A stretch of DNA of 64,000 bases from Octopus vulgaris. Its lineage: Eukaryota. The position numbers were made by a program, and so were the translations under genes. Below, piece after piece: positions 1 to 64,000 of this stretch (the first letter of the stretch is position 1; the number at the start of each line of letters is the position of its first letter). A model generated the notes under the pieces. That model was not told the DNA's origin. It saw only the letters and a program-made list of their open reading frames with translations, and did not search any database. Location: positions 4,588,001 to 4,652,000 of the forward strand of contig OX597817.1 of the NCBI GenBank assembly GCA_951406725.2, read 5' to 3'.

Positions 1-86
<86 letters not shown>
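1..86. repeat. (TA)n microsatellite, one of dozens in the window
   Basis: Pure TA dinucleotide run. Confidence 0.99.
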
Positions 87-820
<734 letters not shown>

Positions 821-837
821 GTATTTGGGTCTATGCA

Positions 838-1050
838 TTTGTGTGTCTGTGTGTGTCCGCCACCAGCGCTTGACAACCGATGCTAGTGTGTTTACGTCCC
901 TGTAAACTAGCGTTTCGGCAAGTGATACCGATGGAATAAGTTCTAGGCTTACAAAGAATAAATCCCGGGGTCGATTTGTTCAACTAAAAGCGCTGCTCCA
1001 GCATGGCCGCAGTCAAATGACTGATTTAAGTAAAGGAATAATAAATAAAA
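838..1050 (+). mobile_element. SINE family A, 3' half
   Basis: Matches the 3' halves of the copies at 14087-14490 and 23571-23985 (gcttgacaaccgatgct...ctccagcatggccgcagtcaaatgactga). Confidence 0.85.
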
Positions 1051-1597
1051 GCATATATATACATACTTATATACAGAGAGAGAGAGAGAGAGAGTGAGAG
1101 AATGAGAGGGAGAAGGAAAGAAGTAGTAAGGAATAGAAGAATTATTTTAAGCTGATTAATCTATCTAGTAAATAGATCTATTTCTGCATACCTATCGTCT
1201 CCTTTTAAACGTAAGGATATAGATATGAATGACAGTTATTAGGTACTGCTGTTTGATTTCATTTAAATGCACGTCATGCTGGAATACAATGCGTATTTAA
1301 CTACGTTTCTGTCATGATTTTATCGTAAGTGGGACCTCGCCACCACTTACACTGAGGAAGCGGTCAAAGTGAAGGGATGATATAAATAGTGGTTTTATAG
1401 ATTTCATAAGGATAGGATGGTGTTGAATTCCTCTCTATCTGTAGTATTTTGAGCTATCAAATACGAGATCCCTTAAGTTGCGTAGAAGTATTGCATTGCA
1501 GTATTCTGAGGTCTGCTGTTCTATATGAAACGTACGTAGCTGATAAAACATGACGTCTCCATTTTGTTATGCTTAAAAACGTATACATATACATACA

Positions 1598-1790
1598 TGT
1601 TCAAGTTTATACCTATAATTATTGGGGCCCTGGGATATGTGACACACTGCCTAAACATCAATCTTGAGAAATTAGGCTTCTCAAAACCAGAAAGAAGAAA
1701 GCTTATTCGAAGACTACAGATCCATCACTGGAACTGTAAAAATCTGTAAAACCTTCCGGAAGTTTATCATATGCAACTATATGCAACCAT
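1598..1790 (+). mobile_element. 3' fragment of a restriction-like-endonuclease (RLE) LINE, followed by (TACC)n/(TACA)n
   Basis: FIPIIIGALG...LEKLGF...RRLQ matches the C-terminus of RLE-type non-LTR ORFs. Confidence 0.6.
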
Positions 1791-2738
1791 AAGCATGAGA
1801 ATATATACATAAAACATTCAAATCTACAGCTACCTACCTACCTACCTACCTACCTACCTACCTACCTACCTATCTATCTAACTACCTACCTACCTACCTA
1901 CCTATCTACCTACCTACCTACCTAACTATCTACCTACCGACCTACATACATACCTACCTACCTACCTACCTACCTACCTTCCTACCTACATGCATACATA
2001 CATACATACATGCATGCATGCATAGATACATACGATACCTTGTTATTGATGTTGAAATTCCAATGAAGGAAGATCTACGTTAGAAACCAGTTCTTTCTTT
2101 ATTGTCAATAAATCTTGAAATAAACTGAATAATGACATATATACATACATACATTACGTAATATAGCATAACACAAGGCATTTTTATGTAGTTATGCATA
2201 AATACTATGCACTCACACTCACACACAAATATGTGCTTGTATATACGTAAGTTTCTGAATTGGTGTGTGGTCGTCGTGTACATTTGTATGTAGGCATTAG
2301 ATGAAATCTATCAATTTGTTGGGGGATTCAACACTAGAACTATGTCGATACGAGAAAAAGAATTTTGAAGGCATTACAACAAACTTGTTTATTTCAAAGT
2401 AAGTATTGTATAAACCTGCAGTGCACGATTTTGGAATTAAAAATTTGACTGTCATTTGGGCTTTCATATCCAGAAATTAAAATTTTGTTCCCAATAGTTT
2501 CAGATAATTATATACAATAAAATGCAATATTTCTGTCGGAAGAACATTTTTTGGACAAGATGTAATAACTAGAGAACTAATGATAGTGTAAACACTTGAG
2601 TTATTTCATATTGATTACATGTATACATAGACGTAGGCATATACACGGCATGCTTACTCACAGAATAACATAAATACACACGCAGGCACACAGAGATAGA
2701 TGAATAGATAGACATACAAATACACAAAGGGTGAGAGC

Positions 2739-2786
<48 letters not shown>

Positions 2787-3789
2787 GAGAAAGGAAGAAA
2801 GAAATTGAGGGATAGAGAAGGGCAAAAGAGAGAATGTATACAGCTTTTGTTTTGAGAAGTCTGTATTTTTATATTCCAAGGTAAAATCTGTAGAAAATGT
2901 TATGCATCTTAACTCTCCTCTGCCTCTATTTCCCTTTCTCTGTCTCTCTCTCCCTCATATATGAGTGTGTGTGTGTGTGTGTGTGGGCATGTGAGCGTCC
3001 GCATGTGAGTCTGTGTGCACGTACGCATCTTTGTGTGTGTGTGTATACAAATACAAAGACACATGCACACACACATACACACACACACACACATGAAAGT
3101 AAAAACGCTCTAATAAGCGGTGGAGTGAAAGAAAATCAGAATTAACCAGCAGTATTTTAAGGGCTCTTCAAATGCTAGAATCGCTGAAAACTTGAATAAT
3201 CGTTATTGTAATATTACTCCTGAGTTATATAAAGAAAAAAATACTTTCACTCTGGAGTTTTCATTACATCAATATTTATATGTCAGATAAATTGGCCTCT
3301 TCTGTGACACGAGGAAAGATATAAACTTTTGCAACATCATTTCCTTGGGAGATTTCGGGTTGTTATTATAAGGAGTATAAGAAGAAATAAATAACTGAAT
3401 CCTTTCATAACCATTGATATATAAGAGTTTTTTTTACTATTATCTAAAGTTTTTTCTTTACTTATATCATTTTAAATGCCTGTCGATTTAGAACTTTGTA
3501 AAGCTATTTAAATGGCATTCGGTGATGCTATGCGCTTGCGTAGTTTGTATGCATAAGCATTTTCAAGCACACACACACACACACACCCACCCACACACAC
3601 GTGATGTAGTGGAGTTAGGGAACAAAACTGGAAGCAAGTATAAAATATATAGAAAAGAAAGTGTGCATGCATTTATATATATATATATATATGCGTGTAG
3701 ATAAATAAATGTACATGTCCGTATCGGTATATATATGCGTATATGTGTGTATGTACATATATATGTACATACATGCATACATATATATG

Positions 3790-3969
3790 CGGCCATGCTG
3801 GAGCACAGCCTTTAGTCGAGAAAATCAACCCCAGGATTGATTCTTTGTAAGCCTAGTACTTATTCTATCGGTATCTTTTGCCGAACCGCTAGGTTACGGG
3901 AACTTAAAAAAACCAGCATCGGTTGTCAAGCGATGTTGGGGGGAGAAACACAGACGCACAAACACACGC

Positions 3970-3970
<1 letters not shown>
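3790..3970 (-). mobile_element. SINE family A, 3' half (5' half lies at 5697-5860)
   Basis: Reverse complement of the family A tail. Confidence 0.85.
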
Positions 3971-4005
<35 letters not shown>

Positions 4006-4033
4006 TTGTGTGTGTTTGATTTTTATATATATA

Positions 4034-4333
4034 TCACCATGACCGACGAGGCTATCAGATGTTGCTACACATCGCTGGTCACAATGCGCTTCGCATTGTT
4101 TTTTAGCCTTCAAATGACGCCAGCCCGTTGGCTAAGCGAGCAGGCCAACAGAAGAAAGAGTGAGAGAAAGTTGTGGCGACAGAGTACAGCAGGGATCGCC
4201 ACCACCCTCTGCCGGAGGTCGTGGAGCATTAGGTGTTTTCGCACAATAAACACTCACAACGCCCGGTCTGGGAATCGAAATCGCGATCCTACGACCGCGA
4301 GTCCGCTGCCCTAACCACTGGGCCATTGCGCAT

Positions 4334-4336
<3 letters not shown>
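4034..4336 (-). mobile_element. tRNA-derived SINE family B
   Basis: Minus-strand head ggatgcgcaatggcccagtggttagggcagcggactcg...tttcgattcccagaccggg contains A-box and B-box-like motifs. Confidence 0.8.
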
Positions 4337-4400
<64 letters not shown>

Positions 4401-5690
4401 CGATGGGCGTTCAATAAGTAATGCCTCTGACCCACTTGCAGTTGTTTGATCTAGCTGAAAGTTTGCATGTGCAATTATTTCTATCTCTATAGATTAAGTG
4501 GAAAATTATAGCTCTGAACTAATTGTGGTTTCTGATTTACAGGTGTTTGAACCGAGTCAAGTGTGAAATGGAGCCTGTTGAGTGTCGAGCAGTGATCCGG
4601 TTTTTGTATTTGAAAGGACGCACACCACGGGAGACTCTTGATGAAATGAAAGTAACTTATGGTGATGATGCCCCATCATATGACCTTGTAAAACGCTGGC
4701 ATCGTGAATTCAAACATGGTCGGAACTCTGTGGAAACAGCTCCCAGATCTGGTCGTCCCCCTTCTGCCATTGATGAGGCATCTGTCCGTCAAGTTGAGGC
4801 TGCCATTTTGGAAGATCGACGCATAACTATTCGCCAAATAGCCCATGAGGTCAAGATTAGTACCGGTCTGTGGAAACTATCATTCATGACCATTTGCATA
4901 TGCAAAAGGTGTCTGCCAGATGGATTCCCAGGTTGCTCGCACCTTTCCAGAAGCAAGAACGCGTCGAGTGCTCGAGGATGAATTTGGAGATGTGCCAAGA
5001 AGATGAGTCAAAATTTTTCAAAAGACTGATTACACAGTATGAAACCTGGGTCCATCACTATGATCCAGAGACCAAAGCCCAGTCAATGCATTGGAAGCAC
5101 CGTGACTCACTCCTCCAAAGAAGGCAAGGGTGCAGCCCTCCGCTGGCAAGGTCATGCTCACAGTCTTCTGGGACCAGGACGGAGTAGTGATGACAGATTT
5201 CCTGGCAAAGGGTACCACAATTACAGGAGCCTATTATGCTTCACTTTTGAGGAAATTAAGAGAAGCTATCAAAATCAAGAGGCGGGGCAATATCAGCAAA
5301 GGCATCCTCCTCTTGCAGGACAACGCTCCGGTCCACAACTCGCGTGTCGCCAGATCAGAAGCACAGGCGTGCGGCTATGAACTCCTCCCCCATCCCCCTA
5401 CTCTCCTGACCTTGCACTCTCTGATGTTCACCTCTTCCCAGCCATGAAGTTGTTTTTGAAAGGAAAGCGTTTCCCAGATGATGCAGCTTTGATTTCTGAA
5501 GTCAAATCGTGGTTGGAGGACCAAGCTGGGATCTTCTACAAAAACGGTCTCCAGAGCTGCGTCAAACGGTGGGAGAACTGCGTAAATCTGGGTGGTTTTT
5601 ATGTAGAAAAAGACTAATAACTGTGCCAAGTTTCGTTGCTCTACTGCAATGGGAAGTGGGTTAGGGGCATTACTTATTGAACGTCCCTCG
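4401..5690 (+). mobile_element. Full-length mariner (Tc1/mariner, DD34D type) DNA transposon, 1290 bp
   Basis: 37-bp TIRs at 4401-4437 and 5654-5690 (4 mismatches by eye), TA on both sides, transposase remnant inside. Confidence 0.95.
4568..5617 (+). pseudogene. Frameshifted mariner transposase
   Basis: N-terminal HTH region (MEPVECRAVIRFLYLKG..., PRSGRP), WIPRLL, ITQYETWVHHYDP (first catalytic D replaced by Y), LLQDNAPVH and YSPDLALSD. Frameshifts near 4868, 5110 and 5400. Confidence 0.93.
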
Positions 5691-5696
5691 TATATA

Positions 5697-5860
5697 TAGG
5701 ACGGGCTTCTTTCATTTACCGTCTACCATATCCACTCACAAGGCTTTGGTCGGCCAGGCTATAGTAGAAGACATTTGCCCAAGGTGCCTCGCAGTTGAAC
5801 TGAACCCGGAACCATGTAGTTGGTAAACAAGCTACTTACCACACAGCCACTCCTACGCCT
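5697..5860 (-). mobile_element. SINE family A, 5' half
   Basis: Reverse complement of the head aggcgtaggagtggctgtgtggtaagtagcttg...ggttccgggttcag. Confidence 0.85.
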
Positions 5861-5864
5861 GTGT

Positions 5865-5907
<43 letters not shown>

Positions 5908-6199
5908 CGCGCTCAAATTCGATATGTAGATCCCTACGGTATCAGGGCGTGTATAAGTCTTGAAAAAATTACAAAATGGATTCCAGGTGAGAATGCGATC
6001 GATAAAGCCGTGTGAACGTGCATTTGTACGCGCAAGTACATCAGTCGAAATCCGTCTTTTGCTGGTGTCTCAAATTTAGGTTAAATCAGTGTATGTGAAA
6101 GGGGAGTCCTACGGGACAGTCGGACAAGTTGTTTTGAGAAAATTTGGTTTAAACGTTCGACAACTCAATACCGTCCATTGGACGGGGAGCGTTTGGCTC

Positions 6200-6258
<59 letters not shown>

Positions 6259-6869
6259 TAGATAGATATGCATTTACAGAGAGAGAGAGAGCATACAGAT
6301 AAAATTGCATAAAGCGACGTATTGTAATAGGCAAAAACAAGAAGTATTCAGGTAGGTTTATGGCTAAAACTCTGACTTCAACTGCGACTGAAAGAACAGT
6401 GTTGTGTTTGAGCGGTTTGATATATACAAGAAAGAACGAGCAGGCAAAACATATGGCATCACTTAAGAGCACTGAATTTATAATACAAACATAATTATAG
6501 AATTGTTAAAACGGAGTTGGTGGACAAAAGGTTCCACTACAGCACTTACCTTATAACGACTCTACGTTTATGTTTTAATGATATATTCCATATATATATG
6601 ATGTGAATTTGCTACCCAGGTATCGGTTAACCGAATTATCCATAACAAGATAATTCATTCAACTACTCAAATATATATATATATATATATGTTCGTTTAT
6701 TTCTTATAAGCTTGGGCCATACTGGAACGCCGCCAGTGTAATGCCCTTTTCACTACCCAATCTTATGTAATTGGTTTTTGGTGGAGAAGGGAAGTCAACA
6801 GTGCTTCCGCCTTTTGATTTGTCCTGCCTTGATATAGGTTCATCTAGGGACCATGGAGGTCAACTTGTT

Positions 6870-7630
6870 TCTTGAAAACTTTTACCCACTTTCTAAAATC
6901 GAGATTATTCCCATCCAAGTTTTAGCAATTCATTAATTGTTTCAACACCTACATATAATACTGCTGAGGCTTTGCAATGCAGCTTCTTCTTGAGCAGAAG
7001 CCATGCTGGATACGAGGGAGCGAGCCATTATATTTAAAGAAAACAATCAGTTTCCTCGTCACAATGCGTTCCATGATTTTGCTGACATGGGAGGTTAGAG
7101 AGAAAAAACTATGAGTTTTATCATCTACTCTTGCTACTTCCCTTACGGATAGGGCATCTTATGCCTTCCTAATATTTCAACTGTCTCCCTCAAATGTTTT
7201 GGCCAGGCGTCAATTAGCTGTCGGCCCTTAAATACAGAGTTATTGCAGTACACGGTCCACACTCTAGACTGTAGAGCTGAGAACTTTGGAACAGTGCAAT
7301 GATGTCCTGTTCTAGGGCTGGTACAGCTCTCATACCGACCCTTTGTGCCAGACCCTTCGGGATCTCCTATACATACATCACTGCATACCTCTCCTGTCTT
7401 AGCTCCAAGAAGTAGAGCCGTAGCTCTTTCAGTCTCTCCTACTAGCTCCGCTGTTCTCTTGATGGAAACTTCCAATTTAGAACCGCTGAACTGTCTCAAG
7501 TTCTGCTATTAATTTGACACAATCCAATGACCGCAATTGAGAGCGGTTGTCCAGACGGCTGAGCACAAATATCCTTCATAGAACCGACATAGCTTCTTTG
7601 TCACTTGTTCTGAAGTTTCTCAGGCTCTGA
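6870..7630 (-). mobile_element. Degenerate CR1/L2-type LINE ORF2 fragments
   Basis: Minus strand gives SLTSHVSKIMERIVTRKL...IQHGFCSRRSC (RT domain start) at about 6870-7140 and TGHHCTVPKF...FKGRQLIDAWPKHLR (C-terminal region) at about 7143-7500. Confidence 0.75.
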
Positions 7631-8149
7631 AGGTTCTACGTATGTATGTATGTATGTATGTATGTATGTATGTATGTATGTATGTATGTATGTATGTATG
7701 TATGTATGTATGTATATACTGACACCCATCATTGTGCGTGCATTTGATATTGCAGAGAGTAATATTCTTTAAGGCAGCCGGTGTGTAACCGGCATATGTA
7801 TTGAGATTCAACTGGGATGCCTGTAGTTATGACATTTTTAAATTTCAGTATTTAAGTTATTATCAACCAAATCATCTATACAAATATTGCTATTACCAAT
7901 CATGTAATTCACCAATGGATTGTGGAAGGTTACAGAAAGCATTATTGTTGCTCTGGACAGCTGAAGATTGTTCGACCGTGTCTTGCATTCAAAACTGCTA
8001 TCAAATTGTCTATCTATGGGTCATTGTAATCTCGCAACTATTAAATCGGTAGCTTACTTTCTGATCAAAATCCTACCGCTGTTATTCATAATCCTACCGC
8101 TGTTATTCATGGAGATTAATGATTAATGGTGAACCCCCAACATGAATGT

Positions 8150-8480
8150 AGCCATGTTGGAGGTCACCCGTTCGTTTAGCCAAACGAATCAATCCTAAGA
8201 CTTAATCTGTAAAGCATATTATTCTATCGTTTCATTGTGGCGAACCGCTATGTTACCAAAGCATTAACTAAACAATGCCAGTTGTCAAACCGTGTGGCGG
8301 ACAAACACAAACACGCGCATAGTTATACACATATATATCCACCAAACCTCTTTCAGTTTCTGTCTACCAAACCGACTCACGAGTCTTTGACAAGTTCGGG
8401 ACTGTAGCAGAAGATACATGCTGAAGGTGATACGCAGTAGATTTGAAACCGGAACCAGGCGGTTGGGAAGCAAACCTCTT
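8150..8480 (-). mobile_element. Diverged SINE family A copy
   Basis: Diverged reverse-complement match to family A. Confidence 0.7.
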
Positions 8481-8651
8481 ACCAAATAATCATCATAAAA
8501 ATCTTTTTCCTTTCCGAAGATCAGTTACTGGTCTGCGAGTAATATGCGGCACCGCCTTCCTGAATACCATTAATTACTACAGGCTAACGAGCACATATCC
8601 CTCTCTGAGTTTTGCCAAGTCTTTCTTTCAATCATTCTTTCTTTCTTTGTT

Positions 8652-8725
<74 letters not shown>

Positions 8726-8863
8726 GGATGTAATATATGTAATATATATATATATATATATACCGGATGTAATATATGTAAACTAACCCATGTGCGTCGT
8801 TGATGTTGGTCAGTTGGCTGCCCGGCTTTGACGATGTGGGGTCGTTTATTTATGATACGCCCA

Positions 8864-8910
8864 GACTTGCTGATGAATACAGAGGTATGAAATCACAGGT
8901 GATACAAGTC
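8864..8910 (+). ncRNA. Type I hammerhead ribozyme, intact core, predicted cleavage after 8904
   Basis: GACTTG-CTGATGA-ATAC agag GTAT-GAAA-TCAC ag GTGA-TA-CAAGTC; all three stems are Watson-Crick paired. Confidence 0.92.
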
Positions 8911-9320
8911 CATATTTTAAATGTCTTACTTTGAAAAATTGCATTCGGTGGGATTAGTAAAATTTTTGGTAGAAATGACTAATTTTGTCCCTCTTAGCGT
9001 GTGGCATGTATGTATAATAATGCCCTCTATATATAAATTTAATATGTTCAATGAGAAAGAATTATTTTCGAAAGTTTTTCTCTTATGAGGTTTTTCACGC
9101 TATCTACCCGATAATTTCTTGTTAAGTTTTCCTTATTAAGAAGTTGTCCTTAATTGCTAAATTTTTATTCCGAAAAAACTTCCTTTCCCGAAATGCAATT
9201 CGTAAAAGTCTGATATTTACCGGATGTAATATATGTAAACTAACCCATGTGCGTCGTTGATGTTGGTCAGTTGGCTGCTCGGCTTTGACGATGTGGGGTC
9301 GTTTATTTATGATACGCCCA

Positions 9321-9367
9321 GACTTGCTGATGAATACAGAGGTATGAAATCACAGGTGATACAAGTC
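9321..9367 (+). ncRNA. Type I hammerhead ribozyme, intact core, predicted cleavage after 9361
   Basis: Identical to 8864-8910. Confidence 0.92.
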
Positions 9368-10775
9368 CATATTTTAAATGTCTTACTTTGAAAAATTGCA
9401 TTCGGTGGGATTAGTAAAATTTTTGGTAGAAATGACTAATTTTGACCCTCTTAGCGTGTGGCATGTATGTATAATAATGCCCTCTATATATAAATTATAT
9501 ATATATATATATATATATACTCACATATTTTCACATAGATGCATTTATGCATAGGCATATACACATGAACGATATTGTATATATATACACATATTTATAT
9601 GAATATATATATGTTATACACATATATCCACACATATATCTATGTATACATACGTATATTGTATAAATACCTATAGATATATACTTAGACATACACACAT
9701 GATACATACACACATATGTATACCGGCATATAATGTTGATACAACGTCCGAATACAAGTTGGACACAGAATGATAACATAATACACAAAATGCAATTATA
9801 AGTTACATTCATATAAAAAATTTACCAGATTACAAAGAAATTAGCCCTTGGTTTCTCTTACGGTTTGGCATTTGGAAGCCAAAGTTTGATGCACTTTTAT
9901 TTCAATATCTAGTTCTAATCTTTTACCAAGGATAAGGGCAATGCCTTGCTTTCTGTAGTATTGCCTTATTTTATTGCGAGTGTTTCCTATTTCAAATTAC
10001 TCGACTGTTGGACTCCGAATGATTTTCGGAAAGGCATCGTAATATCTTGAACATATAAATGGATATTGAAGATGCTGGAGAATAAAGATAACCGCCATCA
10101 AGATAGATTCTTATGTATACATATATGCTTGCTTAGACGTATACACCGGAAAATCTACATATATGTAAGTAACCTACACACACATAGGGGAACTCATACA
10201 AACACAAATAGATAAACGCACAAAACACCCAAAAACATATAAATATTTATGAGCTAATCATTAGAATACGAAATATAGATGTTTTAATATATTTATTTCT
10301 GCATTTCTCAACTGCGATTTTCTCGAACTCGTCGTTTCTGATAAATTGAAAAAGTACTGCTAAAGTTAAAGAAAGTATATTGCTTAGATACGTATAAAAT
10401 TTACGTACTGCAAACACTAAGACACAAGATAACACACACCCACACACGAGCAAACTCATGCAAATACTCACACAGACGCGTACACTAACATATATATATA
10501 TAAGCATAAACATATACACTAAGTAAATGCATAGAGTTTTCAGAGGAAGTTGGACAGATCTCAATGACTGCAGAACGATTCATTATGTATACACACACAC
10601 ACACTCATATATATGCATACATGCATCATATTATTATATGATTATATATGCGTGCATATATGTATATATATATATATATATATAAATTTATACACACACA
10701 CACATATATATATAATATATATGACTGTGTGTGTGTCTATGTATGTATATATATAATATGTATATATATATGTAA

Positions 10776-10856
<81 letters not shown>

Positions 10857-10896
10857 CATACATATATATATACATATATACGTACATACATATATG

Positions 10897-10963
<67 letters not shown>

Positions 10964-11613
10964 ATATATATATATCCTTGTCTCTCTTACACTGTGGTCC
11001 ACTCAAAGAGAAAGGAATGCAGTGATGGAGAGCAAGAAAGAGAGAGCAAGAAAGAGAGACAGACAGTAGACAGACAGAGAAACAGAGAATGCGGGCTGGA
11101 GAGAGTAAATTAAAAATAAAAATCGAGAAGAAAAGGAGAAAGAGCATCGAGAGTCAGGGATTGACTGAGTGATGATGAGAGAGAATAAAAACATTTGCTC
11201 ATATTCGAGCCCATAGAAAAACGGATTCCAATAAAATTGATGACCTTCCCGGTTATGCACACGATACAACATCACGTTGTAAAGCTAAATAAATATAACC
11301 CACAATACATTTGGTAGGAAGATAAATCTTGCTACACATTCGACTAAATTATTAATGGCTTTCGAAAAGCAGTTTTCTCATTAAATTTATTGTTGATGGT
11401 CTTTTCGTTTCCTGATATTAATATGTTATTATTATTAATAATATTTTGGTTGCTGTCAATGTTCTTGTTGTTCCTATCATTGTTATAATAACCGTCGTCG
11501 TTGACTATAGAGTTGTCATACTTCTTTTGTTTCAGAGATTCACAATATTTAGTGGAGTGATGTTACTCAGTGATTATTACTTATCTCATGTACATATTCG
11601 TGCATGCGCAAAC

Positions 11614-11736
11614 AAACGTAGAAACACACACAGAATTGAATAGGAGTACACACACACTCATTCATGTACAAAACCATACACTCTACAAGCATACAAATAT
11701 ACATATAGTCAATTATACAGACATACACACACACAA

Positions 11737-11830
<94 letters not shown>

Positions 11831-11981
11831 GTATATGTATACATATACATATACATGCACAAATAAACGTAGAAACACACAGAGAATTAAATAGGGGTAC
11901 ACACACTCATTTATGTGCGAAACCATACATAATTCAAACATACATAAATACATATAGTCAATTATACAAACATACACACAC

Positions 11982-11988
<7 letters not shown>
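11614..11988. repeat. Diverged local duplication of about 120 bp separated by (TA)n
   Basis: aaacgtagaaacacac...tagtcaattatac occurs at about 11614 and about 11865. Confidence 0.8.
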
Positions 11989-12026
<38 letters not shown>

Positions 12027-12039
12027 TATTTATATGTAT

Positions 12040-12082
<43 letters not shown>

Positions 12083-12465
12083 GATGTATATATATATATA
12101 TATTTATCTTTATACACGTAAATATGTATTTATATTTTAAAATATTTATGTGTGTGTGTAATGCAGCTTGAAAATGTGTATATTTTCGCAAAATATACGT
12201 CCATTCTCTTTCTTCTCTCCTCCCCCTCTCCCCACAACTCTCATTCCGTTTTTATCTATATGATTATGGCCGTTTGTGCAGATGTGTGTGCATTTATATC
12301 TGTATGTGTTTTATTTACTTATTTGGGCATGTTTTATGAAAATGTACTTTATTTTTTTTTTTACAAGATATGTACAAGATACAAATCCTTTTCTCTGTTT
12401 TTATAGTATTGTTTGTAGTATAGTTATGTATGCGTGTGTGTTGATTTCTTTGTGTGTTTGCTTGG

Positions 12466-12549
<84 letters not shown>

Positions 12550-12563
12550 TCGCGCTTGGTTAT

Positions 12564-12595
<32 letters not shown>

Positions 12596-14086
12596 GTATA
12601 TATACGTGTGTATGTATGTTACTTTCCGAAAAACATTCACATATCTGTACGATACGTATTCAGTGTGTACATAGACACACACACACAAATACACTTATGT
12701 GTCTTTATTTACATATGTGAATATATATATTTGGAGTTTGTACAAATATTTATATCCGTAATATGTGTATGATGTAATGGTTTTATAGTTCGAATATTTT
12801 TTTTCGGGAGAAAGCAAAATAAAGTCAGAATATAGGAAAAAATATAGAAAAATATGTTAACAAATGGTGAAAAACAAGAATGAACTTCTAAAACTAAACT
12901 GGATACAGAGATAGATGATTGTGTTTAACTGAAAAAGAGAAAGGAAGAGTGAGATAGAGATCGGGAGAAGGAGAGGTGAGAATGTTTGAGAAAAAGAGAA
13001 CTAAAGAGAGAGGAAAGAGTAATGGTGTATGGATGTAAAAAATAAGAAAAGAGAAAATCCACTAAAGGATATATGATGGTGCCGAAAATCTAAAATCAAG
13101 AAGAAACTGTAGTAAGATTGAATACGAAAGAAAAATAAAAGAAAAGTTTATATTTGATAGAGATAAGGGGAAATCTGTCTGAATGTCAATCAAATTTAAA
13201 AAAGAAATGTTAGAAATGAAAAATAAAATAAAGAAGGAATGCAATAAAAGCAGGCAGAAGAAATGAAGGAATAAAAAGGGAAAAGAATAGGTCGGCAGGA
13301 AAGAGTTACTGAGAAATCCAGTTAGCGAGAAAATGGCAATGAAAATCGGAAATAAAGAAAAGAAGGAAAGAAGTGACTAAAAAAAATAATGAAATGAATC
13401 AGATATTTATTAAAAAAAAAAAAGAACGAAAAGGAATTTATCAAAGAAATTTATCAGATATTGATTGAAAACACTTGAAAGAAATTTCTTGCAGTAAAAT
13501 AATTAAACAAATATAAATAAAATAAAGAATTAAATTACGAAAGAAAATCCCTTGAATTAAAGACATTTTTTAAATGATGAAAGCAAGATAGGACGTGTAT
13601 AAAAAATAGGGAAAACAAAGAGCGGAAGTATAATAGAATCAAGGGATTAAGCAAAAATGTTGCAAAACTAAAATGTTACGCCATCTTGTTTCTCGCTTTA
13701 TTACATTTTACCAAAGAGGGAGAAAGAGGGGAGGAGGGGTGGAGAGAAGAAATAGTGGTTGCGGTAGATAAGTTATTTTCCAAGCAACTGGAGAAGCAAT
13801 AGATCAACTTCACTGCCTCTGCTTCTTTATATTTTCGGGTAATTTCATTCTCATTCTTTTGTTTCAAATTATAATGATCCATGGGACCAATCTTAACTCT
13901 AATTTTCCTAAAATAAAAGAGAGTCAAGAAACTACTGCTTCCTCGAGGATTCAACATTATAGACCATTAGCAATTCTTATAGTGCTTCTTTTTCTGCCTG
14001 CAGCATCCAAATACAGGCACTCCATGTGGTTATTAAGGGTGATAGCCATAGTAGCTAAAACCTTCTCAAAATTGCTCACAAATGCT

Positions 14087-14490
14087 CACAGGAGTGGCTG
14101 TGTGATAAGTAGCTTGCTTACCAGCCACATGGTTCCGTTTTCAGTCCCACTACGTGGCATCTTGGGCAAGTGTCTTCTGCTATAGCCCCGGGCCGACCAA
14201 TGCCTTGTGAGTGGATTTCATAGACAGAAACTGAAAGAAGCCTGTCGTATATATGTATATATATGTGTATGTATGTGTGTGTATATGTTTGTGTGTCTGT
14301 GTTTGTCCCCCTAGCATTGCTTGACAACCGATGCTGGTGTGTTTACGTCGCCGTCACTTAGCGGTTCGGCAAAAGAGACTGATAGAATAAGTACTGGGCT
14401 TACAAAGAATAAGTCCCGGGGTTGATTTGCTCGACTAAAGGCGGTGCTCCAGCATGGCCACAGTCAAATGACTGAACAAGTAAAAAGGAG
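14087..14490 (+). mobile_element. SINE family A, near full length
   Basis: tRNA-like head, internal TA/TG microsatellite and conserved tail; multiple copies in the window. Confidence 0.9.
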
Positions 14491-15168
14491 AAAAAAAGAA
14501 AAAGAGGAATCTTTATAGTGGCTGATACTAGAACATACTTAATGTTCAGAGATGAGTCGTACGTTGATTTAACTAGGGATAATCTGGGGCTAAACAACAT
14601 GCATGTCAGAAGGCCAGATATACGTGGATTAAATCATTCAAACAACGTAGAACTGAGAAGACATTTCTTCTGACAATCTGTCAATTGTTTACAGCTAGAG
14701 TAGAAAGCCAATATGTGCTTTTCTCTTGAATAGACGAGATCTTTCGTTTTACGTGGCAGAGCCTAACAATGTGTTCAAAAAGGAATGTAGATGAAATGAG
14801 ATATGGCGCTTAAATTGTGATTTATATTAAGAGAACGTAATTCTGAGTCATTAGGAGATGGTTGATTCTTATTCTGATGTATCAATTACCAAGGTAACTA
14901 GTATACATAGACATTTTTGCTTAGCTGCATGTATGTCTCATAAAATCATATCAGTTCTCACAATTGGTTAGGACTTAAACCATTCTGTGTTACCCGATCC
15001 ACAGTACTTTAAAGTAGATGTGATATTTCCTGACTTGCATTATTGACTTCAAGTTCGTCCGTATCAAATATTTTATGTTGGTATTTCATGCATCTTCTGT
15101 ATGCATGCAAAATAATTACAGCAGAACGCACCCCCACAATCTGTTACACTAATTCTAACTAGGTATTT

Positions 15169-15540
15169 TTATATTTCGGAATGGTCATCTTGCCAGTTTA
15201 GCCAATAAAAACACACGCACTATATATTTGGAGTTATTTTGCTTCAGTGTTATTTATTTTTTACATTAATCTTAATCTTATTTCGGCCAGAGTTCTTTCG
15301 TCACACTCCTGTGACCGCATCAGTGGTACTTTGTTTTCTTCTTTCTTATTTGTGTCTCTCCTTACTAACCGTCAGCCATTTTGGACGAAATAAGATTAAG
15401 ATTAATGTAAAAAATAAATAACACTGGAGCAAAATAACACCAAATATATAGTGCGTGTGTCTTTATTGGCTAAACTGGCAAAATGACCATTCCGAAATAT
15501 AACAATATCTGTTTCAACACACGACTTCACATAAAAAATC
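15169..15540. repeat. Fold-back element: 121-bp inverted arms around an HHR-like spacer
   Basis: 15169-15289 is the reverse complement of 15382-15502 with few mismatches. Confidence 0.9.
15285..15328 (-). ncRNA. Hammerhead-like motif with non-canonical core
   Basis: CTGATGCG-GTCACA ggag TGTGAC-GAAA-GAACTC-T: perfect 6-bp stem II; cleavage site and stem I are degenerate. Confidence 0.4.
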
Positions 15541-16380
15541 TTACACAACAAATATTTAAACGTACTAACTAGGTATTTGTTCTGAGTATAAAACATAACG
15601 CACTGTATCCTTCCTTTTCAACAACCACTTTAAAAGAGCCTGTTAAAACGTATATTGAGCTGCCAGTCATTCCCCAATTTATCCATAAAACACAAAAAGC
15701 ATAAGTTCATTTGATTACGGTGAATTCTAAAGGAAATTAAGTATTTAGTTAATAAAATATTACTGAACTATAGAGTTAACGGATTCACCCTGTTATATAA
15801 TCATTACTACTACAATAAATGCCGGAATGATGAGTCCACTGAGATTGAAAGACGAGCATAAATGCATCTAAATCCAGCAATGCATTTAGTCCGCAATTTA
15901 CCATTAAAATTGTAATATTGTCATAAGCATTATGTTTCCTCATTGAATTCTATCACAAAGGTAAAAGAGACCTTAACTTCAAACTCTGCAAACAAAGGCA
16001 CGGGAAAGTGAAATGTTCCATTACTAAAAACGACAGGATTTTGTGGACGTTACAAGCATCTCGTATATAGTGTCTAACATAAATTCGAAAAACTGAACTG
16101 ATACATAGCTTACCGGAACAAACATCTCACTTCTCATAAGCATAGCAATGATAATAATGAAACCGATTAAAAATTATTCAAATACTGACAGTGTCTTCCA
16201 CTAATATATGTAAAACTATATTTTGACGAGATTTGGACATAAAACATAAAAGACCTAGCTAAATGTTCTATCATGTTTTCTAGCCTCCTATTTTTATGAA
16301 GACTGCCATGAAAATAATAAAGTTCATGATGATGATGATGATGATGAAGACCATGGTGATAATAACGATAAAAATAATAA

Positions 16381-16713
16381 ACCTTTCTACTATAAGTACA
16401 AGGCCTGAAATTTGGAGGAAGGGGACTTGTCGATTACATCAACTCCAGTACTTGACTGGTACTTAATTCATCGACCCCGAAATGATGAAAGGCAAAATCG
16501 AACTCGGCAGAATTTGACATCAGAACACGAAGACGGAATAAATGCCGTTAAGTATTCGCCCAGCGTGCTAACGATTCTGCCAGTTCTTCTCGACCCCGAA
16601 AGCATGAAAGGCACATCGACCTCGGTGGAATTTGAACTCAGAACGTAAAAATGGGCGAAATACCGCAAATCCTTTTGCCTGACGTGCTAACGATTCTGCC
16701 AGATTACCGCCTT
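16381..16713 (-). mobile_element. SINE family C with a tandemly duplicated head
   Basis: cgaccccgaaa...gtgctaacgattctgccag occurs twice (about 16472-16583 and 16591-16703). Related diverged copies lie near 37660-37825 and 40515-40690. Confidence 0.8.
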
Positions 16714-16715
16714 AA

Positions 16716-16718
<3 letters not shown>

Positions 16719-16780
<62 letters not shown>

Positions 16781-16969
16781 TAAGTAGTAGTAGTAGTAGT
16801 AGTAGCAGCAGCAACAGTAGTAGTAGTAGCAGCAGCAGTAGTAGTAGTAGCAGCAGCAGTAGTAGTAGTAGTGGTGGTAGTGGTGGTAGTAGCAGCAGCA
16901 GTAGCAATAGTAGTAGTAGTAGTAGTAGTAGTAGTAGCATCAGTAGTAGTAGCAGTAGTAGCAGTAGTA

Positions 16970-17037
<68 letters not shown>

Positions 17038-17050
17038 ATGATGATGATGA
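16719..17050. repeat. (AGT)n/(AGC)n trinucleotide array
   Basis: Direct observation. Confidence 0.98.
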
Positions 17051-17054
17051 TTAT

Positions 17055-17345
17055 AATATGTGGTGAATACCAAATATTTCTTCAGAAACATCAGCAAAAG
17101 AGCTCTAACGATAGGAGAACATCAGAAATTGAGTCGTACTGGAAAGGATATATGGAGCTGAAGAGAAACAGTACAGCAAAATTGCTAAACTGGATAAGAA
17201 AAAAGATGGGGGAAGCCCTAACAAAACCACAGATATGGCCTACCATCACCAGTAAGGAAATAACCGACGCATTAAGGACCACTAGTAAATGGAATGTACA
17301 GTGAATGTACATAATCTCTAACTTCTGGTTAAAACACCAAATTTT
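17055..17345 (+). mobile_element. R4/Dong-type LINE internal fragment (upstream of RT)
   Basis: IESYWKG...ITSKEITDALRTTSKWN followed by ISNFWLK. Confidence 0.6.
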
Positions 17346-19269
17346 TTACTTGAAAGTGTATTTTTTTTAGGACACAATTTTATGACATGTCTACAATGGC
17401 CTAAAATACGACATGTGCTATATACTGCAGTAAGAATGATAGCTTTCATACCTCACTATACATTCCAGTTTATATGGATCATTATTGCTTCATAAGGAAG
17501 ATGTATCATAATAGATTTAGAACGCTCGAAAAAAGTTGCTGTTTCCCAAACTAACAAGATTTGCTGAAGCGTTTTGCATAGAAACAATTGATCAGTTGTA
17601 TTTTATAGCTTCAAATTGTTTAAACTACTCCCCCATTGGATTCTATTTGATAAATCTCATATAGGCATACAGGCAAAAACATATAATGACTCACAAACAT
17701 GCGTTAGCTAAACAAGCGAGAAGTATCACGTTTCTAACAACCTGTTTTACTGTGTGGAGAATTTATGAAAAATTTTAGAAGAGATTATATAGATAGAGAC
17801 ACTGACAGATACACGTGTAGCAAAATAAAATTATGTTATTCTATTTACAAATAAATGTGCATTTATCTATATATACATATGTATGTGCACATTCTTGTGC
17901 AAATATGTATCTGCGCGTGCCTGCAAGAAAGTATGCATATACGAAGAATGAGTAAAGGAGAAAGGATAAAGGAGTGAAACGCGTAGAGATTTATGCAAAA
18001 ATAGATTGCATGAAGATATCTAGGATCCAGTTATAAAAAAAATACTCCACGCCCTTCAGCCCGTTAAAATGCCATTTTGCTTGAATATGGTATCAATGTT
18101 GCCTTCAAAGGTAAATTGAGAAGACATAATTATATACAGTACGGAGACAGTGCATGGCATAGGCTTCACTTGGCTATGAATAATTTTAATCTAAGAATTT
18201 GAACCGAAGAAATTGCCTCTAACGAAAGAGACTTTTTTCTCTTCTTTTATTCGTTGTGTACGTGTTTATTTTATTGTACTTTACTTTTTTTATGTGTCAA
18301 ACGCATTTTGGTTTCTGCAGTAAGTATAGTTAACATGGTGTATTTAGTTGCGTAATAATGTCTCTGAAAACGAAAATGGCGTCTCCGTTTTCTTGCTATG
18401 ATTTTCATAGCAGTGGTAAAGATAGATGATCATATTTTGGTGAGTACAGTGAGTGTAGAATTTCAAAAAGAATTTTGATTTATTACATGTTCTGCTTCAA
18501 CAACAACTACTGCAACAACAACAACTACGACAACAGCAACAACAACAACAAACATTTGCAACAATAAGAAAAATAACAAGATGAACATTATCCGCAACCA
18601 TACCTAAGGAACATGCGGACAATAACAATATCAACTACTATTGTAACAACAGCAACAGCATCATCACTACGGCTAGAACGGTCATCCTCCTCAGCACTTG
18701 TAACAACAATATTTCTATATGAGCACCAACACCCACATCAATATCAGCAGCAATGAAAGGAATGGTATCAATAAATTTACTGCCATCACACGCACAGCTT
18801 CTCATGTACACATGTACACACGTACAAACTTGACAATATCTTGAGGCTGACAATTCTAAATATGCCACATATCATTATTATGTTAACAATAGTCATAATA
18901 TTAACCACACCTGATATAATAGAGTGTAGAGCAAATGCTTTTCAATCTTTAATTGCGTTTATGTATCCTTAAGAGTTCAAATCATGCTCGAGTCAACTTC
19001 GATATTTATTCCTCCAAAGTTAATAAAATACGTATCATTAATGCAGTCGAGTTGGTCTGTTCTCATCAAGAATGTTAACTACAGGAAGAATGAAACGCAA
19101 AAGCAAGTATGACTTTTACATACTGCAATAAATAATGAAGTATCATTCTCTAATTTCTGTTTCCTTTTTCTTTTTTTATGAAAACTGGTATCCGTCGGCG
19201 ACTGAAGTGATTACTTCAGTTGCATAAATAGAAAAACGAGAGTTGTGGATTTCGATCTGTTTCGAAATA

Positions 19270-20580
19270 TAATAATAATACTAAGCTGGGAATACTTGAA
19301 GTAGATGGAATTAAATACAACGATATGAAAGAAAAAAACAAAGAGAGTATCTGCATCGAGTGTGAAAAATATTGGTTTCAAAGCTGATTGCCAGAAACGT
19401 AATTTCGGCAATAAACTCGAGCGCAGTCGCAATAGTTCAGTATGGCGCTGCAATCCTGAAGTGGAATGAAAAAGAGCTAAAGGATTTGGACAGGAAGACG
19501 AGAAAGCGCCTAACGATGCAAGGAACTTATCATCCGAGTACAGACACTGATCGCCTATACATGAAGAGAGCAAATGGAGGAAGGGGACTGATAAGTGTGG
19601 AAGACTGCGTGCGTATGGAAATCAGGAGCTGAATGATATACCAATCCAAAAGTAAGGAAATGAAGGAGTATTGAAAGCAGAAAAAAATGAGAAAACAAAG
19701 GAAGAAGTCCAAAAAGGACATGGAAAAGCATTACGAAACAATGGGCTACACATTCAATTCCATGTAGTTGCAACTAAATTTGCTGGAGAACATAGATGGG
19801 TTTGACTGAAGAAAGGAACACTGAAAAAAAGAGACTGATAGTGCTATACTGGTAGCGCGAGTTTGGCCATAAACTGAAGGGTCAGATTTAGGAATGAACA
19901 AGTGTCTCCGCTGTGCCGCATCTGTAGTGGAATGGACGAAACCATTCTCCATATCACGAAGAGATGCTTTAAACTTGCCCTAAATCACTGTAAATTGATG
20001 TGACACGTTCATGCATTGAAAGTGCTACAATGAAAACTGTGCGAAAAGTGGGGGGCTAGAGAAAGGAAAGACGTGGTATGAGCACAAAACGCAGAGGGTG
20101 GCGGAGTTGGAGACTTGCAAAATCCTCTAGGATCTCCCAATTCTAACAGATCAGGTGTAGACTATAACAGACCGGACCTAGTGGTGGTGGACAAGATGCA
20201 CTACATGTGCTATATAGTTGAATTTGCATGCCCCTTTGACCTACGAATAGTCAGGAAGGAAGGCGGAAAATTAATAAATTTTAAGTGCGAAAAACCCCGG
20301 CTATGGAAATTGAAAGAGGTGAAGACAGTACCAGTTATTACTGGGTCCTTGGGGACAGCATCGGAATGCATCAAAAGAAATGTAAAGGAAATCTGTATAG
20401 AGTGCCCAATAGAACTGTTACAAAAGGTTTGCCTCCTTGGCACGGCAAAAATAATCAGGAAAGTAATATTTGAAAAGAACGGATAACATGGTGTCCTAGG
20501 TTTCAGGCAGGAAGCCCGCTACACATGCAAGACTCCAGGAGTTACAAGAAAACCTGAAATAAAAGAAAATAATAATAATA
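19270..20580 (+). mobile_element. R4/Dong-clade LINE, degenerate 3' part (thumb, CCHC knuckle, RLE, 3' UTR, (AAT)n tail)
   Basis: ELKDLDRKTRKRLTM...HPSTDTDRLYMKRANGGRGL; PLCRIC...ETILHI...C; RPDLVVVDK...IVEFACPFD; VPVITGSLG; LLQKVCLLGTAKIIRKV. Confidence 0.9.
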
Positions 20581-20584
20581 AATA

Positions 20585-21040
20585 TATGATGTTGTGGGAC
20601 TTGAAGAAAATATAAGATGTTGTAGGACATTGACATTCAGACGGAGAGAATACTAGAAGCTAGATGATTTGATCTAATAGTAGTTCACACAGAGAGTAGA
20701 AATGCCAGATAATTGACTTTACAATTCCAAATTATGAGAAATTGAGAATGCATTGAGCAAAGTATAGAGAAAATAACAAAGCACCACGACCTTGCCATTG
20801 AGTTACCAAGACTTGAACAGTGTGAGTACAATGTATCCCCGATGTTATAGGTGCATTAGGAACTATTGCTAAAGATTTGAACAGATGGATAGAGGAAATA
20901 GGCATAAAACCTAGTTTGTTACAGTTCCTGAAAACTGTTACTAGAGACAGCTAGAATACTTAGGAGGGTTTTTGACATTGTTGTAGCCCAATGTTAAGAA
21001 TTTTTCTTTTCGAACTATCTAATCTGTTGTGTGAATGTGA
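20585..21040 (+). mobile_element. Second RLE-LINE 3' end, terminating in a long (AAT)n
   Basis: Degenerate QIIDFTIP and VIGALGTI motifs, followed by (AAT)n at 21041-21250. Confidence 0.7.
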
Positions 21041-21171
<131 letters not shown>

Positions 21172-21194
21172 TGATAATAATCATAATAATAATC

Positions 21195-21225
<31 letters not shown>

Positions 21226-21261
21226 CAACAACAACAACGATAATAATACCTAAACAACAAC

Positions 21262-22990
21262 AAAAATCCAAATCCGTCCTCATTAGAAGAGGAATATTCC
21301 AGGGAGACACACTCTCTCGAGTCCCTTTCTGCGTGGCACTGACATGCTAAACAAAACTGGAGATGGATGCTACTGTTACAGCTAAACAATCGGCCACCTC
21401 TTATGTATGGATGATATAAAACTGTATGGTACAAATGATAACTAGCTGGAAACATCACCTTTACTACAAACATATCTTACAGCTCTTACCGCAATAATAT
21501 CGCAGAGACTGAGCAAGCATCTACAGGAAAACAACCTATTTTCAGAAGAGCAGAAGGGATGCTGCAAGGGCTCATACGGCTGTAAAGATCAGCTACTGAT
21601 CAATAAAGCCATAAACGAAGGCTACTGTAGAAAGATGGGTCTAAAAATGACCTGGAGCAATTAGCGAAAGGCTTTTGATAGTATTCCTCATGCATGGATC
21701 CTAGAAACACTAGCCATGAACAAGGGAGCACCAATAATCATAAAATATATAAAATGTTCCATGGATAAATGGCTGATAGTACTGCAGCTCCAGAGAAAAG
21801 TGAGACTTATAATAAACAAAGCCATCCCCATTAGAAGAGGAATATTCCAATGAGACACACTCTCTTCACTCATTTTCTGTTTTGCACTGACATCTTTATC
21901 TGCCATGCTAAACAGAAATGGATGTGGATACAGCTGTTACGTCAAATTAATCAGCCACCTCTTATATATGGATGATATGATCTAAAACTACACGATACAA
22001 ATGATAAACAGCTAGAAACATTACTACAGACGGGTACATGGATTTACTAAAGAAATAAACATGAAGTTCGGCTTAGAAAAATGTGCCAAAGCAACCATGG
22101 AAATAGGAAAACTAGTTAAGAGTAGCAACATCACATTGGATAAAGTAAATGAAATAAGAGAAGTAGATGAAAACCAGACACAGAAATACTTAGGAATCAA
22201 TGAACTAGATACAGTACAATACACACACATTTGAAAGAAAAGAATACTATAGGTGAGTTAGATTAATGCTGAAAACAGAGCTCACTGAGAAAAACAAGAC
22301 AACAGTTATCAACATTAGTCGTCCCAATTATAAGTTACAGCTACAATATTCTTACCTGGACTCTAAATGTACTAATCAAAATGGAAAACAAGAAAAATAA
22401 TGACAGGATTTAGGATACACCACCAAAAGTCTGACATAGAAAGGTTATATATACAACCTATGGAAGGTGGTACTGGCCTCATACAGCTAGAAAACTATTA
22501 CATAATAATCACCATCAGACTACAGAAATACTTACTTCAGAAGCAAGAAAAACTAATACAAGTAGCGACAAAGCACGAACGAGACTATGGTTTTCAGACG
22601 GATCGTCTAATGGAACACCGTCGGCCGGACATTGTCATATTGAGTATGAGAGACAAATACTCTCAGATAATTGATGTAGCCATACCAAATCAAATTAATG
22701 TTGTTAGTAAAGCGGTTGAAAGAATTACCAAGTACTCCGAGTTGAAAGTGGAATGAGAGAGGGTAATATAAGAGTGATACCAGTGGTGATCGGAGCGTCT
22801 GGCTGAATCCCATTGAAAGGTCAAGACTTCTTATAGCAACTGGAAATCCCATGCAAGATTGATGTCTAGCACAAAGCATCCTTATTGGTTACAAGGCACA
22901 TCTTAATGGAAGTACTATGTATCTGATGTCCTTGTTGTGACTTGACAGATGACTAAAAGACCCCCGTGCATTTTTACCGACACTCTGTTA
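21262..22990 (+). mobile_element. Composite degenerate R4/Dong-clade LINE RT and RLE fragments between (AAT)n arrays
   Basis: EEQKGCCKGSYGCKDQLLINK, KAFDSIPHAWI, IRRGIFQ, HLLYMDD, FGLEKC, HHQKSDIERLY and RRPDIVI...IIDVAIP. Confidence 0.9.
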
Positions 22991-23012
22991 CGAAGAAATA
23001 ATATTAATAACG

Positions 23013-23103
<91 letters not shown>

Positions 23104-23520
23104 TGATGATGATGATAATTATTATTATTCTTACCATTATTATCCATTCTTTTATTGGCCACAAGGGCTTACATAAAATTACATTAAAAGACATACACAA
23201 GACATGGAGCGACAGAGGCCCATTTGAATTCAATGAACAAAGTCTATGTGACCAAGCTAGAGCCATCAGAAAGAATGAGTGGTTATCTCCAGTTGAACAA
23301 AAAAGCATTGAGTGACGGGTGCTTAGGGATATTCTGAAGCACTGTTTACATAGTGACCAGATTGGAACATGTGTAGACACCTCTTTCTACACATTGTATT
23401 TTATTTTAAGTTAATGTATATCCATTTAAAATTTATTTGTATTAAACTATCTGGTATGTTCATATTGTGATCCAAATAAAATAAGTATCCACAATATTTT
23501 TTTCTCCTATTTCTTATAGT

Positions 23521-23570
<50 letters not shown>

Positions 23571-23571
<1 letters not shown>

Positions 23572-23984
23572 GGCGCAGGAGTTGCTGTGTGGTAAGTAGC
23601 TAGCTAACCAACCACATGGTTCCGGGTTCAGTCCCACTGCGTGGCATCTTGAGCAAGTGTCTTCTACTATAGCCCCGGGCCGACCAATGCCTTGTGAGTG
23701 GATTTGGTAGATGGAAACTGAAAGAAGCCTGTCGTATATATGTATATATATATGTGTGTGTGTGTGTGTTTCTGTGTCTGTGTTTGTCCCCCTAGCATTG
23801 CTTGACAACCGATGCTGGTGTGTTTACGTCCCCGTCACTTAGCGGTTCGGCAAAGAGACCGATAGAATAAGTACTGGGCTTACAAAGAATAAGTCCCGGG
23901 GTCGATTTGCTCGACTGAAGGCGGTGCTCCAGCATGGCCGCAGTCAAATGACTGAAACAAGTAAAAGAGTAAAAGAGAAAAAGA

Positions 23985-23985
<1 letters not shown>
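23571..23985 (+). mobile_element. SINE family A, full length, within (TA)n
   Basis: Close match to 14087-14490. Confidence 0.92.
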
Positions 23986-24048
<63 letters not shown>

Positions 24049-24892
24049 GTATATATATATACATATACACGATGCGCTTTCTGTTTTTGTGTTCCTGATC
24101 AACTCACAAGACCTCAACAAGCCCTATGATATAGCAGATGATACTTGTCCTCGGTACCACGCAGAGGTGCTGAACTCAGAAGCATGCGGTTGGATGCAAA
24201 TATCCTCTAAAATCAAGTTCTTAGTAAATAGATGAACGAATTCCATCGATCGAAACTTGGTGATTAATTGATAGCATTCCATTCTAAGGACAACGCAAGT
24301 GTATTCAGTACCACGGTATCTCAGTGATTTATCTTTCTTTTAGTCTCGTTGCATACCCAACTCACGTGTTGGTCAACGCATCCTAGCTGATGATTTTCCT
24401 ATTCAGATTATTGATGGTGATTATCATTAAGTCGAACCTGATCAGTAGTACATATGTGCCTATATCAGGAGTGACATTTCAATATTCAAATTTCCGGTTG
24501 AATATGTGAACTCGTTCGCATTGAAATGTGTTTGTTGTTTTTAACGCAAATATGCAAACAGATAGGCCGTGATTTAAAAGATTTTAGGCTACCATTTCTT
24601 GTTCTTCCAGCAATTACATAGGAGTAAGGACTTCCATTAACTCGCTACGCTAATGTGTAGGTGTAATATTTATTCTTAAGGGCTTTAATATTATTTATAA
24701 CCCTAATATGAAGATTTCAATATTGAACTTGAAGTTTAATTTTTATTATCGGCGAGTATTATTCAACATTTTCCAAAAAGTTACAGAACACATCCATGCG
24801 CACGCACAAACATATATGTGTATGTATGCATTCATTTATGTATACACATTTATATATGTTCGTATATAGGCTTTTATGCATACATACATACA

Positions 24893-24926
<34 letters not shown>

Positions 24927-24962
24927 AATAGATATATATATACATATATATACACATATATA

Positions 24963-25040
<78 letters not shown>

Positions 25041-25098
25041 TATATACACACATACATGTACATGCCTACATATATATGTATATTTATATATGCATATA

Positions 25099-25434
25099 CG
25101 GGTACAGAACCTCAATAAACGCGAACAAAATGAGAAAGAACATAAAAAACAAAAGCATGTAAGTAGAAACGTTTTTTCGAACAGCGAAACAAATAGAGAA
25201 ACGAGACAGGCAACATAAAGAACATTCTCTTCGTCAGTTGTCCCCTGTTTCATCTACTCCGCGTTTCGATAGTAGGGACAAGACGCGGTTTCATTAAAAT
25301 AGTCCCTCCCACAAAGCAAATAAAAGAAAATTTGGGATTTTTTGCGGAGGGTTAAAGTGGTAACAAAAAACAGGACAGCAAGAACAAAACGGTAAAAAGA
25401 AACGGTGATGGCTGTTAAGCCTTAACGGTGTTGA
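25099..25434 (-). mobile_element. TA-flanked non-coding insertion carrying hammerhead motifs in an unusual order
   Basis: Bounded by TA-rich tracts. Minus strand reads GAAACCGCGTC-TTGTCCC...GAAACGCGG...GGGACAA-CTGACGA. Confidence 0.45.
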
Positions 25435-25690
25435 TATATATTATATATGTATGAATAAATATATATATCCTTATATACATATGCATATATATTATATATC
25501 GTATGTTTAGAGTTTCACGTAGTTGAACATCCAATGCAAAGTTTTAAATATCCACAATGGTGAAAGATACATTGGAACAAATAATATTAAACTGCGTTTA
25601 TAATATAAGTGACATAAATTGTGTTTCTCCTACACACACACGCGCGCACACACATACACACACATTTAGACGTATGCGTGTTTGTGTGTG

Positions 25691-25763
<73 letters not shown>

Positions 25764-27439
25764 CGAGCGAGAGAGAGAGATACAAACATATATAGACACA
25801 TTATTATAATTATTATATTGGAAACGAAAACAGTCTGTCCACATACTAACACAATAATATTCAAACAAAAATGTAATACGTAATACCTTCTAAATCAAAT
25901 TTAAGAAACTACAATGTTGATATGGTATGTATGTTATCGTTAAGCGCCACTCGATTCTTATCAAGCAGACCTGTGGCCAGATGCACTCCACTGTTGACCA
26001 TTCCATCTACCTTCAAGCGTACTGGATCAAGGCATGCGTTTTCCGATGGACCCATTGTTTGTTAGAATTACTCTTTGGGATATTGTAACTGATACTTTTA
26101 GCAAAGTCTGAAATATGTATATTTTTAAATGTTATGTGTTTGGACAGAAATTATATACGTTTGCATTTACACATGTACACACAGAAATGGAATGAGTGCA
26201 TAAATGTTCTATAATATATAACAAAATAGAAAAAGAAATATGAGGTATATAACTGAAGAACTATATGCAGACAGTGTAAAGAGTATAGCAACGAAAGGTT
26301 AAATGATGAGAAGAGAGCTTGGAAGGGATGTGTAGATATGAAGTGATAAATAGAATGTGAAGAAGAGGAGAGGTGGAAGGCATAAGAGAATGTCATCGGC
26401 AGAGTAAGAGAGCAAATGAACCAAAAATAAAGACAGGGTAAAAAGAGGTAGTTGTAAAAGGATAACAGAAGATGTATGAAGACATAGAAAGAAAGAGAGA
26501 AAAAGAGAAAGATTGAAAGATTTCAGGAAAGAGCCAATGAAGTTGACGGCGAAAATTTGTAAAAGGAAGTGTAGGAGAAAATGGGAACGGAGTAAGAGGA
26601 GAAAAAATAAACAGTAAAGCAGATAGAAAGATAAAATTATAATGGAAAGAATGAACAAGGAAGATATTTTAGTACGGGAACATATACACGAGAGGAAACA
26701 ATTAGTGTTTTTGTGTCTCAGTCATATGTCAGATTCGCTAGTGAGATAATCTTTGAGTAAGAAACGAGCAATTCTGCAATATCGTTGTAATCTCTTCAGT
26801 CGACTATTTCCAAGTTGATTGATATACCCCATAGGTGCTGTTAATAAGAGTATTGTTACTTACTTACAGACACAGATGCAGACGATAGTGTTATGTATAG
26901 ACTACATAGTATTTATCTATAATATCTATCGGTTACTGTGTTTTAATTTCGGTTCATTTATCTCAACAAATACAAGAGTAATAGAAAAGAAAAATAGTGA
27001 TGGTGTTAGTGGGGTTATTGATAAAACATATGGTGATGGTAGAGATAGCCATACTAGTGATGGTGATTGTACTGGTGATGATGGTGGCTGTGGTGTTGCT
27101 GGCGCTGTTTTAGTAATGGAGTTGTTGATGGCAGTGATAGTGTTTGTTTTGTTGTTCTTACTATTATTAGCGGTGATGGGTGGAATGTTGTTAGTGAAGG
27201 CGATGATGATGATGGCTTCTTTAATGCCACAAGTTCGTCAAGGAAGAATACATTACACCTTAAGGTTTATTTAGCTGTTACAAGGATTCAACATGTATTA
27301 GATTACAAAGATTTTACAATGCAATAGAACAATAACATAAATTTAAAGCTCCAACGAAAGCAGACAATCAAAATTAATAGAAACGAGGGACTAACACACA
27401 CGCACACACACATGCACACACACACACACACACGCACAC

Positions 27440-27477
<38 letters not shown>

Positions 27478-28578
27478 ACACACACACCGCCTACTTGTAG
27501 TACAGATATAACACTATATCCATATGTGCCCATGTATAAACGTATGTATGTGCGCATATTTATGTGTGTAAGTAAGCAGAGTGTTCGGACATTTTGCATA
27601 AATGGAAAAGAAAACATAACTTCCCATCTGAAAATAAAAGTATTTTTTAAAAATCAAAAACTTTTCAGTGGACTATGGCAAGGGGAGATAACAATTTACT
27701 CAAAGTAGCCACCCTCATCTTTCACCACGGCTTCAACACCGCTACGCAATCTGGCGCATTTCTCACTGCGTCTCCAGGAAGATATTCGAACTCATCCTTC
27801 AGCTTGACCCCTCACTCAGAACTTCGCTTGCATGTAGAGCGGTTGCTTCCTTCTGCTACACGAAGCAATCCATGGATTTATATACGGTGGTAGTGATGGA
27901 GTTGGTGGTAGTAGAAGCGGTAATTAGGAGGCCAGTAATTGGTGCTGATTCTTTCTGGAAGTATTGCAAAGATTCCAATCTTGCTGCTACATATATGACC
28001 ATCCAGCAGCATCGCTCCCCACCGAGGGTTTCCCCACAGTCTTCTGAAGCCATCGTAGCTATCTGATTGGTTAAATGCGCATACCTTAGGTGTTGTTGCG
28101 GATAGTCTTCATCTCGTTATTGCATGTTGTTCTAATGATCCATACACAACACAAAAATTGCCATCAAGTAATTTCAGCCTTGGTATTTTCATTAGATATG
28201 CGTTAACGGTGTGAACTCACTACAGGGCTATTTTTGATAATTACATATATCTATGGTAACCAACATACTTTATGGTGTATTTATCTGAGCCCAGTTCAGT
28301 CCATTACCATTCTCGTTCTATGTTACATCTTTTAAGAAGAGAAAATCACCATTTTATCTCAGATTTACTTTGTGATGAAAGTATTTAGCAAACTCATTCA
28401 AAATTAACGAATTTGGGATTTTTCAATATTAATTAGGTAATGGATGATAATACTTCTATTTTAACCCTGGAAACAGATGAACAACTCACACATACGTACA
28501 TATATGTATGTGTGTGCATGTATACATATATATATATCTATATATATATATATATATATATACGTACAATATATATAG

Positions 28579-28627
<49 letters not shown>

Positions 28628-28663
28628 CGTACAATATATATAGACACATACACACACACACGT

Positions 28664-28706
<43 letters not shown>

Positions 28707-28969
28707 GTGTGTTACCTATCAAATAAGTTTACTCTTGTTACCGCCGATAATTTGATTATTTGATTATAATCCTTGTATGCATATTACATATCCTGACAAT
28801 GCCCATGGAGGAAAAAGTTTATTAATGTTATTGTATTATTGTTGCTATTCATTTTTCATTTGGAAGAGATTGTATTAAATAATTAGTTTAATGAATACCC
28901 TAGTGATTAATTAAAAAGACATAGTTTCGAAACGAATAGCATACCTGAGAAGCATCCAAAGAAAATAAT

Positions 28970-29019
<50 letters not shown>

Positions 29020-29197
29020 TGCCATAACAGAGACTTGTTCAGCTAGCTCCCCTCCACCTCTTTCTTCTTTTCTTCCTCTTCTTTTCCTTCGTCTCTCTCT
29101 CTTCCTCTCTTCTCTCCCCCTCTTCGCTTTCTCTTGTTCCCTTGTTTCTCTTTCGTCATATTGTTTCTCTCTATGATCATTCTACTTTCATTGTGTA

Positions 29198-29229
<32 letters not shown>

Positions 29230-29348
29230 TACGAAGCATTATTGTAGTGAATACCTGCTATCAAGATTAATATATTCACTTATCCCATAATAGTTATGCT
29301 AAATCTCTTGTTTATTCTCTTCCTCCTATCGCCAAACGATGTAAAGTA

Positions 29349-29398
<50 letters not shown>

Positions 29399-29476
29399 TA
29401 TAAATATATATGTATACATATGTATGTATATATATATGTATGTATATATATGTGTATATATGTATATATATACATG

Positions 29477-29569
<93 letters not shown>

Positions 29570-29575
<6 letters not shown>

Positions 29576-30129
29576 AATCACTTTGCCGCATACTGAACTC
29601 ATTAGAAATAGCAGCTAAAAAACTTTTTTAAAGCTATTTCTAATACTTAAAGAAAATCTCTCTCATATATAGTGTTTGCTTAATTCAACTCACAAAAGTT
29701 TGGGGGTAAGGACATCAAAAAATCGAATGCTAAGGTTATTTGAGAACGTACGTTTCAAGATTAGTCAAAACAACACTTCCATCATCAGATCAGAAACTCC
29801 TTGGTTTGGATTTGGAAACACTGAAAGTAAGAACATACCCTTTCGAAGATCCGCTCGTAACTAACCTTTTGATGTCCTTACCCCCAAACTTTTGTGAGTT
29901 GAATTAAGCAAACACTATATATGAGAGAGATTTTCTTTAAGTATTAGAAATAGCTTTAAAAAGTTTTTAGCTGCTATTTCTAATGAGTTCAGTATGCGGC
30001 AAGTGATTTATTTTACTGGGCCCTTTTATATAATGTAATAATTTGAATTCGCCTTAAATGGTCCCTTTGCATACTGAACACTTGGTGAAATTGATTAATA
30101 ATTAATTAATTTTACCCTCGGTTGTTGAA

Positions 30130-30130
<1 letters not shown>
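29570..30130. repeat. Fold-back element in (TA)n: about 150-bp inverted arms, 146-bp spacer, one-sided extension
   Basis: 29570-29720 is the reverse complement of 29867-30015, differing mainly in homopolymer lengths. Confidence 0.93.
29741..29792 (-). ncRNA. Degenerate type I hammerhead ribozyme
   Basis: TGAT-CTGATGA-tgga...tctt-GAAA-CGTACG-TT-CTCA: intact core and palindromic stem III; the core-proximal pairs of stems I and II are mismatched. Confidence 0.6.
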
Positions 30131-30168
<38 letters not shown>

Positions 30169-30417
30169 CATATGTATGTGTGTGAGTATCTATACTTATA
30201 CATAAAGATAAGTGGCGGTTATGATAAACGGTTATTCCACGGTTTACAATTGTTTCAACAACTTGTAGTGACTAATAACACATCATGTGTATATTAATGT
30301 CACTTAACAGTATGAGCAAAATAATATTTACTATTCCTAGTTGCCATAAATTCAGCAATATCCATAATAATCTCAATACACCGTAAGACAAAATAATTCG
30401 AAATCATACTAATGCAA

Positions 30418-30572
30418 ATAAAGTCCTCCACCTCACTGCTCGTCTAAGATATGATTTTAGGAGCATATGACATAAAGCTTTCCACCTCACTGCTCAATTG
30501 AAACATGGTTTTTAGAGCCAATGGCATAAAGCCGTCCACCTCGCTGCGCAACTAAGATATGATCTTTAGTGA
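30418..30572. repeat. 54-bp minisatellite, about 3 diverged copies
   Basis: ataaag...tccacctc.ctgc starts at 30418, 30472 and 30526. Confidence 0.85.
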
Positions 30573-30575
30573 CAA

Positions 30576-30967
30576 CTAGCAGTATCGCCCGGCGTTGCTC
30601 GGGTTTGTAAGGGAAATAACTATAAAGCATTTTTAGAGAGTTATAGCCAAAAAATAGCAAAAAATGCATTAAAAATGGAAAGAATATGATGGTAATTTTT
30701 TTTAAAGCGTTGACTCATCGTAGACATTTTTAGAGAGTTACTTCCCTTATATTTACAAAAATATGCATTAAAATGGAAAGAAATGATGGCAAATTATTTT
30801 AAAAATCGTAGACTCATCGTAGACGCGCGCTAATACCTAGAATGGCTCGATATGAATCACGACTATAAGATACCCGGTTTTGGTTAAACAGCACCGCAAA
30901 ATGTGGGAGTAGTTAGGAATCTAAATCGGAGTAGACAGACACACAACCTTACTTTTATATATAAAGA
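30576..30967 (-). mobile_element. Non-autonomous Helitron
   Basis: Minus strand begins TC(tttatatataaaag) and ends with hairpin cccg-agcaacgc-cggg then CTAG. Inserted between A and T with no TSD. Confidence 0.85.
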
Positions 30968-31752
30968 TGTCATTCTAATATTGATCATGGAAAGATTGCG
31001 GATACGTTTTCTCTGAGGAGCTCTCAACAAGACATGAAACAGTCCGTCTGGAGATTCATTCTATCTTTGTTTCCTGTACATCTGTTGCATAAATCTTATT
31101 TACATTCTCATGTATGCTTTAACAATATTGACAACGGTTTTCTTTAACAAGTAGAATGGTGTTTTGTTTCTAGAATCACTCAGCGCTGGAATTAATCACG
31201 GCTGTTATTTTCCTGCAATAATATTTATTTCAAAACTGCTAGATCATCTATCAAAGTGGTTGACTAGAATCCATCAATTGATCCCTCCGTTATGCCTTCT
31301 CTTTGGTGCCGTCAGGACTTCAACATCGTCTGATAATTCTGGTCCATATTCTTTTCTGTATTTCGCACAGGTGTGTCTAAGCGTAATATTCCCGTAGGTG
31401 AGATACTTCCTTGCTTCCATCACCAACCAGCGTGGAGGAGTTTCCAATATAAATGTAATGAAATTGTGTCCAGGATCAAAACAATGATCTCTTAGCAGAG
31501 TTCAACAATCCAGTCATGATTGGTTGCTCATCACATGTATATTTCTCACTTCTTCTTTGTACTTGTGTGTTTGTGAAATCAAAAAGAATCTCACACACAA
31601 AAGCACAAACAACACATTCACCCCACCACTACACACACACATATATATATACACACACACACACAAGATTAAAATATGACTGGAGATTTGGTTGTAACAT
31701 TTATTTTTTCTTTTTACATCATAAAATCCATAATCCTCAGATAGATAGATAA

Positions 31753-31839
<87 letters not shown>

Positions 31840-33015
31840 CAAAATATCCTAACGGAAGCTCAGATGCGATCAATGTGGACTGACTAGCCAAACCACAATA
31901 CAAATGGAGCAAAAATATATAACACTAATTTAAAATATTTTAAGCACATATAACCGAGAAAGATACATTTCTATTGATCTTTACTTTCGACAAATGAAAA
32001 ATCGCTTGAACTGATTTTTTTCTCTTCAGTCGAATATAACGAATTCTTTCACTATAAGTACTTGACGGATCACAATTTGACAGATATCAGAGGTTAGCTT
32101 ATGAAACAACGCATTTATTACTGTTGAATCTTGTAATGTAACCAATAATATTCTTCGTACAAATATAAGTGGGTGTGAAAGAATGTATATGTGTTGTGGC
32201 ACAGTGTGTGACTTGTGCGTATGCGTGCATGTATGTGTGTGTATGTGTGTATATATGTGTGTATTTGTGTATCTGTGTATGTGTATCTGTGTATGTGCGT
32301 GCATGTGTGAGTGTGAGTGTGCTTGATCTTCGACCTGTTTGCACTTGTGGCAAACATATTCACTGCTCATTTGCTTTCTCAGAAAAATGGTCTCATTCTT
32401 GTTGGTGAGTAGGCATAATTGTTGCGTAATGATATTATATTTTCTGCATTGCTTTACATACACTTCCCAGAACCAAAGATATAGTTTGATGTCACTGTCT
32501 ATTATTGTTCCCCTTATATTAATGCTTATAGTTTCCCCTTTAAATTTGCAATTATGTTACAGCAAAGACGTTGAATTCCGTTTATACCTTTTGAAGAAAT
32601 GCATACTCTTCGTATACGTATCATTTCATGTTTCGTCTGCTGCCCCATTATATTTGAATCGGTTTTTCGCTTTTGCAGCGTGAATTGTTTCCCATTTCTA
32701 GCAGTTAACACTTGACTTTATCTATTGCAATAACACCTGCTTTTGGATACTGGCCATCTGATTATTCATAGTCTTGATAGCAGGTTTTAGTTCAATGTTA
32801 AGATGTAGCTAACTGTTGTATGACTTCTCTGCGCATTATATTAGGGAAGATTTGCCTCCGCTTCAAATTCAATTGTATCACGAATTGAGAAAAACATTAC
32901 ATGTGTGTGTAATACGTGTGTGTCTGAATGGGTGTATATAAACATATAATCAGATGATAATCTTGCTAGGTTACGTGATTGTGTTCGTGGATTAAGAATT
33001 TGTGCATGTATATAT

Positions 33016-33083
<68 letters not shown>

Positions 33084-33606
33084 ATGTGAGTGCGTATAAA
33101 GCACGAGGCTAATTTTCTGGTTAAAGCAATCAATAAATTATAATATATGCCTGTATTTAACAGGATAAACAGAATTAGTATATCTTAGAAATCCGTAACT
33201 TGTTAATATTCAAATAACCTAAGAAAGGTTTCACCATTAACGAAGATAAAGGCGGTATTTAAGATATTACTATGGGGCATTAAACTGTACTTGCTTGCCT
33301 TCATAGATACGTTTGTTCGTCAAATTGATTATCAAGTTATGGGTATATATACGTAAGTACATAAGCGCACAAACACACAGATACACACACAAACATGCGC
33401 ACACTCACACGTATGCACACAAATGTATACATATACGCACCGCAATTCAATATTCATGCATATCTAAACGTAATACAAATTATTAATGCACATCTAATGC
33501 CACAAATGCAAGATAAAAACATCAAATATGTTTCTGTGTGAATATATATATTCATATATATATATAACTATATATATACGCAGACCCATACACACATACG
33601 TACAGA

Positions 33607-33645
<39 letters not shown>

Positions 33646-34460
33646 GCACACACATACATAAAAGCGAGAGTATATAAGTATGTGTACCTGTGTGTGTACA
33701 TATATATATAGAACTCTGTAGAAGGAAGTGTATATACGTTTGGTATTCAGTGATGTAAATATGCATCTGATAAAGCCAAATATATACATATGTGTGTGTG
33801 TGAGAGAGAGAGAGGATATCTGTGTGTGTGTGTGTCTCTGTGTGTATGCATCTATATGTGATGCTGTGATGTAAATGACTGTTAGAATTTGATGGATACT
33901 GATCTATGCATTTATAGAGAATAGACTTTGCTATTTAAGATGATGTATGGATTTTTGACATTAGATCATTAGTGCAATTTTCGATTTTGCGTTTGTTATA
34001 ACATGGAAGCAATATAGAACCTTGACTATTATTTAATTTCAGTTGGGTATAAGAGGATAAAAGAAACTGGAATTTTACACACATTCTGCCGATATCTGTA
34101 CAAAATGTCAAAGAGGCCACCGATCCTATTAGATAGTACTCAAAGTTTTCCTTAGAGCTTAAAAATGTCTTCTTGGAGGTGCACAAGGCAGGTTAGAGTA
34201 CCCGAATTCTTTCTTTCTTCCTCACTATTTCCATTAAATTCTCCAGAAGCATATACAAGCATGCATTCATGCATACACGCGAGCAACCCCATGTATATAC
34301 ATATACACGCAGGCACACAGACACACAGACACAAAAACACAGACACACAAACACACGCACACACGCACACATATATGTTTATATAAATATGGATCTGATC
34401 GATATTTATTTATCGATCTTATCAGGTGGCCAGCATGGGAATAAAAAACCTTAAAAGGTA

Positions 34461-34666
34461 ATAATTATTATTAAAATTATAATTTAGCGTTTCTAAGAGA
34501 TACCACCACGCTGGAAATAGCAGTCAAAACTTCACTCTAAAACCACATAAAATATTCATACAGCTGTATGAACATTTAATGTGGTTTTAGAGTCAAGTTT
34601 TGAATGCTATTTCCAGCGTGGTGGTAACTCTTAGATACCCTAAATTATAATTTTAATAATAATTAT
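34461..34666. repeat. Spacer-less imperfect palindrome with 103-bp arms
   Basis: Centred on cag|ctg at 34563/34564; abuts (TA)n. Confidence 0.93.
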
Positions 34667-34695
34667 ATATATATACATGCATATATATATATACA

Positions 34696-34750
<55 letters not shown>

Positions 34751-34760
34751 ATATAAATAT

Positions 34761-34838
<78 letters not shown>

Positions 34839-34981
34839 CATAACTGAGGGCAAACGAAAAAATTTTCTAATGCCAAATATGCCGAAAAATTGGACATATT
34901 GTCCATTAACCATATAATTTTTTCAAAATACGCACGCTACTCGAAAAGAGGTCGACAGAAATTTCTTAAAAATTCCATTAT

Positions 34982-35039
34982 TTCTATATCGGACCGATTT
35001 CAGGGTTAGCTACTAAGAGCCCTCTCTTCGTCAGTGATA
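34982..35039 (-). ncRNA. Type I hammerhead, copy 1 (core intact, stems I and II weakened)
   Basis: TATCA-CTGACGA-AGAG...CCCT-GAAA-TCGG t CCGA-TA-TAGAA. Confidence 0.7.
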
Positions 35040-35485
35040 CATGTAGCAAAAGAAATAAATGAGATACTTACTCATACCCATGGAAGAAGCAAATACTAAG
35101 TCATGGGCACAACTAAGTACCCCAAATACATCCAAATTAGAAATACTCCAGCCTATTCGAGGCACGTGCGATTTGAACTGAGGCTCTCACAGAGTGAGTT
35201 AGTTAGTCCGGAAGTGAACGCTAAAATTTATATAAAATGTGAGGATGAAATTCTTTTCCAAAATAAATATTTTCTCGAAAAAATTTTTATCAATGGCCAG
35301 CATATTAAAAAATACCTTTAGCGGTTAAATTTATAAACAGTTCATAAATGAGGGCAAAGGAAAAAAATTTCTAATGCCGAATATGCCGAAAAATTGGACA
35401 TATTGTCCATTAACCATATAATTTTTTCACCATACGCACGCTACTCGAAAAGAGGTCGACAGAAATTTCTAAAAAATTCCATTAT

Positions 35486-35543
35486 TACCATATCTGACAG
35501 ATTTCAGAGTTAGCTACTAAGAGTCCTCTCTTCGTCTGTGATA
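35486..35543 (-). ncRNA. Type I hammerhead, copy 2 (U4 to A core mutation)
   Basis: TATCA-CAGACGA-AGAG...CTCT-GAAA-TCTG t CAGA-TA-TGGTA. Confidence 0.7.
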
Positions 35544-35565
35544 CATTTATTTCTTTTGCCACATG

Positions 35566-35623
35566 TATCACTGACGAAGAGAGGACTCTTAGTAGCTAAC
35601 TCTGAAATCTGTCAGATATGGTA
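35566..35623 (+). ncRNA. Type I hammerhead, copy 3, intact, predicted cleavage after 35618
   Basis: TATCA-CTGACGA-AGAG(aggactcttagtagctaa)CTCT-GAAA-TCTG t CAGA-TA-TGGTA. Confidence 0.87.
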
Positions 35624-35872
35624 ATAATGGAATTTTTAGAAATTTCTGTCGACCTCTTTTCGAGTAGCGTGCGTATGGTGAAAAAATTATATGGTTAATG
35701 GACAATATGTCCAATTTTTCGGCATATTTGGCATTAGAAAATTTTTTCGTTTGCCCTCATTTATGAATTGTTTATAAATTTAACCGTTAAAGGTATTTTT
35801 TAATATGCTGGCCATTGATAAAATATTTTTCGAGAAAATATTTATTTTGGAAAAAAATTTTATCCTCACATT

Positions 35873-35939
<67 letters not shown>

Positions 35940-36056
35940 AATGTCTCTGTGTGTGTGTGTGTAATGTAGAAGTTTGAAAAGGAACACACGAGTTGATATA
36001 TATATATGGAAAAAATCAAGGTTGAAAAAGCTAGGATAATTTTGTGAAATACATTT

Positions 36057-36092
36057 CAGTACCGGTTTCAGTCATTGAGACTTTTTCAACTG
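36057..36092 (-). ncRNA. Minimal type I hammerhead with compensatory U3:A8 core
   Basis: CAG-TTGAAAA-AGTC tcaat GACT-GAAA-CCGG-TA-CTG. Confidence 0.7.
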
Positions 36093-36453
36093 TAAGTATA
36101 AAAAATAATTAAATTTTGGAAAAATTAACTGAAAAGATTTTAAAAGAATATTTGCATAGTATTCAAATACGAGAGGCATTTTTCTTGTTTGTCCCTGTCT
36201 CTGCCTCCCTTGTTTACACTTGCGGGTTCGAGGTCGTTGTGAATTTTGAGAGAAGAAGACGTAGAAGAAGAAGAAGAAGAAGAAGAAGAAGAAGAAGAAG
36301 AAGAAGAATGTGGAAGTGCCATGATAGTAGTAGGATGTTAAATGGTCAAGTGCGCGGAAAGTGACTTGTTGTAGGTGGTAGTAGCTAATGACTTTTTGAG
36401 ATATCTCTTTTGAATGTATTGCTTATAATATTTGGGTAGGTGTTATTATAAAC

Positions 36454-36520
<67 letters not shown>

Positions 36521-36920
36521 AATTAAGGAAGGAGGTGGCGGAGAGGAAGAAGAAGTCGAAGAAGGAGAAGAAGAAGAAAGAGGAGAGAATACGGGATGGT
36601 ATGATAGTAAGGTGTTAAATGGTCAATTGGCCTAAATGGGTTCGTTGTGGATCATAGCAGTGATTGGGACTGTTTTTAATGAATTCTTGGGTATCTCTTT
36701 TCAACGAATCATTTTTAATATTAACACTTACGCAAATATTTAAATTGCTAGCTGTCTATGCAAGAGAAACGTACGTTGGATAAACATTACTCAAATATGC
36801 TGTATAATTGACCGTCGAAATAAAATGTTACTATACTTTGCGTTTCATCCTTTCAAGACTGATAAATTATGTACCAGTTGCGTACTGGTTCGATCTAATC
36901 GACTGGCCTCCTCCAAAATT

Positions 36921-36968
<48 letters not shown>

Positions 36969-36972
<4 letters not shown>

Positions 36973-37452
36973 GATATAGTGTATATTTAAACACAAAAGG
37001 AATCCACTTACAGGGATTCTACACGCTAGAAACAACAGCTAGCTAACAATTTTGAAAATCTTAGGACGTATAAACACGAGACAAGTAGTTTTGATTGTCC
37101 CGTATGTATACGTTTAACCCTAGGTTGGAACTGATGAAGAAGATCAAACCTATTGAGTTCTCCTTTGACTCGCTAAGATAAGATCAGAAACCAATTGGCC
37201 CAGGAAACTAGATGGCAAATGTTTTTCATTTCTAAATTTATTCCTATCGAATTTTATCCCTAACTTTTGTGGTTATAGAACCTAGCTGTTGTTTCTAGAG
37301 TGTAGAATATCTAGAAGTGGATTCCCTTTGTGTTTAAATATACACTATATCGTATGACTAATATATAGTTTTTTTAACTAATTTTTTTTACACGTTAGAC
37401 CACTGGAAATGTAAATTTTTATTAATTTCCATTTCCCTTTGATATGATTAAA

Positions 37453-37455
<3 letters not shown>
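36969..37455. repeat. Fold-back element in (TA)n: 74-bp inverted arms, degenerate HHR-like motif in the spacer, one-sided extension
   Basis: 36969-37042 versus 37282-37355; CTGATGA at 37131 and GAAA-CCAATTGG at 37187-37198. Confidence 0.85.
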
Positions 37456-37518
<63 letters not shown>

Positions 37519-38409
37519 ATATATTGTAGAAATGATTCATGATACTCTACCACGTATCGGTATGTGCACGGTTGTGCCTGTGTTGAGTGTAGAAGGGAGT
37601 TTAATAATGATAGCTTTAAAAAGGCCACCAGATTTGTAGAAAGGAGGATACCGATTGCACCGAACATTGACCTAATATTTGACTGGTCCTCTTTTTTATC
37701 GACTCCAAAAGGATGAAATACAAAGTGGACATCAGAAGAATTTGGACTCTGAAAATAACGATGGATAAAATGTCGCTAATCATTTTGTTCGGCGTGCTTA
37801 CCGGTTCTAACAGCTCGCCTTCTTAGCGAGTTTGATAATAGAGATAATTATTTTCTTTACATCAGTATAATGGCAGAGAGTTGAAAAGGAATTTAGTCAA
37901 ACACCACTATTTGGTTGGCATTTGTTTGAAGTGAACCTCGCAATCAAAAGAAGCAACTTTAAACTTGGGCGTGATTTAAACTCAGATCATTAAGTGCAGG
38001 AACATATTATGCAATGTGTGTTGTTCGAATCTCTCAAAATTCTGTTGAATGAATACGTTTCTATTACTACTACTACAACTACTACTACTACTACTGCTGC
38101 TACTGCTGCTGCTGCTGATGATGATGATGCTACTACAACGTATTTGTGCAGGGAGCGGGAAATGCTGAAATGATGAAAAGAGTGAGTTTGACTAATCACA
38201 TTTTAATTTTTGCCCGAAGTAAACCAGAAAAATATTCAAGTTAATAATATTTTAAGACCTGGAAACTTTCAATTTCTACAAAGAGTTATAGTAAAATACT
38301 TCTGTACAGGGATGAAACTGGGTGTGTACGTTTACATCTTCGTGTATGTGCGTATAGAAACACGCGCGCACACACACGCACAAATACGTAGACGTGCATC
38401 TATCTATCA

Positions 38410-38441
<32 letters not shown>

Positions 38442-38445
38442 CTCC

Positions 38446-38502
<57 letters not shown>

Positions 38503-40049
38503 ACTATCTATCTATCTATCTATGTATCAATACTTCGATACTTATGCTTATTCATGCAATCTGGTTCTTATGTATAATAGTATGCACGTGGAAATACGGT
38601 ATGTGGATTTTAAGAATAATTTATAAATCATTCATCGGTCGATTTCAAGTCGTATTTCGCTTCAGAGATGCTGCATCAAATTTATGCAGGATTTCTTTAG
38701 AGAAGCGGTTCAGAATTAGCATTTACATCATATGTCAATGGTTTTACACGTGGACAAATTTGAACAAGAGAATAGAATAGCTAAACTTTCATTTGTCATC
38801 ATCATTTGAGTCGTATAGTGAAACTCTCTGTTTCTAGATGGTGTATAGTTCCAGGCACCTTCGGATAAATGAAGTACTACAGAATTTGTTTTGATTAACT
38901 ACTAAAATTGTATTGTAACTGATCGGGTGATCTTATGCATTTGAACTCCAGTATACTCAATACTTTATATGAAGTGTGCTGAACCATAAACTTTGTTAGC
39001 AACACATGGAGCCACTATATCGAAACAAGGTGACGTTGAAGATGATAGAGCAAAATTTCCTAACATTTGAAAACCATCAAGAGACGACACCTGTAGCAGC
39101 AAAGATGCTAATAACAGAAGCAATAGTAATAAAAACGCTTTCATTGACACTACAATATGATTATTAAGTAAAACCGTAATCCTCCCAAGATGATCGTTCG
39201 CTCAAGTAAGAGATTTTTAGAAAGAACACCGTAGGTAATTGTAGGCCCAGCGCTGGAAAATATACAGTAGTAAATTACTGCTGTATATTTTCAAGTAATC
39301 CCTTAATATAGTGAGTCCATTTCTAATAACTCTTCTAGAGCATGAGAAATTGAAAGAGAAGAGAAGAACTACTCGGAAATGATCCGTATTACATAATGAT
39401 AAAGGCGAAAATATATACAATCTGCAAAGAATACCCTGTGGAGTATGAGAAGAAAAAAAACATCAGAAGCAAATAGCAGATAGAGAACAACCACAATAAC
39501 GATCTGAAAAGGAACAGCAAAAAGAACACTTAAAGACAAAACCACTGCCGAGAATCAAAAGCACAAAATCTACTTCTCCACTTCATTACCTTAAATAGAA
39601 ACAATAATGAGTTTCTTAAAAAAATACGACACAATGAATCCCGTGTAGAACACTATCCTAAAATGTCAATAAATGGATTTCTGCAGAAATTTTATTTCAA
39701 ACATTATGGCTTTTGGAATAAATTTTACAGGATAGGTAGTAAACTTCACCATACTTATCTCAGGTATATGCATGAAACCGAAATCCCCCCACATGCATTC
39801 ATTCAGTGTCCTGAATTTGCTGATGTGTGAAGTTATGTCGGATACCTGCTGGTGCGACCTGTACAGAGCCGAGATATCAATCGAAACTCTCATGAGTCTT
39901 CTTGTGAGGATGGTTTAGGACAGATAGATTTCATTCTAGTAAGTGAAGATTGAAATGACTGGTACGAGTAGGAAATTTCAAAATATTACATTTTAAAGTT
40001 TAAAATTGACAATGAAAAATTTCAAATATATTCTAACTTGAAGAATAAG

Positions 40050-40290
40050 AGCATCGGCTGCGGGGTCATTCCGAAAAGCTCCATCTGCGACGATTTCATC
40101 TCAATCGAAGGAGAGTTGCTTTCTCCGTCCGGGTTGCGGATCCGTGTAAGAAGATGCCAGACGAGATGGTGAAGATGCCGACGTCCGCTTTGTTCAAAGT
40201 CTCCCTTGACCTCAAGTGGCCTGAACTCTTTACATGAACACCACCCTGTACATAACTCCATGTCCCCCTACATGGCTTTGCTTTTTGCTT
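40050..40290 (+). mobile_element. CR1-type LINE 3' end
   Basis: RGHSEKLHLRRFHLNRRRVAFSVRVADPCKKMPDEMV...FKVSLD. Confidence 0.7.
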
Positions 40291-41207
40291 TTTGAGCCAA
40301 AATTAACTAACTAACTAAGTGTTTAAATTCAACAAGGATGATCTTGCTTAACAAAAATATTCAAGAGTAACAGAATATTCAATGGTAAACATGCACAAAA
40401 AATATTCAGTGCTGACAAAGATGTGCAAAGTTAAAAAAATTTTATGTGTGGACGTGATACCTATGTTTACTGATCCTAGTATTGCTATTTTCTAGACCAT
40501 ACCTCTGGTTACTATTAGCGGATGGGCAGAATCATTTGAGTGTAATACAAAATGCTTTACGTCATTTATCTGGCTCCATACATTCTAAGTTCAAATCATG
40601 TTAAGTGTCTTATTTCTCAGGAATTGATAAAATAAAGTACCCAGTGAAGAACTACGGTCGAAGCTATCTTCTAACACCGTCCTCAAAAAATTGCAAACAT
40701 TACGTCAGCACTCGAATCTCTCCACATGCAGGTTTGCCTTTCACATCTCTGGGGTAGATGAAACCAGTAACTGTTTCAAGTGAAGTCGATCACCTTTGAG
40801 CACATGTTTGTAAATATTAAAATATGCACATGTATGTAAAAACAGTTAGATATATACGCAAAAAATTAATTTACGTACTTAATCTATATTTAGTAATTTT
40901 TTTTTTTTTTTTTGTGTCGAGAGTTTCTCATGTTGGCTCGAATTTTTGCACAAGTCAAACTGAGTTATCGGGCGCAGCAGAAACTATACTTTAGATAACA
41001 ATACTCTCCTGGAATTTTTGAGTTGATGTGCATTAAAAGAAGTTTTCCTCCCAATTTTTGCAAAATTTTCTTTTCATTTCGCCCATGTAGTTGCATTAAA
41101 TAATTTTTGTAGTGATAACTTCTTCATGCAAGTCCCTGTAGTATTCTACCCCGGAGCTCTTCGTGTAATGTTGCCCAGAGCTCTTCCTGCACATCTCCGT
41201 TTTTCCG

Positions 41208-41440
41208 TCTTCTTCTTCTTCTTCTTCTTCTTCTTCTTCTTCTTCTTCTTCTTCTTCTTCTTCTTCTTCTTCTTCTTCTTCTTCTTCTTCTTCTTCTTCT
41301 TCTTCTTCTTCTTCTATTTCTGCTTCTTCTCCTTCTTCTTCTTCTTCTTTTTCTTCTTTATATTCTTCTTCTTCTTCTTCTTCTTCTTCTTCTTCTTCTT
41401 CTTCTTCTTCTTCTTCTTCTTCTTCTTCTTCTTCTTCTTC

Positions 41441-41482
<42 letters not shown>
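41208..41482. repeat. (TTC)n followed by (ATC)n
   Basis: Direct observation. Confidence 0.98.
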
Positions 41483-41483
<1 letters not shown>

Positions 41484-41499
41484 CAATTTTTGTTGGAAC

Positions 41500-41935
41500 T
41501 CATTGAGTCTTGCATGTGTAGCGGGCTTGCTACCTTCAACCTACGGTACCATGCTATCCGTTCTTATCAGCATTCTCATTCTTTCCTGATTATACTGACC
41601 GTGCCAAGGAGGCAAACTTTTTGTAACAATTCTACTGGGCACTTTTTTTCGAATTCCCTTTACATTTTTCTTGATGCTTTCTGATACTGTCCTCAAGAAC
41701 CCAAAACTAATTGGCACTATCTTCACCTTCTTCATTTTCAATAGCCCGGGCTATTTCTTACTTAAGTGGGTCATATTTATTGCCTTCCTTCTTGACACTT
41801 CGTGGGTCAAAGCGCACGCAGTATCAACTATATAGCACATGCGGTGTATCTTGTCCACCAACACTACAGCCTGTCTGTTATGCTCTGGCACCTGATCTGT
41901 TTGAATTGGTAAATCCCAGAGAAGTTTACTAGTCA
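41500..41935 (-). mobile_element. R4/Dong LINE 3' RLE fragment of the same family as 20115-20560
   Basis: Reverse-complement similarity to 20115-20560, e.g. gttacaaaaagtttgcctccttggcacgg. Confidence 0.85.
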
Positions 41936-42083
41936 CCGGTGCTGCCACTATCTGTGGTTTGTGCAAATGATATGTCTTGCCTCCACGTCTCAGCGGATAT
42001 ACTTGTTCTTTCCCACGGTTCAACCTCCAGTTCGTGGTCCAAGTTCGGTCTTGAGTACTATTATTATTATTATTATTATTATT

Positions 42084-42640
42084 GAGTGAGAGAGCAGTGC
42101 ATTCCATCAAAGTGACACTGGGGTAAAATATACGAAGCCCAATATACCCATCATGACTACCCGTCTGATAAGGGTACACCAGGCACATGCATCACAACCA
42201 TATGTGCGCGACATGGTGATCTCATATCAAGATAAACAGCACATGACCTTGCAGGTGGGGCCCAGTTAGAATTTTCTTCTGGTGGAGTAGCCCATCCCGC
42301 TCAAAAGGTCCCTGAATAAGGGTTGTTTAAGGATGTTGAAAGAACCACCTATGTTTCCAGAGGTGAACTATTCAAACCCCAAAGAATCCCTCTCAACACA
42401 TGGCTATGATGCTCCCCCACTACTTCTGCTCATGATCAGAGATGCACATATCGTCAGCCACTAAGGGACATGCTCAACTGGTTAAGGTCAAACAACTGAC
42501 AAGCAAATCTGTGGTATTGAGCAGAATATTTGCTGTAGCCCATCTTTTATACCAAGACAAAACAATGTACATGATAACACTTCCAATCAGTTAAGATCAG
42601 AAGCCATGAGAGCCACTGCCTGGTACTGCATCAGGGCATT
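42084..42640 (-). mobile_element. Non-coding repeat flanked by (TAA)n, probably the 5' UTR of a Dong-type LINE
   Basis: Bounded by (TTA)n on both sides; its left end recurs inverted at about 43180-43260. The 5' UTR assignment is inference. Confidence 0.55.
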
Positions 42641-42643
42641 TTA

Positions 42644-42705
<62 letters not shown>

Positions 42706-42829
42706 GTTATTATTATTATTATTATTAACATAATCATCATCATCATCATTATCATCATCATCATCATCAACATTATTAACATTATTATTATTATTATCAT
42801 TATTATTATTATTAATTATTATTATTATT

Positions 42830-43110
42830 ATCTTATGTTTGACATTTTTCTTTGTATTTGTACAAGTTGGCTCCAAGTCTCACCCAGAGACCTTAAGAGG
42901 CAACAAATCAGAAATTAATGTTGCTGTAATGCTTAGGGTGCCATATATTTGATTTTGTACATAGTGTTTTTCCAGAGAGCGTATAAGAAACCACGAGAAA
43001 ATTATGCTTGTTTTAAAATTTGAGATTACATAGACGGTATTTTATGCAGGATACGGGCAGTTCTCATGAGCACTATCTTTTGAATTTCTGCCATTTTAGG
43101 GTTTCCTAGT
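42830..43110 (-). mobile_element. RLE-LINE 3' end with (TAA)n tail
   Basis: Minus strand gives LGNPKMAEIQKIVLMRTARILHKIPSM-stop, then a UTR and (AAT)n. Confidence 0.75.
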
Positions 43111-43422
43111 GTCATGCGTTGAAACTATGTCGTCTCGGGATGAGATGTGCTGCCACCAAACCGAAACAAAAATCTATGACAGGTAGTCATGATGAGTATA
43201 CTGGTCTTCATATATTTTACCCCAGTGTCACTTTGATGGCATGCATTGCTCTCTATCTAACCCAATAACAATGATTTCTTATTATTGGCCACAAGGGTCC
43301 AAGTCATGGAAGGAATGTCGAAGGACGAGTTACAGTGCAAAAAAATTACAAAAACATGTGGGGTTAACTTCAATCAAGAGGAAATTCTACCACATTAAAA
43401 TATATAATAAAATACACCTGCA

Positions 43423-44081
<659 letters not shown>

Positions 44082-45749
44082 AATCGGGATTATGATCAGG
44101 ATTATGATCAGGATCATGGTGATGGTGGCGGTGTGACTGCAGAGGTGGCAGATGACACTGTCGTATTTCGTGAGTTGTGAATCTACAACGCATGCATATT
44201 TGATTTTATAACATTTCAGCCGTTTCAGAAGCTATCCTCAATATTATTACATCTGATATTATCAAATATGTTATTGAAATTGTCATGATATTGCTGCCAG
44301 CAACACATACACATTTAAATATTTATTTGTTGATATGATATTGAGGCATTCACGATTGACAGAGATTCTAATCATGGATTGAATAACTTTTGACATCATA
44401 TTTCCTTTAGCATATTTCAAGAAATTACTCATATATTATGTCAATATTTATAAACACAGTGAGTCCCCTATTGGCAACTGATGTTACTTAACTGAGACAG
44501 AAAATAAACAGTGTCTTGTAGCAATAAACAGAGAAAGACAAGAAACTTGTTGGTTTTTGTTACAATATAACTAAACGAGATTGAATGTATTTGGCGTAGT
44601 GAAGGTATTACTGTCCTGTTTTTCTCCAAAGTTTTGAATATACGAACTGAGTAACTGAAGACTTAATCGAAATCCGTTTGCGGATTTCATTAGCCGATCT
44701 CATACTATTTTGCCACGAGACTTATTGCACTGTATATGAACAGACTAACTTCACAGGAAGCATCAAGTTAGCATGCCATACCTCTTTTATACGGAACCGT
44801 CATGTATGACGATTGGGCGATATGACGATCATGTAATTAAAAATGTCTCGATTAGGATATTTACCTGCTCGCAAAACCTTGCTCGCGAAGAGGAAAATAT
44901 GTGTCATGTACATAGTCGTTTAGCATGCGAGTAATATCATCCAAATTTTCGTCGAATTCCACCTTAGTATCATAAAACAGAGATAATGTACTCAAGACTA
45001 GCGAAGATGTGCTAGCCAATACTTGAACACGTTTGATCAACAGACGTCTCGTTGAATGAGTTATACAAATGACTTAGAACTACATCTCCCTCCCAAAAGA
45101 GAAGATTACCATTACTCTTCAGTCCACGTTCGTTCGGTTAACATTAAACAAAGAAGGACACCCCAGAAGTAACAAACAATTCGAAGTAGAATGTTACTAT
45201 TATAGAAATTTCATGTGTGTGTCTAAAAAATTGCAAAACTGATCTTATTTCTGAACAAAAGGAATATGCTTACCATATCGAAAGCTTACCATATCTCGTT
45301 GAAACTATTTTTCGAATCATACAGTTTCTTGGAGATAGATGAACATCAAAAATTATGTGTATAAGCTTCCTGTGTAAAATTGTAATATGTGGCACGTTCC
45401 TGGCCAAATATATATTTTGCTTTTCCTGTTTCTAATACTGTTTTCTATTTATCGTATCTTTTTCATGTGTCTCTATCAATATATCAATTTATTTATATAC
45501 AAATACCCACCCAGAGAAACCCACGCATGCACATAATGCAAAAAACAACCCATCCAACATTCGGAGATATCTTGTGGATCTACAAACATTCTGGAGCTGT
45601 CTTCAGCTAGAAAGGTAACTGTTTATATTCGTAATCTTTCATTGCAGCAAAGAGTTCTCTAAGGTTACGGACAGCCGTATACTTCTGAAGCTCTATTTCT
45701 TTGTGTTACCTCCGGTTATTCTATATTTCTCTGAGTTTCGAATGACATT

Positions 45750-46760
45750 CATGCTTGAGTTTCTTGTTAGAGAATGTTATTTTAATTCTTAATCTGAGGC
45801 AACTAAATCCTGACGCTTTTTAATCGATGAGTTTCGTGATTTCAACGTTGTTGTCTTTTTGGAGAAACCAGCTGTTATTTTTGCTTCTGACTCAACATTG
45901 ATATTTCGAATTGAAGGACATTATTTATCAGCTGACAGATGGATGGGGGACGGGGTGAAACTTAACGCCATGACAACAATTATTTGAAGTTGTCTTTGAT
46001 GACAGGATTTTTTTAATTTTCTATATATTACATTGTTCACATTTGTATTGTTGTTGTATGTTGTAATAATGGCGGCATTCATGTGGTCTGAAATTGATTG
46101 GAGGCTGGGAACTGTATACCATTGATCAAAAATGAATGTTCCAAACGTAAGCCAAGGTCACTAAGATTAAACCTTGCAACGCCTTTCTTTAGCAGGAAAA
46201 TTCCATTGTCAAAAACTCTTTCTATTCTTAGATTAAAGTCTCCGAAGAGCAGAAGTCTGTCTCCATCTAGAACATTCAAATTCATATTACTCAGTTGTAG
46301 GTAAAACTAATTTTGCCATCTTTATCTTCATCAATGACTGGAAAATAAGCTGAGATATGTATGATAATGTTTCCTTGAGATAATCATACCCGGGATGTCA
46401 TAATTACTTCGCTGGTTGCAACTGGGGTCTGTTGATGGTCTCGAGCAATCTGGTTCTTAATAGAAAAACCAGTTCCTTGGGTTATTTTCTCTTCTTTTTC
46501 TCCTTTTCCAAAAAAGCATAGCCCTTCCCTTGAGAATCCCATTTCACACAAAGCAGCAATATCACCAATGAAACCCGGATAGGTCATTTGAGATAGGTGC
46601 TGCAATTGTCGTACACCCGAATGCAGTTTTCTTAGAGTGTGAATTACTGAATCTAGTGGCACATCGTGGCACTGAGAAGTTGCTCCTGATATTTAGTTTA
46701 CATTTCTTAGGATCTTCAGAATTCAGGGTACGCAGCGACATTCTTGAATAAGACTGTAGC
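45750..46760 (-). mobile_element. Degenerate RTE-type LINE, APE endonuclease region
   Basis: DIAALCE, FFGKGEKEE...QGTGFSIKNQI and DRLLLFGDFNLRI. Confidence 0.8.
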
Positions 46761-48155
46761 GACACTGATATAGGATCTGAACTCTCAGGTAACGACAGGT
46801 GCTGAAAAGGTAGATGCCACACGTCTGCTATCATCGTGCAATTCTACACTAGATGCTTGAAGCAACACCAAACCTGTCTTAACTACATCCTTATTCCGTC
46901 ACGGTGAAATTTTCCAAGTAAAACACGTGTAAAATAAAAGTTTGAAGGAAAACTTACCGGGGAGAACTGCTCAAGGCATGAATTTCTCGATATGGGATTT
47001 TAACTTGCCGGGATGTAATACAGGCCCTATAGTTTTAGGACAATCCTCTTTTCATGTGCCCTATGGTTTTAGGACAATCCTCTTTACGCATGCGATTTGA
47101 AACAGGTAGTATCATATTATTAAATTTACTGAGAAGTCGCTGACTGTTTTAAATCTCAAATGGCCTCTTCTTAGTCACTCCACCTGGCGTTGCCAACCCT
47201 GATATATAGTCCGTAGGCATTCGTCAGAACCGTGAGACCATGCATCTGCGCCTGAAGAATACATGTCAATTGCTCTTAGGGGTGCAGTGTCTGCTGTGGC
47301 TGTACAAGTCCACGTAGGAGTAGAGGTCATGTACACAGCGACAGCATTGGAACAATATCTCTACAGGCGATACTGATTTTCCCTCCCTTTGGGTGCAAGT
47401 TCCGTTGGTGTCAAGCTACAGTTTCTCTTTCCCTCCCTTCATTCCCATCGGCAGTGGGCGAGCATTTGTGACCTCTTCCCCTCCTAGGACGTATTGACTT
47501 CATATCTTTGTTGCAGAAATGAAGATGTAGCTGTCCTCGTGCTAGGAAACACTGTAAATAATCTCAAACATACATTTGTATTAGCAGCTTCACGTAATTT
47601 CATATTTTCTTGTAAAAGCAATATGCATTAAACAATTTCTTGATACTAAATGCTTAACATTGTATATTTACTGTTTATTACTCCAGGAAACGAAAACTAT
47701 AAACATATGTGAGCAAAGCTAGAGACAGAGGGAAGGAAATTGAGAGCGGGGGGGGCAGACAGAAGGGTGGTTGAAAAACAGTGACCAGACAGACAGAGAC
47801 AAATCTCCATCAAATCGTATGCTATGGCGCCTTAAACAAGGAGACCATGAAAAATGTAGTCCATGGTATACATAGGGATGACATTCTCGCTCTAATCTAT
47901 ATTACTAGTAAAAATTAAGAAATAAAACAACTTCTAACGGACGAATAAGCTACTACGATTAGCGGCCAAATGTCTGTCGAAGCAGGTAATATACATGTAG
48001 ACCTTTATATAAAAATTGGTGGGTGCCCCTTCAGCATAGGGCTTTCATAATAATGTAAAAGACATAAAAATAATTCAGAGACTCACTTGATTTCATGTAG
48101 ATCCTTGTCTCTTTTCTTGTTTCCTTTCATGCACTAATGTACACTAAATAGTCAG

Positions 48156-48229
<74 letters not shown>

Positions 48230-49452
48230 ATATTCACTGATTATTGATACACTGCTAAGATACAATATTTAACATGCCATAGTATATCTTGTACTTCTGT
48301 ACGTCTATGTGCATTTATATATGTGTGTTCATATTTGCATGTGTATGCAGACAAATATATATGAATTCATATGAAGATATGTATTAAATAAATATATTTA
48401 TAATTGTATATATCTGCATGCTTAGAGATTCCCTACATACTTTCATGTTTGTTTCTATTTAAATATTTAGTTATATAGACGATGCGAAGGAGAAAGGATA
48501 TGTCTATTTTTCACACACACCCTATACCATCCATTTTACATTACTTAGCACCCCTCAGTCATCACAACCTACATTTCTTATCTCTCTCCCTCTCTATCTC
48601 ATACCGTCACTCGTTCACGTTATAGCTGGCCATCTCTCCAGTGCATTGTCAAGCAAACCATTGCATAATTTATTGCGAACTTGCCCAAGTTGCCGGCAGC
48701 AAGATATTCAAATTTAAGCAAACCTCTCCATCATCAACGAATTTGCTGTTATTTCAATTTATAAGTAAGATTGTGCAACACTTCACCAGCGGATTGTGGT
48801 CTAGTGTTGGTGTCAGTGTTAATGTTGATGGTGCTGTGATATGTTATGGTGTTGATGAAAAGGTGTTGGTTGGACGGGAGGCGTAAAAGTTGTAGATTGT
48901 CCTTGGAATTTGTTACAATTATGTTAAATATATTGGCTTCAAGTTTAGATATCTAAAGTTTACGTTTAATCCAGACACTCTGTGAGTGTGTGTGTGTAGG
49001 AGTGCGTGTGTGTATACATTACGTGACTAAGATATGCAACTACATACATATATATATATATATGTAAGTAAATGAGTGGAAATCGAACCGGCGTGTGTGT
49101 GTGTGCTAAGTAATTTGGCATTAAAAGAGGATGACTCTCCTCAGACGCAATAAAATATGCTCAACATACGAATTCACATAAAGAATCTTGAACACCAAAT
49201 ACAAAAACGATATATATATATATACATGCATACATACATACACGTATATATATATACATGCATACATACATACATATATATATATATACATGCATACATA
49301 CATACACATATATATATATACATGCATACATACATATATATATACATACATATATATATATACATGCATACATACATATATATATACATGCATACATACA
49401 TATATATATACATACATACATATATATATACATGCATACATACATATACATG

Positions 49453-49497
<45 letters not shown>

Positions 49498-49927
49498 TTT
49501 GTGTATGTATGTGAGCGTGTGTGAGTTTGTGTGTGTGTGTGGGGGGGGGTGCATATCTGCATAAATTTAAGCATTGGTATTTAATGAGACACACTACCAA
49601 ATACATGCATATATTCTTCTATCGACTGCCTTTGTCCTCTCCATCCCTTCTTTTCCTTTCTTCTCTTCTCTTTTCTTTATTCATTCTTTTACTAATCTCC
49701 CTCTTTCCTGTTTATTCCTGTTCCATTTACCTTCTACTTACGATCATTGCCTTCTTTGTTCTCTTCCTCACGCCTGTACCATTCTTTAAGTGATCTGCTC
49801 GGTTATAACCAGAAACGATTCTGACAAAAGTAGCATTAACAGTATAAGTCGTTCAATTTTTCTCAACTGATCAATGGGCCAAATAGGTAAACCTATCAAC
49901 CAGTAACCTACATATATATATATATAT

Positions 49928-50258
49928 GAAGGCGCATGGCTCAGTGGTTGGAGCGTCGAGCTTACGATCACGAGATTGTGAGTTTGAATCCCAGACCGGG
50001 CTGCGTGTTGTGTTCTTGAGCAAGGCACTTTATTTCATATTGCTCCTGTTCACTCAGCTGTAGAAATGAGTTGCGACGGCACTGGTGCCAAGCTGTGTCG
50101 GTCCCCTTTGCCTTTCCCTTGGATAAAACTGGTGGCATGGAGAGGGGAGGTCGGTATGCATGGGCGACTGCTGGTATTCCATGAACAACTGTGCCCGGAC
50201 TTGGGAGGGTAACTTCCTAGGTGCAATCCCATAGTCAGACATGACTGAAGGGGGTCTC
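49928..50258 (+). mobile_element. tRNA-derived SINE family D
   Basis: Head ggcgcatggctcagtggttggagcg...gagtttgaatccc with A/B boxes; body cttgagcaaggcacttt...ctcagctgtagaaatgagt. Confidence 0.85.
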
Positions 50259-50396
50259 AGCATATATATATATATTCTTTTATTCTTTAATTCTTTTACT
50301 TCTTTCAGTCGCATGACTGCAGTCATGCTGGAGCAACACATTGAATTTTTTTTTAATCGAATGGGTCAACCCTAGTACTTAATATATATAAAACAC

Positions 50397-50684
50397 AGCC
50401 TTCGGTCATGATCGAGCATGGGATTGCACCTAGAATGTTTCTCTCCGAGGTACAAGTCCGGGCAAGCTTTTTTATGGAAGACCTGTAGTCACCAATGCTA
50501 TGTAAGAGAAGGGCAAAGTCCGATACATCTTGCCACCGGTGACGTCGCACCTCATTTCTACAGAACTGAGTGAACTGAAGCAAGGTATTGCTTAGGAACA
50601 CAACAGAGAACCCGATCTGGGAATCGAACTCATGGCCTTATGATTGTGAGCCCGACGCTGTAACTACTGAGCTATGCACCTTCA
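50397..50684 (-). mobile_element. SINE family D, diverged inverted copy
   Basis: Reverse-complement similarity to 49928-50258. Confidence 0.8.
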
Positions 50685-51049
50685 CACGCACCCACACACA
50701 TATGTACGTATATAGAAACGCGTAGGGACATCCTTTAACATGTGTGTGTGGAGAGAAAATGCTATTGTAGTCGTTTGTACAACTTTTGAGAAGGTGAGTC
50801 TCAATAAATACCTACATGTGTGCACGTTTCCGTGCCTGGGTATACTTTGTATGTGTCTTGTTAATCTGGTGATGACTTCGTTACTGTATCAAATCACTTA
50901 AGAGGTGTTGTACATTGTGAGCTAGAAAGTAAGCTCGTAAACGTCACTAATTTCCCCTGTTGCCCATATTAGAATTTAGTAATTAGAGATATCATCTTCG
51001 TGCATATAAAGAATGTCCATAATTGATATGAGGGCAAAGATTTACGAAG

Positions 51050-52300
51050 CACTATTTTTATCCAATAATGAAATATAATTTATCAGCTGCAGAGAAGATA
51101 TGCATAATTTGGCAAGTTTTATTGTTATACATGTATTAGAGGGATCAAGTCATAAGAATGGCCATGCGATGAACATGTTTTCGAAGGAGCTGATAAAAGT
51201 ATTGAAATAACTCGGCCTGTCCATGACAGTTACCAACGACATGACCACAGGTAAGTAAAGGTGGGCCCCGTCAGTGATGGTCAATTCGATTTTGGAGATT
51301 TCATTTCGGATATCACAAAGTCTCCAGAGAAAACGAGACTAAAATGGGGACCGTCGGCTTCCGAGTCTTGACACAAGAACTAAAAACGGATACGTACCAC
51401 CCTTTCAATAAGCCCGACAGAGAAACTGTGCATATTTGCAGCAACTCGAATCACACATCTGCTGTAATTAGAAACCCAGTTTCAGGCGTTAGCAGAAGAA
51501 TGTTTAAGTTTTCAGCCGATAAAGGGATCCTAAAGAGGGTCATTACGTATTAAAATGACGCATTGACGGGAAAATGATTATTTAAGAAGCTAGAATATAT
51601 AGATGACCCCAGCTCATACATCGGAGGAGGACCAGAAGTAGAAAGACAACCTTGTTCAACCCTACATTTTACCGACAATGCTTGAGCAACTTGGTTACGA
51701 TTTTCTTGTCATTGAGTTATAAAAATTTCCCTGCATAAATACTATAAGCTTTTCAAATGAAATAACGTCAAGGCGAGCAACTCCTGCTTAGATAACATTG
51801 TTTCTAACACTGCAATCTAAGAGATACGCAAAAATGCACCCACACAACCGCCAATTCCAACTTGTAATTTTCGAAACCCTACCAACTGTCCTCTAGTAGT
51901 ATCCTGCATCTCAAGGGCTGCCGCCTACAGAGCCATCCTAACACCATTTAATGACATCATAAGGTACTACATATCATAAGGTACTACACAGGTATGACTT
52001 AAAGGACAGTTACACGCAGCAAATGCATTTGCTTAGATGCAAGGAAGAGAACCCCACCTCTTTATCTCGTGTCCTCTTGAGTCTTCGCAACCCCCAGAAA
52101 GAAACCTCCAAATTCGAATGAACGAGTGGTATCAACAGTGTTAAATCCACCAGTCTATTACTATTAGTAACAACATCACAGTAAACAAATAGTGATAACT
52201 TATCACTACAAAATTGTATCTATAACAAAGAACTTGTTCCAGAAACGACGTTCAGACAATGCGACAAACATAGACTAAATCAACATCACATCACGAACAT
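51050..52300 (+). pseudogene. Degenerate Penelope-like element ORF (RT thumb, linker, GIY-YIG endonuclease)
   Basis: TYHPFNKPDRETVHICSNSNHTSAVIRN...SRRMFKFS; HKYYKLF..NNVKASNSCLDNI; CNFRNPTNCPL; YYTGMT...PTSLSR. Many stops and frameshifts. Confidence 0.82.
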
Positions 52301-52518
52301 AATATCCCTCCAACTCGAAGCCTAATAAAGACTAGTGGAACAACACATCTCGTAAACAATATCATCAATGTACAAGGAAAAGGCAAGTTTAGATCATTAT
52401 CTATGAAACACGCTCAGTATTATAGAATATATTAACCAAATAAATTGCTCATTAAAATTGAAATAAAAAAGGGAAATAAAACCAAATAAAATTTTGAAAA
52501 TCATATAAATATATAGAC

Positions 52519-52590
<72 letters not shown>

Positions 52591-55202
52591 TTCTAATTAA
52601 TACAAATAAGTAATAACACGTTCTTACAACAAAAAACCTAAATACCGTATTATGATAAAACGGCCAAGGAACTCGTTACTTGGGAACAACTGAAATTGCC
52701 CTTAATTATAGAATAAATAAATATATATGTAGCTTAAATCAATACATACGCTTACAAACTATAAACATATGCGCCTAGAAACTGTAAACTAAAATACTGA
52801 AGATATAATTCAGAGCTGTAAGAATGCAGGAATATCATTGCTGCTTTATGGAGACAAGGATTATAAAGTGGAAGTGTTTCAAATTTTATTCCGCAACAAT
52901 TAGTTCTCATCATACAACAGAACCTTCTACATATGTATCTAATATGTGCACTGTTCTATTGATACCTGTGAGAATACTAGTTTGACTGACTTGTAAGAAT
53001 GAGGTTTTTCGAAGACAAATTTCGAGCAAAAATGTTATAATTTACATTCAGAAGGCTGCTGGACTCTTGAATACATTGGTTTCCTAGCCATGTTTACCAA
53101 GGCCCAGCGCTTAATGTCATAGAATTGGTGACAAATTCTATACAGGAAAACGTACGGTAAGTGGTCGATTCCTTAAATGAAATTTAAGTTCTAGTAAATC
53201 ATTAATCATGAGAAGCAAGCTGCTATTTAAAAGCTTCTACCTGTAATATATTCATATGTGTGTGCTTGTGTACGTATGTATATGTTTATATGTATGTGCG
53301 TGTGTGTGCGCGACTACGTGAACGTGTGTGTGTATTTTTCTCTCAGAATATTCCCAAAAATAGATTTATAACACTAAGTAACCTTAGGAATACTCAAAGC
53401 TGTATTTGAAATACAAGGGGTTCTATTTTATGTTGACTTTGACTGAAGTATTGATAAATCTTCGGCTTACAAAAAATTTGTGCGTATTCATTTCTATCTT
53501 TTGTATTTGAGAATATTAAAAAATGGATTTTAAATTTCAAATAATTGTTTGATAACTTACAATTAATATAATGGTACTTTTTATACAAAGCATTGGTTAC
53601 TGCTTTTAAAAATTTTACATATACTAATCTGAATATACAGAAGAACTATTTTTCTTACCAGTGGATCAAACGAAACCAATATAAGATTATACCTCCCGAG
53701 AAATCTTTGATATAAAGATATAAATCTTGTATAAGTTTGAATTGTTTTGTTCTTTTTTTTATTTTACGAAGCAAGAAGGCGAATAACTTCATCATGTGCA
53801 GAGGGCAAATTAGACTGGCGCTAGGTTTCCTCTCAGTCCCTTCTATAAGGCCGTATGTTAAAATCTAGTATATTATTCTCCACCTATCAAGGACTGATTG
53901 CTGGATGATGTTCCTAATCTACCGATTTGATAAATGTTGAATAGTTTCCAACGGATGCGTTTGATAAACATACGTTCAATCTCGCTCAATAAGTAAACCC
54001 ACATGGAAACGTACTTATTCAAAGATTTTCTACGAATTTTTCAGCACTTAGTTTGTTCTATAATCTAAATAGTGTTATGACTCTATACCCACCTACGTCA
54101 TAGTTTTCATTCCATTCCCATGTCTTTATCACCTGATGAGTCCTTAATTCGCTCATCCAAGTTCTGAATGTTAGGGTGATTCCATCTGTTTTCTGTCCAG
54201 TATATTATCGGTGCTGTGCTGCAATCAACCTGCACATGTTAACCAGGTATGTGGCTCATAAGAAAAAACTTAATACACCTCGATGAAGTGACATTTTCCT
54301 TCTTGATGTCTATATTCACCACATTTAATTAAGCATCCCCAACATATGCTTTCTACCCCCAGCTTTTCATACAGGATATTTTCCATTTCAGAACAACTTA
54401 GATCGTTTTGGGGTTGTATTTCTTTTTCTATATATATGGTTGTCACCACGGAGGCGCCTCTGTGGTGGGTGCCCCAAAATCATTTGTGAACTATTATTTT
54501 GACTTATTTTGAAAGATACTGTTCCCCAATTAACTTTCCGCACTTGCAATTTCTGTATTTTTGTTTTCCTTTTTAACTCCTTCTTACGTCTATTAATTTT
54601 ATTCCTTGTTAGCTTTCACTTAATTAAATTGCAGATTTGCATCTTGAAAATTGAGCAGGGCATTCATAGCATTTAGAATCTAGAAATGATATCTTCAACT
54701 ATGTATGATAAATTGATTATACTGATCACTGTTTGTGATCAGAATGCACAAGTAGCCCAAATTGACATTGCTTTACTCTATACTATTCTTGACATTGACA
54801 CTAAAGTGTGCCTCAGTTGAAAATGACCCAAAGAAACCCTTACTGTGTATCTTTCAAAGAATCGAATGCCTGCGTATTTTCTTCATATTTATTCCGAGGT
54901 TTTCTACATTTCACATAGAAAGTCTATTTCAGACAACCTCTATGAATCTCTGTTCCTTGTAACCAAATATATGACGAATTTGAAACATTTACACAGGAGG
55001 AATTAATACAAAGTGACGTGACTATGAAGCTGTTGACAACGTTATAAAATCACTTTTTGTTTCATACAGTTCAACTAAATTTTCAAAATATGTAAGGGTA
55101 TATTTATTCTGTTGTAAGTCTAAAATCGTTGTCCTAAAAAGTGCAGGAAAAAAACTGGAGTAAATTAAATCAATTGTATTCAACTTAAAGTAAGAAAATT
55201 AC

Positions 55203-55329
55203 CAGTAAGGTAAATTATTATCTATATGATGAATAAGTTTGGTGGGTAACATGAAGATTAAATCACCGAAAACTGACAAACTTTTGCGTTCTGCATTTCC
55301 TGTTTTTTTTTTATTCTGACTTTCTTCAC
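55203..55329 (-). other. Candidate 127-nt internal coding exon of an unidentified host gene
   Basis: tcgttctttAG acceptor and GTaatt donor; one open frame (EESQNKKKTGNAERKSLSVFGDLIFMLPTKLIHHIDNNLPY) in non-repetitive DNA. No recognised homology. Confidence 0.25.
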
Positions 55330-55967
55330 CTAAAGAACGATAGTGTAAGTACCCAGCTGGAACTGCCATAAGTTGATCAGCTATATTCATCAACAGAACT
55401 AAATCCAAGATCATCCCTGATTGAACAGAGCAATGGTGAAATACTTTCCATTCGTGGCTATTATTCCAACACATAATTTATCTACAACTATACCATCCGA
55501 TCTAATTTTGAAATGTTAAAGTGAAGTTTGTGGGTGATTTAATAACTATTTTCAGCAAGTCATGGTTTGAAGGAGAGAGTGTTGCTCTTTGAAAGCAGGA
55601 AACACTCAGACGTTCATCTAAAAATAAAATATAACTATTTAGAAAACAAATTTAGAAAACAAAATCGATAAAATCTCGGACGTCTCTTAAACGTCGGTTT
55701 TCTTTTCCTTCTTTCTACTCCCCTTCCACTTATCTGATTTTTGTCACTCTTCAATTTTATTTCGGGTTTTTAATTTTTTTTTCTTTACCACTGTAATTGG
55801 AGTAGTGTATGTGATTATAACATCACTGTTATTGTTATATGATAATCTAAGTAAATATTGAATTTAATCATCACCATAACAGTTTAAACATCATATCAAC
55901 AGTGGCTTCCTTGCAACATATACACTAACACTCCCTCGATCAACATATTTATTCTCCTCCTTTTCAA

Positions 55968-56175
<208 letters not shown>

Positions 56176-56669
56176 ATTGCGACCCTACAGCACTCCTCTT
56201 CCTCCCCTTCCTGAATAATCATCATCATCATCATCACTACTATATTTTCCCTCCACTTGTCAATATATCATGATTTATATTAAACATCCACAATATTTTT
56301 AAACATATATCTGTTATGAACATTCGTGTGTGAGTGTGAGAGTGTGTATAAATATGTGCATGTATGTACATTCTGAAGCGCATGTATAAATTTATGTATG
56401 TTTCTGCTAGTGTGGATGGGTGAGTTTGTATGTATGTATGTATGTATATATGTATGTATGTATGTTTGCATGTATGTATGTATGTATGTATGTATGCATA
56501 TATATATATGCACATATACACACACGCACGCGCACACACACATACATACATACATATATGCACAGTCATCCCAGTGTACATGGAAACATATATACACATA
56601 AATGAATATACTCAAATGCATTGAGCGGGTATATATGATTCGGTATTCCGAGTATGGGTTTACGGACAC

Positions 56670-56717
<48 letters not shown>

Positions 56718-57407
56718 ATGTATTTATGTATTTATGTATGTATGTATGTATGTATGTATGTATGTATGTATGTATACATTTGTGTGTATGTGTGTGCTTA
56801 TGTGTGTAGTCTGAGTGTGTGTGTGAGTGAGTTCTCTGCGAATATTAACTTGTCAGAGATTGAAATATTTCATATGATATTACATTATATGATATGATCT
56901 AATGTGATAAGATATCGTATCATATAAAATTTGAGAATCTTCATTATCAAAGATATTATTATGCAATCTAATAAAAATATTATCATAAATATGCAGAAAT
57001 GGTTGGGGCTGATGTTTGAAACGACACCACATAAATCGGAATGCTTCGCAGTATAGGCTACATCCCTATATACACTATATTCAGTGTTGTTCGAAACCTA
57101 GTTTGCATTTCAATTATATTCATGATTTTCTTTTTATATATTTTTTTCATAGTTATCAGCATTCCAGCGAAAAATTATTTGCTTTCTTTTCATTTTTTTG
57201 TGTATAAAAGTATAAATTATCCAATTAATGATTTTCAACATACACGCGCAAACACACACGTCTATGTCCGTAGGTATGTGTGTATGTACATATGTATGTA
57301 AGTATGCATGTAAGTATGTATGTATCTATCTGTCTGTCTGTCTCTCCGTCTGCCTGACTGACTATCGGTCTGTCTGTCTGCTTCTCTGTCTCAATTTCTG
57401 TCTTCCC

Positions 57408-57492
<85 letters not shown>

Positions 57493-57494
<2 letters not shown>

Positions 57495-58427
57495 GGCCTG
57501 GCAGTGCTACCGAGAAGCGCTACCCGTTCGGGATAAGCTGTACAGACACGGCTCGAGAAACACGGGGCCGACCTGCCCGAGATGCGGTCAGAGCGACGAA
57601 ACCGTTCTGCACGCACTCGTGCAGTGTCCAACAATTTCCGACCTGTGGGCTTATGTCGAACAATTGCTGTTACGTGTGGGACGAGTCGGTTTATCAGCTG
57701 AGTCTATCGTCAATATTGTCACGCCTCCTTCCTTCAAACGGGAAGGAAGAGCTATTTTCATCATCCTTGTGGCTATGGCGAAAGAATGTATCTGGTGGAC
57801 GCGTCTGAAAGGGTTGGAGACAAACACTTTCCTCCCTGGTCAATCTCTCATCAACTTCTTCAAGTACCACTTGAAAAGGAAAGTGAGCGTAGAGAGGTAA
57901 GATTTGTCTAGCGAATGTTTTAAAAAAAGATGGGTGAATGTAGCAAGGATGGCACGTATGAATGACGAAGCCACGTTGAGCATAATCCTATGAACACAGA
58001 AATTGAAAACAGAGGGTTACCCACTTGCAAACATATGTGGTAACATATAACAATATTGACCAAGGTTACCGTGGTCTTTTTCGTAGGCTTTTCTTCCCAC
58101 GGATAAACCTTACTTGCTTTCCCCTTTACACCATATATCATAACACTGTGATACACGATCCCTATTGATCGTTTTTTTTTCCTCTTCCCCTTTTTTCTTC
58201 TTTTTTCATTTCTCTTTTCTTTTGTTCCCTTTCCTCTTCTTCTTTTTTTTATTTTAATTTTTTTTTTTTGTTCTTTTCTTCCCTTTTACGATCCCTCTTG
58301 ATCGAAAACCTACGCCACACCTTTTATTTGTTTCTTTTGTTTTTGGTTTTTTTCATCCCCCAAAAGAAAAGCTCTACCTTGTAACTTGTCCCATCTGTGT
58401 GCAGCCCTGTGTGGCCAATAAAGAAAC

Positions 58428-58428
<1 letters not shown>
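57493..58428 (+). mobile_element. 5'-truncated L1/Tx1-clade LINE inserted in (TATC)n
   Basis: LAWQCYREALPVRDKL...CPRCGQSDETVLHALVQC (CCHC finger)...AKECIWWTR; one premature stop at 57898, ORF end at 57993; pyrimidine-rich 3' UTR; AATAAA at 58417; (TATC)n on both flanks. Confidence 0.88.
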
Positions 58429-58499
<71 letters not shown>

Positions 58500-60066
58500 T
58501 CACATACAGTGAAATCGAAGATGTAATGTCCTCCTTAGGAATTATGAAATCCAGAGATTCACTGCTATTATCAGTGATAATACCAGTGAATTTCTTTAAT
58601 ATATACGGTAAGTAGTTTAGTTTACATTTTATATTAATATAAGAAAACGGAGAGTCAATTGTGGATGCTTATTTTGTTTGTATCCTGTTAAATACAATGA
58701 AATATAGCAAATAAAGGAATACAAGTTTAAAGGAAAATATAATTTTAAAATAAGCATTAAAAGGCCTACACATGGTTCAATCTAGTCGCCTGGCAAACAG
58801 AACTTCGGATTTGCAGGATTAGAACCCTGTTAAAAGTTGTTGAATTTATATATAACAAAATTGGACCAGATCTCGTTGATACTTTCTAATAAAAAGAGCT
58901 TATGTTTACATCTTTTTTTGAGGAATTATAATTATATAGTACGATATGCAGGATGGTAATAACGTACTAAAGCAATAGGATGGTAATAACGTACTAAAAA
59001 GGACCACATTTTGATATGTAAGCATCCATATAATGTATCCATATAATGTAAAAATTACGTTATGAGAAAAAGAAATAAGAAAGGGCGTCATGAAAGTAAA
59101 AGAGGGAAGTATAAGGTAATCGAATCACGTTAAAAAATTATGAGGGATTTGAAAAATAGATGGTTAGGGACAGTATGTAATCATGGGTAAAAGATTGTGA
59201 AGACGTTAAGTAATTTGAATTAAAGAAAAAATGGGGAGAAATATAGAAAATAAAAAGAGAAATAAATTTGCTGGAGAAAAAATAACGAAATGAAAATTCT
59301 ATAGAATTGAATGAAGCGAGAAAATAAAAAACTATATGAGATTTGAATATATAATATAAGTCATATAAATCATTAATGGGAATTATATTTTAAAGTAATG
59401 GCTAAGAAAATGTGGCTACATTGAATAATTAGATATATAATTCAAACGTAAAACATTGAATTGTCGTTCACTCATAAATAGGATTGTATCGTCACTAGTT
59501 AAGTACATTTTCATACTGTTACCAGCATATAGATAAAATAAAATTTTAAGACACTAATTTCTAGATTCAATAATGCAGAAATGTTTTCAGATGACTAAAT
59601 GAATAAAATATTAGTCACACCTATGAGAAATTTAAAAACGTGTTGTTATTATAGCAAAATACAAAGAAAGTTGTGTATGAAAAAAAGGAAAATTCTGAAA
59701 AAATTTAAGTAACATTTTAAAATACTAACAAATACATTCAGTTACGTAGAAATGTTTTTAGATGGATAAATAAATGATATATTACTTACTCCTATGTGGA
59801 ATATAAAATTTGTGATAATTAAAATAAAATAAGAATATGGATAAACTTGTATATTCATCTTTATTTATTCTGAAAAAAAAGGAGTGTACATAAAAAGTAA
59901 CAACGAGTTATCTCACTTTGTTTATCTGGGGGAAGGAATTAGCATTAATTGAGATAAAAAAGAAAACATTTTTAGAAAAAGTGATGTATAGGAAACATAG
60001 AGGAAAGGTTTGTTTTGCAAGTGAAGCATACAGAAAATATGAGTATACATTATGTGGATGATGTAG

Positions 60067-60107
<41 letters not shown>

Positions 60108-60176
60108 GCAATTTGGCGTAACTATGTGGGTGAACTTACATTATGAATATAGAAGTAGAGGCTGAAGGGTTATTTA

Positions 60177-61230
60177 CAGGGTTGCTACTCATCAAACAAT
60201 AAAACACCACGATTATTTGCTGCAAAAAACCCAGATCGTATTTTATGAACCTCGATATTAGAAAATAGGCATATAATTGGTAATTTAAGGATAAAACATG
60301 TTATATGACAAAACGAATACAGAATTTAATAGCTTATATAATATGGCAGCAATTTGTCAATTTCGTACACATCCACATCATCTTCATTCACTCCTTCAAT
60401 GGTGATAGACTAACTTTCTTCCATTTTGAAGTTCAATCGTATATCAACGATGAGAAAAACCCATCCACTACATCTTTAATAAGTTTAGCGTTCGGCTCCC
60501 AAGAAATGCATGCGCTCCCTTAATTGTAATAGCTTGTTTAGCGAGTAGACGATCAGTAATCGTTTCGGCCTTAAACCTATTAGTGAACAGTGACTTAGTT
60601 TTTTTTTTACTTGAGAATATATGCACTCCACGCACGCTGATGAATGAGGTAACACTGTTAAATTAGTCATGAATTTTGACAGCCTCTCACATTTAGTGTG
60701 GTCAAGCACGTCTTTAAGATTGCGCATGGAATACCAGAATTCATGGATGCTTTTTGAGGAAACAGGTATATTTTCATATTGCCAAAATAATCTCCACTCA
60801 TCCTCTACTTCATCAAGAGTGTTTTCTAGTGTAATTGGTGGAAAGTTTGATGCCAAGGGAATTATCGACTAAGGAGAGTTAGTGAGGTTGCGTACTACTT
60901 TGGGATCAAGTATTTTTAAGAGGTCAAACACTCCCGCTTTATCGTGAGTAAAACGCATTTTATTTGAAACCATAATTCTATAAAAAAAAATTTTGCAATT
61001 AGCTTGGAATATACCTGAGTCACCAACGACGGGTTTTGCTCTTGATATCTCATTACGCTTCCACCAAGTTAAATATCATTTACATCTTTGTGATTTGTTG
61101 TTATTAAGATCAATATCTGATAATTTAGATACACCTAAAACATTCTCTTTTCTAAAGCAACTAAGGATATTTTCATATTCACTGGATACAAATATATGCA
61201 ACAGATGCAATCAAAAGTGTTCCGATTGAA
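60177..61230 (-). mobile_element. hAT transposon 3' remnant
   Basis: EWRL...EFWYSM...LSKFMTNLTVLPHSSACVECIYSQV resembles the hAT C-terminal dimerisation motif; possible terminus CAGGGTTGC at 60177. Confidence 0.78.
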
Positions 61231-61299
61231 ACTCAACATTAAGAGCATTTACTTTAATATATAATGTAATAAGAGCATGTGCTTCATTCCTCTGTATGT

Positions 61300-61358
<59 letters not shown>

Positions 61359-61386
61359 AATGTAGATATAAATATATATATATGTA

Positions 61387-61427
<41 letters not shown>

Positions 61428-61669
61428 CATACATATAAACATATATATGTATATATGTATTTATATCTACATGTATATATTTGTATCTATATCTATAAGA
61501 ATGTTGAACTTAGCATTGTTAGCAATAGCTGTGTTCTTGTGAAAAAGATACTTAGAGACCATATGTTTGGCATAATGAGAGTGAATGATCTGGACCTTAC
61601 TGTTGTTTATTTCTAGCCAGAGTTCTGTGTCTATAACAGGTAACCTATATAATGTTAACTTCTAGATCA

Positions 61670-61900
61670 TCATCATTGCCTTGTAGGGATGTTTAGCTAT
61701 TATGTTAATGTCATCCACATGGTAGGAGTACATGGTTAAGTTAATGAAGTTCTCTGCTAATTTCGTTTTGAGTTTCCTATCACACCATACCATAAATAGT
61801 TTAGCCACATCGCCAGCGATTCTGACAGAGATGGCTGCACCTTCCTCTTGGGTGTATATCTTGTTATCAAACTTAAACATGTGGCCCTTGAGGGGTGTGA
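61670..61900 (-). pseudogene. Penelope-like reverse transcriptase core fragment
   Basis: HMFKFDNKIYTQEEGAAISVRIAGDVAKLFM...SYHVDDINII matches PLE RT motifs F.F....Y.Q..G and YVDD. Confidence 0.8.
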
Positions 61901-62064
61901 TGGTACTCACACCCACCGCATGTGCGACCATCTTTTTAACCTAATCATCGTTTATGGGGTTTCCGCATAGCCCTGGTCGACCCTTTCCATCCCTCTCTAG
62001 GGGTCTTCTTGGCCATAGAAGTTACATTCCGAAACGCAACATTATCTGTTTCAACACATTTATA

Positions 62065-62198
<134 letters not shown>

Positions 62199-62288
62199 AG
62201 AATTCACAAAACAAAAACCAAAGATCGAAGACACGTGGTGTAGACAACAAACAAATGTATTAGTATAACGCTCGTGAAGGGAAAAATA

Positions 62289-62324
62289 CTTTAACGTTTC
62301 GAGCCTACGCTCTTCCACAGAAAG
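62289..62324 (-). ncRNA. Minimal hammerhead-like motif with non-canonical core
   Basis: CTTT-CTGTGGAA-GAGC gtag GCTC-GAAA-CG-TT-AAAG, within a TA-adjacent element at 62196-62378. Confidence 0.45.
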
Positions 62325-62379
62325 GAACACAGAAAGAAACAAGGAGAGAAAATAAAGACTGTGTAGTGGTTAGCGATCC

Positions 62380-62573
62380 AGGCGCAGGTGTGATTGTGTG
62401 GTAAAGAAACGTGCTTTCTGACTAACCACACGGCTCTGGTTTCAGTCTCACTGCGTGATACTTTCGTCAAGTTTTTTGAACGATAGTCTAGGGTCGACCA
62501 AATCTTTGTGAGTGGATTTGGTAGATGTAAACTGAAGAGGTTCGTGGTATCTATCTATCTGGCTATCTATTTA

Positions 62574-62632
<59 letters not shown>

Positions 62633-62850
62633 ATATGTGATTCTTTTTCTTCGTTTGTCCCCCGTCACCACTTTTTGAAAGACGGTGCTGGTGTTTTTAC
62701 GTCTCTGTAACTTATCGGTTCGGCTAAATAGACCAACATAATAATTGCGAAGGTATATAAAAATAGGTACTGGGAGCAATACATTTGACTAAAAATTCTT
62801 CAATGCTCCAGCAAGGCTACGATCTGTTGGCTGAAACATGTAAAAGATAT
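62380..62850 (+). mobile_element. Diverged SINE family A copy
   Basis: aggcgcaggtgtgattgtgtggtaa...gtgagtggatttggtagatg...gctccagcaaggc. Confidence 0.8.
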
Positions 62851-63572
62851 ATATATATATGTAGGTATTGGCTCTATATTTAACAATTATTGCACCAGTG
62901 TATAATTTCTTCCTTCGTAATATACATTTGAATGTGTGTGTGTATATGTTTATGTATGAGGGCATGACTGTATATGTTTGTGCAAGTATGTAGATGTAAG
63001 TCAATATGTGTCCGTTGGAATGCATACGTATACATGTGAGACTAAGTTTATATTTATAAGTTTATTCTTCTATGCGTATGTGTGCATGAGTGTGAATCTG
63101 TTGCATACATGTGAGTATGGCATAGTGTGCATGTGAATGGCAGTTTAGATGTATTTTTATTTATAATAAAATGTGCATGTCTCCCTTGAACCCATCAAAA
63201 TATCTGTCCCATATTATAATGAACGATAAATTTACCCCTTGACGCCGTTTTGTCTTCTCAGCATTTTTCTTCTCTTCCTTAATCTGTGCCTTTGTTGATT
63301 GACAGCTCTTGAGCACGCCTACCTGCTTTTTCTACATTCATATCTCAGCTTTAAAAGCCCACTAGCTGAAATTAATAGGCTATATCATGGTTCACTAAGT
63401 TTAAATAACAGCTGATGATGTAGGAGCCTTCTGTAATATGCTGTAATCTGTTATGACTACATTAAATGCATTTCTACCCAAACAGTTGTCACGAACTTAA
63501 CCCTTCATTTGTCTGTTACACACTCATATACACAGATATTCACAGACATACACACAAGTACACATGCTCGCG

Positions 63573-63618
<46 letters not shown>

Positions 63619-64000
63619 GCAATTATATGGAGTTCCTTTAGAATAGCTTCTTAGTAACTCATGATCGCTCTGTGTAGGCAGATATGATATCACAGAAATC
63701 TTGATATTGGTTATTTGTAGATATTCCTGCAGAGATATGGTGCACCATTAAAAGAATGTTTGTATTGATGATAAACCTATGCTGCTTTGTTTTAATTTTA
63801 AGTTGTAGATTTCTAAACCACTGGCAATTCGGAAATTTCTCCTTTTACGTTTTTATCATCAAAAGCTAAGGTGTCATATTGCATCGTATCGAGTAGCTAA
63901 AATGTTGGCACGAATACTAGTGCAGCAAAAACATCATATTGAGTTTACGTGGAAACTGAGAATATTATTTTATTTTACCTTGGTATTATAGTGCCTCGTA

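Follow-up and report, generated by a model that had tools for sequence, protein, structure and literature searches.

Introduction

Among described elements, the closest to the locus analysed here are the non-LTR retrozymes of animals. As defined by Cervera and de la Pena (2020; PMC7229834), these include mussel elements of approximately 350-390 bp that are expressed as circles. More recently, Li, Clavereau and Pollet (2026; 10.64898/2026.07.22.740005) tied retrozymes to the pLTRs of Penelope-like elements (PLEs) and treated them as non-autonomous PLE derivatives, with units ranging from 51 to 972 bp; cleavage was seen in one of the nine dimers tested, and the mechanism of mobilisation was left as an open question. 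Hammerheads have also been described in PLEs: in Schistosoma mansoni, pairs of them lie approximately 100-700 bp apart on opposite strands, and hammerhead families are rich in compensatory changes (Cervera and de la Pena, 2014; PMC4209133).

In 2013, Arkhipova (PMC3846280) reported PLE structures in which two direct pLTRs are joined by an adjacent inverted one, mostly head-to-head and with a 15-bp overlap, and self-priming was proposed to account for them. The same tandem-plus-inverted layout is drawn as typical in the legend to Fig. 2 of Craig (2021; PMC8557442), where (TA)n is also given as the target of several PLE clades. Biochemically, PLE protein in purified form was shown to nick the two strands and to extend each of them, to initiate internally on its RNA and to use RNA that has not been processed (Frangieh, 2024; PMC11167929).

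Here, we analysed a 64,000-nucleotide stretch of Octopus vulgaris DNA (the window), which is AT-rich, of animal type and rich in simple repeats. Positions 34837-35873 hold a non-coding element of approximately 1 kb, inserted in a TA microsatellite and carrying three hammerhead motifs. As a single locus it is of little weight, hammerhead tandem repeats being known from many animals and the layout being the textbook Penelope pattern. It is nevertheless evidence on two questions, the mobilisation of retrozymes and the formation of tandem and inverted PLE structures, which are called open in Li et al. (2026) and in Craig (2021), respectively: the insertion signature of a PLE is seen here on a retrozyme unit devoid of an ORF, and the unlike tandem units argue against one circular template.

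Architecture of the insert

The features of the insert and of its target site are collected in Table 1. The initial annotation had placed two minus-strand hammerheads 504 nt apart, followed by an inverted copy of about 312 bp with an intact plus-strand hammerhead. Recomputed motif coordinates bear this out, with H17 sites at 34987(-) and 35491(-), arms of 312 and 311 bp, a plus-strand site at 35618 and a copy 3 that passes a strict motif scan. This anatomy stands, while the (TA)n target, the high-copy family, the Penelope-like architecture and the damage in copies 1 and 2 had been omitted from it.

Table 1. Features of the insert and its target site, in window coordinates.
Feature	Positions	Strand	Details
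Left (TA)n target run	34770..34836	.	belongs to an AT-rich simple-repeat block from ~34665
Left arm	34837..35546	-	710-nt partial direct tandem, 1.4 units
Hammerhead copy 1	34982..35039	-	C3 35034, H17 34987
Predicted 504-nt monomer, cleavage site to cleavage site	34987..35490	-	35% GC
Inverted repeat, left half, 312 nt	35235..35546	-	arm alignment
Hammerhead copy 2	35486..35543	-	C3 35538, H17 35491
CAT/ATG microhomology, common to both arms	35544..35546	.	sequence
Right arm, 5'-truncated monomer	35544..35873	+	start -74 nt, end +255 nt from its own cleavage site
16-nt spacer	35547..35562	+	part of copy 3, the unit's normal sequence upstream of the hammerhead
Inverted repeat, right half, 311 bp	35563..35873	+	arm alignment
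Hammerhead copy 3	35566..35623	+	C3 35571, H17 35618
Right (TA)n target run	35875..35940	.	sequence

At its 5' end the left arm is truncated, with 55 nt left before the copy 2 cleavage site, and its other end lies 150 nt downstream of the copy 1 site. Both outer ends of the insert are 3' in the ribozyme sense, at +150 and +255 nt after a cleavage site and hence 105 nt apart in unit position, and the two arms meet head-to-head at a joint situated 55 and 74 nt before a cleavage site. No target-site duplication is readable within (TA)n flanks of this kind.

That such a structure might be an artefact of assembly or library preparation, namely a fold-back chimera, has to be weighed, given that tandem and inverted PLE structures trouble assemblies (Craig, 2021; PMC8557442) and that the window's own joint is absent among the matches listed from sequencing contigs (32 of 10,847 pieces), an absence that in itself proves nothing. 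We regard this as very improbable: alignment of the arms shows 11 differences in 312 columns, all but one of them substitutions; beyond these 312 nt the mirror symmetry ends and the two sides run on into unlike sequence; and similar joints occur in contigs of three organisms.

A high-copy family of non-coding units

Parts of the insert were found in 20 of the 24 listed runs, labelled as four organisms; none reaches half of its words, and the best run holds a fraction of 0.40. None of the listed runs with parts of the insert is recorded as RNA, which says nothing about expression. A query comprising one unit plus the joint (35046-35585) was matched to the contigs of four runs, X1, X3, X4 and X10, and the contigs fitting the unit numbered 4581, 3629, 2385 and 101, respectively, figures that are not copy numbers, with the RNA status of X10 a guess only. 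Finer details were read among the matches listed only, which cover 40 of 80 letter rows, 15 of 29 joints, 12 of 17 inserts and 24 of 594 loose ends. Judged from these contigs, the 504-nt unit is a high-copy family that is present in three other organisms.

The tandem joint of the 504-nt unit (35546 to 35046 plus 3 letters) is present in X3 and X10. Among the matches listed, loose ends at 35271 pass via TTTTATCC into (AT)n in X3 (26), X4 (22) and X10 (4), and the right end of copy 3 carries this same end word; the right end of the insert, at 35873, is therefore where the family usually ends on its 3' side. The left end of the insert was not seen among the loose ends listed (24 of 594).

Two further forms were observed in X1, X3, X4 and X10. 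One is a divergent sub-family, whose stem II insert is a different one and whose stem III is TTGG-GA-CCAA; the other, a common variant, is shorter because approximately 25-35 nt before the 3' end are absent.

The 504-nt monomer is predicted to fold as a circle at -124.7 kcal/mol, compared with -103.7 +/- 5.5 for 40 shuffles (z -3.8). Its sole scanned frame, of 73 amino acids at 35100-35318, has no Pfam match, and no RT or GIY-YIG family, and with it no autonomous partner, was detected within the insert or among 150 of the 173 longer frames of the window. Several retrozyme traits were found: a 504-nt tandem unit with a type I hammerhead in each, 35% GC, no protein, thousands of contigs in each of three runs from three organisms and a monomer predicted to be highly self-paired. 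Metagenome scans with a 23-nt stretch gave no match, and nine matches to an 18-nt stretch were dismissed as chance, none extending beyond 21 nt; viral contigs gave no match either.

Set beside the animal non-LTR retrozymes, the insert shares with them the short, non-coding, low-GC tandem unit with one type I hammerhead each, the high copy number, the predicted self-paired circle and an occurrence mostly as one to few units per locus. Its 504-nt unit is above the 150-450 bp of the retrozymes of 2020 (PMC7229834) and within the 51-972 bp of the 2026 paper. The inverted head sets it apart: the word 'inverted' is absent from the text of PMC7229834 and occurs in that of Li et al. (2026) in a reference title only. 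Among the literature listings searched, none describes the 504-nt family or a retrozyme that lacks an ORF and carries an inverted head. Li et al. (2026) call a retrozyme 'active' if it has complete hammerheads in two successive units; these were not found at this locus, copies 1 and 2 being damaged; this concerns the activity of the locus and not its family membership. The 'active' criterion aside, every testable family feature was found. Neither the kind of element nor its arrangement is new, and the insert is an ordinary, decayed example of both.

Origin of the inverted head

The insert resembles EN+ PLE insertions in its partial direct tandem with an adjacent inverted, 5'-truncated, head-to-head copy (PMC3846280, PMC8557442), in the short asymmetric overlap and microhomology of its joint, in its (TA)n target, and in its defined 3' end, the family reaching (AT)n at the place homologous to 35873. 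Unlike these insertions, it holds no RT/GIY-YIG frame between its direct copies, and its ends lie 105 nt apart, where PLEs have an optional 30-40-nt tail at one end. A second likeness is to the 5' inversions generated by twin priming of L1 (PMC11702581), in which both target ends are primed, the 3' ends of the cDNAs are joined by 2-3 nt of microhomology and both outer ends face the 3' side of the RNA. In L1, however, the segments are adjacent and barely overlap on the RNA, whereas those of the insert have 312 nt in common, and the insert has no poly(A).

Since insertions of PLEs are known to combine a partial tandem and an inverted copy, placed head-to-head within (TA)n, we read the insert as a non-autonomous retrozyme moved by a PLE. 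It is a decayed non-LTR retrozyme, probably inserted into (TA)n in one event by a Penelope-like RT and GIY-YIG endonuclease acting in trans. In the mechanism that we propose, the PLE protein would nick both strands of (TA)n and prime two cDNAs, with uncleaved precursor RNA from a source with two unlike tandem units as templates. The cDNA of the right flank would start in the upstream unit, at position +255 where family members usually end, and run to -74, giving copy 3, and that of the left flank would start at +150 of the downstream unit and supply copy 1 and the linker. Copy 2 could then arise by one of two routes. The 3' ATG of the first cDNA might pair with its own CAT 16 nt back, so that extension writes copy 2, a fold-back that the orientation of the spacer would fit directly; or the left-flank cDNA might run on to -55 and the 3' ends of both cDNAs anneal at CAT/ATG. 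The two routes would lead to the same product, and sequence alone does not separate them. By either, copies 2 and 3 would derive from one unit and copy 1 from the next, the TCTG/CAGA form of stem III would likely have been present in the source unit already, and the locus would have drifted by approximately 2.5% since insertion.

The letters that distinguish the three copies are consistent with this scheme. Over the 206-nt span that they have in common, there are 14 differences between copies 1 and 2, 10 between copies 1 and 3, and 5 between copies 2 and 3, the pair that had already been named as the closest. With the polarity of changes taken from the majority letters of other organisms, six sites (35259, 35264, 35322, 35431, 35495 and 35499) have a non-majority letter that is common to copies 2 and 3, and copy 1 has the majority letter at all three of these six sites that it covers; at 35452, all three copies differ from the family majority. 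Copy 1, in turn, carries minority family variants at 35508 (11-32% in three DNA-type runs) and at the equivalent of 35524 (two X4 contigs). Four of the eight changes private to copy 2 are A to G on the plus strand.

The initial annotation had proposed two different template variants meeting at the inversion. Unlike units are indeed indicated, but the boundary between them runs between copies 1 and 2, in the direct tandem; one source with unlike units therefore suffices, and no switch between variants is needed at the inversion. A rival account dispenses with unlike units altogether, deriving all copies from one template, such as a circular monomer copied for more than one round, with the letters of copies 2 and 3 produced by later arm-to-arm conversion and the stem III change by templated mutation in a short DNA palindrome instead of selection. 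Closely spaced inverted arms convert each other and quasi-palindromes yield paired mutations, and stem III is a near-perfect 11-bp palindrome. Besides, Cervera and de la Pena (2014; PMC4209133) proposed that tandems of PLEs and retrozymes are made by rolling-circle copying. We hold this account to be quite improbable, in that it would require recurrent mutation for the two family-segregating variants of copy 1 and that the 11 differences remaining between the arms imply that conversion is not ongoing.

Private changes are uneven, with at least eight in copy 2 and only 0-3 in copy 3 (binomial p 0.008 to 0.23, according to how three unpolarised sites fall). This is unexpected under a single event followed by even drift and would fit a two-step history, in which an older partial tandem (copies 1 and 2) later received, head-to-head at its 5' end, a monomer of the TCTG/CAGA sub-lineage. 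The left arm as a whole has approximately 2.5% private changes, against 0-3 in the 311 nt of copy 3, and the PLE protein cuts its own pLTR in vitro (Frangieh, 2024; PMC11167929), both in keeping with two insertions. For this to have happened, however, the two 5' ends must have come to lie no more than 19 nt apart on the unit, and one and the same rare variant (at most ~1% of depth at either site in X1, X3 and X4) must have landed twice at one place. Inverted heads are a routine outcome of single PLE insertions, and we consider a second insertion unlikely. Chance, error-prone second-strand synthesis, two-step insertion or an edited template may explain the uneven changes in copies 2 and 3.

Returning to the single insertion by a PLE, a more specific reading is that the locus records integration by two-end priming of the Penelope type on an uncleaved linear multimer with unlike units, and not rolling-circle copying of one cleaved and circularised monomer. 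We put this forward tentatively and regard it as rather doubtful. If it were true, the abundant circles of retrozymes would be a side product, and high-copy, (TA)n-targeted families would offer thousands of joints for solving how inverted heads form in Penelope elements.

Joints and microhomology

The spacer had been described as the reverse complement of the unit's own continuation, joined through a CAT microhomology in a manner fitting a template switch, and each element of this description holds: 18 of 19 letters of plus-strand 35544-35562 match the unit sequence upstream of copy 1, the overlap is 3 nt, and a template switch or fold-back fits the arrangement. In family contigs, a 35062-35544 joint and loose ends at 35544 and 35546 back the spacer as normal unit sequence. 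This fifth 'opposite strands' joint, being normal unit, was excluded from the comparison below, as were the joints at 35081, 35233, 35314 and 35515, in which head-to-head and tail-to-tail are not told apart.

Further backing for microhomology comes from the rest of the family. Among the matches listed, four other head-to-head joints were found, at 35345, 35354 and 35477 in X1 (35477 also in X4) and at 35310 in X3; the overlap amounts to 3 nt at two of them and to 1 nt at a third, and the last carries a single inserted letter and overlaps by no more than 1 nt. Together with the window's own joint, three of five thus overlap by at least 3 nt, for which the null is 6.7% (p 0.003), and without it two of four do (p 0.024), the other joints lying in short contigs (shorter side 22 letters where given), being scored with window letters as a stand-in and including one that requires a 6-nt duplication. 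Inverted arms seemed to start preferentially a short way upstream of the hammerhead, but this was rejected as an ascertainment effect of the query stretch.

In X3 and X4, the opposite-strand joint 35314-35489 has one side at a distance of 1 nt from the base that directly follows the cleavage site; should its orientation be head-to-head, this joint would be a copy of a cleaved RNA.

Paired changes in stem III

Exactly as first noted, copy 1 has a stem III of the form TCGG-T-CCGA and the other two copies have TCTG-T-CAGA, the derived letters of copy 2 being at 35499 and 35495. At these two sites the family has the letters of copy 1 (TCGG/CCGA) at no less than 99% of depth in all four runs, and the TCTG/CAGA letters reach at most ~1% of depth at either site in X1, X3 and X4. 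Because TCGG/CCGA is the family majority, the double compensatory change counts as one derived event, TCTG/CAGA, common to copies 2 and 3, and not as three separate observations. The chance that, as independent and neutral changes, two of six or seven derived sites would hit both sides of one of 13 pairs and leave it Watson-Crick is approximately 0.001-0.004. The changed pair closes the 3-nt loop in the monomer and lies in the shared palindromic helix in the dimer.

Other paired variants were read by eye from the contig table. Among the matches listed, loose ends at 35493 show the stem III TTGG-GA-CCAA in X3 (19) and X4 (8), a change situated at another base pair than TCTG/CAGA. Loose ends also contain the stem II 5' halves AGGG and GGAG and the 3' halves CCCT and CTCC, which could pair, though they are not phased on one contig.

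Behind the double change lies either selection that acted on the source lineage or a double mutation templated within a short palindrome. It carries no information on selection at the insert locus, where two copies have decayed. The structure-level selection that the initial annotation had inferred finds support in the family, through the low chance of such a pair and the TTGG/CCAA variant, but not at the locus, where two of three copies are decayed.

Condition and predicted activity of the hammerheads

We ran a strict scan requiring the core plus three helices on the window and on 150 order-2 Markov simulations of it. The window yielded three motifs (copy 3 and those at 8870 and 9327) and the simulated windows none, so these motifs are not due to chance. 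Within the insert, only copy 3 passes. The type I core, CUGANGA ... GAAA ... UH, is present in copies 1 and 3 and absent in copy 2, in which U4 is replaced by A at 35537; helix pairs are formed at 13 of 13 positions in copies 2 and 3 and at 10 of 13 in copy 1. A change of U4 in the hammerhead core abolishes activity, and the distal stem I of copy 2 has, in addition, been removed by truncation. Copy 1 retains an intact core with two of five stem I pairs broken (34985, 34983) and one of four in stem II (an A.C mismatch at 35004). Copy 3, the only intact motif, is of type I, with a stem I of 5 bp, a stem II of 4 bp plus an extension, and a palindromic stem III of 4 bp plus a GUC loop as a monomer.

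Rfam returned no hammerhead family at gathering score over the whole window and, at E up to 10 over 34400-36000, 57 matches of which none was a hammerhead, only chance ones to microRNA hairpins. The intact motifs at 8870 and 9327 were likewise missed at gathering score, which indicates that the Rfam models do not cover these variants. Compared with PLE hammerheads as described in PMC4209133, those of the insert are alike in their short helix I (5 bp), extended helix II and palindromic helix III, and unlike in having A10.1-U11.1 where G-C is usual, in lacking an extra base after A9, and in that their helix III, with 4 bp and a 3-nt loop, is long enough to form in the monomer. The antisense strand of the unit gave no match in the strict scan. 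The opposite-strand motif of the insert arises from inversion of the DNA, and hammerheads in both polarities, as in viroid-like RNAs, are therefore not a property of the unit.

The initial annotation had also stated that transcription from either direction meets a hammerhead. The motifs are there on both strands; their activity is another matter. Expressed as secondary-structure energies without tertiary terms, the cost of forcing the hammerhead fold is 9 kcal/mol for copy 3 alone, whose predicted ground state is thus not the active fold, and 20 kcal/mol for copy 1 alone. For copy 3 it rises to 21 kcal/mol within its own 330-nt arm and to approximately 97 kcal/mol in plus-strand read-through, and remains the same if the chain stops 20 nt past the cleavage site. 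Most likely, a plus-strand read-through RNA would bury copy 3 in the 312-bp hairpin and leave it uncut. Minus-strand read-through would meet the core mutant first and then the copy with the broken stem I, and would probably not be cleaved. With copy 3 buried, copy 2 mutated in its core and copy 1 broken in stem I, cleavage from both directions is unlikely.

In its strongest form, the initial annotation would make the locus a working ribozyme cassette that cuts RNA from either direction and is maintained here by selection, a reading to which we attach very little credence. It could draw on the intactness and few private changes of copy 3 and on a stem III that is paired in all three copies, but the penalties and the lesions in copies 1 and 2 speak against it (20 kcal/mol for copy 1 against 9 for copy 3, each alone; 97 for copy 3 in read-through RNA, even in the nascent chain), and the low divergence of copy 3 extends over all 311 nt, not the ribozyme alone. 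If transcribed, the locus is predicted by folding to yield a 312-bp hairpin rather than a cleaving ribozyme, and such insertions would be sources of long double-stranded RNA and not of cleavage.

Other repeats in the window

A second hammerhead repeat occupies 8762-9497 (+), with 1.6 copies of a 457-nt unit that differ at 3 of 279 columns. Both of its motifs are intact (C3 8870 and 9327), it lies between (TA)n runs, and its predicted circular fold has a z of -4.8; it is a young repeat and, compared with the 504-nt insert, the more promising candidate active retrozyme. Kinship between the 504-nt and 457-nt families was considered and rejected as unproven, the similarity being strong against a crude shuffle but reached by 12 of 300 order-3 Markov nulls.

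A broken mariner transposase (HTH_48, Transposase_1) lies at 4523-5444 (+) and a zf-RVT fragment of a non-LTR element at 57358-57897 (+). The frames at 20082, 22376 and 41754 have no Pfam match; by eye they resemble the restriction-like endonuclease ends of R2/R4-type elements. No tRNA gene was found in the window.

At 34461-34666, 170 nt left of the insert, there is a 206-nt palindrome with 103-nt arms that are 93% complementary and have no loop. It is single in the window, has no hammerhead match and is either MITE-like or the stump of another inverted insertion. Finally, the ribozyme-sense 3' ends at 34837, 35873 and 9497 each follow a CCTC word by approximately 7-14 nt in AT-rich sequence, and this word is a possible candidate for a shared start signal of reverse transcription.
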